A stretch of 64,000 nt of DNA from Callorhinchus milii (taxonomy: Eukaryota), in contig NW_024704744.1 of the NCBI RefSeq assembly GCF_018977255.1, forward strand, positions 67,890,001 to 67,954,000. Reading direction: 5' to 3'. Under the pieces are notes generated by a model. It had not been told where the DNA came from. It was given only the letters and a program-made list of their open reading frames with translations, and did no database searches. Position 1 is the stretch's first letter. The number at the start of each line of letters is the position of its first letter. Shown one piece after another: positions 1-64,000 of the stretch. The position numbers and the translations under genes are program-made.

Positions 1-628
1 CGTATTTTCAGGTTTCATATGTTGGATTTGTTGCTATAAATATTCAAATGTTATAGAAGTTTTTGAGCCCAACTGCAGTGGTGATCGATCAATGGCTTTG
101 GCTGCAACTGTAGCCATGAGTTTTGCAGATGTGATTGTTTTTGTGGTTGATTTTTGTGATAAAAATGCCTTTTAATTGTGATAGTTGGAAAGGTACATAT
201 TTATTTAGTTGCAAGGAAACATTGAATTCAGTGTGACCAAATTAATCACGGGATCTTGAGAGCATATCAGATTGAGTAGGGTAATTTTTTTTTGAGTAAA
301 GGCTTCTTATTCTGTTCTTGTTTAAACTTGCATTGAGAGTATTCTATAATCACTCTGCTTTTACAGCAAATCCACAAAAGAAAAATTTACTCTTTCAAAA
401 GTGGTCTTAATCTAGGTATTTTCATGAGCTTAAATGTACATTACTGTCTTTTTTTTGTTTTTAAGTCATATTTTAAATGTTCTGTTATTATTGTTGGATG
501 TTTTTAAACTATAGTTTATGGAAGCATAATGTTAAACTCGATATATTCAATGATATGTTAGAATCGTGTCTATTATATTAATGTTCTCAGTTATCAAACC
601 AATAGCAAAAATATTTTCTGTTGTGCAG

Positions 629-752
629 GCTATCCATTCTGTTGCTTGGCATCATGAAGGGAAACAGTTCACCTGTAGCCATTCAGATGGCAGCCTTACA
701 ACTTGGAATGTAAAATCCCCTCTGAAGCCTGCACAGATCATTACACCACACG
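629..752 (+). CDS. STXBP5: STXBP5 coding exon (approx. human exon 8), 124 nt
   Basis: tgcag|GCT...CAC G|gtaagt; AIHSVAWHHEGKQFTCSHSDGSLTTWNVKSPLKPAQIITPH (WD40 repeat); phase 0-1. Confidence 0.96.
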
Positions 753-1175
753 GTAAGTGGAAATATATGGACATGATGGCCTTTAATAAATATTTACCCT
801 ATTCCAAGATTTCTATTAGAGACAGCAGTAATTGCCCACTGAATACATAGAGGTTCAATGTCTGCCTTTTTTCTGCAAATTGTTACCTTTTACTATTGAT
901 TGTTTTATTTTGAATGGGTGAATGGATATTTGTAGTTCAGATGAAAAAGGCACAGTTTGTTCATTCCCTTTCTGGCCCTTCTTGGAAGTAAAACAGAGAA
1001 CTATGTTCCTTAATTGTTCTGCTTAGTCTTGCTGCTATATGAAATGATGATGCCCTCTCAACGTCTGAAACTGAGGATGATAAACAGCATGTTTTGAGAT
1101 GCAGAATAATTTGCGGGTTTTCAGTCACTTTAGCTCTGGAGTAAAGGTTGAAATTAATAATAATTTTTTTTTCAG

Positions 1176-1254
1176 GAAAGTTTCCAAAAGATGGAAAGAA
1201 ACCCGAACCATGCAAGCCAATCCTAAAAGTAGAATACAAAACAAGTAAATCTGG
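1176..1254 (+). CDS. STXBP5: STXBP5 coding exon, 79 nt
   Basis: tttttcag|GA...TCT GG|gtaagt; GKFPKDGKKPEPCKPILKVEYKTSKSG; phase 1-2. Confidence 0.95.
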
Positions 1255-2689
1255 GTAAGTACATTTTTTAAAGAAATGTTTTAAAACAACAAACCTTTCT
1301 ATTCATCATTGAGATGTCAGTACCTAGGGAACTGTATCCTATTGTATTTTCAGTTTTATAAGCAACAAACACTACAGAGTCAGGTTGAGAGCAGGTAATG
1401 TTCAAATTGAAACCCTTTCTGCTTCTTCATAAAACCATTTCTCCTGTACCATCTCCTACATTTGATAAGTTCATTCTCTGATCCCAACAAGAGCTGTTGG
1501 GTCACATCTCTTCCATGCTAAAGTACCCTCCAAGAATGCCAACTATTTAATTTTTCCTGAATAACTAACTCTACTTTGATGTCAGTTCAAGACTAGAACA
1601 CCGCATCACATTCAGATACAGGTTTAGCATAACTGGACACAGAGAAAAGCTTGTTTTCTTCTTACCTGTGACATCTTTAGCCATTGTATTTCATCTTTCT
1701 TCATTTATAGGTACTAATAAGTATTCACACCTCTTTCCTTTTCCCTCCCAATCTCTAAATATATTGCCCTCCCGCACCCTCTCTAGTAAAATTTAAAAAA
1801 TCCAATTCTACTCTGATTCATTCTTTCTCAGGACCTCAAGACTTATCTCTGCTTCATTTATTGACAATCTAGATACTGTTAAAAACCCAAGTTTGGCATC
1901 ATGTATTTGCAGCATATTGTATGCTGTCCTCTTTCCTGTTCTTTTCAGCCTTGATAATGTCATGTATTATGGACTTTAGTACTTCAAATAGATTTCTCAG
2001 TTGCTACTCATGCCAGGCACTGTTAGCCTGGACTATTGGATTTTCATATCTATTCTAATGAAATTTGTAACCTTATTTCAATGGCGTATAATTGAATGTA
2101 TATTCATATCCACAAGTTAAGCCGTTTTTTGTGGTATGAAATAGAAAATAGAAAAGTAGAATGTTTCTTAATTAGCAATATCTTTCATAAAATCTACAAA
2201 TGTAACCTTGCAGAATTTTATTTCAATATAGATATGCTACTATAGCGTACAAATAATCAATGCATGTCTTTGTACAATGGGTCTTTGCAATGAAGACTTC
2301 TGCTGGACAGTTATTGTATTTGTTACAATAGTGCACCACGCACTCATTTGCATTGTCCTTTGCGTTGAGGTTTGTTCTCGACTGTATTAGGGTACTTGCT
2401 GAGAGATGTCTATGCATTTCCCCATAAAAAGAGGGAAATCGGAGGCCAAACAATCTATTTTTTTTTCTTGCTTCCTAATGGGTAGTAGCAGAGCTACATT
2501 GCTGAGGAACTCGGTTACTATTCCTTTGTTTGAAGTTAAGTGATGTACTGTAGTCGGAGAGCCACTACAGACAAAAGAGAAAAGGGTTAGATTCTGATGC
2601 AGAGAATGATAAATTGATTTACTTCATGTAAAGTTGAGTGAAACATTTTACTTTATCTCTAGACTTAGAAATTGAGGGACAACAGAGGT

Positions 2690-3010
2690 ATTGTTTTTTT
2701 TTTACAAGATATTGATTAGGCTACAATCAGAGCAACGCATGTGGTTTTGAACACTCCATTGCAGAAAATACAGAGAGGATATGTGTCTCAGCTTGGACAA
2801 AAATAGGTCTGTTTTCACTTGTACAAAGAAGTTTTACAAGAATCGTTCCTTAAAACTGAGCCTGGGGTTATAATGATATTTAAAAAGAATTTGTGGAGGA
2901 AGAATATAAACTGGTAAAGGGAATGATCAGAAAATTGGGATTAGAATAATTAATTTCTCTGGATAGGTGAGCATCATCTTGGGATAGATAGGCTGAATGG
3001 CATTCTTCAA
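2690..3010 (+). mobile_element. Highly decayed CR1 LINE 3' fragment
   Basis: Resembles the CR1 ORF2 end and 3'UTR (ataggctgaatggcattcttc); boundaries approximate. Confidence 0.4.
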
Positions 3011-4864
3011 TGCTTTATTTTCTAAATATTTTAACTTCAAGAAATGGTGACCTGACTAAAAATGCTTCCTGGCAAAACTCATCATTAAGACTGTTCTTTT
3101 AAATGTAGGAGCCTGTAGATTTCCTGTTACCCATTTTCATTTGAAAGTTTAAACAGACCCAGTCAGCTTATTTTTAGATATTTAAATATTTATGAAGCAT
3201 GCTGATGTTACAGAATGTAGCATCAAGAGTAATGGACAGTGAGGTGAGGTGACAAAGCAGCAAAGTAGTTGCAAACATGTCCACATCTTGTTTTTAAAAT
3301 GTGCTTTTTTATATTAATTGAGAGATCTGTACTATTCAATGTGGGTCTATATTTGTACCGTCTGTAGCTCTCCACTTCATTAACACTTCCTACCCTTGGT
3401 TTAAACAGAATTGGGAAGGCTCATATTTTGTCCATGAACATTGCATCTGCTTAGAATTTGGTTCTATATGGGGGTAGTAAAATAACATAAGGTAGGAAAG
3501 GCCATTATATCCAGAGCGCTCAATAATCAATTGAGTCCAGAACCTCATAGACCATTTTACCCTTTCTCTTACCTCTGTACAGAGTTTGTATTTTCCCAAA
3601 GCCTGTTGAATCAGCGTTTTGTTTTTAAAGGCTTTCATTGATACTAAATTTACTGCAGTAGTTTATGAGCTGTTACAATTTAAGAAAATCATGGAAGTTG
3701 ATGATCTTTTAAAACTGTTAGCTCGATTAAATCATTGACACATGATTCTTTCCATTCCTACACGGTGCATCAGTGTCCCACACTGATACATGGTTAGATT
3801 ATTTTTCCCATGCTTTCTGCAAAACATTTATCCACAACCAATTTGGAGAGTTTTATAATTTTGAAGGTCTATTTAGTCTTATACATTCATTTGTTTTCAA
3901 TACCCTGTTGGTTCATTCTGTCTGTGGCATCAATCCAATCCCAATAACTTGGTTGATGTCACCTGGGTTATTACTCTTGCATCAGGATAATTTTGTGTGT
4001 TCCATTATGACTGACACCAGTATAATTTTAGATTAGGCTGGCTACTGTTCCCCAGATCTTGTTACTTCTGCTGTAGATACCAAGGCTTTAGTTTCCTCAA
4101 AGTCTCCTTTAATACCACAGGTATGTGGCAGACCGGGTGCCTATAATGGAAGCTACACAAAAGGCATTTGATGTTTAGCTCTGGTGAAAGCCTAAAATAG
4201 AGAACTCAACTAGTTGCAGAAAGAATGTATTCTTGATTCTGATTTGCACTATGCAATAATTTATGGCTTCTTCGATTTAATCAGGATACACTAATCAGGG
4301 TATATTCGTACTGTAATGCATCTCTGGAGATCTCAGTTAGTGGCACAAGGCATGACTCAGTACTGACTGGTGTCCTATGCTTCTGAGAAGACTAAGAAAA
4401 ATACTGTATGTTGATTGAATAAATGACACTGTTTACAATAGCGAGGTCCAGTAAGCAAATCCCAGTTGCTATCTTGTTGTCTTTGAAGAACTCTCCCTTG
4501 AGTAATTCTTCTACCTCGAGTAATTCCAAGTCATTTGGGAACCTTACAGTTTATACTTATCTATTGCTATCTGAGAGCTCCTAAAGCCATTCTCTGCCTG
4601 GTGCTGTAAGTATTGGAGCCTATTCAAAGTCTTTCCTTTGCCTCCATTTTTTTCTGGGGCACCTTTGTGTAGCTTCTGGCTCCTTCCTCTGAAACACCCC
4701 TTAACGTATCCATCAAGGAATAAAATCAATCAATGCTTAATCATGAGCTCATTAATATAACTGTCTAGAAACAAACAATCAGGATTGGCCTCTTTTCTCC
4801 CACTCACGCATTTGCTTAGGGGCCAGTAGTCACTCCAGAATATGCATTGGTCCAATTCCCTATA

Positions 4865-4935
4865 AATCATAGTCATAGAATTTTACAGCACAGAAGGGGA
4901 CCATTTGGTCTTTTGAGTCTGCACCAGCTCTTAAC
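4865..4935 (-). mobile_element. CR1 LINE 3' tail fragment
   Basis: tcatagtcatagaattttacagcacagaaggggaccatttggtc is the reverse complement of a CR1 3' end with (ttctatga)n-type repeats. Confidence 0.6.
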
Positions 4936-6356
4936 CGCTTGGCTGGAAATCGGTTATAAGGAAGAGAAGGGCACCTTCTATCTCCAGTGGAGCCATTGAT
5001 ACTTGCAAGAATGCCCAATGCCTTCCCACAAGTGGCAGCAGGGTGAAGAAGAAAAGAGGTTTCTGTTCTTGTTCCCAAGATTATCTGCTCCAATTTTTTT
5101 TCAAATGTCATATGCTTTTTGAGGATTTGACATGGCTCCTTTGAGTCCTCCCCAAGGAAGTAGAGGAGGTTTTGCCAGAGAAGCCCCCTCCCACCTTGTT
5201 TCCAATCACAGTTGAGTGAGTACCAAGTATACTAACCTGCACATGTCATTATGGAAGATTTGACCATTGTCTGGTATTCGGCTGTCATAACAGAACATCT
5301 ATTTGTAGGTGGATAATGATGGAGTTCACCTGACCTATAACCTGACTTGAACGTTTAGTTGCCAGCTTCGTTCTTCATCACTTCCAGTTTTTGATGTCCC
5401 CAAGATCAAAGGGTCTCTTTTGGATACTTAATACCCAATGTCAAATGTTGGAATATTCATGAATTACTTTGAAATGCTGTTGAAAATATTCATAAAAAAC
5501 ACAGATACTGCTGCATTGTTGACTGAATGGAGAAAGCTACTGCTCGTTGCAGCATTGAACAGAAAGTTGCAGGCTCATTTCCCATTTTGTAATGATATGC
5601 TGAACCTAGCTAGGGTTTAGTAAGGGTGTTATAATTGGCATCTGTGCCCATGGAACTATGGAGAGGAAAACAAATCAGTGGATTCCCACTCCCGTTTGAC
5701 ATCTGGTAACTCTTCTGCTTATATTATGCATGGGTGAGAACAGACTTGGACTTGGTTGTGCAAACTGTCCACAGTCAAGTAACCCGCTGATACATCTGAA
5801 GAATGACCATTTGGTTAAGGTGCAGGAACTACTGTCAAATACCTTTTGAATTCTTGAGCTGAAAAGTCTTTGCCTTCCAGAGAGAGCAGAAAAAAGGGAA
5901 AACAATTGTCCAAAAAAGCTAACAAGTGTTTAACCTGTGTGTAAAGGTATAACCAAACTTTATGCTTGTGTTCAATTTTCTTTCAGTTGTGCAATTAAAA
6001 CCAAGAAATAACCCAAATTCAGCACCTAATTACTTTAAATATTTGTAAGTTAAGTGACTAATGCAAGTGAACTTTTTTTTCATTTGCTTATCAGCTAGCC
6101 AAAGTATTTACAAATTTCATTTTACAAAAGCTTATTTTTGAAGAATATTGTAATGTTACATAAACAATCATTCTTGTCGCAATCAAATATCTTGCAGTAA
6201 ATACAAGCTTTTAAGAAAATGTCGGTTTATGTACTGTTCTTGCATTAAAACTCATATGCATTCCAAAAATCACTGAAGAAAATATGACTAGATCTAAAGT
6301 AAACCTCCAGAATAAATGTTAGTTTTAACCAAATATTTTATAATTCTTGTTTCCAG

Positions 6357-6511
6357 AGACCCTTTCATCATTTTTTCAGGAGGTCTGTCATATGATACTG
6401 TAGGCAGAAGACCATGTTTAACAGTGATGCATGGGAAGAGCACTGCAGTACTTGAAATGGACTACCCAATTGTTGACTTTCTAACCCTGTGTGAAACGCC
6501 GTATCCTAGTG
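6357..6511 (+). CDS. STXBP5: STXBP5 coding exon, 155 nt
   Basis: ttccag|A GAC...AGT G|gtaggt; DPFIIFSGGLSYDTVGRRPCLTVMHGKSTAVLEMDYPIVDFLTLCETPYPS (LLGL-type region); phase 2-1. Confidence 0.96.
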
Positions 6512-6864
6512 GTAGGTTTGCTAATGTTACTTGATTGTGCGTATACCTCAAATTAAAACAATGTTGCATTCTTCACTCCCCCCAAAAAAATCCACATGCA
6601 TATTAATTAAAAGAAAAAAAACTTGAATGGTAGAAACGTGAAATATTCACACAATGCTGGAACCACACACAATGGAGAAACTGCACAGAAGGTAACTGAA
6701 GGTGAAAGATTGGTTAATAATATGCAATAATCCTTGCATTTGATATACCGCCTATAATGTCAGAATATTTCACTGTGCTTTAAAAGGAAATTCCTGTAAG
6801 TGATTGTATTTATAGACAAACAAATGCCCCTATAGGTAAAGAGAGGCCCTATTGTATCACGGTA

Positions 6865-7130
6865 CTGTGCTGCGTTATCTGGTCTCAGCCAGGCAACATT
6901 TATAGCACAATTCCCTCAGCAGCTCTGGTCGGGAAAAGAAAATGTCATTCAGGGTTTTTATTCAGAAAGTTACGCTTGCTTGATCTGTAGGTCTATAGGT
7001 CAAAAAGCTTTCTAATACTGCCTGGCTCACATATGAAGAATGGATATTTAGATACAGTAGTAGAGGGAAGTGGGCATCTGTTGAAATATATGCTACTAAG
7101 AGTTGGTGCATTCTGAATGGGAGGAAGGGT
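6865..7130 (+). mobile_element. Old SINE resembling the AmnSINE2 family
   Basis: ctgtgctgcgttatctggtctcagcc ... ggctcacatatgaagaatgg matches the remembered AmnSINE2-like consensus; heavily diverged. Confidence 0.45.
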
Positions 7131-8099
7131 TGCCTAAAATAGTAAAAAAAATGCTAAATTTGAAAAAAAATTGTATTTTGTCTACAAATAAGACTGTGGT
7201 TCAATGTATACTAAATGGTTCCCAAAGTCCAAACTAAGGTGTTGCTTAATGTCATCCATGATTCCGTCATCATTAATCCTGCACTATGAATGTGCTTGTG
7301 CGTCAGCAGCCTGCACCATACCAACCCTCAATGCCAACGCTGAGAGTTGTTGTCAATCGCAAAATAGACCCAGAACTGAATAATCACTCAATGAAGTACA
7401 CAGCCTGTATTTAAAAAAAACTCAAAGTTGTAATCTCTTCAGGATTCTGTAGGCATTTCTAAACTGCTTATACTTTGGTGTCAGAATTGATGATACCAGC
7501 CCCATTTCATCAAATTACTGCCTTGCAATCACTATCGTTTGTCTATCAAATTCTATTAAAAATTTCAACAAGTATGTTGGTGAATGAGTATTCTAATATT
7601 AGAATTGTAATCTAAATACCCATTTTCTTTAAAGAACTTATCTGACGCATGGAGAAGCTGTTGCAACTCAATTGAATTGTCCACCAAATAAGAATTGTTA
7701 ATGTAATCTTTTAAACCTAAGATTTACAGCAGCACTCTGATTCTGCTAAGCGGTACTCTTATGAAAGGAAAATTAGCAGTCTTTATTCCGTTGTCAATTC
7801 TGAATCATCTTTTGAAACCATTAGCTGTACAGAATTTATTAGGATGCCTTTTTTAAAAGTATAAAATGAAGAAGTAGTTTCTACCTTCCTTACATGGACA
7901 AGCACAGCAATAACCCACTAGACTTGTGAGAAAACCAATCAGCAATTTTTTTAAAGAGAAATATGCAACCTTTTTCAAAGCCTTGCAATAAAATAACCTA
8001 GGATAAATTAATTGCCCAAGTGAACTGCTGCTTTGGTATGAAGAGCAATGGAGGAATGATTCTGAGAAACAGAAAATATTTCTGAAATCTTGAGGCCTT

Positions 8100-8279
8100 A
8101 ATAATAATAGTCCTTGCATTTGATATAGCGCCTTATCATGTCTTCAAGACATCTCAAATTGCTTCACAGAATATACTGTAAAATTGGTTGACTGAATGAA
8201 TATTTCTGGGTGAAAAACGGCAGCCATTTGCACACAGCAGTGTTCCACAAACAGTCATGGATTGAGTGACCAAATTATT
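8100..8279 (-). mobile_element. 5'-truncated copy of the abundant tRNA-SINE (L2-type tail)
   Basis: Reverse complement of the 3' module also seen at 11795, 32074 and 47689. Confidence 0.85.
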
Positions 8280-8492
8280 TTTCTATAATCAATTATTCTT
8301 ATTATCATCCTATAATCAAAGGAATTGGGGTGAAGAGAAATATGAAACTCATTAAATGGGGCTCTCTGGCTTTCAGAGAAAATTAGAACTAACAATCGAT
8401 TTTCATAATTCAAAATGCTAAATATTGATGATTACTTCAAACAGATTGTATAAAACCAGGTGTGATTATTTTTTTATTTTGATTTCTTACAG

Positions 8493-8565
8493 ATTTTCAA
8501 GATCCGTATGCAGTAGTGGTGCTTCTCGAAAAGGATTTGGTAGTTATAGATCTTGCACAAAATGG
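8493..8565 (+). CDS. STXBP5: STXBP5 coding exon, 73 nt
   Basis: cttacag|AT TTT CAA...AAT GG|gtaagg; DFQDPYAVVVLLEKDLVVIDLAQNG; phase 1-2. Confidence 0.96.
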
Positions 8566-10045
8566 GTAAGGATCCCATGTTGAAATTCAAATTACATTGT
8601 CATTTCCATAGTTAAACAATTATGGTTAAGAATGGGTTTGGAGAATAAAGTGTTGGATATTGACTAAGATGATCACACTCCATTGAACAGTGTTTTCTGA
8701 TTGCTGAGTTGGAACAAAAATGTCTCAAGAGGCAGCAGGTCAAGGTTAAATAATGAAGCTATAGGGGTGCCAGAATTCTCTGCAATATTGGTTGATAAAG
8801 TTTGGGCATAGGGTCAAATATGCAGAGGTGTTTTTATGGGAATTTTACGACCCATTATAGTGTAGGATATACTTTGTCTGAAAGGAACGATTGAAGCAGT
8901 GTCTGATCTTATTCATGCTTGCTAATGTTTTTAATCATGACTGAACTATTGAAATTCTCCCAGAGGTTCAAAGGATTTCCAACATTTTTTTTAAAACGCG
9001 AAAAAAAAAGGACAGTTTTGGCATCTTGTCTTATTCCTGTGTCAACTGATGAACGGGTCATAAGCCTGGACCGGATAAAATGCCCAATATTTTCCTCCAT
9101 GGATAATTACTCATTATCATTGCCAATCAGTAACTAATAACAGCAAGTAGCAAATATTTCCGAACTTGCGATGAGCATATTGGCAGCTGTCCAGCCTAGT
9201 GAGACTGAAACACTGATCCATTTGGATACAATAAGTAGAGCTGCATATTTTCTGGGTAGAGGAAGGGGAGGGGGAGAGATTCATCTGAGAAATGTTTCAA
9301 AATGGCATCATGTAGGACACAATTCATTCAATCCAATTTGTTATTCATGCTCATGTAATTTACATAATTTGTTCACGTGGGATTAATTTTGTAGTCCTTT
9401 CAGTCTCCAGAAATGTCATTTATTGCTGTGAAAATAGTGTATTTTAATAACTTCTCAGTCTTGGTAAAGAGGTCCATCTTTATGACTCACATTGTGAATA
9501 TAAATTTAGAATTGGCAGCTTGAAAAAGAAGTGGAAGAATGGAGTGTTCTTTGCAGCTGCTGATTAGTAGTAAAGTACATACTATCACTGAATTAACGTC
9601 TATTAATATTTACTGTAGCAAGCGGCAGGGATCAGAACTGTTCATTCCTGTGGGTTGGTAAAGTTACTGACCTTAATATTTTGCATTTATGGGATTACTT
9701 TACGCAGAACTATGCACAATTCTGGATTTTCCTCTATTACAGAAAGAATGTTGGGGTCTTGGAAAGGAATAACATAATTTCACAGTAATTATATAGTTAA
9801 GAGTGCAATCTTGCTGAATTGGTTCTGCTTTGACTGAAACTGAGAAAGTTAAGAAAGGATCTTAAAAACTTCAAAATTCTGAGATAAAAGATTATTCTTT
9901 CTGCTTAAAAAAAATGGTAACAATGTGTTACAAACTGAGCATTATCAGTAAAAGAGTTATCCAGTAAAAGGAGGTTCCAAGTGGGAATGATTTGCTACAA
10001 AGTACAATTGAGGCTGCGACCATAACCTTCAAAAGGGAAGCATTA

Positions 10046-10400
10046 GGGTGTCAGCTTGGATCAGTTGGTAGCAGTCTTGCCTCTTTGAACTCACAGTCTA
10101 CATTAGCACTCCAATTCAGTGTTGAAGGGGTGCTGCACTGTTGGAGCTGCTGGCTTTCAGATGAGATGTTAAACCTAGGATGCGTTTGCCTGTGTAGGTG
10201 GATGTGAATGTTCCCGTGGCACTATTTTGAAAAGAGAGAGTAATTTCTTCCAGTGTCTTGGCCAACAATCTCCCAAATCTAAATAGTCATTTGCTTCATG
10301 GCTGTCTGTAGTGTACAGTTGTTTATGAATCCTGTGAAGCTCTTTGAAATGTCCTCCAGATGCGATGGACGATAAACAAATGCAGAGATTATTATTATTT
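10046..10400 (+). mobile_element. Deu-domain SINE (SacSINE1/AmnSINE1-like), decayed
   Basis: gtgtcagcttgg head; gctgcactgttggag...tcagatgagatgttaaac...gtggatgt...ggcactattt core; gattattatt tail. Homologous to copies at 12608, 45742 and 58965. Confidence 0.75.
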
Positions 10401-10789
10401 AAAGAGGAAAAATATAGAAAAATATGGGAAGGAGTAGAAATTAGAGTAGCTGACTCTGGAAAGACATGCTTGCACCAATTTATGCCAAATAAAGTTAAAG
10501 CAATTGGAACTGGAGATGAGTAACTAAACACATTAATATTGTTAAAATGCACATTGATCCATGTTAACATTGTGATTCAGATGCAAAGAAGTAGTTACCA
10601 CCTTATAACAGATTTGTGGAAATAAAAGGAAACAGCTGCTCGTGCGATCACCACTGACATCACTTCCAGCGTAACAGCGTGTTAATGAGGCACTTGGCTC
10701 AATAACAAGCATACTTGGCTTAGCTGGAGAAAGTTGAGGCTTAATCTGATGAGCTGTCAATTAAAACAGCATCGTTCTGCAATTAATTT

Positions 10790-10915
10790 ATCCCGAGAGA
10801 AGGGAATAGAGGTGTTGGAGGGGTGGATGTCTGTGTGGAGTATAAACGTGGACACAGATGAGCTAGCTGAATGGCCTGTTTCTATGAACATAACATTGTA
10901 TGTAATTCTGTGTAA
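10790..10915 (+). mobile_element. CR1 3'UTR fragment
   Basis: gtggagtataaac...gctgaatggcctgtttctatg...tgtaattctgtgta, a typical CR1 3' end. Confidence 0.6.
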
Positions 10916-11024
10916 AATCAAAAGTGGAAGCTAGGAATTGTGGCTGAAAACTGATCCTATGTCTCTAGATGGCACTAAGTGGAATAATATAGCTAAGAAT
11001 AGGAGCATAGAGATTATTGATGGA

Positions 11025-11162
11025 AGGGTCTGACAAAATGTCATCGACCTGAAAAGTTAACTCACTTTCCTCTCTCCGTAGGTGCTGCCTGACTTGCTGA
11101 GTGTTCCCAGCTACTTCTGTTTTTATTTCAGATTTCCAACATCTGTGGTATTTTGCCTTTTA
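11025..11162 (+). repeat. Penelope-associated / shark-type short repeat with a decayed hammerhead motif
   Basis: ctgacaa...gacctgaaaagttaactc...gctgcctgacttgctgagtgttcccagc...tttcagatttccaacatctg; related copies at 28965-29060 (-) and 32615-32705 (-). Confidence 0.7.
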
Positions 11163-11224
11163 TTGAAGGACATCTAGTGTTTTTTTGGGACAGGGGGTGA
11201 GAGTGATACCAAGACAGGTCTGGA

Positions 11225-11760
11225 TGAAGAAGCCTACAGCCCAGTTCATCTCACTCTTTCAGAATACCCATCCTAACATTTGCATAACCACAGAACTAAG
11301 CTGTTCCTTAAATGTGTCTAATGGGCCTATCGGAAGTCTTGATAGAAACCTGTTCTAGCTGTTGATTTATTTTTGCGTAAAGAAGTAGCTTGGTGTCTGC
11401 TCTGAAATTGAATCCGGAATCTGTGCCCTCTAGTCTTGCTGCCTTGGTGCGTCAATGTGTATTCTGGGTTTCCTTCCTCAATCCCATTTAGCATTTTAAA
11501 CCTCTTTAAGGTCCCCTCCTGAGACAGCTCTTTAAACTGAAGTGACTTATCTTATTCCTTATCCCTGTGATACTGAGGATCATTACTTTCCTCTCAATTG
11601 CTTATAAGACTTGAATAATCCCATTATATCATGATGACCAGAACTTTATGCAGTACTCCAGGTGCACGCTGATCAGAGCACTGTTCAGCTTGAACATGAT
11701 TTCTGGGATCTGAGCTCAACCCAGCATCCTGGTTGTCATTTTTTTTTAACTGCTTCACAC
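11225..11760 (-). mobile_element. Decayed CR1 LINE 3' ORF2/UTR fragment
   Basis: Reverse strand shows LEYC..FW-like (cagaactttatgcagtactccagg) and RTRGH-like (tgtgccctctagtcttg) CR1 motifs. Confidence 0.6.
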
Positions 11761-11794
11761 TATTTCAGGATCATAAGCAATGATTCAACTACAT

Positions 11795-11970
11795 TAATAA
11801 TTTGGTCACTCAATCCTTGACTGTTTGTGGGACACTACTGTGCGCAGGTGGCTGCCATGTTTCACCCACAAAATATACAGTCAATTCACTATGCAGTTTA
11901 TTCTGTGAAGCACTTTGAGACTTCTCGAAGATGTGATAAGGCGCTATATAAAATGCAAGGATTATTATTA
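11795..11970 (+). mobile_element. 5'-truncated tRNA-SINE copy; a second tail fragment lies at 12051-12115
   Basis: ttggtcactcaatcc...gtgaagcactttgagac...gcaaggattattatta. Confidence 0.85.
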
Positions 11971-12607
11971 TAATGTGTGTCCAGTCAGAATTCTTATTTA
12001 TTACAGATAAATAAATGAGAAGCTATGCAGTGCCAGATTTGATAAAATGACTGTGAAGCGCTTTGAGACGTCTCGAAAACGTGATAAGGCGCTATATCAA
12101 ACACAAGTATTATTATCTCCTTCAACTTGCTCTTAGGCTCTCCATCCTGTTCTTGAAGTATATTTTTACTTATTCTATGCCACATTTCACATTTATTTAT
12201 ATTGAATATTTGCCATTGATGATAATTGGTGCATTCCTTTTCTTGAGCTCTCTCTGCAAGAAATTGGCTCCTCCCTCTTAATTCCAAAGTTTCCCATGGA
12301 TTGGTATTGCCTACACATTTTGGCTGCTTTGTACTGAATGCGTGATTATGGTCATGTATATACAACGGATAGATGGACCTCTAAAGCATCCCATTCAGTA
12401 CCTTTTGACCAAGTTCCCTGAGAGATTACTCTTTCTTTACCTTTAGTGAGCCAAGAATCCACTTCCATGTCTTACCCTCAATGCCTGATCTATTTCTATT
12501 GGGCTTGGCTTGCTTTTAAGCAGTCTTGTCTGATTTCATATTTTTTTAAACTTAATATAATTATGTTTTTTATCTTGATTTTTTTTTTTAAAAAGTCCAT
12601 AATTGTC

Positions 12608-12948
12608 GTGGGTGAAACTCGGCAGCCGGTTTGCGCACAGCAATGTCCCACAAACAGCTATTGAGTAAGTGACCAATTTTATTTGCGGGGGATTATTGGA
12701 CAGCACACTGGGAGAAATTCCCTTCTCATTTCGAATAGTGCCTTGGCTCTTTAACATCCACCTGAACAAGCAGACCGGATCTCAGTTTAACATCTCATCT
12801 GAAGGACAGCACCTTCGACATTACACCTTTACTTCCCTCCAACAAAGCATTAGTGTATCAGCTTAGACTACGTGATTCCAAGTCCTGATGTGGGGCTTGA
12901 GCCCACAACATTCCAACTCAGAGTGTTTCCCCCACGCCAAGCTGACAC
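12608..12948 (-). mobile_element. Deu-domain SINE joined to the shared SINE 3' module
   Basis: Reverse strand reads gtgtcagcttggc head, gtgggctcaagcccc B-box region, cagatgagatgttaaac Deu core, then ctgtttgtgggacattgctgtgcgcaa. Confidence 0.8.
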
Positions 12949-13593
12949 ATCTTTGTGGCCTGCTGTATAAGTGCTCCGGGACACTACCTTGCGTGAAGGG
13001 CGCTTTATAAATGCAAGTTGTTGGATATTAATTTAAACAATGTCTCTCCTGTACAGTATCTAATTTTTCCTCATTGTTTCCCAATCAAAGTTTTTGTATT
13101 GAATCATACAATTAGCCTAATACCAGCTTCATTAATGAAATCCAATAGTTATGGCTGAAGCGGTCCCTTTCATTTTCTATTTAATCCTTAAAGAGGGTTT
13201 TTCTCAGCCCAGTGTTTGTCTCATGTGGTAACAAGAGCTCATACGTCTGGGAGTATTAAAGCACCTTCAGTGTTTGTAATGTCTTGAAAATTGATCTAAA
13301 TATTTTTAATAGAAGTACAAGCTGTACAGTGATTTAAGATGTGGGGAACAGTGAAATGCTATTTACAAAGCTCATGAGTTAATCTTGAGCAACGTTTGGA
13401 TTGGAGTATAATATATTTCCCTCTTGCCTGTTTTGCCTCCTTGTCCCGTTTCAATTAGGAGTTAAATTAACTACGTCTGATAAAAGTCTTGATCATGTTA
13501 GAAATATGTACACTGTCTATGAAATAAATCTTTTCATTTTCAGTCAAACGTATTTCTGCTGTGTTAAGATTGACTCTCTTTTTTTTCTTACAG

Positions 13594-13741
13594 TTATCCT
13601 TTATTTGAAAACCCTTACCCTTTGGACATACATGAATCACACGTCACTTGCTGCGAGTATTTTGCTGACTGTCCTGTTGACATAATTCCTGCACTTTATT
13701 CTGTCGGGGCAAAGCAGAAGCGGCAAGGATACAGTAAAAAG
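13594..13741 (+). CDS. STXBP5: STXBP5 coding exon, 148 nt
   Basis: ttcttacag|T TAT CCT...AAA AAG|gttctg; YPLFENPYPLDIHESHVTCCEYFADCPVDIIPALYSVGAKQKRQGYSKK; phase 2-0; weak donor. Confidence 0.95.
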
Positions 13742-15139
13742 GTTCTGAATTTCCTCATTTCAGTATATAAAAACAATATATGGTAGTTCACAGCTGAATA
13801 TGTTGATATGAATTTTTTATGCATTTCAGTCTTCTTACAAAAATATATTTAGTCATAATCTTCCTTTCTGTTTTATGGTGTTCACAGCACCTTTCATTTT
13901 TACATTGCATGGACTCTGTGATCCTGCTGTGTATATAAATAACCCACATTTGCTTTAAATTTTCTAACACTGATGCTTGTGGATATTCATAAAAGTGCAC
14001 CTTTGTTTTCTCTTCATAATCAAGTAGTTTGCTTCCAAGATTTGCTTGTTTTTATTTAAAACTAATTGCTTTTGGGACTGTATAACATAGCCATTGTTCT
14101 ACATTCAGCTCATTTTGCTCTTTCGGTTGCAATAGTGAAGAAGAGTGCTTAACCAATGCATAAATTATTAAAAGTCAATGCTATCTCCAAGGAAGCTATA
14201 TAGAGTCATGCACATGCTGCTTTGAAGCATTATTGCCTTATCTAACTTCTCAAATTGACAAGTGCTTTGGTGCGTTCGTGCTCCTAGCTGGTCTCATAAT
14301 TAAGTCCTGGAGCTTCCTAGTTCCACTTTCTGTACTGTTCAGTTGTACATAGAAATAGAACACATGACAGAATATTAGATTGCCTGACTGTGAATATGGT
14401 TTGTGGTTACTTCAACCTTCGCATATCCTACAATGTTTCTTGCTATTCTGTTTGATTTGGTTCATTAATTTTTAGTTCAGTTTCTTTCAATTTGTTTACA
14501 AAATAAGAATCTGTGTGTAGTGGACAGGAATGGGGGTGGGGGGCGTCAGTGGTGGGGGAGTTTTGAGGGGCGGAGGAGGCGATGGATATGTCTGTTGGAC
14601 CGTACATTTTCGGCTTTTTTTTTGAGACTTTGGAACCCGTGTCTAGATGGGTTTCTGCCATTTTGATGATTACTCGTTGGGTTGTACATGAAGGCAGAAA
14701 TATTTTCAAAGAATTCATGAAACTCACTTCAGTGCCAATCAAATCATATGATTAAATGCATCAACGTGTTTCCAAAATGAGTGCAGGAATACCAAATTAA
14801 TTTTGAAGGCACATTTCATTCCACAATTGAGCAAGTGCTTAATTTATCTTGTGCCAATTTCCTGCGGAACCTTTTGGTAATTCTGTGTTGTTTGAGTGTT
14901 CAGTATACAGTTGTGTGGCTGATGCTCAGTTTTAATCAAAATATATCTATGAGTTACGTATTTGTCTTGTGCATCATTGGAAAGTAATATGGTGCTATGA
15001 TTCTGTGCTGTTCATTTATAAAAGTACGTTGGAATTTAAGTCATCTGGCTCAATGTATTTTGTCATCTTTAGCTCCTCATTCCCAATTTATCAAGTGCCA
15101 TTGCCACATTAACAGATTATTCCTGCACTGAGCTCTGTG

Positions 15140-15557
15140 AGCCTATCACCCCATTCTTGCCCAGTTCCACTGGCTCACCATTCCTCAGCGGATTGAGTTC
15201 AAGTTCCTCATCCTAACCTTTATACACTTCACGGTCTTGCCCCACCCAAGGTCTGTGACCTTCTCAAGACTACAAAACTGGTCACTCCCTCTGTTCAGCA
15301 GGCACCAGTCTGCTTCACATCCACCCCACTCCCCACCCAACATCAGCAGTCAGCCTTTCAGCGTATCTCCCCACCAACTGGAACCTCATCCCAGAGTCAC
15401 TTTGTCTCGCCTCCTTCCCTCGCTTCCTTCAAGGTACACCTCAAGACGTTCCCCTCAGACCTTCTCGGTCCCTACCCCCAGCTCAGGTGCAAACCTTAGA
15501 CTGTCCAATGCCTTCAGACTTCTTCCCGACATGAAAGAAGCTACAATAAATGTAAGT
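15140..15557 (+). mobile_element. L2-clade LINE 3' fragment
   Basis: ITPILAQFHWLTIPQRIEFK-like C-terminus and ccgacatgaaag...ataaatgtaagtttgt tail. Confidence 0.8.
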
Positions 15558-15854
15558 TTGTATGGTATAATAATTCCATGGAGGAAAATTATCAGGGATC
15601 CCATACCCTTGCATTTTCACACTCGGTATTAAACAATCTTCACCCATCTTTGCTGACTTATCAACTCATTCTGAGTAGATCTTCAGTTCTTGTCTCTATC
15701 AGATAGTGTGTTTATCTATTTGTGGTCGACAATTTGATTTTTTTTGCACTTTTATTGGAAAGACTTTTTTATCAGGCCTCAGGAAGTTGCTTTGGTCTTA
15801 CCATTTTTCTCTCCTTTTTATTGCATTTTCACCGAGTATGTGAAATGTTTAGCA

Positions 15855-16320
15855 ACACAACAAGAATTTGCATTTATGTGGTGTCCTCGGAGTACTTGAC
15901 AGTGGCGGACTCTCACAGCAAGCCAGGGGAGAGGGAGTGGGACATTACTGTAAGTAAGATCAAAAAGGAAGATCTTTAGGCAGGATTTGAAAGTGGAAAA
16001 ATAGGGGTCAAGGCGGAGGGATTGAGGGAAAGAGTTCCAGAGTTTTGGAGCAAAGTGGCTGAAGGCATGGCCACCACTGGTGAAGTGGAAAGGATGAGGG
16101 ATAAACAGGCAGCCGGAGCCAGATGAGCGGAGGTAGAGGGTGGTGGAGTGGAGGGGGGTGAGTAGATCGGGTAGATTAGTCAGTGCGAGGGCATGAAGGG
16201 ATTTGAAAACGAGTGAAAGGATCTTGAAATCGATTTGTTCCATAATCGGGAGCCAGAGGAGCCCGGCAAGGACTGGTTTGATGGGGTACGGAGTTTTGTG
16301 CAGGTGAGTTTCTAGGTGGC
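15855..16320 (-). mobile_element. L2-clade LINE 3' fragment
   Basis: ORF 15818-16243(-): IDFKILSLVFKSLH...LRSSGSG...GGHAFSHFAPKLWNSFPQSLR...FKSCLKIFLF, the L2 ORF2 C-terminus. Confidence 0.85.
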
Positions 16321-16349
16321 ACAGTTTTTAATTAATTGAGTTTAAATTT

Positions 16350-16525
16350 GCTCCCTCCCTCACCTCATTCAAGATCTGTCTCAAGACCTAGCTCCTTGAT
16401 TCTTTCGGTCATCTTTCTCCTCCTCAACCCCTTGGCTGTCACCCCCAGCTCGGCTGCCCAACTAGTACTATTAAGGGCTTTGGGACATCGTCCCAACTTG
16501 AAAGGCACTGTATTTGCATCACATT
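16350..16525 (+). mobile_element. L2 3' tail fragment
   Basis: ttcaagatctgtctcaagacc...gctttgggacatcgtcccaacttgaaaggcact. Confidence 0.7.
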
Positions 16526-17373
16526 GTAACTGCCCCCGGTGCCCAATTGCCATGTTTTTCTCTGGGTTGGAAGACTTAGTTTTTTGGGCTTAAGTTCTGT
16601 TCTTTTTACACAGATTCAGCTGCTGCCACAGTGCCTTTATGATACTGCACCCCTCCATCCCCCGCTGGTTCAGACTATTCTATAGGCGATCACATGGCTA
16701 AAAGAGCATAGACTTGGAAGCTTACAAAAGGTCCTCCAGCATAAACCACTGAGCTGTGAGCGAGATTCATACACCCATTGAAAAGCTTACTGACATTTCT
16801 TTTATGCGTGGTCAATTGTACTCTTGCTAGCTTTTACTGCATCTCTCTGTTATACTTATAACTGACACAGAATACATAGAATGCCTAATGTTTTGCTGCG
16901 AATACGTAATTTATTCCACCAGTGAGAGGCCATCGGGTAGTTTAAGAAAGTGCAATAAATGAAGGTGGCTTATCATGAAGATTTTGTTTAATTATATCAA
17001 AAAGCTAAGTGCTAGTTTTTTTATTACTGTTAAAAACAATCTTAAAACAAGGACAAGTACTTCCGTTATTGGTTACAAGTCTTACTGCAGTATGCAAATA
17101 ATGAAATGTGGTCCACATTTTTGTAATCAACTTCAATACATCAAATGTTTATCTCACAGGTTTGTCATCGTTGTACTGAGTTATGGCTAAATTACATTCA
17201 CAAAAGTACAGACATTATACTGCTGAAGCTATATTTGGCAATATAAATGATGGTCAAATTATGACCTAACCCTAAAGTGTGTTGATATGGTTTGCTGTCA
17301 TGTGTTGGATCAGATAGCCCCTTAATTGTTTCCTTTCACCTTTAATTACATTTTATTTATTCAAATTGATGCT

Positions 17374-17810
17374 TTCCCAGAGGATCGAGTTCAAGATCCT
17401 CGTCCTCACCTTTAAGGCCATCCATGACCTTGCCCCCTTCTACCTCTCTGACCTGCTGCCTCCTTATGAGCCTGCCTGCTTCCTCCATTCAGCGGACTCC
17501 GGTCTGCTCCATGTCTCCCACCCGACTCGCCCTACCATCGGTGGCCGGGCTTTCAGCCTCTCTGCCTCCACACGCTGGAACTCCATCCCACGGTTCCTTC
17601 GCCTCACTTCCCTTGCCTCCTTCAAGGCCCGTCTCAAGACCCTTCTCTTCGACCGTCCCTTTGGTTGCCCTCCCACCTCTCTGCCTTCCCTCACCCCTAC
17701 ACCACCCCTCCCCCGTGCTCAGGCCCCGACTTCTGACTGTTCAGCGCTTTGGGACGTCCTCCCGACGTGAAAGGCACTCTATAAATGTAATTTTGTTGCT
17801 GCTGTTGTTC
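17374..17810 (+). mobile_element. L2-clade LINE 3' end, relatively young
   Basis: QRIEFKILVLTFKAIHDLAPFYLSDLL...IGGRAFSLSASTRWNSIPRFLRLTSLASFKARLKTLLF; tail gggacgtcctcccgacgtgaaaggcactctataaatg plus (ttg)n. Confidence 0.9.
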
Positions 17811-20804
17811 CTCAGTGGAGTGCACATGAACACCATTGTAGGAAGTTATATGATAAATACAGCAAGTCAGGGTTAGTCAGCACATGATCAGGATTCATAA
17901 TTCAATCATTGTTTGCTATCAATCTTGTTGGTGGAATAATTCAAATGGCATTTTGGACCCCAAAAATGTAGCACAGCGATTTCAAAATAATACATTCTCT
18001 TTCAATTTGCTTGACTGCCTTTGGGAATTGGGGAGGAATTTAAATTGGCCATTTCAGGTTGGGGGTCCCATGCTTTGAGTAATAGTAACTTTATGGTAAC
18101 ATCAGATGATTTCAATGCTCCATGATGTGTACCTGTAGTGTTGGTGATTGGGGGGTGTCTTCTCACTCGTGGTTGTTTTGGTTTGGGGTGTCAGGTTCTG
18201 AACTGCATGTTGTGTACTTGCATTCGGGTTTTTGGGAGGTCACTGCTCCTCATTGCGCACCTATAAAGGATTGTTGAGGTGAACTCAACGTGCTTTGTTG
18301 TGTGCCTTCATTGGGGTGGGGGATGCTTGTTCTTGGGTGATCACTGCTCTTTCTTGTATGCGTGTTATTGTTCCTTGCGTTCAATTTGTGGTCCGTGGAG
18401 AAAACATAATGTTTAAAAGTGGGCTATTGGCCTGGCTTAGGGCATTTTCACGAATATTTAAAGTTGCATGAGGTTCACTCCTTAGGAGTGCTGATATGTT
18501 GCTGAGCCCAAGGAATTTGGCAAGTGAAGAGTGCCGCACACTCCATTGGGAGAGCTGATTAGCTCTTTTTGTAATTGATCTCATAATTTTATGGGTAATT
18601 TAAGGGTGCTGATCCTCATAAAAGTAGCCTTATTTGTTTAGTGTGCCACAGTTATGTACTTTGCATAACATGTGCGTGAAGGCATTGCACAGCGAATCTG
18701 GGTTTTCCCTCTACCTAAATAAAAAGACTAGCCCAGCAATATATTAAAACCTAAGATAATATTTCTTTAAATGGTTAATATGTTTCCCAGGAAGGGAGGG
18801 CCCCGTCCGTAGCATATGGATGATGGTAAACAGCTGTTTTTTTGTGTAACCTAGCTCTCGGTAAATGCTCGTTCAAGGAATAAAAGTCGTATTATGAAAA
18901 ACATTTATGGTTCATGGTTCAGATAGTTCAGAATCCTTGGGCTAGACAATAAAATCTTTATGATAGAGTTGACTTTAGATGTCTGAGTTCTGATTGCATT
19001 CGTCGCATCTCTTTAATGGAGGCATTATTGTCTATCTAGCTAGATTTAATGCTAAGATCTGTTGAGCCAAAATTAAACTGCATTACAGACAGTGATCTGA
19101 AATCACTAGAGAAAAGTTGGATGTGTGAATCCCTTCTTCGCATGCATCTGAATAACATTAAAATTACCAGCTATGTTTCAGTGAAGCACCATGCTGAAGG
19201 TGACATGTATTATTAATGAGGACTATTAATCTTTGCCAAAATACATTAACTGTCTAAATTGTAACATTTTAACCGTATATTTAAATTGTAAACAGCCAAA
19301 AAATGTCTAGGATGTGGAGTTGTTAGAAATTTACAGTTTGGCTCAATTTAGCAAGATTTTTGACAGCATGCATTTCTGATTGTGCATTTGGATTTGGTTG
19401 GATATTTTATTGGGATTTTAAAAATATTTTGTGTATTTTTCCTAATTACAAATGAGCCATAAATAATTTCTGTGCAATTAAGAGGAGAAAGTTGAATTTC
19501 TGATGAGCCTAAAAATAAATGTAAATTTACTTCTGAATGTCTTGTCATTTTGAATGAAAAGTGTTGTTCAAGACTTGAGTCATAGAGTAATCTTACATTT
19601 CGCCAGTGGCTTCCAACTTTCCTGTTTACTTAATCATTGATAACAGAAGTCCTTATGTTTGTTTTGGGCGACTCTGAAGGAATTTTAAGGTTGCCTCCAT
19701 CCTCTTTTAAGATTATAGATAAAATTTAATTCATTTATCAGTTGTTTAAGAAAATTCTGAACCTGATCTAACTTTTGAACCGCCCTTCAAATCTAATTTT
19801 TTTAAAAACAAAACTCAGCTTTTTATTCAATTTTTGTCAGTTGGTCTACCTCCACTTTCATCCACTTTCATTACACATAAGCGTCTTCGGCTTTGCGGGT
19901 ACCTGATACCAATGCAGTAACTCAGAATTATTCTCCACTGCTAAATAGCTGTATGAAATATAAATATCACTATCTACTTGATTGAATTGAGGAGAAAGAT
20001 GCATTCCTGGTGGAAATACCTTCCAGCCAAACGTGTTAACAATGTATCGTCACATGACAAACCGTGGATTCACAATGTGGTTCTGTTTTTTTGAAAATCC
20101 TGTTTATACTTGATCACTTCAGCTCCAGAAAAAACATTATCATTTGGCAAGCTTTTTTGTTTTTGTGTAATGGATTACTATCCATTAGTTATGGTGTTCA
20201 TACCTTTTATATGTGAGTATGATGTATTTCTTATTGCTTATCTGAATATAATTTTTACTCTCTATCGTGTTGTTTTCCTACATGTTGCCAGGCCTCTTGA
20301 GCTGAGATCCATCATGATAAAGCGTTGCTCTGCACTAGTCACAGCTATTCTTTATAGCTGTTACTTGGGGTAGTTTTTATTAACCAAGCTTCAATGTTTT
20401 CACCAAGCCTTGGGGATATGCTTTGGGTACTGCAGACACCCGCTTGTTCCTTTGATTTTTTTTCTTGTACACCACCTCAGGGTAGGTGAAAGGAAAAAGG
20501 GGAAGAATGTCCTGGGGATACTGAAATGGAATAAGGAAACCTTGAAGTGTCGGAGAGAAATTGATGAGGAAATGACCATGGTGATTGACAATTGTTCTTT
20601 AAATTATGAATCACTTTCAGAATTCAATGAATCCCTTCTGCAAGATCTTTTTTGATCTATCTCTTATAATCAGATTTGTTTTACTTTGTGAAGTAAAAAC
20701 CTAACTTCCTTTTATTTATTTTCTTCATTTTTTCTTAAGTTTAAAAAAAAATCATGTTGTTGAGTTTTCAGTTTTTCTTCAGTAAAAACTCCTGTGTGGT
20801 GTTG

Positions 20805-21003
20805 TACCCACAAAATACATAGTCAAACCACTTTACAGTATGTAGATGTGAAGCACTTTGAGATGTCTCGATGACATGATAAGGCCCTATATCAAATTTA
20901 AGGATTATTTTTGTCATTATCAGTGATTCTGGATTGTGAGTTACGTACTCTGATACGCCGTCTGGCATGGAGGGCGCTATATAAATCCAAGTTGTTGTTG
21001 TTG
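20805..21003 (+). mobile_element. SINE tail (20805-20909) followed by an L2 tail with (ttg)n (20945-21003)
   Basis: gtgaagcactttgagatgtctcg...aggattatt; gggcgctatataaatccaagttgttgttgttg. Confidence 0.7.
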
Positions 21004-21107
21004 AGTTAGATTTGTACAGACTGCTTGCTTGTGGGAAGACCAGTTTCTTTCTTGAAAATATGAAACTTACAATGGTGAATAAGTTTATCCTTTTCTATGT
21101 TTTCCAG

Positions 21108-21175
21108 GAATGGCCCGTCAGTGGGGGTAATTGGGGTTTAGGCACTCAAAGCTACCCGGAGATAATTATTACAGG
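21108..21175 (+). CDS. STXBP5: STXBP5 coding exon, 68 nt
   Basis: tttccag|GAA TGG...ACA GG|gtaagt; EWPVSGGNWGLGTQSYPEIIITG; phase 0-2. Confidence 0.96.
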
Positions 21176-21999
21176 GTAAGTAAGAAAATGCTTTTTTCAT
21201 TTACGCAGTGATTATGGAATATGTTACCAGTTTGAGCCATTGAAAGTTACCATGATAAAAGGGTTCAACAGATTTCTGAATGAGTTTCTGAGGGGAAGGA
21301 AGGGCCTGCTGGATAGGTCAGGATATCAGCCAGATAGAGAGAGTGCGTTAGACAAAATCTTATTCATGTGGAAGACTTTTTTTTCTTTTCATTGAATGCC
21401 TTGATTGAGCATAAACTGGAAAAAGTAAAAATGTCTTTTCTTTCCTTGGTTGCGTCTGGAAACCGTGACTTTTCCTCACAAGATCTGATTCTAATCACCA
21501 GTTCTTTCTCTCACCATTGGAATCTGTTATGTGCTGCTCCACCACACAATTCTGATTCACTGTGTAGCAAATAAAGGGAATTGCTGTGGGAGGTGGTATT
21601 ATTAGATTGGTGTAATGCAGGATCTTTCAAAGTTTTGAGTAAAAGTAAATTGTGTGAGCTTATGTGACCCGCTATATATAAATTGTGAGGACATGTCACT
21701 ATTATTAGGTTGTTAAAATAAGATGGATGAATTTTTAAAGGAATATTTTTGATCATACCCAAATAAACCAGCATTTTGTTTCTGTTATGTCTGAAAAACA
21801 GACAATCACAGAAAAATCTTTTTATTTGGTATCCTCCATATAAAGCCAAACCTCTGTTGAACCAATCATTTCCATTCAGCAAGCAGCTCCTGTTAACCAC
21901 CACCCTGGAATAGCTCAGACAGCCTGGTTCACCAATGAACCCTTACTCAGAAGCCATCTTGGCCCAGTTCCCTGAGTGGTTGTTGAAGACAGGTTTGAC

Positions 22000-22460
22000 T
22001 GTAACTTCTGAATAACCTTGTTGTTAAAGGGACAAATACCTGATGCCCATACCCTTCCAAGACATTTTCAAGAATAACCTCAAGACAACATTGATTCTTG
22101 CTACTCCTTCCCATGCAATATAAAGATATTTGCACATAGCTGATGTGTCCTTTCATTTCCTACTGTCAGCAGTGGTTCCTGTCCACATATTTGTCTGGCA
22201 CTAATGATTAGTGTACTTGTCTCATCATTTTTGTATCTTTTGATCGTACTATACAACCATAGCTTTGGGCAGCCAGCACTGTGAGATGCAGTACTGCATT
22301 CAGTATGGGAGATAGCCTGCAGTGCTTCTTGTGAAATTTGTTCAAAATCTTGACACACGTAGGATGTGGTTGTGTGGAGATAGAACACAAAACAGTAATT
22401 ACGTTTTGCCAGTTGACAGGACCATTATTGTAGCATTCCACTTGGTCCTGGTGGGTCATT
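22000..22460 (-). mobile_element. Possible decayed RTE-clade LINE fragment
   Basis: Minus-strand translation VKILNKFHKKHCRL...VLAAQSY loosely resembles the RTE ORF C-terminal region; heavily frameshifted. Confidence 0.4.
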
Positions 22461-23342
22461 CATCATTCCTGCTTGGAAGCTGTATCTTTTGGTTCTTATC
22501 ATTCTGGAAGCCAAATTGTGCAGTGGTGCACTTATATCAACCTTTTAACATAGCAGTGTTTTGAAGCACTTCCCAGTGTTGGTGTAGGAGTGATTCTCTG
22601 TAAATGGCTAGAACAGTGTGAAGAGGAAGTTCGGTATCTGTCGATTTCAGGCATTGCGGATACTTTGTTCAAATGGTACTTTAGATAATGCTTAGCACAA
22701 TCTTTAGGATGAAAACATTACTGTACATTAGCCATTTAAAATCTTCAGGTTTGGACTACAACACAAGGTAATAGTCACACCAATGGGTGTTATTTTCTTG
22801 TCCCATTCTTCACTGGTGTATGGACTCCAGGGCACTTTGTCATTGGAGAGGCTCTGTGTCTGAATATCTTTTCCTTAGATCAGATTGAAACGTTTATGCT
22901 GGTTTGATGCCAAGTTCCTTGCAGACTGACTTCCGGTTTTACAGGAAAGTCTGGATTCCCCCAGATGTGTAATGGATCACATTTCCCATTTGATTTGGGT
23001 GCTATGCGATCGATTCATCCCTACATAAGGAATCTGGTTCATGAAAATTTTCAGTTTCAATTGCATCTTGCAGGCTAGCTACCAGAACCCTAAGTTAAGT
23101 GAGATTGTCATTTTGTTGCTTGACTCGTATAGAATTAAGGTTAGTTACAGGTTGTCCATCTGTACTCAGTAGGGACTCGGTTGCACCCTACTGAATGATG
23201 GACTTGGTCTGACATCTTCATATTGACACATCATTCAACACTTTTTAAACGTTCTTTCTGTATTCTCTTGCATTACACCAATGAGGGAAAATATGCAAGC
23301 TGGAGAGTACTACAGTATTAATAATTTTCTTCTTTCCCATAG

Positions 23343-23383
23343 GCATGCAGATGGGTCACTGAAGTTCTGGGATGCTTCAGCCA
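23343..23383 (+). CDS. STXBP5: STXBP5 coding exon, 41 nt
   Basis: cccatag|G CAT GCA...GCC A|gtaagt; GHADGSLKFWDASA (WD motif); phase 2-1. Confidence 0.95.
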
Positions 23384-26076
23384 GTAAGTTTAACTATTAA
23401 TCTTCAAACAACAATTGCAGATAACTGCCAGTATTCCCTTCTAGAAGAGAATATATGCCCTGAGGTATCTTAATAGCTGAAGCTTTTTTCCCTCCTCGGA
23501 TTGAATTTAATTCTAGTTCAGGCAGAGGAATTAAGTCTAATAATGGTTTCAGGTCCTGAATGAAACCAATAGAATTGATTGCGACTTCCCCTCATATGAA
23601 CCCAGTGTGGAAATGCATTGTGCATAAATCTTTTTACAAAGGTGATTTGTGCAGTTAAGATTGTTACATTTGGAAACATTAAGATACAAATACCTCCTTT
23701 CTTCATTCCCCCAACCCCCATCCTGGACAGATTTCTATATGGAAAAAATGAATGGTCCAGAATGATTTAACACATTTGAACAGAGGAATTGCAGGGAATC
23801 AGTTTTATATTTCAGTGAATCATCACAATTGTCATGCATTCAAACTATTCATTTTAAGAACAAATTGTGATTTTATAAGTGTAAATCAATCAAAGATGTA
23901 TTTTGTCACTGTAGTTTGTCACTGAAGGATTGATGTGAAGTACTACAACTAATACAGTACTACATTCAAAGAGGAAGTTGATGTCTAACATATAGTTTTT
24001 AAATAAGTGACATTCATATACTTTTTTTACAGTAATTTGGGGGAAATAAAATCCTAGACCTTCCATTTATGCACTTTGGAAGTCCTCCCAATGTGAAAGG
24101 AACTATATAAATGTAAATTTCATTGTATTTGGTACTGTTTTTTTCTTTCCCTGTTCCTTTACTGATCAATCTTTATTTGATCAAACCTTTGAATTTATTT
24201 TTCCATCTCTTAACTTTGTTTACTCGATTTAATGTTCTGCCTATATTAATTTTATCTTTTGACAACTTTAAGACAAGTAGATGTTTTTAATTGAGAGTGC
24301 TACTGTGGGATTGATATTGTGTGTAGCTGGTAAAATGGTCAAAATCTCATCTGTTGGTTTGCTGAGCTATGAAAGTGATGGTGTTACTTTGTACTTTTGG
24401 TTTACTGGGAGGTGATAAAAAATATATAAAGAGATTGAAGAAAGGGCAGAGAAGTCAGAATAAAGGGATAACTTTCAGAAAGCCAACCCAGGCATAATGG
24501 GCTCAATGGCTGCCTCTTGTGCTGTAAATATTATATGATTCCTTATACATTTTGACCTGCAAATCCAATAGCTCAACCACAGTGACCTATAATGTATTGA
24601 GTATACCAAGCACACCATTTATCATTCAGCTGATCTGGTTCACTGGATGGCAATTGCAAGCAAGAAAAACAAACTGCTTTGGAGGTGTGTAGTAGCCGAA
24701 TTGAACCTGAATTGAACCTGAAACCCAAAGGTTATTGCGCATATTACATCCTTCATCTTTAGTTCCTCTTTTATACTTCCATAATATGATTGACCATTGA
24801 TCATATGATTTAATTCAGTATTAGGCTTGATCGGGGAAAGTAGGTGTACAAACTGAGGTTTTGAACTTAGACCTTCTCAGAAGGGATTTGGAAGGAATTG
24901 ATTACAAGAGAATGGGAGGAATTGTTAGTTGAGAAATTGACTGATAGCCTGTGGAATTTATTCAAGGAAATAATTAGTGCAAGACAGCTTGGTAATTGCA
25001 TAACAAGTACAATATGTATGCCAGAAAGGCAAAGGTTGTACTTCTAGTTTAAAGCAACCAAAATCTACATCAGCCTCAAACAATACAAAAGTGGGTTTGC
25101 ATAATAATGAGGGGAAAATAGCAAGATTGGTCTGGAAGGATGATTAAAAGCCATAAAATAATCGGGAGTAAAGAAGTGCTGCATGTGAAAAAACCTCATG
25201 CAGTTGGTAGGAGGGAAATGACAGAAGTTTTTTTTTAATGAATACTTCATTGAAGTACATCCAGAAAGCATGTTAAAGCAGGAGGTAAGCCCATTAAAAA
25301 CAGATGTGGGTGTAATTGCAAATGATGACTTGAACTAATCATTGGAGAAGGAGGACATGAGGTGCAGGGTAGACTTGAAGTTAGAAAGTATCTACAAGCC
25401 AATAACATGAGCAAACCTACCATGCTCACCTAAGATTCTCTTCTGACTTTTCCTCTTAACTTTGTGAGTGAAGGTGAGCTGGGAAGCTTCCAATGATATT
25501 CATAATTTGCCTTGCTCGTTAGCTCATTCTTCGTTTGCCTGCAAAATACACCATCACTACACTGTATAGTATTAATGTAGGCCAGGCGCTAAAACAAAGG
25601 TGTAAAAGGCATCATAATTAAGTGCAAGGATTATTATGTTTATTATTTTTATAACTTGCCTCATTTATCTTAGGCTACTTGACACTTGCAATCAAAATCC
25701 CATTTATCTTAGGTTGCTTCACCTCTCAAGGTACAAATTTGGATTCCTCATTGCTGATAAGAATCCTTTTAATTGGCGTACGTGCTCCTACATATTCTAA
25801 GAGTTGAGGAGCCCTTATCTGATCAGTTCCCAGCAACCAGAAGTTCAAATTGCTTTAGTCATTCAGCTTCCCGGAAACCTTTTTAGTTTGCTATCTTTGA
25901 GCAAAATTAACCCCTTCTATAGAGCAGTTACTTGGTCAATAATTGTGGTCTGTAAAAGTTTTCAAAAATTATCAGTTAAATAGTTTGATATGCATATTTC
26001 AATTTATAGACTTGCTCTAAAGTTTTAGATTTAAAGTAATTCAAACTTCTCTTAATTTTGATTTTTCTTCCATTAG

Positions 26077-26297
26077 TAACGTTACAGGTGTTGTATAAGA
26101 TGAAAACGTCCAAGGTATTTGAAAAGTCCCGGAATAAGGAAGACAAACCAAACACGGATATAGTAGATGAAGACCCATATGCTATTCAAATTATGTCCTG
26201 GTGTCCTGAAAGCAGAATGCTCTGCGTAGCTGGAGTATCAGCACATGTTATTGTTTACAAATTCAGCAAACAGGAAGTGACGACAGAGGTTATCCAG
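26077..26297 (+). CDS. STXBP5: STXBP5 coding exon, 221 nt
   Basis: cattag|TA ACG...ATC CAG|gtatca; ITLQVLYKMKTSKVFEK...DEDPYAIQIMSWCPESRMLCVAG...EVIQ; phase 1-0. Confidence 0.96.
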
Positions 26298-26319
26298 GTA
26301 TCAACTTCCTATACATTGC

Positions 26320-26670
26320 AATTTACATTGATAATAGTTCTTTTCGTATCGGAAGGACATTTCAAAGCGCTTTGCACTGCTAGCTGGGCAGCCAAGACAG
26401 GGGTTGGGAACTGAAGAGTTGAGAAGGAAAAGATGACAAAAGTGCGATCAAAAAGGTAAGTTTTGAGACAAGCTTTGGAAGTGGGGAGAGGTAGACAAGT
26501 TGGAGTGACTCTGGGATGGAATTCCAGAGAGCAGGGGGCAGAATATCTGAATAATAACGGAATAACCCTGCTGATGGGGTGGTTAGGGCATGGGATATGA
26601 AGCAGGCTGGTGCTTACTGAGTGAAGGGAGAGGCCAGGTCAGTAGACTTGTAGGAATTTGCAGAGAATTT
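26320..26670 (-). mobile_element. Decayed L2 3' fragment
   Basis: ttttcgtatcggaaggacatttcaaagcgc and gggatggaattccagagagcagggggcaga are reverse complements of the L2 tail and the WNS motif. Confidence 0.65.
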
Positions 26671-27848
26671 CCAATAAATTCTGATCAAAATATTCTGTGA
26701 AACACTGAAATTTGTTGGTCATAATTGTTTCAATGAGTATTTACTGTAATAACCTTATAGGTTAAAATCTTCACAGGTATCATGAAATGCAAGATAATCA
26801 AATTTCATGGATTAGTGTCAAAAGAAAAAATAATTGCTATAGTCATATGCTGATGCATATGCTGTGGTAAATTTTCCCTATGGATTAGATAATTCTTGGC
26901 AAACTGAGAGCCAAGATAAAATGTTGAGTCAAACTTGCAGGGTCCAAATTCACAAATTGAGAAGCCCTGGTCCTTCCAGACCAGTGGATGCTCTGTATTT
27001 CAGTTGCTCTAATAGGCATGTGTAGAGCTTATTTCTTAACACAATATCAGTGTCATTGGCAAGTGTGCTTTTTTAATCATTATTATCACAGAATTTTATC
27101 GTAAACGTCTGTTGAAAAACATCTAAAGTCCTTTTGGCTTCTTGCATCTCATAACTTTTTGTTTTGGAATGCAACGTTTTAAATTAGAAGTGCTGAAGAG
27201 TGGCGTACACTGGCTTTTTTCCTCCATAAATAAGATACACTAATTGGTGAACTTTCAACAATAGTGTATGTTCAGATTGTTTCTACAATATTGCCAAAAC
27301 GTTAAAACCGCTGCCAGATAATTGTGGGTTCCTGTGGCATTATCCAGTGAATAAATTTGTTTATTGATATTTATTTATTGTTACATTGATATTCTAAATT
27401 TCTAAAAGATTTAATGTAGCCCACACACAAGTATTTTATTCCTTGAACAATTGCATTATACACTCTGACTATTAATATTCTGAACCAGAAGTTCCTTTAG
27501 TCCCAGGGGATAGAGACGTTTGAAACTCAAAGCTTATTGTCGTACCAAGTATAAATCACACTGGCCTCCTCTCCTTGGTTTGGTGTGTTCAGCAGGTCTG
27601 TGTTTTAAATATTATTTGAAGAGATGTTGATAATTTTTTAACAAGAACCTTCATGTTTCCCAACTCTGGAAGGTGTTGCTTGTCTCATATAATTGAACAA
27701 AAAGTAAGGTACAGGTTTTGGTTAAGGTGCTGGGTTGGTTGCCTCTTACAAACGATGTGCATGCTAGGCATCTGTTTAGGTTTCATATTAAGAGTAGACT
27801 TAGGCTATTAAATGTTTGCTCTTTTTGTTCTCCTTTCCTGGTGTGTAG

Positions 27849-28027
27849 ATGCTTGAAGTACGATTACATTATGAAATAAGTGATCTTGAATCACCAGATA
27901 TTGATCAGGTAACAGTGCTGCCAACCACATGTCAGGTATCCAACTCTCTGACAGCAAGTTCTCAGTCTCACCCTTCCACAAGTAGCACTTCATCAGATGG
28001 TCTCCGTGATAATGTTCCCTGCTTAAA
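27849..28027 (+). CDS. STXBP5: STXBP5 coding exon, 179 nt
   Basis: gtgtag|ATG CTT GAA...TTA AA|gtgagt; MLEVRLHYEISDLES...SHPSTSSTSSDGLRDNVPCLK; phase 0-2. Confidence 0.95.
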
Positions 28028-28718
28028 GTGAGTATTAAACAGCAAAAGGAAATTTGGGATGATTCAGATTCATTCTAATGTATGGGGATAAAAATGCAGA
28101 AAATCATTATGTTGTCAGTGAGGCATCTTCTTGTTGATGCAGACTTAGGATAAAGGGACGATTTGTTAGGCTTCAAGATTGTGGCAATAAAATGGTGAGC
28201 AAGATAATGATAAACACAAAGATAACGTGTTGTCTGTAATAGCGATGGCTACTCTGATAATAATCCCGTTGCATAATGTTACAGGTCTTCAGCTCTCACT
28301 TCACTATCATCTTCATTATCTTTGTGTGTGTGTGTCACACCACCTTTACTGACCTCAGCAATCAAAATAAACGCTACATTTTTTTAAAAAAGAGCTTTGT
28401 TCAATCCATTTAGCGTCAATATTCACTTTATAAACAAAGATCATTATTATTATTCTATTGGCTCACAAATCCCTCAATAGAAAGTCTGATTTTAAGAGTT
28501 AAGAATATGTTAGAAGAGAAATATAACATCTTATATCATTTTGAAGTGACTGATATTTCACGAACAGAAGTAATATTCGTGTATTAACTTTTACTAAGTG
28601 TAGTGTGTTTATTAATCTGCTTAACTTTCTTAGTCCAATGCTAAATCTGTTTGGAGCACACATCTGTCAATTTTTCTAGCACTGCAGTTGGTAAATCAAA
28701 GTCATTGGCCTGTAATTC

Positions 28719-28889
28719 TCCAGGGCAGTGCTGATGACAGCACAGCCAGCCAGGGTCATCGAAAGGATTTGGAAGGGCAGACCAGTAACTGGGGGCAGGT
28801 TCTCTTCCCACTCAACTGTTAACCCTGCAAACCAAAACCCTAACGGACAGTGTGATCTTAGCGAGACAAACAGTGGGAAAGCTTGCCAG
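28719..28889. repeat. Unclassified dispersed repeat; second copy at 40432-40592
   Basis: tccagggcagtgctgatgacagcacag...ttggaagg...actgggggcagg...ctcttccc...ttgccag aligns colinearly between the two loci. Confidence 0.75.
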
Positions 28890-29597
28890 ATGTATATTGA
28901 AACTGTTGTAACTTTTTGTGGGAGATGATCAATCCTATTAATTTGATTAAAACAAAAAATGGGGATAAAAATAGAAATTGCTGAAAATGTGTAGCAAGTC
29001 CACCAGAAAAAGCAAACTGTAGGTCAGTGTTTTGAGTTGTGACCAGTTATTAGAACTGACTTGATAGTGAGTACTATCAATAAAGAAAAAACATTAATTT
29101 CTGATTTCTATTTGAAAGCAAAGTAATTGTTTATATAGTGTTTTTTCCAATGCTATACCATTTCCTTCAGTTTTCCTTTTAATCTGTGTGTGTTCCAGGT
29201 ACATTTATTGGGCGTGTTCAGTCTGTTAGTGTTTTCAATAAATATGCTATTCTGGTAGCCCTTGGCATGTCCTGGTCAGAATTATGATGTGACCATGCCA
29301 GTTTTCCATGGTTTGGCTTTTGATCAGCTGAGAAAAGATCTTTAAAGCCAAGTTTCAGTCAATGATAACTGACTTTATTTTGACTATTGCTGCTGCCCCC
29401 AAAATAGAAGATAGGAACCAGGAGGGAGAGTATGACATGTAAAAGATTTTAAACTGAACAAGGTATAATTTAAAGGTAGCATTTAAACTTGATATGAAAC
29501 ATTTACCTTCAAAGCTTTCTTCATCTACACAATCTCTAATATTTTGTTATTTACCAGTTCTACTCTTTTACATTGTGTTCTTTGTTCCCTTTACAAG

Positions 29598-29723
29598 AAT
29601 TAAAAGTACTCCATTAAAACAAGGGCCAGGTTACCAGGCTGAAGTAGTGATTCAGTTGGTTTGGGTTAATGGAGAACCACCACAACAGATCACCAGTCTA
29701 GCAGTAAATTCAGCATATGGACT
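29598..29723 (+). CDS. STXBP5: STXBP5 coding exon, 126 nt
   Basis: tttacaag|A ATT AAA...GGA CT|gtaagt; IKSTPLKQGPGYQAEVVIQLVWVNGEPPQQITSLAVNSAYGL; phase 2-2. Confidence 0.95.
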
Positions 29724-29774
29724 GTAAGTATAAGTCACATTTTATAAAACTTTGGTTTCTGCAGAATAAATTGA

Positions 29775-30030
29775 CAGAGAGCAGGGGGTAGGGGGGCCGG
29801 TAAGCTTCTGGGGGTAAGAGCCAGTGGAGCCAGTCAGCAGAAGGTCATGCAGGAGAGAAGGTGAGATCTGGAGTAGATGATCTGGAGCTTTTTGGGGATT
29901 GATCAGTTCCGAAGATGTTGAAGAATTCCGATCTAGAGGTGGCAAAGGCACGGATGATCATTTTGCCTACGGTGAGGGTGAGGTGGTGACTGAAGCGGGT
30001 GATATTGTGGAGACAAAGAGAAGCAGAATT
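29775..30030 (-). mobile_element. Decayed L2 ORF2 fragment
   Basis: Purine-rich; the reverse strand resembles the HLRNI...LT...IHAFVTSRLDY..SL region of L2. Confidence 0.5.
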
Positions 30031-30950
30031 TTGTGCTCATGTAGTGAAGATCGAAGACATTTCCCATTTTGGCACCAATACCTCCATCAATTACTTCAGA
30101 TCATCTATTGTAAACTGAGTTACTGAGGGAAGTTGCCTTGCACTGAACATTTATCAACCCGAAAGCACCGGAGTGGTATTACTTTCCATATCAGTTACCC
30201 TGTCCTCTGAGTGACATTGCCAGTCGAGGGCAGTTTGGGGTTTTCAGTCCACTTTAACAAGGAGCTGGAATCAGGCTGCCCGACCTTATTTCACAGATGA
30301 TCCTTACAGCTGATAGATGAGACTTTTATCCCATTCTCCTGAGCAGGATTAAGAGGATTTAAACTTTATCCTGTTTAACTTAATTATTAACGAGCAGCCC
30401 TTTGAACAATTGTGTATACATTTTACTTTAGAATGGGCCAGATGGACTGCAAAGGTCTTTCCTGGGTCCTGTTACTAAGGTTTGTTCTGATGTAACTGAT
30501 GCATCATCTTTCACGTAGTGCAAATAGGGAGAGGAGGGAAGATGTGAGGTTACACAATGGTCTGTGACTTTTTCTCATTCTGTTGCAAAGCGCAAAAAAA
30601 GAAAGCATGAAACAAGAGAAGGCCATTTGGCTCAGCTGCTCCTTCCACAGCGATGTGCAATTTTATCTCTTAGACTCTGCCCAATTCATTTAATCTCTGG
30701 AAGGAAATTGTGAGGTTGTCTGTGCTGTGAAAAGGAATTAAGACTGCTGAGTAGATTTGTGGTAGAATTTGCAGCTCAGACACACCAAGACCAAAGATTG
30801 CCTCACCACAATTCTATTTTTTAAAAAATGTACTGTATATGTACAATTTCAAGTAAGATTTTGACCAAAAAGTTGGGCGATGGTCGTACTCCTTTGTCCA
30901 GTTATCAAATGGCAGGTCTGTCAGTCTTAGATACCTAAAATTCTGAATCT

Positions 30951-31286
30951 TGTGGAGTTCTGTCACTTAGCGATTAGAGCTCTCACTCACAAGTGGGAGG
31001 ACCTGGGTTCAATTCCCAGGCAGGGCGAAACATTCGGCACATTTCCTTACTCCAAACGCCTCTGTACACCGAGCAGTAAGTAGGAACCCGGTTGTTAGTC
31101 GATTGGTGGATCGCTTTTCCGGGGGTGTAATAAAAAATAATAATAATAATTTGGTCACTCAACCCACAACTGATTGTGGGACACTGCTGTGCGCAATTGG
31201 CTGCCACATTTCTCCCACAAAATATACAGTCAATTCGTTTTACAGTATATTCTGTGACCTGCTTTGATGCAAGGATTAGTATTATT
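30951..31286 (+). mobile_element. Full-length older tRNA-SINE with a central Meta-domain-like block
   Basis: Head tgtggagttctgtc...gggttcaattccc (B box); centre gcctctgtacaccgagcagtaagtaggaacccgg; shared 3' module. Confidence 0.8.
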
Positions 31287-32073
31287 CCAATCCTCCCTCA
31301 ATATATAACAGTCATGTGATTGTTTAGTACACACCTGGACTTTTATTAAAATGAGTCGGCCATGTAATCCAGTTCTAATAATGATCAGTGCAGAGCGCTT
31401 AGCTTTGAACAGAATGGTTGGAGCGATCCGAGTGCATTCTGTACCATGTACCATTCTGTGCTGGAGTTGGCAAATTGAACTACTTCAGAAACTGGCTCCT
31501 CCAGGTGGCACGAGGAGTGCAGTGCAGTTTGATTCATATTGCCCAAGTCCCTGCTGTTACTGCACATTCGACGAAAATAATGTGCAACAAAAATATAGCA
31601 AAACTAAACTCATTGTATGCACCAACGGTAAGAGTTTTAGCAATAGAGATCAGAAAGAAAACAAAGAGGCAATCCGGGCTAAATGTTTTGCCTCTGATTC
31701 TAACAAACCGAAGAGGGAAAAGAGAAGATAATATCGTTTTGGAGTGGAGATAGAATGACAGTAAAGAGCCAATAAATTACAAAAACAGATCAGGTTGATT
31801 AAAAAGGAATATCCCAAAAAGAAAACATAGAGTAAATCAATAAGGTTAGAAACTTTATGATTTAAAATAGTTTATTTCTGGCTGTATGTATGATATAGCT
31901 GTCCACATATTGGCTGCCCCATTTGCCTGGAAAATATGGTCACTGCCCTTTACAGTAAGAACTTGTGAAGCTCTTTGGCACTACATCAAATGCAAGGACT
32001 ATATTAGTTGGTTGACAGGATGAAAATTAAGTATGCTGTTGAGCTGAACAATCCATGGTTCCAACTGGGAGAT

Positions 32074-32395
32074 TGTGGAGTCCTGTAGCTCAGTGGTTAG
32101 AGCACTCGCTTTGCAAGTGAGAGACCTGAGTTCAATTCCAGGCAGGGCGAAACCTTGAGCAAGTTTCCTTACTCCACACAGAGCCTAATAATAATCCCTC
32201 CAAAACAAAACAATAATAAATTGGTCATTTTCAATCCACGACTGTTTGTGGGACATTGCTGTGCGCAATTGGCTGCCGCGTTCGCCCACAAATATACAGT
32301 CAATTCACTTTACAGTATATTCTGTGAAGCGCTTTGGGACGTCTAGAAGATGTGAAAAGCGTTATATCAAATGCAAGGATTATTATTATTATTAT
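32074..32395 (+). mobile_element. Full-length young tRNA(Ala-like)-derived SINE
   Basis: A box tagctcagtgg, anticodon arm ctcgc-tttgcaa-gtgag (TGC), B box gagttcaattcc, L2-like 3' stem-loop and (att)n tail. Confidence 0.9.
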
Positions 32396-33608
32396 CACAA
32401 CGTAAATTAAACCATATTCCAGCCACCAATAACATTCCACCTGGACTTCTGTAAGATCCGCCCCAAGTAAAGAGAGAGAAAGGTCGCACTAATAATGGGA
32501 ACACGAAAACATTTGTGAATAGAAAGATTTTTTAATTGGCTTATTAGTCTAAAGATATATCGAGGCACATTGAAGCACCCACTAGTGGTGTACACTTCAA
32601 CTTTGTGGTGCAGGAAAAAAATAGTTATTAATGCACAATGCTGAACCAGTATCTGGGAGAGAAATATAGGATAGTATTTCGGGTGAAATCCTTCATCAGA
32701 ACTGAAATGGTTGGACTGAAGAAGTCGCTTTAGAGGATTGAAGAGGCACGTATGACCAGGCAAAAAAACTTAAGGCCCGAGGAGCAATTTCTAATTAAAT
32801 GAAAATTGCTAACGACATATTGTACAAGAAGACAGCTGTACCTTAATAATAGATCGTAAAATACTGTAAAGAGGGGTTAAGCAGTTGTATATGATGCAAA
32901 GCTAATCTGTTAGGAGTAGGATATCCTTATTAGTAAGAGAGGCTTATGTTTACGATGTCACTAAGTCAACGTGTTCAAATTCTTCTGAATATACGATTTA
33001 CTTTTCAAAAAATTTCGATAGAACCAATATGTTGCTTATTGAAAAAAAATGCACAAAGAAAGATCATTCAGCCTAACATATTTGCTCTTCCACATGAACT
33101 ACAGCTCATCTTGAACTCAACATAACCCACTCAATCTCCAGTAGAAAGGTTTGCAAATTCTTTCTCTTGAAAAATCAGCAAACCCAGAATACACCTTTAA
33201 TCCTCTTCTCACATTATACAGTATATCCCTGACCAATTACTTTTCTTGGTACTAATTCCATAGTCCTAGCAGTTCATCATTTTCCACACAGCATTGAATT
33301 CCTTCTGTCTATGTGGTGACAAGGGGCTGACAATGATGCCAAAAGAGACTAATTTCTCTATTTTACCTGGTATGTAAGCATGAATTCATTCAGAACTATA
33401 CATACAGTCACACACTTGACAGAAATAAACTGTAAAGCACTTTGGAAATTTCAACTTCAGGTGTTACATCAAATGCAGGGATTTTTCTATATATTAGATT
33501 TTAACAATCAATTTTCCAGGTTACATTACTTGTTTTGATGTTTAGTTAGTGGTGAGCTAGCGAAGAGGATTTTATTTTCCTAAAGCAGTTCAATCTTTTT
33601 CCTTTCAG

Positions 33609-33760
33609 TTTGGTATTTGGGAACTCAAATGGCATTGCAATGGTCGATTATATTCAGAAGACTGTACTGCTCAACTTCACTACAATAGAATTATACGGCT
33701 CCAATGATCCTTATCAGAGACAACCCAAGTCTCCTCGCAAAACACGGCAAGCCTCTGGAG
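33609..33760 (+). CDS. STXBP5: STXBP5 coding exon, 152 nt
   Basis: tttcag|T TTG GTA...GGA G|gtaagc; LVFGNSNGIAMVDYIQKTVLLNFTTIELYGSNDPYQRQPKSPRKTRQASG; phase 2-1. Confidence 0.96.
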
Positions 33761-36700
33761 GTAAGCACCAATAGCCTTTAGTTTAAAGAATAATGCAGCC
33801 CATAACTGATCTTTGTAGGACTTTAGTAGATGATATGTGCCATGTCCACACAAAAAACAATCTTAAAATAAATGCACGAACAACCAGTTATCCACTGCAG
33901 AAAGGTAGGTTTGTGGTTAATGTGCAGGTAGTCAACTTATGAAATGGCATTGAGTTAAACAGGTTGTAATGGCAAATGAAAGGTCCACTGGAGCAGTAGC
34001 TGATTATATTGATAATTGGAACAATTGTACATGATTGAAGTGGGATAAGTACATTGTGCATTTACCGCTGCTCTTTAAAGACCCTCTGCCTGGGTAATTA
34101 ATTAAGGGATCTCCTGTTTTTTAAGTGAGGTGAATTTATTGTTTATGTGCAGGTTTATTTTGACCGCTAGTTTGTTTTTCGTTGCACAGAATTTGTTCTA
34201 AGCATATGAAGCAACTTTATTCATTACATGAAGTTTAATAGAGCTAATCTTGGAATAGATAAATGTCCATGAAATTAAGAATTGGAGAATAAAAGGAAAA
34301 GGGGAATTTTGGAGAAAATAAGTAACCTTGTAGATACCAAAGCATGGTTTTAGGATTTAATTAGGCAGATAGTTACCACAGTCTTCTTATTTTAATACCT
34401 GACTAAATGATAAATAAAATTCAGTTGTGTTAAAGTATCGCAAGGAAAATCATTGAATTGAATTTCAGGTGCTGCAACATCAAATGCATTAATAACAAGC
34501 CACTGAATTTCAAACTTGCTTATGGGAAAAGCATAAATGTATAAATTTTACATACGTAAAGATGGTCTGTGTGGTTAACCTTCTGCTGTTATCCTTTTAT
34601 ATGGTTGCTTCTTTATTAGTTGTTCAAAACCAGGTTGTTAATCCCTACATAATTCAAATGTGTTTATTTTAAAGAAAGACACTGAAGGTGTGGTAATTAC
34701 TATCGCTCCATCTGTACTCACTTAACAATCATAGCTAAACAGAACAATTTATTTGGCTATATTTCTGTTTGATGATTTGAAATATTTTTGTTCAGTACTG
34801 AGTGCTAAGGTAAACAATTCTAATTGATGATGAGACTTGCTTGGGTCTAAATTGGTGTCAATTAAACGTTTTTCTTTCTAGTACTGGTTCACAGATAAGA
34901 ACGTGCAAACATTTATTGCATTTTCCATCTGTTTGTGGAGATCACTGTATTCGTAAATTACAGAATTACTGTTCGATTTCTACTTAATCTGAGGGCATTT
35001 TCCAGGGTTGTGTAATATCTGTGTGTTGTCAAATCTACAAACAATGAGCCTGGTGTACTTCAATTCTTTTAAAATTGAATTCTGGTTAAGGTGAATTAAT
35101 CAAATAATATACTCTCCGAATATTAGTTTCAGACTTAAAACACACCAACGTGTCCATGCAATAACGCTGTTATATGTTGGCATGATATAAAACAATTAAA
35201 TGTTTGGTAGTCATGCTTCACTTAATCCTCTTCCAGGAATCAAATTACAACATAACATGCTCTTTGTTTCTCTGAATAATCACTGGAATTATATTTGTGG
35301 CAGATATCAAGGTTATTTTAGGTAGTTGCTCCCTTTTTCATAGTGTTTCATGTTGATTAACATGTGCCATGCACTAACAGGAGGAAACCAATTCTTCCTA
35401 CAATGGCAGAATTTAAATTCTAAATCAACTATATTCAGCTCAATGTATAGCTGAGCATTTGATACATGGTAGAGATTTTGCCTCATTTGGACATGATGCT
35501 TAATTACTCAATTAATTTACCTGTTGAACTGTTTTGAAACATAAAAAGCTTTTAGGCACCAAAAATATTTTAGAAAGCCACCTGATTATTTCAATTTGAA
35601 GGATTACTGTTATGGTTATTGTGTGATGATCTAGATCTGTTTTTCAACATGGAGCCTTGCAAATTATTTTTGCAGCTTTTAGTTGATAAAATGGACATAT
35701 TTTCCTTTCACATATTTTCAGTAGAATTCACAGAGCCCTGAGTTTTGCAGATCAATTGTTGCTCCATCTACAACTAGCATTTGCTGCTGAAACACAAGAA
35801 GTAACCTTTGCAGAAAGACAGGCGTAGATTTAACTTAAAACATATGTTCAGCGTCTCTGAGGAGTTTTATCTTAAATGGGTTTAAGTTTGAGAGAGATTT
35901 TCCCCCTCTATCCTTGGTTTCATCAAGCATTTCTTTGTCTTGCTAAACCCCATTTTTGTAGTGTTGGCTAAAGTTGCTTTTCAGGAAGGGAGAAAAATAT
36001 CGAGTTGCTGGTTAATATGAGAACAATATGAAATAGAGTGGGTAAGATACAAAGTTGTAAGGACTTTGAGAAGGGTTTAACATCTGTCTGTTTCTATCTT
36101 AGTTCTCAAGCATTGCACATATTGTTAGCTCAACATCCATGTTTTGTTTTGGTTAAGTGGCAATGTGTAAGCATTCTCAGGAAAAAATGAGGAGCACAAT
36201 CTAGTGGGAAAACGTGCCCATCTAACTATCATTGGATTTTAGATCCAGCTAAATGACACGAAAGAAGCAATCACTAGCTACACCACCAATCCAGATCTTA
36301 CCATGAATTGGCTGGGGGCATACAGCTGCAGAACACCTTCACATGAGTAAATTACAATGAGTAGGAGCTCCAGATACATACACAAACAATGCCAGGAAAC
36401 TGTATCTCTACAATTTTCAAGTATTAATTTTGAGTTAGGCATTTCAGGAGGTGATGTGACTATTTTATATCTTAAAAAATTGAGGAGGCCTCACCAACAT
36501 AGCTGTCACGTACTGGAGACATTTTTTCCCACTTTTTAAAAGAATTATTGATTCATGAAGACCAATCTGTTGTGAATCCAAAGATAACTCCAATATTGTA
36601 CAAAAGGCTGTCAACAACATAGATTCAGACAGCAGTTCTTCATTAAGAAGCAAACTGCATACCAGTGTCAAAACATCAAATCAGTGATGCTTAAGTAAAA

Positions 36701-38093
36701 AGGAATGCCATCTTGAAACTTTTATCATCAAATTATTCTATTTGTGGATCAATAATCACTATCCAAGCTGGATCGTGGCAAAAGTGCTGGAGTATGTACT
36801 AGAATAGGTGCTTAATTTTTAGTCTTTCTTAGATTCATGAACTTGGTGCTGCTTATCACACTTTAGATTTTTACCCTTCACTGACCCCACTGCTGACATA
36901 AGTTGTTAAAACAATTTTACCCAAGCCTCAATGGTTCTCAAGCTTCGCTTCTCGTCTATATTTTGCCTTTTGTTGTAACAGATTGAATTGATGTCCCACA
37001 ATTGAATCAAATTATCTCACTGGCTTTTGAGTAGAGCCAACCTATCTTAAATGTAGCTCTATTAGGTCACAAGTCATTTATATTTTCACAAATCTACATC
37101 AAAGTTAACATTTCTACATAAATGATAGTGCCATGATCAAAGCACTGATTTACAATTTATCAAGTAACTTGATAGCAAGCTTTAAATTGGAAGACAGCAA
37201 TAATCTTGTGGATGGGAATTCTGTTACAGCAGCACATGAGTTTATTGCTTTGGAATATATCAGAATTAAGCCCATTATCCCAGATTCGGATCAAAACCTA
37301 ATATTTAATAAGCTCGCTATTTAAGTTTATGCTTTCATAAGAGCAGAGTGTTAGGCTACAATACAGCATTCTTATTTATTTAAAAATGTACTTATTATAA
37401 ACCATCTTTATAACCCAACAAACAGTATTTCGGGTTTTTATTACTTCGGGTGTATTTCTGATTTTTGTAGGTCCATAGTCAACCCATGCTGTAAACACTT
37501 AACCAGGATTATCAAGAGGTTTCCTTGAACATGACTCCATTGCTTGCATTAACATTGAAGTCATCGAATGTTAATGCAAGTTATAACCATGGCATTTGTA
37601 CCTTATTGCCAACTGTGTATTTGATGAAAAATACTATCAGTTCCAAATGTGTAAGGAAAATTCTATTTCAGTAGAATCAAGTTTGGAAGTGAAGCTCTGT
37701 GTATATTGCTGATTTAATAAATGTCAATTTCCTTCGAAGGTGAAATGAAAGATTAGTTGAACCACAAGGATTGAACACTACAGATAAAATGCCCTCAGAG
37801 GATCAACCATTATAAATGAAAATTTGTTTCTGCTTTCTTCATTCGTTAAGTTTTCTTGCAACTGCATGTGCTTTTTCTGTCTTGTCATAAATACACAAAT
37901 ATATTGTTGGGGATCATAAAAGCCAGTTTGGGTAAATCTTCCATAGGAATGTAATTTTTTAATGTTTTAATTTCTTGTCTGTCTGAAGATTGCATTATCT
38001 GATGATGTGTTCTAAGTTTTTGTCTAGCAGGATATTTCTGCCAAACCATACTACTTTGGTGTCTTCGTCTTTCCTTTTCCATTGCTTCATAAG

Positions 38094-38177
38094 GCATGTT
38101 GACCGTGACTTCTTGCATGTGCGGCCTGTCTAGTTTGTATTCTGAATCTATGAAAAGGCTACGCTCTTCATACCTAA
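38094..38177 (+). CDS. STXBP5: Putative alternative cassette exon (84 nt) homologous to the STXBP5L xb-specific exon
   Basis: Long pyrimidine tract, cataag|GC...CTA A|gtaagt; open phase 1-1 frame GMLTVTSCMCGLSSLYSESMKRLRSSYL(S); similar to remembered STXBP5L NFCMRGLSNFYPDLTKRIRTSYQS at the same gene position. Confidence 0.82.
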
Positions 38178-40727
38178 GTAAGTTATCTCATACTATACTC
38201 ATTTCGGACTTGTTGCTTGCTTCCGCAGTTACTACTACTGTATAAACGGGTTATAACCGTCAAATGTTTTCCAGTCTGTTCTGTATAAACCTGCAGGCTC
38301 AAATCTACCTGCCCTATTCACATATGTGTAAGAATGATTGAATGTTATAGCATAGGTATAAACTGTTTGGCCCTCCAAATCTGCTCTCATGTTTATTTCC
38401 CTTTGATCCAATCTTAATCACACTCTCCTGATCACTCCCCATATTTTTAAATATTCTTTATTTTTAATCAGCTATTTAATTCCCTTTTAGAAATATCCAC
38501 GTCCCAATCATCTGGTATGTGAATTTTTGCTGAATAAAAATAAATTTTAACTAGTTTCCTCCCTAAATACTTATATGAATATGACATGATTGCTCATGGT
38601 GACTCCTCTGTTCTATAGACAGTAAAGGGAACAAAGCCAGAACAAATGTTCTGTCTAATTCTTCCCCATGGAGTAGACAAAATGAACCTAAAAGGGCAAC
38701 TGATCCAAAATGCTCCATAAAAAGACACCAATCACATTTAATTTGCAAAATGACTGCTATTTCCTTGTGAAACTTTTTCAAAACTCTTGTGATTCTTTTT
38801 TTTACTGCTGTATTATGGTATTGTGGCTGGCCTCACTGAATTTTTCATAAGCAGCAAAAAGTCTTTTGTAGAATCAGCCCTGCAGGGGCTCCTGAAATAC
38901 TATTTCTTTAGTTTTTCTTTTGTTTCAGAAGTCTGTTTATTCCCTCAAAATGAACTGCTAGTCTCTTTGTACTAAAATAGGGTTGTAAATCTTTTTGTTC
39001 ATCGTGAGAATTGATTGAATGAGCTCTGAAGTAGTCAAGACAGCTGCCATACAAGACAAAAATGTTTTAAAGAGTTCCAGCCTGGTTGGCATAAATATGT
39101 GCATAATGCTATTTTCGAGCCTCACTGTGAAGCAATTGTGGGAATCGCTAAAGAATTGTCATTGCAAGCAGAAACGATTGGGTGAACTTTACATGGGAAC
39201 ATAACCTTACTGAACACAGCCAAAGACGATAGTGATCCACAGTCCAATTCTAAATTTCCCAAAATATCATATCAAACACCCTAATGACGAAAATCTATTT
39301 CATCTCTTTTAAATTTGGCATTATTATTCACCCTAATTTTTTCCCTGAACATTATTGTTCCGCATATTTACAACTTGCTAGGTAAAGTACTTAAATCTGA
39401 ACAGTTTTGATGTAAGCATATTTAAGGTTGTTTATAGTGCATTGTGGCATCATGGCACAAAAAGGGTGGCCAAGTGAAACCAAAACGTGCTGAGGAATTT
39501 CACTGATTTCTGTGCTTTCATTGCTTTTACTGATTTCCGAAAGGCCTTCACCCTAGTGCCTCCTGCTTGCACACCTAAAGAAGCTGGAAATCACTAGAGT
39601 GCAGCGTCAAATGCTGAATCTGATCTAAATTGTATATTCCTACTCTTAAAATCTGTTATTGGCGACTTATTGAACATATGCCACTTGGAGGAAAAGTACA
39701 GTTTTACATGGATCAAGGAAGAACTCTTGAAGATATTGTTTGGAAGGTATAGGAAGCATCAGTCCCAGTTCAATAATTGTATTTGGTTTTTCGGCTTTCA
39801 TGTCAGGAAGACCTCTCAAAGCTCTTCACATTGTATATATTGTAAAGTGGAGTGACTGTGTTTTGTGGATGAATCTAACGGTGCTAATGGTGGTCAAATT
39901 TGCTTTGAAACTGCCTTGAACATCGATGCAAAGGAGTACCTTAGGCTATACCTTGGTTGCTCAATGTTATCACTCTTGGAATGTTTCTGTGAAAATCAGC
40001 ATGATAATATATCTTTACTAAGACGGGCAAGTCACTGGCTATCAGCTTTCAAGGGCACCTTGGCAATTCAGATACAAATACAATAAGATAAAATGTATTA
40101 GTGAAATAGATCATAAAAGTGGGAGGCAGTCATTTCGTTAAGTCATTTTAAGTTAATTACCTTGTTTTCATGCTGAACCGTGTTGCGCAGCAGGAAGCTC
40201 GCAGGGAGTTCCTGGTACCTGATGTCCACCTAGTAAGGGCTCAAACCTGTGCTTGTCGGATGTGAAATGACCAACTAGTGACTATCCTCCTTTGGTTGGG
40301 AGGTAAGCGGGGTCTCCTTTGAGATGAACTGGCTCCGAGGTGTTTTTTTTGGCATTGGAATGTTGGAATTGAGCCAGCGCTGTCTGGCGGGCTCGGTTGT
40401 CCAGTTCCTGAGACAGAAGGATCTGCAGTATTCCAGGGCACTGCTGAGGACAGCACAGTCAGTCTGGTTCATCAGCGGGACTTGGAAGGTCAGAATAGTC
40501 ACTGGGGGCAGGGACTCTTCCCGCTCTCATTAATCCTACAAGCCAAATGGGTAGGTTGTTCTAGCTCGACAAGCAGTAGGAAATGTTGCCAGGCAGTGCA
40601 GCATTCTGTTGCAGCATCTACTCTCATACTCTGAATCAGCTATTTCTTAAGAAGCAGTGATAAATTAACTCTTTAATATTTACTCTTAACTTCTGGTTGC
40701 CCTGCCCTGACCACTTTACTTCACAAT

Positions 40728-40820
40728 AGTAATCCTTACATTTGATATAGCACCTTATCACGTCATTGAGATCTCACAATGCTTCACAGGATTTACTCTA
40801 AAATGCAATGGCTGTATTTA
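40728..40820 (-). mobile_element. SINE tail fragment
   Basis: taatccttacatttgatatagcaccttatcacgtc. Confidence 0.75.
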
Positions 40821-41404
40821 GAATTGAACATCTATTTCTGAGAAATTGAAATCCCAAAATTATTGAATTACAATTTTCTACACATCTTACTTACCTCAAC
40901 AGATCCATTATCAGTTGGACTTGGATGACAATAACAGTTGCCAATTTACTATTTGTTATTTGTATTAATACTAATTTCTATCTAGAATTCTTCAGCCATC
41001 TCTCCTGCTTTCATACATCGTGGGAAGCATTTTTATTGGGCATTTAATGTCCTAATAACTCTCTGATTTTTTAAAACGCTAACTTTTTTCAAAAATAATT
41101 TATGCTCTAGTTACTGACTCACCGCCCAGTGAATTGATGCCTCCCTAATCATCATCAAAACTCCTCATATTTTCAAACAGCTCCTCTCAGCCTTCTTTGT
41201 GTTATCAAAAACAGTGCAGTTTTTCTAGCCTCTCATAAATAATGTTTCTCACCCCTGCTATAATTCTAATGAATTAATTTAATTCGGGTCACCTTTAACT
41301 AACGTGTGGGTTGGACCAAACAGTATCCAAATTTACAAATGATGACTGAACATATGCTACATAGTTGCTCACTTGAATATCGTGATCCATTGGGTGTTGT
41401 CGAT

Positions 41405-41530
41405 TGGCAATTGGCTGCTGAGTTTCGCCCACAAAATACATAGTCTATTCACTTTACAGAATATTCTGTGAAGCGCTTTGAGATGTCTCGAAGACGTGAT
41501 AAATCACTATATCAATTCCAAGGATTATTT
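41405..41530 (+). mobile_element. SINE 3' fragment
   Basis: caattggctgc...gtgaagcgctttgagatgtctcgaagacgtg...aggattatt. Confidence 0.8.
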
Positions 41531-43106
41531 TATATTAAAGTGGACTTGACTGTGTATTCTTGTGGGTGAAACACTTGCCAATTATTGAAGCTTTATTTGC
41601 CAGTTGAATTAATACTAACTAGTCCGTCTCAGATTTGAAAATGTTAGAAACTGCTGTACTGTTGAAAGTAAGTAATCACAAGGCTAATCTCAAAGATATG
41701 TCAACAAAAACTTCTGTGGACAAACTTCTGTAGTGGTATGTTGTAAACTGAGTCATTTATATACCCAACACACCAGAAGAGAGTAAGATAAGCACACTTT
41801 AGTACTTTTGCTTTGATCACCTAAGTGTCACAAAATAAATATTATAAACGTAATGTAAATATCAGTGCATGTCTGGAATTGAATGCACATTCTCTCTCAT
41901 GGAGGGATGCATCTTGCTTACCTGATTCCAGAGAATATTAAGTACAGGTTGGCGAGAGCTGAGGCTTGGGGATCACAGAGTGTGTGTTGGAGTACTGCTG
42001 GAGTCAAACCAGCTAAAACTACTTAACTTGCCATCAAGAGCACTGTCTGGCTAGGTTCCCACTGATTATCCAGTTAAAACCACCCACCTAACAGGGCTTT
42101 TCCTTGCAGGATTACCAGGAGCAGAGTGGAAAAACTCCTTGCCCCCAGCTTTTAGAATAGACACTATTCATTAGTGTAGTATTTCAGCAGAGTACAATAA
42201 TTATACAATGGTTTATTGCGTATTTATAATATGTGATGTATGTTGTGTGCTCCAGTCCTCCAGTTCCTGCCTTCAATAAAATTCTATTTCAAGTTATGTG
42301 AGATTAAGTAACTTGAATTAAAACAATGTAGATGGTTTTGGAAATTGTCAAGGCTTAAATGTAGCAAACGGAAGACATGTACATGAGGTGTTTAGAGGAA
42401 AATTCAGAGCATCCTTTAGAATAGGTAATTTGGTAGATGACGGGACCGAATGGTGGTGGTGGATGCAAATGAGCAATGTCAATTGGTATTCATGTGGTAG
42501 TCAATTTTACTGCTCATATTTAGTGTTGAACATAATGGATTTCGAGAAGTAATTTACATTTAAAACAATTAGAGGGCTATATTATAGTTGTTGAACTGTT
42601 CAACCTTTTCTTGCACTTGTATATAATTCAGTTTTATCAATTCGGTATCCCATTTCAATGTAAGTCATATAAACCCTAATAATCCTATGTGACAGACATT
42701 GTTGCCATCATAACAGTTTTAAAGTTATTTTTGACCAGGGTGAAGGAGAGAGAACAGTTACTCATTTTACATGATATAAAACATCTCTTGAATTGTACAC
42801 TCAAGCAGCAGGTTAAAGTGATTAGAAAACTAAATTTTTCTGATGTGAAATGAACTCAACATTTCCATGAATTAAGTTAATGCTTTATCCCAGTTTCATG
42901 ATGACAATATACATATTTGTTACACAAGTATATGTATTATGATGTAAACTTAAGTTTATTTTTATACCAGTGTGTCAAAATTGTATTCTGTGTTCAAGTA
43001 TTTTCATTGTATAGTAATTTTAAGATTGGTTGTCTTATTGCCTCTGAAAAATTGAGCTTTAAAAGTAGGTTTGCCTTTGTTGTAACGTTTTCACATTGTT
43101 CAACAG

Positions 43107-43169
43107 GTCTCTGTGATATTAATGAGGGTTCGGTAACTTCAGATGATCGCTGTAAATCACCCACATCGG
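43107..43169 (+). CDS. STXBP5: STXBP5 coding exon, 63 nt
   Basis: caacag|GT CTC...TCG G|gtaagt; GLCDINEGSVTSDDRCKSPTS; phase 1-1. Confidence 0.94.
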
Positions 43170-44156
43170 GTAAGTGTACCTGTACGTGTGATATACACTC
43201 TATTGTTTTGTGTTCCGCTGAGTTTTAAGATAAAATGAATTATACTTGCAGAATTACAAATGTTATACATAATGCATGGCCAATATAACTACTAAATTAT
43301 CTTTTGAATCAGCAATTCTCCACCTGCTCATGAGATACAATCATCCTTTCTAAAGTGTCTGACAGTAAGGCCACCATATCCAGAAATATGATTTGAGAAG
43401 CTTGGCGATCAGATATTTCAAAGAACTAACTTGTGTTAAAACAGGCACACTCATCATGCCTCAACTCAGCAGCTTTTCGTAAATCTAACTTCCTACAGAA
43501 GCCTGATGAAGGAAGTTTGATGAAGGAGTCATATCCCCAAGACTGTCGAGGTTTAGTAAATGAACTGTTGTCTGTAGAGCAATAATAAACATTTTCTCCA
43601 GTCCATAAATGTTCCAATCAGTTCTAAAAATTCCTCTCTGGTAACCCTCCTCCATGACTGTTCCATCGTTACACATACTTTCAAGGGCATAATTTCTGTG
43701 TAGAAGAATTCAGAATTATCTGAAAAGAATCGTTAAACAAAAGGAGCATGTTTCCCGTGGTACAAGCTATCCAATTTGCTTGGTTAAGCTCTTCTACAGC
43801 AGTCTGTAGCATGCTTGTTGGTCTAAAAGGCGTCTAAAACAATGGAAATCAAGAGTAATGTAATGCTTGTTTGCATTGTATGTGCATTTATAGAACCTGA
43901 TTATTTGCGTGCATATTCCTGGAACTGACATTGCAGCAAGGAGTGTTCAGGTCACATTATTAGGAGGGTCATGGAAACAATCGTCAAATTTTTTTTTTAA
44001 AATAACATTTAGATGAAAATTGTTTTTTACTGTTTAAATTTTTTTTTAAAAATGGGTATAGCTGGAAGTCCGTAAAGAATGATTTTATAGGTATGGTACT
44101 AAGAACATATTTTGGGTGATTATGATTAATGCTGGAATGATTTCACTTTCCAGGAC

Positions 44157-44217
44157 CTCGGGACGTCTTCCCGACTTGAAAAGCGCGATACAAATGTAAT
44201 GTTGTTGTTGTTGTTGA
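44157..44217 (+). mobile_element. L2 extreme 3' tail with (ttg)n
   Basis: gggacgtcttcccgacttgaaaagcgcgatacaaatgtaatgttgttgttgttg. Confidence 0.75.
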
Positions 44218-45741
44218 TGAACACCTTTGACATTCCTGTAGTGAGCCTGCAGATTGAAGTCCCTGGTATAATTCTGAAACATGCCAATTGGTGTTCTCAA
44301 GAAAACCAAACATCACTGTTTACCCCAGCACACTCAACTTTATTCTGACCATCTCCCATCAATAAGATTTCTGATGATATCCATTCTCTCTCTGATGTGC
44401 AGATTAGCATAAGCCAAGGTGTGAAGGAAGCACTTTGTGCTTGCAGTCGTACATCAGGAAAGTTTGTTGAAAAGTAAATAAAACAGACCAGCTCATGCTG
44501 CAGAATTGAGCACACTTCCACAAAAGCCAGAAGGCCAGATGGAAAAAAGAATTTAGGATATGGCCAAAGAAGTTGTCTCATGGGAATGAGTGCAGACTGA
44601 TTCAGCATTAGACCTACCAACAATTTATTTTCCTACCAGGATTATGTTGCTAGTAGTTGGTAGGCAAAACACAATAAAACACTAATAGCTTGAGCATATA
44701 AAGGTACATTCAGAAATAATAGTACACTTATTTGAAATGCTTCATCTTTGAGTAACCTAAACTGAGTGTTGACAATAAAAAAAATTGTATTGCATGCGTT
44801 ACAATATTCCATAACTGAGACAGAAATCGGACCTGACATAACCTTTGTGTTCATGGTTCTTTCATAGGGTATTGTTAAAAGCTTCCTTGAACTTCAGCAC
44901 CATTTGTATCTCCACAGCTTTTCTTTGACATAATTTCTAGTGGAAAATCCTCGTGTTATGTTTTGTAGCCATCAGTTTTCTTGCTTTTGAGAAGAAACTT
45001 TCCTTTGTGTGCTCTACATTCTTTCACTGGTTCATTTCATACAATTCCTGGCATGCAGTTTTGTGTCACTTGGAATACTTTGACAAACTATATATCAATT
45101 TTGGACAATTAATCCTTCACTGTAAAGTGCAATTCATCTTTTTTCACAAGTGACTTGGGCTGCAGTATATTTTTTAGAAGTGAAAGGGATTGAGACCTAT
45201 CAAGTGTGAAAATACCCAAATATCCAAATATTATTGTGGAGCTCAATGAGGGTAGGTAATGTATTGGAGATGTGATCCTCCTGTGTTTTTCCATTGATTA
45301 TTGCCAAGGGATTGCAACCAGGTAACCAGTACAGTTTCAACAGGCCTCTTGTTTCTTTTGATTCAACCATGTATGTGTGTTGGGAATATGGGATTTGATT
45401 TAATTGGCATTGGTGTCTGGTTTAAGAATTGTGTTAGGCCTTACCTTTTGAAGTATCATCTGTGAACATTTGATCAATTAACACCGTTTCATTTAGAAAG
45501 TTAGAAATGATGGGATTAAGGGTTCCTTGTGTGAATCTGCGTCAGAACCAATTTTGAATTCTTCAGTTTTTCTCATGAAGATAAAATTGTAGATTAATAC
45601 AATTTTTAGAACTTAGTTTTGTTTAATTTTGCATCAGAAGATTGCAATTGGTTTTTACTTGAGTACTGAATTCATTGCTGCCTTATTTAAATTGAGCAAA
45701 TGTAGATTATAAATGCTAATGTGTGCGATTACAAGTCCCTT

Positions 45742-45935
45742 GTGTGTCAGCCTGGTAGCACTCTCGCCTCTTAAATTGAAAGATTGTGGGTTTGAGCTGC
45801 ATGCTGTGGCTTTGAGCTCAGTCTCTGTTGGCACTCCATTGCAGTGCTGGGGGTGCACTCAATTGTACCCTTCGATGAGTTGTTAAGAAAACAAGCTCCT
45901 GTCAGCCTGTTCAAGTGGACATTAAAAGTCCAGTA
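45742..45935 (+). mobile_element. Deu-domain SINE 5' part, decayed
   Basis: gtgtcagcctggtagcactctcgcctc...gtgggtttgag...gcctgttcaagtggacattaaaag. Confidence 0.65.
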
Positions 45936-46129
45936 CTGCATTGGAGCATCAGCTTAGTCTATATTTAAAAAACATTAGTTTTAAAGCATTTTATTAAATA
46001 GTTGCTGAGCTAAAATTGTTGTGGTAGGATTCGTCTACATTTAAGATGATGAGCATGGAAAAGGGGAAACTGGAGAAAGATGAATATATCTGTATTTACT
46101 GTATTGCTTGTTAATATGTTCCTATATAG

Positions 46130-46189
46130 GTTCCACCTCTCCATGCAATTCTGAAGATGAACAAAAATGTCCTAATTTTATAAACAAGG
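46130..46189 (+). CDS. STXBP5: STXBP5 cassette exon (b-tomosyn-type), 60 nt
   Basis: tatatag|GT TCC...AAG G|gtatag; GSTSPCNSEDEQKCPNFINK versus remembered human GSSSPHNSDDEQKMNNFIEK; phase 1-1. Confidence 0.9.
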
Positions 46190-46295
46190 GTATAGTATGT
46201 TTATTATGATGCAATATCTTTTCAGACCTGACATTTTCCATGCTCTTCAGAGTTAGTTTCTTTATTCACATATTTTAAAATATTATACTTTCCAG

Positions 46296-46343
46296 TGAGA
46301 ACCAAAACCAGAAAGTTTTCCAAGATCATAGTGACTGATCTAG
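46296..46343 (+). CDS. STXBP5: STXBP5 cassette exon (b-tomosyn-type), 48 nt
   Basis: ttccag|TG AGA...CTA G|gtatga; VRTKTRKFSKIIVTDL versus remembered human VKTKSRKFSKMVANDI; phase 1-1; 106-nt upstream intron. Confidence 0.9.
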
Positions 46344-47688
46344 GTATGAAACAATCATTCCCTATTTTACTAATAACTTTCTTTCTGAAGCACTAACCAG
46401 AATGCAACAAATAATCAAAGCACACTGCTTGGTGGCTTTCTAATCCACACAGTGCTTTGGGCTGTTCCGAATCTGGGAGTGCAGAGCATGATTGATTATA
46501 CACTTCATATATAAAATCGGGAATAGCTATAATTTTGTACTAAAACCAGGAAATTGAAGCTCAATCGTCAAATCAGCAATGTAATGGCTTTATCTCTTAG
46601 ATCTTGCTGATGAATTGTATCTAAAATAATTAGTTAAGAATTGAGTGTTTCTATAAATAATCATTTAGATAAATCACTGTACATGTATTGGTGTGTATGC
46701 AATACTGTCGTAACCAACTGAATACTTTAAGTGTGTGCTAATGAATAAAGAAGACCAAATCGTTTGCATGTGATTATTTTTGTCTTTAAGCCACTTTATG
46801 GTATAAAATATGTGAAATGTTTTATTTTAATTGGATAAGTGTAAGGTTGGTGTGTGCTTTAACATTCAACATTATTTTAAGCAAGAGGCTTTTCAACTTT
46901 TTCCAGAGACTTTTTCCATCTCAAGAATTGTTCAGGTAGAGATTATATCAGATATAAGCTTTCAAAACAGTTTATCTCATCACAGAGCAAATATGGAGTG
47001 TACTCTGCGTGAGCACTGGTATTATGACAGTACAACAGTGAATAAACTTTTTTAATACTGCAGTCTCACCATTACATAATTGTAACGAGAAACTCAGCTT
47101 CGGATTCAGGTCACTGTTTGGTAGCCACCCATCGAGTATGAATATAAAGCATTTCCCTCATACAGAGATGGTGTGGCAAACTTACAAAATTAAAATAATT
47201 CTGACAGTTACAATACCAGTGAAGCACAGAACCATCATTTTATTCTCACACTGACACATTTCTGAAATGTATTGTTTTCTGAAGTGCATATAGACAGGTA
47301 CACTTGATGTAAGCAAAATTGGGACCTGCCTCGGTCCCTACAGCTGAATGACTTGTGACTGGAGACTCAACAATATTTTTTTTTAAATCAACAGTCTCAC
47401 AGCAGTGGTATAAAGTGAATGATACATTAGTATAGTGGTAAGTTGCAGCATTTTTTTTTAACAAGTGAATTGGCAATGTGACTCACCTTCACAAGAGTAA
47501 AATAACTGGAACGTGCCTTCACTTGTGGATTGATCTATTTGTTCTGTGGTCAGACCACTCCTGATAGAGCCTTACTTACACACCATGTTGTCAAACTAAT
47601 TGTGTAGCGCTGTAATGTTGTTCGTGACCTTAGAAATGTGTTCCGTTTGTCTGTTTCCACATGTGAATGCCTGACCCTATAGGAAGTC

Positions 47689-47892
47689 TAATAATAATCC
47701 CTCCAAAACAAAACAATAACAAATTGGTCATTTTCAATCCACGACTGTTTGTGGGACGCTGCTGTGCGCAATTGGCTGCCATGTTTCGCCCACAAATATA
47801 CAGTCAATTCACTTTACAGTCTATTCTGTGAAGCACTTTGAGATGTTGAGAAGACATGAAAAGCGCTATATAAAATGCAAGGATTATTATTA
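47689..47892 (+). mobile_element. Headless copy of the young SINE, bounded by 12-bp inverted repeats
   Basis: Near-identical to 32186-32390; begins taataataatcc and ends ggattattatta. Confidence 0.88.
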
Positions 47893-49096
47893 TATATTAA
47901 GGGAAATTAAAATGCCTGCATGTAAAATAAAGCGAGATGTTAAGCTTAAAAGGACAATGTCTTCATGAAGAGTTTGGGCAAGGAGAAAGAGGAGTGTTGC
48001 ATGTAAATTTCCTTATAACCTCGCACACAAGTGACACAACGATTTGTTTCACCCTTATTTCCACTGTAAACAAAAAGTTATTCATGAAGATTTTACCCTA
48101 TTAAGGATAACATTCCTGGAACTGTAATTACTTGGTGTATCGGTTGCTTTTTAGATTTTTCACCTGATCAGTTTTTGTTGAGAGTTGGAAGCCTTTCCGG
48201 CTCTATGACGGTGGCAATTTCTATGGTTTATCGAGTAGTCTCGCAGCTGTTAAGGTGTTATTGTTCTGCTGTCTTGTGTTCGTTCAGTCATTCACTTGTA
48301 CGATTTTATTTCCTCCTGTAATGAAGGTACTGTCTCATCCGAGTGTATGGGCACTGGCTGCCCATTAGCTAGGCAGGCTCCACTGACCGAGGCATATCTG
48401 TCTTCACTCAACATTTACACACGCACATGTTCCAGCAGGGATCAGTGGACAGCAACCAGAAGTGGAAACTTTGACAGCTTTTGTTCTCTTTTGTTGCCCG
48501 GGGATCCAAAACCACACAACTTTTACAATGTCTGAGCAACTAACTCAGAAAAGGGAAGAGACTTATAGCTTTCAAGTCTCTGGCTTAGTTTCACTCTAAG
48601 CTGTGGCTTTACTAATAGCGATTGAGAAAGACTCCCACTTCTATACTTCTCGAGGAATGTCACATATAGTAGAACATCTCTAACCTCATCTTACTCCCTG
48701 CTTATCTGCATTGGACCTCCAATGTAGGGAATGAAGTCGGACTGCAGTGTTAGCAAATAAATTTTAGTTGAACACGTGTGCAAAGTTACTAGATACGCAA
48801 TTGAACTAGCAGGTGGAGAGATCCATATCTTGGTAAGTACTGGATTAAAGCAAGATACAAACTGCAAAGCAGTGAAAGAAAAAGCAGTAGACATGCAAAG
48901 TAACACAACTGATGTCTGCACTATTTTCACATCAACAATGAGGGGCAGAGGACTGTTCCACATTTAACATTTAATTACTACAGTTGGGGATACTGACCTC
49001 CATGGTTTTTAATAAAAGTGACTTGGTAAAATTGTATTTGATAAGAAAAATTGCAAGCACATTTTAATGATGCACAGGAGAGGCAGCGTTACTCTT

Positions 49097-49240
49097 TGCC
49101 TCCCTTCCCTTGTTCAAGGCCTGTCTTAAGACTTGCCATTTGGTCACCTTTCTTCTCTCTAACTCCAGGTTACGTGCCCAGCCAGCAGTGTTAAGCACTT
49201 TGAGACTTCTGCCATAAAAGGTGCTATATAAATAGAAATT
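49097..49240 (+). mobile_element. L2 3' tail fragment
   Basis: ttcaaggcctgtcttaagac...aagcactttgagac...aaaggtgctatataaat. Confidence 0.65.
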
Positions 49241-49458
49241 ATATTGTACTGTAGCATACTAAAACTGGTTTGGTAATTCTGTAACATCTCTTGTTTCGTT
49301 TATGAGAACATTTCACCTGAATTTTGTTCAGTTTAGCCCGTTGATACGATTCACTGGTAAGATCGCCACACTTTTTTTTGGTTAGCCGGATGTTTGTTGT
49401 TGTTGTACTATAGATTTAGGCGCTAAACAATGGCATTCACTGCAGTATTCTACTGTTA

Positions 49459-50151
49459 TCTTCTATACTAATAATCTATACTAATAAAACAACAATGTTT
49501 GTCTGCGCTTCAAGAAGCATCTCAATAACCGATTGACGTAGAGACATGGTTTGTACCTCATCGGAAAGGTCTTCTATCTGGGAGTGATATTGGCATGTTT
49601 GTTTTGGGGTATCTCCTATAGTTTGAGTTATTTCATTTTTATGTGTTTTGCTGCAGTTACACCTGGTGGCCGCCGAGACAAAGTGGCACTTTGGCATCGT
49701 GCATCACGGAGCGCCTACGCATATACGCACCCACTGCAGTTATACCTGGTGGCCGTGCCGGCTGACCGTAGCGCTGTGGTGTCCAGCGTCACACAGTATG
49801 CACGTAGCCAAGCGGCGGCGCGAACAAAATAAACACGGACGAAGCTGAGGCGCGGCAACAACAACAAAATTGAATTTTTAAAGCAGGTTTCACGTCGGGA
49901 GGACGTCCCAGTGATTTTATATTTATATTTATCATTATATAAAGATGCCTAAGCGAAAATCAAACCTCTCAAGGATAAGTAAAAATGCTAGACAAAAGAG
50001 ACCAGCCCATTAAATGAAACTGAAGAACAAAGTCCTCCCACAGGAGTCCTCCCAGATAAGTCTAGATAAAGATGAAATGTCTGTCCGTATGTCAAACTAC
50101 ATTCCATATTGCATCCTTTGGTTGCAAACTTAGCTGCAACGGTACAGCTAG
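49459..50151 (+). mobile_element. Non-autonomous Helitron with a nested minus-strand L2 tail (49856-49912)
   Basis: 5' A|TC...tctatactaataa x2; 3' hairpin gttgca-N8-tgcaac, then ggtacagCTAG|T; no TSD; internal remnant MPKRKSNLSRISKNARQKR...NETEEQ. Confidence 0.8.
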
Positions 50152-51614
50152 TCATTATATAAGTATGACAAGGACATTAAGATGGCCATACACTTGTAAA
50201 CAGCAAATTGTTGTGTTAATGTTTTTGGTGGGTGGGCGGGGGGGGGGGGACTTCACTTGTCAACTCTGAGATATGGTAAAGCACATTTTAATGATGCACA
50301 ATAGAGGAAGCGCTTTATTCTGCCTACCTTCCCTTGTTCAATGAAACAGAATCACACAAAATAAGCCAGCAGCAAAGTTGTCTTATTTTCAAGCATGTTA
50401 TACTGTTATTTGGTCATATAAATAGTCTAATTGCGGTTTGGTGACACATGAATGTCTTGATGTGATACATTTGCCACAGTCGGTCTCCAAATACCCTATC
50501 AAAGCAGGTTATTTTGGCTTTTATGACTTGAGAAACACCAAGAATTGTAACGTTAAAGGGGTATCAGAATTGGGCATCTTAAGGATGTTCTGAGGGCCCA
50601 GTGAATTCTAATTCAAATGTCGTTCTGGTGAATATGAGGCACTCTAGAAAGCAGAATCAGAACAAAATTGTTGTCTCAAAAGTATTCAAAAAAAGCCTAT
50701 TTGTCATTGCTATGATTGGAGGCAAATTTCCACACTTTGTCTCATATACCCCATAATTGCTGGTATATGAAATGTCTCTGTGCTAAAAGGAACGTCCATA
50801 AGCATAGTTTTGAGAATATGCAGTTATTTATTCATCTTCACCACTTGAAGTTTCCTCTAAGAACATGAAACCTGTCAGAATCAACAGATCCTGATTATGC
50901 AACCTCTGCTTGGTTGCATATAGAATACACAACAAATAAAAACTGCTAAGAACAATTCATTTTCGCCTGTGAATAATACTTTGCAAACAACTAAGTTATG
51001 TAAAGCAGTCCGCCCCCGAATACTTCTAATGTGGGAGTGTAACCTTTCCAAAGAATTCTGCTTGCACATCCTCGTCTGACTCCAGGCAATGTCTTTGAAG
51101 CTTCTGTACAAAAGAAAATACATCTCTGGTGGAGGAAGTTCATGAAATGCTAGGGCTTTGCAAACATTTTAGAGTGCAGCAAATTGATGGCCAATTGCTC
51201 CTGATTGCTTGCTACCCAACTATTAAGTTAGGACATAAGCTGGGCCAATAGAAAATTGCAGAAATATTTACCAAAAGGCTTTGGACAAATTTTGTGGAAA
51301 ATTGATACTTCACACTGAAGGTTGATTGATGCTATTGAGAGATGCATTTTGTGAAACAACCCGGATTAAAACTATAGAGATATATTTCCTGAAAATGTTG
51401 TTACGTTTAAAATATTAAGATGTTAATTTGAATAGTACACTATCTCCCACCAGCACTGAACGCCCAAGTGTTGTTGTACAGCACTTACCAAGTATTCATC
51501 GCAGTAACTCAGTTTAGGCCGGGTGTCGAGCAAATAGACAGCAGTAGTGTCCACAGCTGCTATTTCTATCAAGGTTCACTCACTAGCGAGCGAGGCCAAT
51601 TTCCTGCTCGCGCT

Positions 51615-51981
51615 GCAAACCCAAAACTCCCAACACACATGTGCGCGACTGGAGCTGCTCCACCCACAGTAGCAGTATCAAACAAACAGCATGCGGAGGC
51701 CTGGGGCTTAGCATACTGCGCGTACAGATTTGTAACAGAAGAGAGCGTTTCTAGCAGATACCGCAGAAAAAGTGCAGCTGCACTTTTCCATTGGCCCAGG
51801 ATATAGGTACTATATGCTGGTGCAAAGCCAGCTAAATAGCAAGAACACTCTACTGTCTTTTTCTAGTGACTTCCAGGTTCTGAATCGACTGACTTTTTAA
51901 AAAAAAATCTTTTTAAGGTTTACGGTGAGGTAGATGCCAACATTTTCATGCGCACATGTGTGTTGGGAGTTTTGGGTTTGC
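51615..51981. repeat. Foldback / MITE-like element with perfect 32-bp inverted repeats
   Basis: gcaaacccaaaactcccaacacacatgtgcgc (51615-51646) and its exact reverse complement (51950-51981); near-central 20-bp palindrome at 51768-51787. Confidence 0.85.
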
Positions 51982-52062
51982 TTGGAGTTGAAAGGGGCCT
52001 TTCCCATATTGAATCTAGAGAGCACTTAACAGGGAAGTCTGAGCTTAATAAATGATTTAATA

Positions 52063-52212
52063 AATAATAATCCTTATACTTTATGTAGCACCTTGTATCG
52101 TTCAGATGTCTCAAAGCACTTCACAGGATATACTATAAAGTAGATTGACTGTATTTTGTGGGCGAAATGTGGCAGTCACACGTGCACAGCAATATCTCAC
52201 AAAGTACCATGG
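52063..52212 (-). mobile_element. SINE 3' fragment
   Basis: aataataatcctt...tctcaaagcacttcacag...gtgggcgaaatgtggcag. Confidence 0.8.
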
Positions 52213-53064
52213 AGGCCAAAACAATAAAAGATTTTACTCCTTTATTTCCCCCAAAAGGTTTCTAATGAATCATAAAACCTCCACTCTCCACATGGTCTTC
52301 GAAATGTGACGTTTTAGTATGGAAATACTGTCACATGTTGCAGAGGAGATAAGTGGGAAAAGACTTAATACCCTTGCTAGCTGTTCCACTGTGGTATTCA
52401 AGCATAAAATGAAAATGCTAATTTATGATCAGCTGGCTGCTCCTGTAAATGTGTGAGGGAGGTGACAACTCAGTATGCGGGGTTAATTTTCATGTATTTC
52501 TAGGAGCAGCAAGATTCCAATGGAACCTCTTAAAGGGAAGCAATGGTACAGTACTAACTTATTAAACCTGTAGACCATATGCTCCATCTTTGACAGCGAG
52601 TCACCGCCACTTTGGCAATTTACTTACTGCCAAATGTTCAAGAGGAGGTGAGCCGCAGTGAACTGTGCTGGAACAGTGAAAATGACAACTGCACAACATA
52701 AACATTGAATTTCCTCCTAACTTGTAGGACATACAACTCGTAGATAGTATTGGATATGTTGAACAGGCCATTTCAAGTATTGTTAAGCAGCTGGTTACCC
52801 AACAAGCTCTTGACATTAAAAATCAACCTTTCAATTTTGATGTTCTGCACATTCTAAGCAGGGAGTATAAATTTGGCTTCCTTGCCAGAGGAGAAGCACA
52901 TCTCTCAAGACATGAAGGTAGTATTAACATCTGTTAGACAATGAAGAACTCTGAACTCTGGCTGATTAATGTTCTCTTATTTACAGGGAGAATTACATTA
53001 TTTAATGACCCTACTTTTGAAATAGATTGTATGTTGCTCTAAACCTAATCTTTTTTTCTTCCAG

Positions 53065-53115
53065 CAAAGATGTCAAGAAAACTAAGTTTGCCAACTGAAC
53101 TGAAGCCAGATTTAG
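53065..53115 (+). CDS. STXBP5: STXBP5 cassette exon (m/b-tomosyn-type), 51 nt
   Basis: ttcttccag|CA AAG...TTA G|gttagt; AKMSRKLSLPTELKPDL; phase 1-1. Confidence 0.95.
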
Positions 53116-53639
53116 GTTAGTAATGCATTTTACTGCAACCAGTATTGAAATATACTTTTAATATTTTTGCATGTCTAGAAATAATAAATATTGTCGAGGT
53201 TCAAATACTTTGATACAGTTTACTAAATTTTCTTCCCTTCCCATTACTGCTGCAAGCTGGATGTCTATGAACTTCCCACTCTAGTAATTAAAAAGTGCAG
53301 TGCTTAACAATTTGTTGTATACAAAATCAGATTAAATTATACTGGTCTTTGTACATTTTTGTATTAAAATTAAAGTAAAACTAGTTTATTTACCAAAATG
53401 AGCTCAACGAAGAGTACAGTATCAATGCTTAGTGTGTAATTATTCTTTTCTATGCATTTCTTTGTTGTCTATCTTGGTTGTTTCTTCTTTGTAGATTTGA
53501 TTTTGACCTTTGTAAATTTTCATTTAGAAAAATATATTGAAGAATTTATTAAGTGGCAGAGTTAACTGTTTAAAGAAGAAAGGTGGAGACAATAGGGAGA
53601 GGCAGAAAATTGGGAAGAATGGAGTAAATGAAATGTGTG

Positions 53640-55090
53640 AAGAAGACACTGAAAACTTACTAAAAATAGAGGAGAACCAAGAAGCTAATGTTAGTGAGCA
53701 ACTTAGGGAAATTAACATCAGTAAAGTGTCAGTACTAGGGAAACAAAATTAGTACTATTGGGATTGAAAAATGACAATTCCCCTGGACCTGATGGCCTGC
53801 ATTCTTGGGTTTTAAAAGAGGTGGCTGCTGAGATAGTGGATGCCTTGTTTTTGATCTTCCAAAATTCTCTGGATTCTGGAACGGTTCCCATTGATTGGAA
53901 GATCGCAAACTTAACACCACTATGTAAGAAGGGTGGGAGAGAGAAGATGGGGAACTAGAGACCAGTCAGTCTGACATCAGTGGTAGGGAAAATTCTAGAA
54001 TCCTTAATTAGGGACATCGTAGTGGGATACTTAGAAAATCGTAACATGATTAGGTGAGTCAACATGGCTTTACAAAAGGAAGTCATTCTTAACAATCTTT
54101 TAGAGTTCTTTGAGGATGTAACTAGCAGGTTAGATAGGGGGAAACCAGTAGATGTAGATATTTAGATTTTTAGAAGGCATTCGAAAAGGTGCCACATAAA
54201 AGGCTGCTACACAAGATTAGCACCCATGGAATTAAAGGAAATATATTAGCATGGATCGTAGAATGGCTAACGGGAAGAAAACAGAGAGTAGGGATAAACG
54301 GGTCCTTCATAGATTGGCAGAATGTGACTAGTGGAGTGCCGCAAGGATCAGTGCTTGGGCCTCAACTATTTACAATCTGTATCAATGATCTAGACAAGGA
54401 CATAGAACTTAAATTATCTAAATTCATGGATGATACTAAGCTAGGTGGGAGAGTCAGCTCTGAGGATGACACCAAAAGATTGCAAAGGGATATAGATAGG
54501 CTAGGTGAGTGGGCAAGAAGGTGGCAGATGGAATATAATGGAGAAGTGTGACGTTATTCACCTAGGTAGTAAAAACAGAAAAGCAGGTTATTTTCTAGAG
54601 GGCGAGAGACTAGATGGTGTTAGAGTTCAGAGGGATTTGAGTGTCCTTGTACACCAGAAAGTAAGTATGCAGGTACAGTAAGCAACTAGGAAGGCTAATG
54701 GCATGTTGGCGTTTATTGCAAAAGGGTTAGAATACAAGAGTAGGGAAGTCTTGGTGCAACTGTATAGGGCCTTGGTGAGACCGCACCTAGAATATTGTGT
54801 CCAGTTTTGGTGTCCTTATTTAAGAAAGGACATACTCGCCTTAGAGTGGGTGCAGCGTAGATTCACTAGATTAGTTCCTGAGATGAGGGGTTACCTATGA
54901 GGATAGGTTGAGTAAACTAGGCCAATATTCTCTAGAATATAGAAGAATTAGAGGTGATCTTACAGAAACATATAAAATTCTTATGGGACTTGACAGAGTA
55001 GACAGTGTGAGACTGTTTCCCCTGGTTGGAGAATCTAGAACTAGGGGTCACAGTCTTAAGATTAAGGGACAGCCCTTTCGAACAGAGTTA
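53640..55090 (+). mobile_element. CR1 LINE ORF2 (reverse transcriptase) pseudogene fragment
   Basis: SPGPDGLH...WKIANLTPL.KKG...N*RPVSLTS; VPHKRLL; SGVPQGSVLGPQLF; FMDDTKL; [11 protein letters not shown]; SRTRGHSLK; several stops and frameshifts, no 3'UTR. Confidence 0.95.
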
Positions 55091-55224
55091 AAGGTGAGTG
55101 AAGAAAGTATAGAAGGGAAGGTCATCAAAATAGTATTGAACAATATCTTTAAAGCTATGTGCTCCATAATCAAATTTATGCAAAATACAGTTTACTGAAT
55201 AAATTGAGATTTGTAACGTTACCG

Positions 55225-56340
55225 CCTTTCAACTCAACCTTCAAGGTTCTGTCCTGAATGGTTCAGGTTTCCCTTTCACACCACTTACAATTTGTCTCCG
55301 CCAATGGTTTCTCTTCCAGCCCCCGCACAGTCTCATGTGGTTTTCCTCAGGACTCTGTCCTTGGTCCCCTCCTCTTCAACCACTACATGTTGGTGATATT
55401 ATCCATAGATACGGGGTCAACTTCCACATGTATGGAGATGACACCCAACTCTATCTCTGCCTCCACCCTCGATTCCAGGACAACTGGCGTCCTGACAGAC
55501 TGTCCTGTCACACATAAAGTCCTGGATGAGAGTCAACTTTCTACAGCTGATTGTCAGCACCTCAGGCACTGGCAGCATCAGCATCCACGGTTGCACACCT
55601 CACCAAGCCAGTTAGGAATTCGGACATCTTGTTCAACCCACAATTATCCTTTCTCCCCCATATCCGTGCCATGACCTGCTCTACCTTCCCCCACCTCCGC
55701 CATGTTACCTGACTCCGCCCTTGCCTCACCCTTCAGGCCGCCGAAACCCTCAACACACATTCATCACCTCAAGGATCGATTATGGAAACTCCCTGCTTGT
55801 CGGCTTCCCCAACTCTTCCCTCCACAAGTTACTGATCATCCAGAACTCTGGAGCTCGTGTCCTCTCCTGTACCAGGCTCCGTGACCCCATCACCCCCACC
55901 CTCGCCCGGTTCCACTGGCTCCCCATCCCTCAGAGAATAGAGTTTAAAATCTTGTTCTCACTTTCAAGGCCCTCCATGGCCTTGCCTCCTCCTACATCTC
56001 TGACCTGCTAACCCCCTATCAACCTGTCCGCTCCCTCGCTCAGCAGGCTCCAGCCTGCTCCAGGTCTCCACATATATTGCCCACCCTACCATCAGCGGCC
56101 AGGCTTTCAGCCTCTCTGCCCACATTCTTTGGAACTCCATCCCACAGCCCTTTGCCTTGCTTCTCTTGCCTCCTTCAAGGCACGATTCAAGAGCCTCCTT
56201 TTCGACCGTGCCTTCAGCCGCCTTCCTACCTCCCCTGCCCTCCCTCATCCCAACCCTGCCCTTCATGCTGGGATCCTGATCCCTGACTGTTCAGCGCCTT
56301 GGGACGTCCTCCCAACCTAAAAGGCACTTTACAAATGTAC
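55225..56340 (+). mobile_element. L2 LINE 3' portion (RT to tail), frameshifted
   Basis: CGFPQDSVLGPLLF, HMYGDDTQLY, FITSRIDYGNSLL, PITPTLARFHWLPIPQRIEFK; tail gggacgtcctcccaacctaaaaggcac. Confidence 0.93.
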
Positions 56341-56604
56341 TATTTTTAAGCAGTTAATTAGTTGTATCACTGCCTTTTATTCTCCCCTTTATCTGCCAGT
56401 GACCCAGCTTTGAACCAAGGCAAAGAATCAAAGTTAAAATCAATACTCTACGAGAAAAAAATTAAATGGCTTCATATTTCTTTTCTAGTGGGCTATTAAT
56501 TTTAGTGGGACCCTGCCTTGCCGTTGAGAAAATCTAAAATGGCTTTAAGTGTATTTTAAATTGATTCTTAGCGTATTCTCTATAGCTCTCCAGTTTTATT
56601 TTTG

Positions 56605-56820
56605 TAGAATCATAGAAATTTACAGGGTAGCGGGAGGTCATTCAGCCCATCAAGTCTGCAGTTGCTCTAATACCAAGGTGACCATTCAACCTCACTGTTC
56701 TACTCTCATCTCATATTCCTTCTGACCTTTATCTTTCATATACCTGTCTACTTCCCTCTTGAAACCAACATTGGTTTCTACTTACTATGCCACCTTACTT
56801 GGCATGGCATTCCACATCAG
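56605..56820 (-). mobile_element. CR1 3' end fragment; a similar one lies at 57775-57890 (-)
   Basis: tagaatcatagaaatttacag...ggtcattcagcccatc...ggcattccacatc. Confidence 0.7.
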
Positions 56821-57134
56821 TAACATAGGTTAGGATTAGGACTTTTCACAGCATTTTTATTATTACATTTTCAAGTGCCATTACAGACACTTTGCATTTA
56901 AATAGAAATATGCATCTCTTTTTATTTCATAAAATAACCATGAAGCACATGTTAAAATATGAGCAAGTTATATCCCAATTCAACTGTAATAATACAAATA
57001 ATGGAAATGTTACTCTAGTGGAAGCAATTTCACAATTCTGTGTCTAATTAATTCCAAATATATTATGCTGCCAATATGTTTGTGTACCTTGGTGTATTTC
57101 AGTGATTGACTTACTTTTACCATTTCAAAATTAG

Positions 57135-57374
57135 ATGTGAGAGACAACTCATTCAGCCGTTCCCGCAGTTCCAGTGTTACAAGTATCGACAAGGAGTCCC
57201 GAGAGGCTATCACAGCTCTTCACTTCTGTGACACTTACACTCGAAAGGCAGATGCTAGCACTTCGCCTTGTTTATGGGTTGGGACGACACTGGGCACTGT
57301 ACTGGTTATTGTACTGAATCTGCCCCCTGGAGGAGACCAGAGACTCACTCAGCCTGTCATTGTGTCTCCCAGTG
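57135..57374 (+). CDS. STXBP5: STXBP5 coding exon, 240 nt
   Basis: attag|AT GTG AGA...AGT G|gtaaga; DVRDNSFSRSRSSSVTSIDKESREAITALHF...QPVIVSPS; phase 1-1. Confidence 0.96.
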
Positions 57375-58964
57375 GTAAGAGACTTCATAATACAATAGCA
57401 ATTCTCTGTATTCAACCATTGAGAGTGATGCAAAGGATATTCGGGTATTATCTTTTTTGCATGCCTATATTTTAAAGGAATCCTAAATACAAGGAATGGT
57501 AAATGGAACATTAGTTTATTAAGACAGAATTACAGCAGAAAAAGTTACTAGTCCACTATAATAATAATAATCCCTGCATTTGGTAAAGCTCTTTATTGTC
57601 CAGAGTTCTCAAAGCACTTCACAGGATATACTGTAACTGGCATCATTTTATTTTAAGTTCATTTTAGGAATTTACCTTCAAATGGGGCATTTATTCATTG
57701 AGGTTTAGAGAAGATTACCAAAACATATGCAGATGTAAGAAGTTTGTTTTGTCTTGAACGATGAGCCCAGACAAGAACCATAGAAATTTATGGCAAAGAG
57801 GCCACTTGGTCTATTGTGTCTGTGCCGGCCACTTCAAGAGCAATCCTTTCAGTCCTACTTGCTATCTTCATACACCTATAGCTGTGTTTTTTTTAGGATA
57901 TCCCTTGAAGATTAAAGGACATGAAGCTAAACCAGTGTAGACTAGAAATTAGAAAACATGCCCTGACAGAACTTTGTGAGAATCTGCCCTAGAAGGTAGT
58001 AGATTGGGATGCTTAAAAGAAGACTTAGGAAGCTAAGTTATTAAAGAATTTGGACAAAAGACAAATGGAATGAAAATATTTGCCATAATCTAATGAAGTG
58101 ATGGAATAGACCTTCTGTTTCTCCAAATGTATTGCATGTGCAAAGTATAGATTCACACATGCACACAAATTGTATAGACACACAGTATTGAATATAGGGA
58201 GCAGATTTCCAATTAAAATCGTTTATACGTGGCAATGAAGTCCTTGAAAAAATGAATTGCAACAGAATTAGTGGTTATAAAGGGTGAGGTGCAGATGAAG
58301 ATGAATGATACTGCAAGTGATGCAATAAGTTTTATACTGCTCGAACCAAGGAAGGGCTAATTTCTGTGGTGCATAGCATGTTAGGATGGAATAGTGGAGA
58401 GGGATGAATATTCTGGAGTTATTTCTCTGGAATCGACGAGGCTCAATGCAAATCTTTACAAGACTGAATGACACATGGAAGGAGCAGATTTAATGAAACT
58501 ATCCATTTCATTATCCCAAGCTTTGTTCTGCTAACCATTTGTTTTGCAAATATCTGGAAGTTACAGATGCTATTGATTGTGTAATTAACAGCCAATGAAA
58601 AGGTTCCAGGTGATTTAGTAATGCTTTACACTGGTTAGTAATGACATGATACATGATTAATCTAACCTGCAAATTTTGCATATGGGTTTTTCAACCAACT
58701 TGCACACAAGACTCTACTCTCCCTTTATGGCCAGTGAGATGATCGGTTTTCCCGACAAGACCGCTTTCTGTGGTGAAGTACAAGAAGTCGGCCATGAGAA
58801 CTGAAGCCTTCAGCTGCCAGACTACCGACTTTTTAAAATCAACATTGCTCACTACAAAAGCCATCATCCTGCTAATCTTCAGATGAAAACTAGATGTACA
58901 ACACTGCGGAAATGATTCCCACATTGTTCAGTAACAAACCAGTTTTTTTCCCCAGTTAAAAGGT

Positions 58965-59210
58965 AACAGGCTGACTAATTGGTAACCCACTCACCTCTGA
59001 GTCAGTAGGTTGTGGGTTCAAGCTCCACACTGACTTTGAACTCATCGTCTGATGCAGTGCTGGGGGAGCCGTCGTTGCACTGTTGGAGTTGCCCTCCTTC
59101 AGATGTGACACAAAACCGAGGTTCCTTCTGCCTACTTAGGTGAATGTTATAGATCCCATGGCGCTGCTTGAAAAGAGCAGGGAATTTCTCCCAGTAGCCC
59201 GACCAATGTA
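58965..59210 (+). mobile_element. Deu-domain SINE
   Basis: ctcacctctgagtcagtaggttgtgggttcaagc...gcactgttggag...aaaccgagg...gatcccatggc...aagagcaggg. Confidence 0.8.
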
Positions 59211-59407
59211 AAAGATGTAAATGTAGCAGATGTAAATGTAAAATGCTCCTATAAAATACCTAGTTCAGACAAATTGCGTTAGGAGTTAGAATTAAGTCAG
59301 ATGTTTGTGAAATAGAAATATTAAAAGATGTGACAAGAAGACAGCAAATTGGGATTAGAGGAAGTAACCATTCCTGGAGCCATGCAGAGTCTATGGTGGT
59401 GCTAGAC

Positions 59408-59500
59408 TTGTGCGCAATTGGCTGGCGCGTTTCACCCGAAAAATACACAGTCATCCATTTTACAGTATATTCTGTGAAGCACTTTGAGACGTCTCAACGA
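59408..59500 (+). mobile_element. SINE 3' fragment; further tail copies at 6726(-), 31905(+), 33400(+), 57559(-) and 61730(+)
   Basis: tgtgcgcaattggctg...tattctgtgaagcactttgagacgtctc. Confidence 0.8.
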
Positions 59501-59612
59501 TCTTCTATTACCTACTCATAGAAATCCAGTTTGGCATTGTTATGTAACATTGTACCATGTGGTACAGTTCAGTCTAGTTTCACAGTATGTTTTATGTGTT
59601 TGTCTTACACAG

Positions 59613-59982
59613 GGACCATCTTGAAATTAAAAGGAGCAATTTTGCGAATGGCATTTCTGGATACCACGGGAAGCCTCATTCATCCAGCACATGAACCCTG
59701 GCGAGAACCAAATGTACAGGAAGATAAAGATGACAAAGATAAATGTAGGAAAAGGAGACCGGTGTCAGTTTCTCCCTCATCCTCTCAGGAGATAAGTGAA
59801 AATCAATACGCAGTGATCTGTTCAGAGAAACAGGCCAAGGTTATCTCACTGCCATCCCAAAACTATATTTATAAACACAATATAACTGAAACATCATTTG
59901 TTCTCCGTGCTGATGTGGTGGGACTGAATGGGAGCATCTGCCTCGCTTGCTTCTGTGCCAATGGACATATCATGACTTTCAG
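59613..59982 (+). CDS. STXBP5: STXBP5 coding exon, 370 nt
   Basis: ttacacag|GG ACC...TTC AG|gtaaca; GTILKLKGAILRMAFLD...RRPVSVSPSSSQEISENQYAVICSEKQAKV...CANGHIMTF; phase 1-2. Confidence 0.96.
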
Positions 59983-62900
59983 GTAACAGATTGAAATAAG
60001 GATCTAAAGTAACAAGTTTGTATCTTAATAATTACTCACAGTGAGGTTAAGCACTTGTAGCTTTGAAAAGATGTTAGAGGTTTGAATTTGGAAGGGTTTT
60101 TTTTCAGTATTTATTTGGTTTAAAAAGTCTTCCTTAAGGCACTCATACACGGACACAGTAGGCAGCTTATGCCGTAGGCTGAGAGAACTGATTTGGAATC
60201 CGCTTTGTACTGTGTTCTCTTCCCCCAGCCCTGCAGAAGGGACGGGGAATTGTTCTATCTCTAGTTTCCACTTCAGTATCCCTATTAGCTCTACATAGAG
60301 CAACATTGGCAATGTGGAGCTATCTACAGTCACTCAACCACCATCATTTTTAACTGAAATCATGGTCCATGATCTGGTGGGGTCAAAGGGAAGATAATTG
60401 GGTGATGCACATATGAAAATGTTTGTAAAGTAATGGTATTCAGTATTTTCTTTTAATGTTTCTTTTGCTATTGAATTCAGGTGAGTAACAAAAGTGGACT
60501 GAAACTATGACTGAAAGTATAGTGAGAAAGTATGAGAAAACAGACCTAAAAAATAGTTTAATGTTCAAATATAACAAAAAAATTGTTTGGAATGGGACTC
60601 ATGGGACTTGTTGTTTGGAATGGGATGCGTAACATTTTAGATATTTAAGTTTCAGCTCTCCTCCACATACAATTGTTTATCTCAGTGCTATAAAATTTTG
60701 ATGGGTGAGAATTTAAACTGTTATTGTAACACTGTGTATGGCTTCTTTCTGTGTTATGTGTTTACATCTTTCATTCAGCTTCATTCCTTTTTCTCCTGCC
60801 ACCTGCAATATTCCAATCCTGTATTTTACACCACTAAGATCTCATTATGTGCTGCTTATTCTGCTTATGAGATACATTACCAAGATGAGTTAAAACATAT
60901 ATACAGTAGTAAGATCACATGCTTGGAAAGATTTCACCTGGGACTGATTATGTGTCTCAGTTCAATTTTTTTTTAGTTGATTACATATTAATTTGCATGT
61001 AAAGGCAAAATGACATTCAAAGAATATAGAAAACCATAATCAAAGATTGAAGTCCCGTTTTGAAACTATTCATATTCTAAGATATATAGACCTTTGTTTA
61101 CCTTGTGAATATGTTCAAAAATCTTTCTTGCTTTGCTTTGCAAAGTTTAATGCCACACTAATACCACATTTGCGTGACGATCAATGGTTGAATTGGTGTC
61201 CCGATGGTAGAATAGAATCCCACGTTAAAGAAAGGGCAGAAAATGCATTGAAGAGGATTCACAGACTCTACATTGAAATGAAATATTTCAGCTTCTACCT
61301 TGGAAATTCAATTAACTGGGAAAAACATTTACTTGAAAAGCAACTCATTTACCTTGTGAATTGTCAGGAAACTTGCAGGCAGACAGCTACTGCAAGCTAA
61401 GGAAACCATCAGGTTCAAATAACAAAGGGTGAAAAGGAATTTAGGTTTTCAAAATTATTTGAAAGATCAAAATGATTCGACGAGATGCTTTTTTTTAAAA
61501 AAAAGTATAGTAGCTGTAGGAAAAAAGTAGTCGCTGGTTACACACAGTTGTTTGTAAATTTCTATCCCAATTAACTCTTGAGGATTTGGTATTTTATGAA
61601 ATACAAGTTAAATTGTATTAATTATGTAAATAGTATCCAGTTTGAGAGGCGAGTAACAAAGCGGTTGCTACCCACTGCTATCTACCTGTGTGCTGCAAAT
61701 CATAAAAGGATTTGTTCAGCTATTTCCTCCTCCAAAATACAGTCAATCCACTTCACAGTATATTCTGCGAAGCACTTTGAGACGTCTCGATGATGTGATA
61801 AAGCGATATATCAAAGGCAAGTATTATTTGTAGCTTGCAATACAGAATAGTTACTTGAAGCTCAATTTAGGCTCTCAAAAGGACATGCCACCACTGTACA
61901 AAGTTCATGATGACTCTTGTTAAGGGACGCCATTTAGTCCAGGCTACTGTAAGACATTGCAAGCTGCACATTTAGCATTACCAGGTTGTTCAGGCAATAA
62001 TTAATCAATTATTTTGCTATAAAACAACACAATCTGCCCCTGGCATTCGGCGTTTTGCTTCTCAATGAAATGACAACATGCAATTTCATACTGTTTACAC
62101 AGCCCATGGAAAACAGCTACTAATGTGAAAAGCTTTATTCAGTTGAACTAAAACATCATGATAAGAAATTTGCATAATGAAAATGTTTATATAATCTTAT
62201 TTTGAGGTCAACTTGGAAAGTTTCTTTTTAACCTAAATGGGGCAGAAATGCTCATGCAAATAGATCGCAGCTGGAGAGGAAAGGAGCAAAACATGATTGT
62301 TTTCATGTCTGAGCAAAATGAATATTCCAAAGTTGTAAATGTTTGCTTTGTAAATTATTTTTCGTTTTTTAAATATATTAGAAAACGTCAATTGCCCAAC
62401 ATGGGGTCAGATACTTTATTCTGAGACTAGAATCTTATACATCACTAACTAATAGTCACAAGCAGAACTCCCACATTATGTCATGAGGCCCAAAGAGAGG
62501 AGATTCTGAGATGTACAACATACCCAGAGGGATGAGGAAACAAATTTGCTTGTATTTTTAATTTGCTTCTGATTTTTTTATTTGAACTATGTTGCACCAA
62601 AACAATGTTGCAGTGATACTGTGCTTTTTGCACGTTCGCTGTATTGGGAACAGCAAATTCTAGTTAAGTTGTAAAAACCAGCTCAGTGGAACTACCTAAA
62701 GCATAATGCTGCAGAAAGTCATTCATAGTGTTGTAAACTTAAATACAACAAAGCAAGCCAGGCTCAGAAAGATGCAACGCTCATCAAAGAGCAGTTCATG
62801 AGCAAACTTTTCTTGAGGTGGGGCTTCCACGAGTTGCTGTGATGTACTGCCAGGAACTGGCAAGCATTCGCAGTCAGTGATGAATCCCCGTTGCAAACAA

Positions 62901-63867
62901 ATGCATTTTTGACCCTATTATTCCTGCTTTTAAGGTTTTTAAACCAGCAAATGGACTCAATAAAAAACATGTTTTGTGGAGTATATAATCTGTCTAACTG
63001 TAGCTGAAAGTTGCTTGTAATATCATGAGAATAGCATTAGAATGACTGTTCCAATTAAATAGTAGATGTATTATCTCTTCTGTTTGGAGTTCTTAGTGAC
63101 CCACTACCCACTACAATTGGAGGAGCCCTATCTTCAGTGAATAAAGATTCTCAGTTTTAGGCAGGACTTATAATTGAAAATCACTACAATTTCTCAGGCT
63201 TGGTCCATAACATCAATTTGACGTTTGATCAAAGTTTCTATGTGGCAAAAATTGTTTGTACACAAGTGCACACAGGCATGTTTTTTTTACAGGGTTTTGC
63301 CAAATGGATTTTTTTAAGATGGTTGCAAAGCTATTTAAATTGAGTGAATACTGTTTGTAAGGTGACTTGCCATAATTCTAATAAGTGATTTTATTTCCTG
63401 TAGAAAATGTATTCTGTTGTTTAGTGGACGTGTAGTGGCCTTTTTTGGGTTGAAGTTACATTGCAGTGACAGGGTTTCGTTTTTTTTTTATGGACCCGTT
63501 TGCTTATTCATTGATATTGTATACCTTTCAGGCTAAAAGAATTATGAACAACAGGTAGATTTTAATTTTCCCATGAACTTTGTCTTCATAATTATTCCTA
63601 TCAAAATTTTAATTCACTGCAATTTATTCATGATTGTCATAGCATTTTTAACTTTGCACCAGAAATTGTTCATATCTGATCTTAGTTATAACATTAGATT
63701 TACATTCATAATTTTTCCATCATAAATTTCTTTAATACAGCTTATTCATGGCCTTGGTACTATTTTTAACTCAGGCGCAGCTGGATTTGTTTTGCAGTTT
63801 AATGCTGTTGACAGCAAAGCATTAGTTCACCTTTTTAACCAGGTAATTCTGATGCTTTCTTTTGAAG

Positions 63868-64000
63868 CTTGCCGAGCATTAGGCCACTGCTGGATGTCAA
63901 TTATTTGCCACTGACTGACATGCGAATAGCTCGCACCTTCTGTTTCACCAACAATGGTCAGGCTCTGTATCTAGTATCCCCTACTGAGATCCAACGTATA
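63868..64000 (+). CDS. STXBP5: STXBP5 coding exon, truncated by the window end
   Basis: ttttgaag|C TTG CCG; SLPSIRPLLDVNYLPLTDMRIARTFCFTNNGQALYLVSPTEIQRI; phase 2 start. Confidence 0.95.

Follow-up and report, generated by a model that had tools for sequence, protein, structure and literature searches.

Tomosyn-1, the product of STXBP5, is a brake on vesicle release, and the published work consulted here uses three splice forms. The available parts of two papers on its hypervariable region (PMC3188574, PMC3948876) count three isoforms and place SUMO and PKA sites in that region, and in the first of them (PMC3188574) all four forms of tomosyn-2, the product of STXBP5L, bound syntaxin in pull-downs. 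Like the hypervariable exons of tomosyn-1 (s, m and b) and tomosyn-2 (s, m, b and xb), the exon described here is optional, keeps the reading frame and lies in the same loop, but it goes unmentioned in those parts of the two papers. It was found in the window, a stretch of 64,000 nucleotides of Callorhinchus milii DNA, on the plus strand, as are all the window features given below.

We take the 72-nt exon of STXBP5L to be the one that separates xb- from b-tomosyn-2. According to two supplements, this exon is included at 35–65% in mouse brain (PMC3636136, PMC13067610): the first gives a PSI of 35, and supplement 3 of the second gives a wild-type PSI of 64.5 and lists the exon as an iCLIP target, validated by triple knockout, with a direction of -1. 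The direction comes from a column without a legend, and it is our own reading that it denotes repression; the fall from 64.5 to 48.7 recorded for disease mice in the same supplement fits poorly with simple release from repression.

A cassette exon in the elephant shark STXBP5 gene

The middle part of a tomosyn gene fills the window, with consecutive exons from 626 to 64000 located by tblastn with a full-length relative (P0009) at 60–100% identity. The second tomosyn locus of the 991.5-Mb genome is on contig C4 and matches records labelled STXBP5L of Callorhinchus milii, and the gene in the window is therefore most likely elephant shark STXBP5 (tomosyn-1). A quick tree groups its closest relatives with STXBP5 and the C4 protein with STXBP5L, at SH-aLRT support of 100 and 96 for the two clades respectively. 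A long-branch protein, P0228, sits at the base of the STXBP5L clade; it is possibly from a jawless fish, and has a degenerate start of an STXBP5L-type exon.

Sequence and homology place the cassette exon at 38094..38177, an open frame of 28 codons (84 nt) in phase 1-1 that is the homologue of the STXBP5L exon. The acceptor AG at 38092–38093 follows a pyrimidine tract and the preceding ~60 nt are without another AG, so that an AG-free zone, tract and AAG acceptor together occupy 38032..38093, and the donor is GTAAGT (38178..38183), the same as in the STXBP5L paralog. From tblastn and run contigs, the constitutive exon upstream lies at 33609..33760, has the donor G/gtaagc and is joined to 43107 in RNA-like runs, and the 63-nt exon downstream lies at 43107..43169 behind the acceptor cag/GT. 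With the upstream exon ending at 33760 and the downstream exon starting at 43107, both junctions are in phase 1. The exon thus has canonical splice ends, a length that is a multiple of three, an open frame and matching phases, and at the level of sequence 38094–38177 is confirmed as a real cassette exon of STXBP5. The first-pass annotation had described just such an 84-nt open phase 1-1 exon with a GTAAGT donor, and its translation was reproduced from the sequence. It had also described a strong pyrimidine tract; the tract is indeed good, but the acceptor itself is weak, AAG being, on general knowledge of 3' splice sites, presumably the weakest NAG among the six exons compared.

The stretch 43099–43109 at the downstream acceptor contains a single AG and no tandem NAGNAG. 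In tetrapods and some fishes, records differ by one residue at this junction, and tetrapod STXBP5 can add one residue by using a tandem acceptor in front of the following exon, whereas the window has no such acceptor; a later gain or loss of the tandem acceptor would agree with this.

Four of 13 listed runs were examined; the runs had been found with four sampled words and none is on record as RNA. Three of them (X1, X2 and X3) are from one study with the tissue unspecified, and are taken as RNA by guess and from their GT..AG joints. The skipping joint 33760–43107 was present, with GT..AG, at depths of 18, 29 and 151 in X1, X2 and X3 respectively, but neither of the inclusion joints that the first-pass annotation had proposed as a check (33760–38094 and 38177–43107) was present in the contigs of the four runs, which drop rare variants. 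Such contigs as cover the exon all run on into introns. One of these, in X2 (depth 2.7), begins at 38093 but extends 80 nt into the next intron and so gives no junction evidence, and X9 has no coverage of the gene's exons.

Skipping alone in three expressing runs is what would be seen if the exon were silent or nearly so in this species, either as a conserved regulatory element or as a pseudo-exon carried over by gene predictors, and the AAG acceptor and the lack of an exon-bearing isoform of this species among the protein records returned point the same way. We nevertheless consider silence very unlikely. Because contigs drop rare variants, the runs show skipping and not silence; moreover, the peptide has 27/28 identity to relatives, its frame and splice sites are intact, the exon is conserved like a constitutive one, and its paralogous counterpart is included in mouse brain at the levels given above. 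We infer that the exon is included in some tissue of this species.

Conservation and age of the exon

A 50-residue query gave six matches among 91 candidates, each a full-length tomosyn in which the peptide sits at the junction predicted for it, and 26–27 of the 28 residues of the window peptide are identical in full-length STXBP5 records of five other assemblies. A region search gave 684 matches, of which 120 were listed, and cluster look-ups added further records. Among the matches listed, named STXBP5 isoforms with the insert come from ray-finned fishes, frogs, lizards, snakes, birds and mammals; the 15 mammalian genera among them, none of which is human, carry it intact and in frame (Mus, Rattus, Meriones, Arvicanthis, Ctenodactylus, Callithrix, Canis, Capra, Myotis, Miniopterus, Pseudorca, Orcinus, Lagenorhynchus, Physeter and Notamacropus). 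The exon-bearing isoforms in the databases are predicted models (X-numbered or of Ensembl type), and those of mouse (XP_036012002.1), rat (XP_063131071.1), marmoset (XP_078226396.1) and parrot (XP_061234542.1) are orthologues with the same 28-residue insert at the same junction and no difference of substance. Since the insert is present in fishes, frogs, reptiles, birds and mammals, the exon is pan-gnathostome and already in databases, a circumstance that had been named in advance as one that would lower its novelty. Further inserts, specific to their lineages, are found next to the cassette in Anolis and toothed-whale STXBP5 models (P0045/P0046, P0131/P0132).

By group, the window peptide is matched at median identities of 64–96%, and the constitutive exon before it at 72–94%. 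In hand-picked records compared without gaps, the medians for the insert and for the preceding constitutive exon are 64% vs 72% in ray-finned fishes (n = 12), 79% vs 82% in birds (n = 12), and 75% (21/28) vs 78% in mammals (n = 13), and by these figures the cassette exon is about as conserved as its constitutive neighbour. A script sorted 202 records of >400 aa into STXBP5 with (120) and without (37) the exon and STXBP5L with (28) and without (4) it, leaving 13 unclassed that by eye comprised one with the exon, nine without and three unusable; because exon-bearing forms were what the searches sought, the counts cannot be taken as frequencies. Exon-skipped STXBP5 forms are annotated too, and both forms are found within one assembly (P0012/P0153-P0166).

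The first-pass annotation had supposed that the exon survives in this fish and has decayed in mammals, and that its CxC pair could be palmitoylated. A relic of cartilaginous fishes, lost or decayed in mammals and acting through a palmitoylated CxC pair, would agree with the mammalian STXBP5 records without the exon, which are common, with the drift evident in some mammals and in snakes (the wallaby is identical at 14/28), and with the presence of CxC in 29 of 44 distinct STXBP5 versions, most tetrapods included. The intact, in-frame and annotated exon in the 15 mammalian genera, mouse, rat, marmoset, dog, whales and bats among them, nevertheless refutes mammalian loss. The second Cys is missing in perch-like fishes, in dog and in all STXBP5L (CxC is present in 0 of 4 distinct versions), so the pair is not family-wide and the proposal of palmitoylation is weakened, and a search for tomosyn and palmitoylation found no paper on tomosyn palmitoylation by title or abstract start. 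We regard the relic account as hardly tenable.

A search of the shark's own genome with the 29-aa peptide gave three matches at E<=10, namely itself, the STXBP5L paralog (C4:13619717, E 0.027, 74%) and one weak match with a stop. The order of exons at the STXBP5L locus on C4 is that of STXBP5, with the exon at the same position and in phase 1-1. An HMM built from the 44 distinct STXBP5 versions scores STXBP5L versions at 10.7–25.8 bits, with the best of 750 shuffled proteins at 4.4, and the 12/25 ungapped match to STXBP5L given in the first-pass annotation was reproduced with a turtle STXBP5L protein (P0107). The shared place and phase, together with HMM scores above those of shuffled proteins, put the exon before the STXBP5/STXBP5L duplication, as had been proposed. 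According to annotated STXBP5L proteins, the STXBP5L acceptor lies 12 nt further downstream than that of STXBP5, a shift whose direction the quick tree leaves unpolarised. The STXBP5L exon is 66 nt long in this genome and 72 nt in mouse; in the region C4 13619650-13619800 it is two codons shorter than that of tetrapods, as it is in two rays.

Among the papers listed by the literature searches none describes the STXBP5 exon, the term 'xb-tomosyn' did not occur in the set of papers in which it was sought, and the accessible parts of PMC8377282, PMC11266407, PMC13232099, PMC5529015, PMC5199341 and PMC8187152 hold nothing on it. The exon is thus real, ancient and database-known, and apparently unstudied. 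Already in public gene models, it reveals no new kind of system; but as a fourth optional exon, one that is intact in mouse and rat, it would double the number of tomosyn-1 forms possible, and the usual constructs and primers may miss it.

Rbfox motifs in the two paralogs

Rbfox binds (U)GCAUG, and upstream or exonic sites favour skipping, according to the available part of PMC10551640. Such motifs lie in or beside the STXBP5 exon at three places: a full TGCATG in the upstream intron (37863..37868), the core GCATG at the exon start (38094..38098), and a full TGCATG within the exon (38114..38119), which derives from the Cys-Met codons and is also present in the STXBP5L exon here and in mouse. 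The counterpart of the motif at 38094 is intronic in STXBP5L, 12 nt before the exon in this genome. In mouse Stxbp5l, compared by eye from the accessible portion of PMC3636136, GCATG lies 13 nt before the 72-nt exon and out of codon register, and TGCATG is found inside and downstream, a layout equal to that on C4. In a DNA alignment, 10 of the 12 bases that open the STXBP5 exon are identical in the stretch that is intronic in STXBP5L (binomial 8e-5, for a comparison chosen after the fact), as constraint at the RNA level would predict. Two GCATG occur in 8 of 6392 sliding 84-base windows, a figure that is not independent, as it includes the exon itself and is subject to codon constraint. STXBP5L copies have a further TGCATG downstream, which would favour inclusion, whereas the window has none in the 300 nt downstream of the exon.

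Motif conservation is therefore seen to the paralog in this genome and in mouse. What is added here is that both paralogs keep (T)GCATG motifs at homologous places, one of which is intronic where the STXBP5L acceptor differs, so that a putative splicing control element persists in the two duplicates although the boundary of the exon has shifted past it. In mouse the paralog exon is listed as a direct RBFOX target, whereas no such listing was found for the STXBP5 copy; by analogy with STXBP5L we would expect Rbfox control of STXBP5 as well, and the exon is likely switched by Rbfox proteins, which would hold it back by binding (U)GCAUG both within it and at its start. The account that we favour, and consider probable, is of an ancient frame-keeping STXBP5 cassette, kept across jawed vertebrates, skipped in the RNA examined, likely repressed by Rbfox, which on inclusion would add a peptide to a loop predicted to be disordered. 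A broader proposal, which we advance tentatively, is that 'xb-type' tomosyn-1 isoforms exist in all jawed vertebrates and are co-switched with their tomosyn-2 twin by Rbfox control that predates the duplication; the Cys-Met pair would then be a coded RNA binding site, and GCATG would have passed from exon to intron at the STXBP5L acceptor shift.

The same ancient exon could instead be conserved for its protein only, with GCATG a by-product of codons and with inclusion set by MBNL, CELF or Nova and the weak AAG acceptor. The exonic TGCATG may be a by-product of Cys-Met coding. CM is present in 41 of the 44 distinct STXBP5 versions, and the core L-S-x-L-Y-S-E-S-x-K-K/R-L-R is conserved at the protein level. 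In protein records Gly-Met is replaced by Gly-Val in parrots, bats, marmoset and gundi and by Asp-Ile in perch-like fishes, and the first GCATG is probably lost where it has changed, that is, in several lineages. Upstream of the STXBP5L exon on C4 lie UGC repeats (14 in 300 nt), which mouse keeps too and which also agree with such an account. However, both here and in mouse STXBP5L keeps GCATG in the intron, outside any codon constraint, and the mouse paralog exon is listed as an RBFOX target in the available part of PMC13067610. On balance we find conservation for protein only rather unlikely, and retain the Rbfox-repressed cassette as the preferred reading.

Control by SLM2/T-STAR was considered and rejected, as its tomosyn-2 target is a different, 171-nt exon controlled by SLM2/Sam68 (PMC5397175). 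In the knockout screen, as far as the accessible portion of PMC3636136 shows, the change for the 72-nt exon was only from 35 to 43 PSI.

The inserted peptide and its loop compared with known systems

The other optional exons of the loop are present in the window. The 36-aa 'big' insert is encoded by two exons located by tblastn and run contigs, one of 60 nt (46130..46189, first half) and one of 48 nt (46296..46343, second half), with a 106-nt intron between them that is spliced in X1–X3, and the 17-aa 'medium' insert by a 51-nt exon (53065..53115) located by tblastn and sequence. Either half of the 36-residue insert occurs alone in other species (the first in mouse P0143, the second in P0013), and tomosyn-1 therefore has at least four optional exons in the loop. 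In STXBP5L, C4 13642368-13642421 and 13658541-13658642 correspond to a homologue of the 17-residue 'medium' exon and to a ~34-residue optional exon shared with turtle, indicating that further members of the optional-exon set are older than the duplication. A perfect 32-bp inverted repeat (51615-51646 / 51950-51981, ~300 bp apart) lies in the intron that precedes the 51-nt exon, several dispersed repeat copies are found in introns of this part of the gene at 40432-41539 and 47685-47899, and LINE-like fragments at ~53500-56300.

In an AlphaFold2 model of P0005 (mean pLDDT 74), residues 678–780 have pLDDT<50, and the insert, at 693–720, lies inside this stretch and has only a 4-residue helix, itself at pLDDT<50. 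When included, the exon would lengthen a regulatory loop, predicted to be disordered, of the second beta-propeller by a basic stretch of 28 residues rich in serine. As the four tomosyn-2 forms all bind syntaxin, the insert is likely to tune rather than enable function, and we infer a tuning role and not a structural one, whether through phosphorylation or through a short helix that would bind a partner or membrane. Our best guess is a phosphorylatable basic stretch. K/R-K/R-L-R-x-S is present in 28 of the 44 distinct STXBP5 versions. For the window peptide an amphipathic moment of 0.42 falls short of significance against shuffled sequences (p 0.07), and no significant amphipathic helix is seen for mouse, marmoset or the paralog of this genome. 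The helical moment is significant in a teleost and a turtle STXBP5L version (p 0.005 and 0.002), which would fit conservation for the protein.

Comparison with Lgl, whose membrane-binding polybasic loop (10-11) is phosphorylated by aPKC, yields an analogy of place only. In the available parts of PMC4621827 and PMC11996676 that loop lies between the same conserved second-propeller blocks, and it too has basic residues beside serines, but no sequence homology was detected, and the net charge is +10 as against +2 for the window insert, which has 3 K/R in 28 residues. Descent from the Lgl polybasic motif was rejected, as among the 150 representatives searched with the HMM no Lgl-like protein and no tomosyn of invertebrate type scored above noise; these hold one isoform per cluster, so that absence outside vertebrates is weak evidence.

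The closest known counterpart remains the 72-nt exon of STXBP5L. It differs in having 24 codons (22 in cartilaginous fishes), no second Cys and the extra downstream TGCATG. Like the STXBP5 exon, it is annotated in both included and skipped forms (P0170 vs P0171), and the two exons are alike in position, phase, donor, core residues and (T)GCATG layout.
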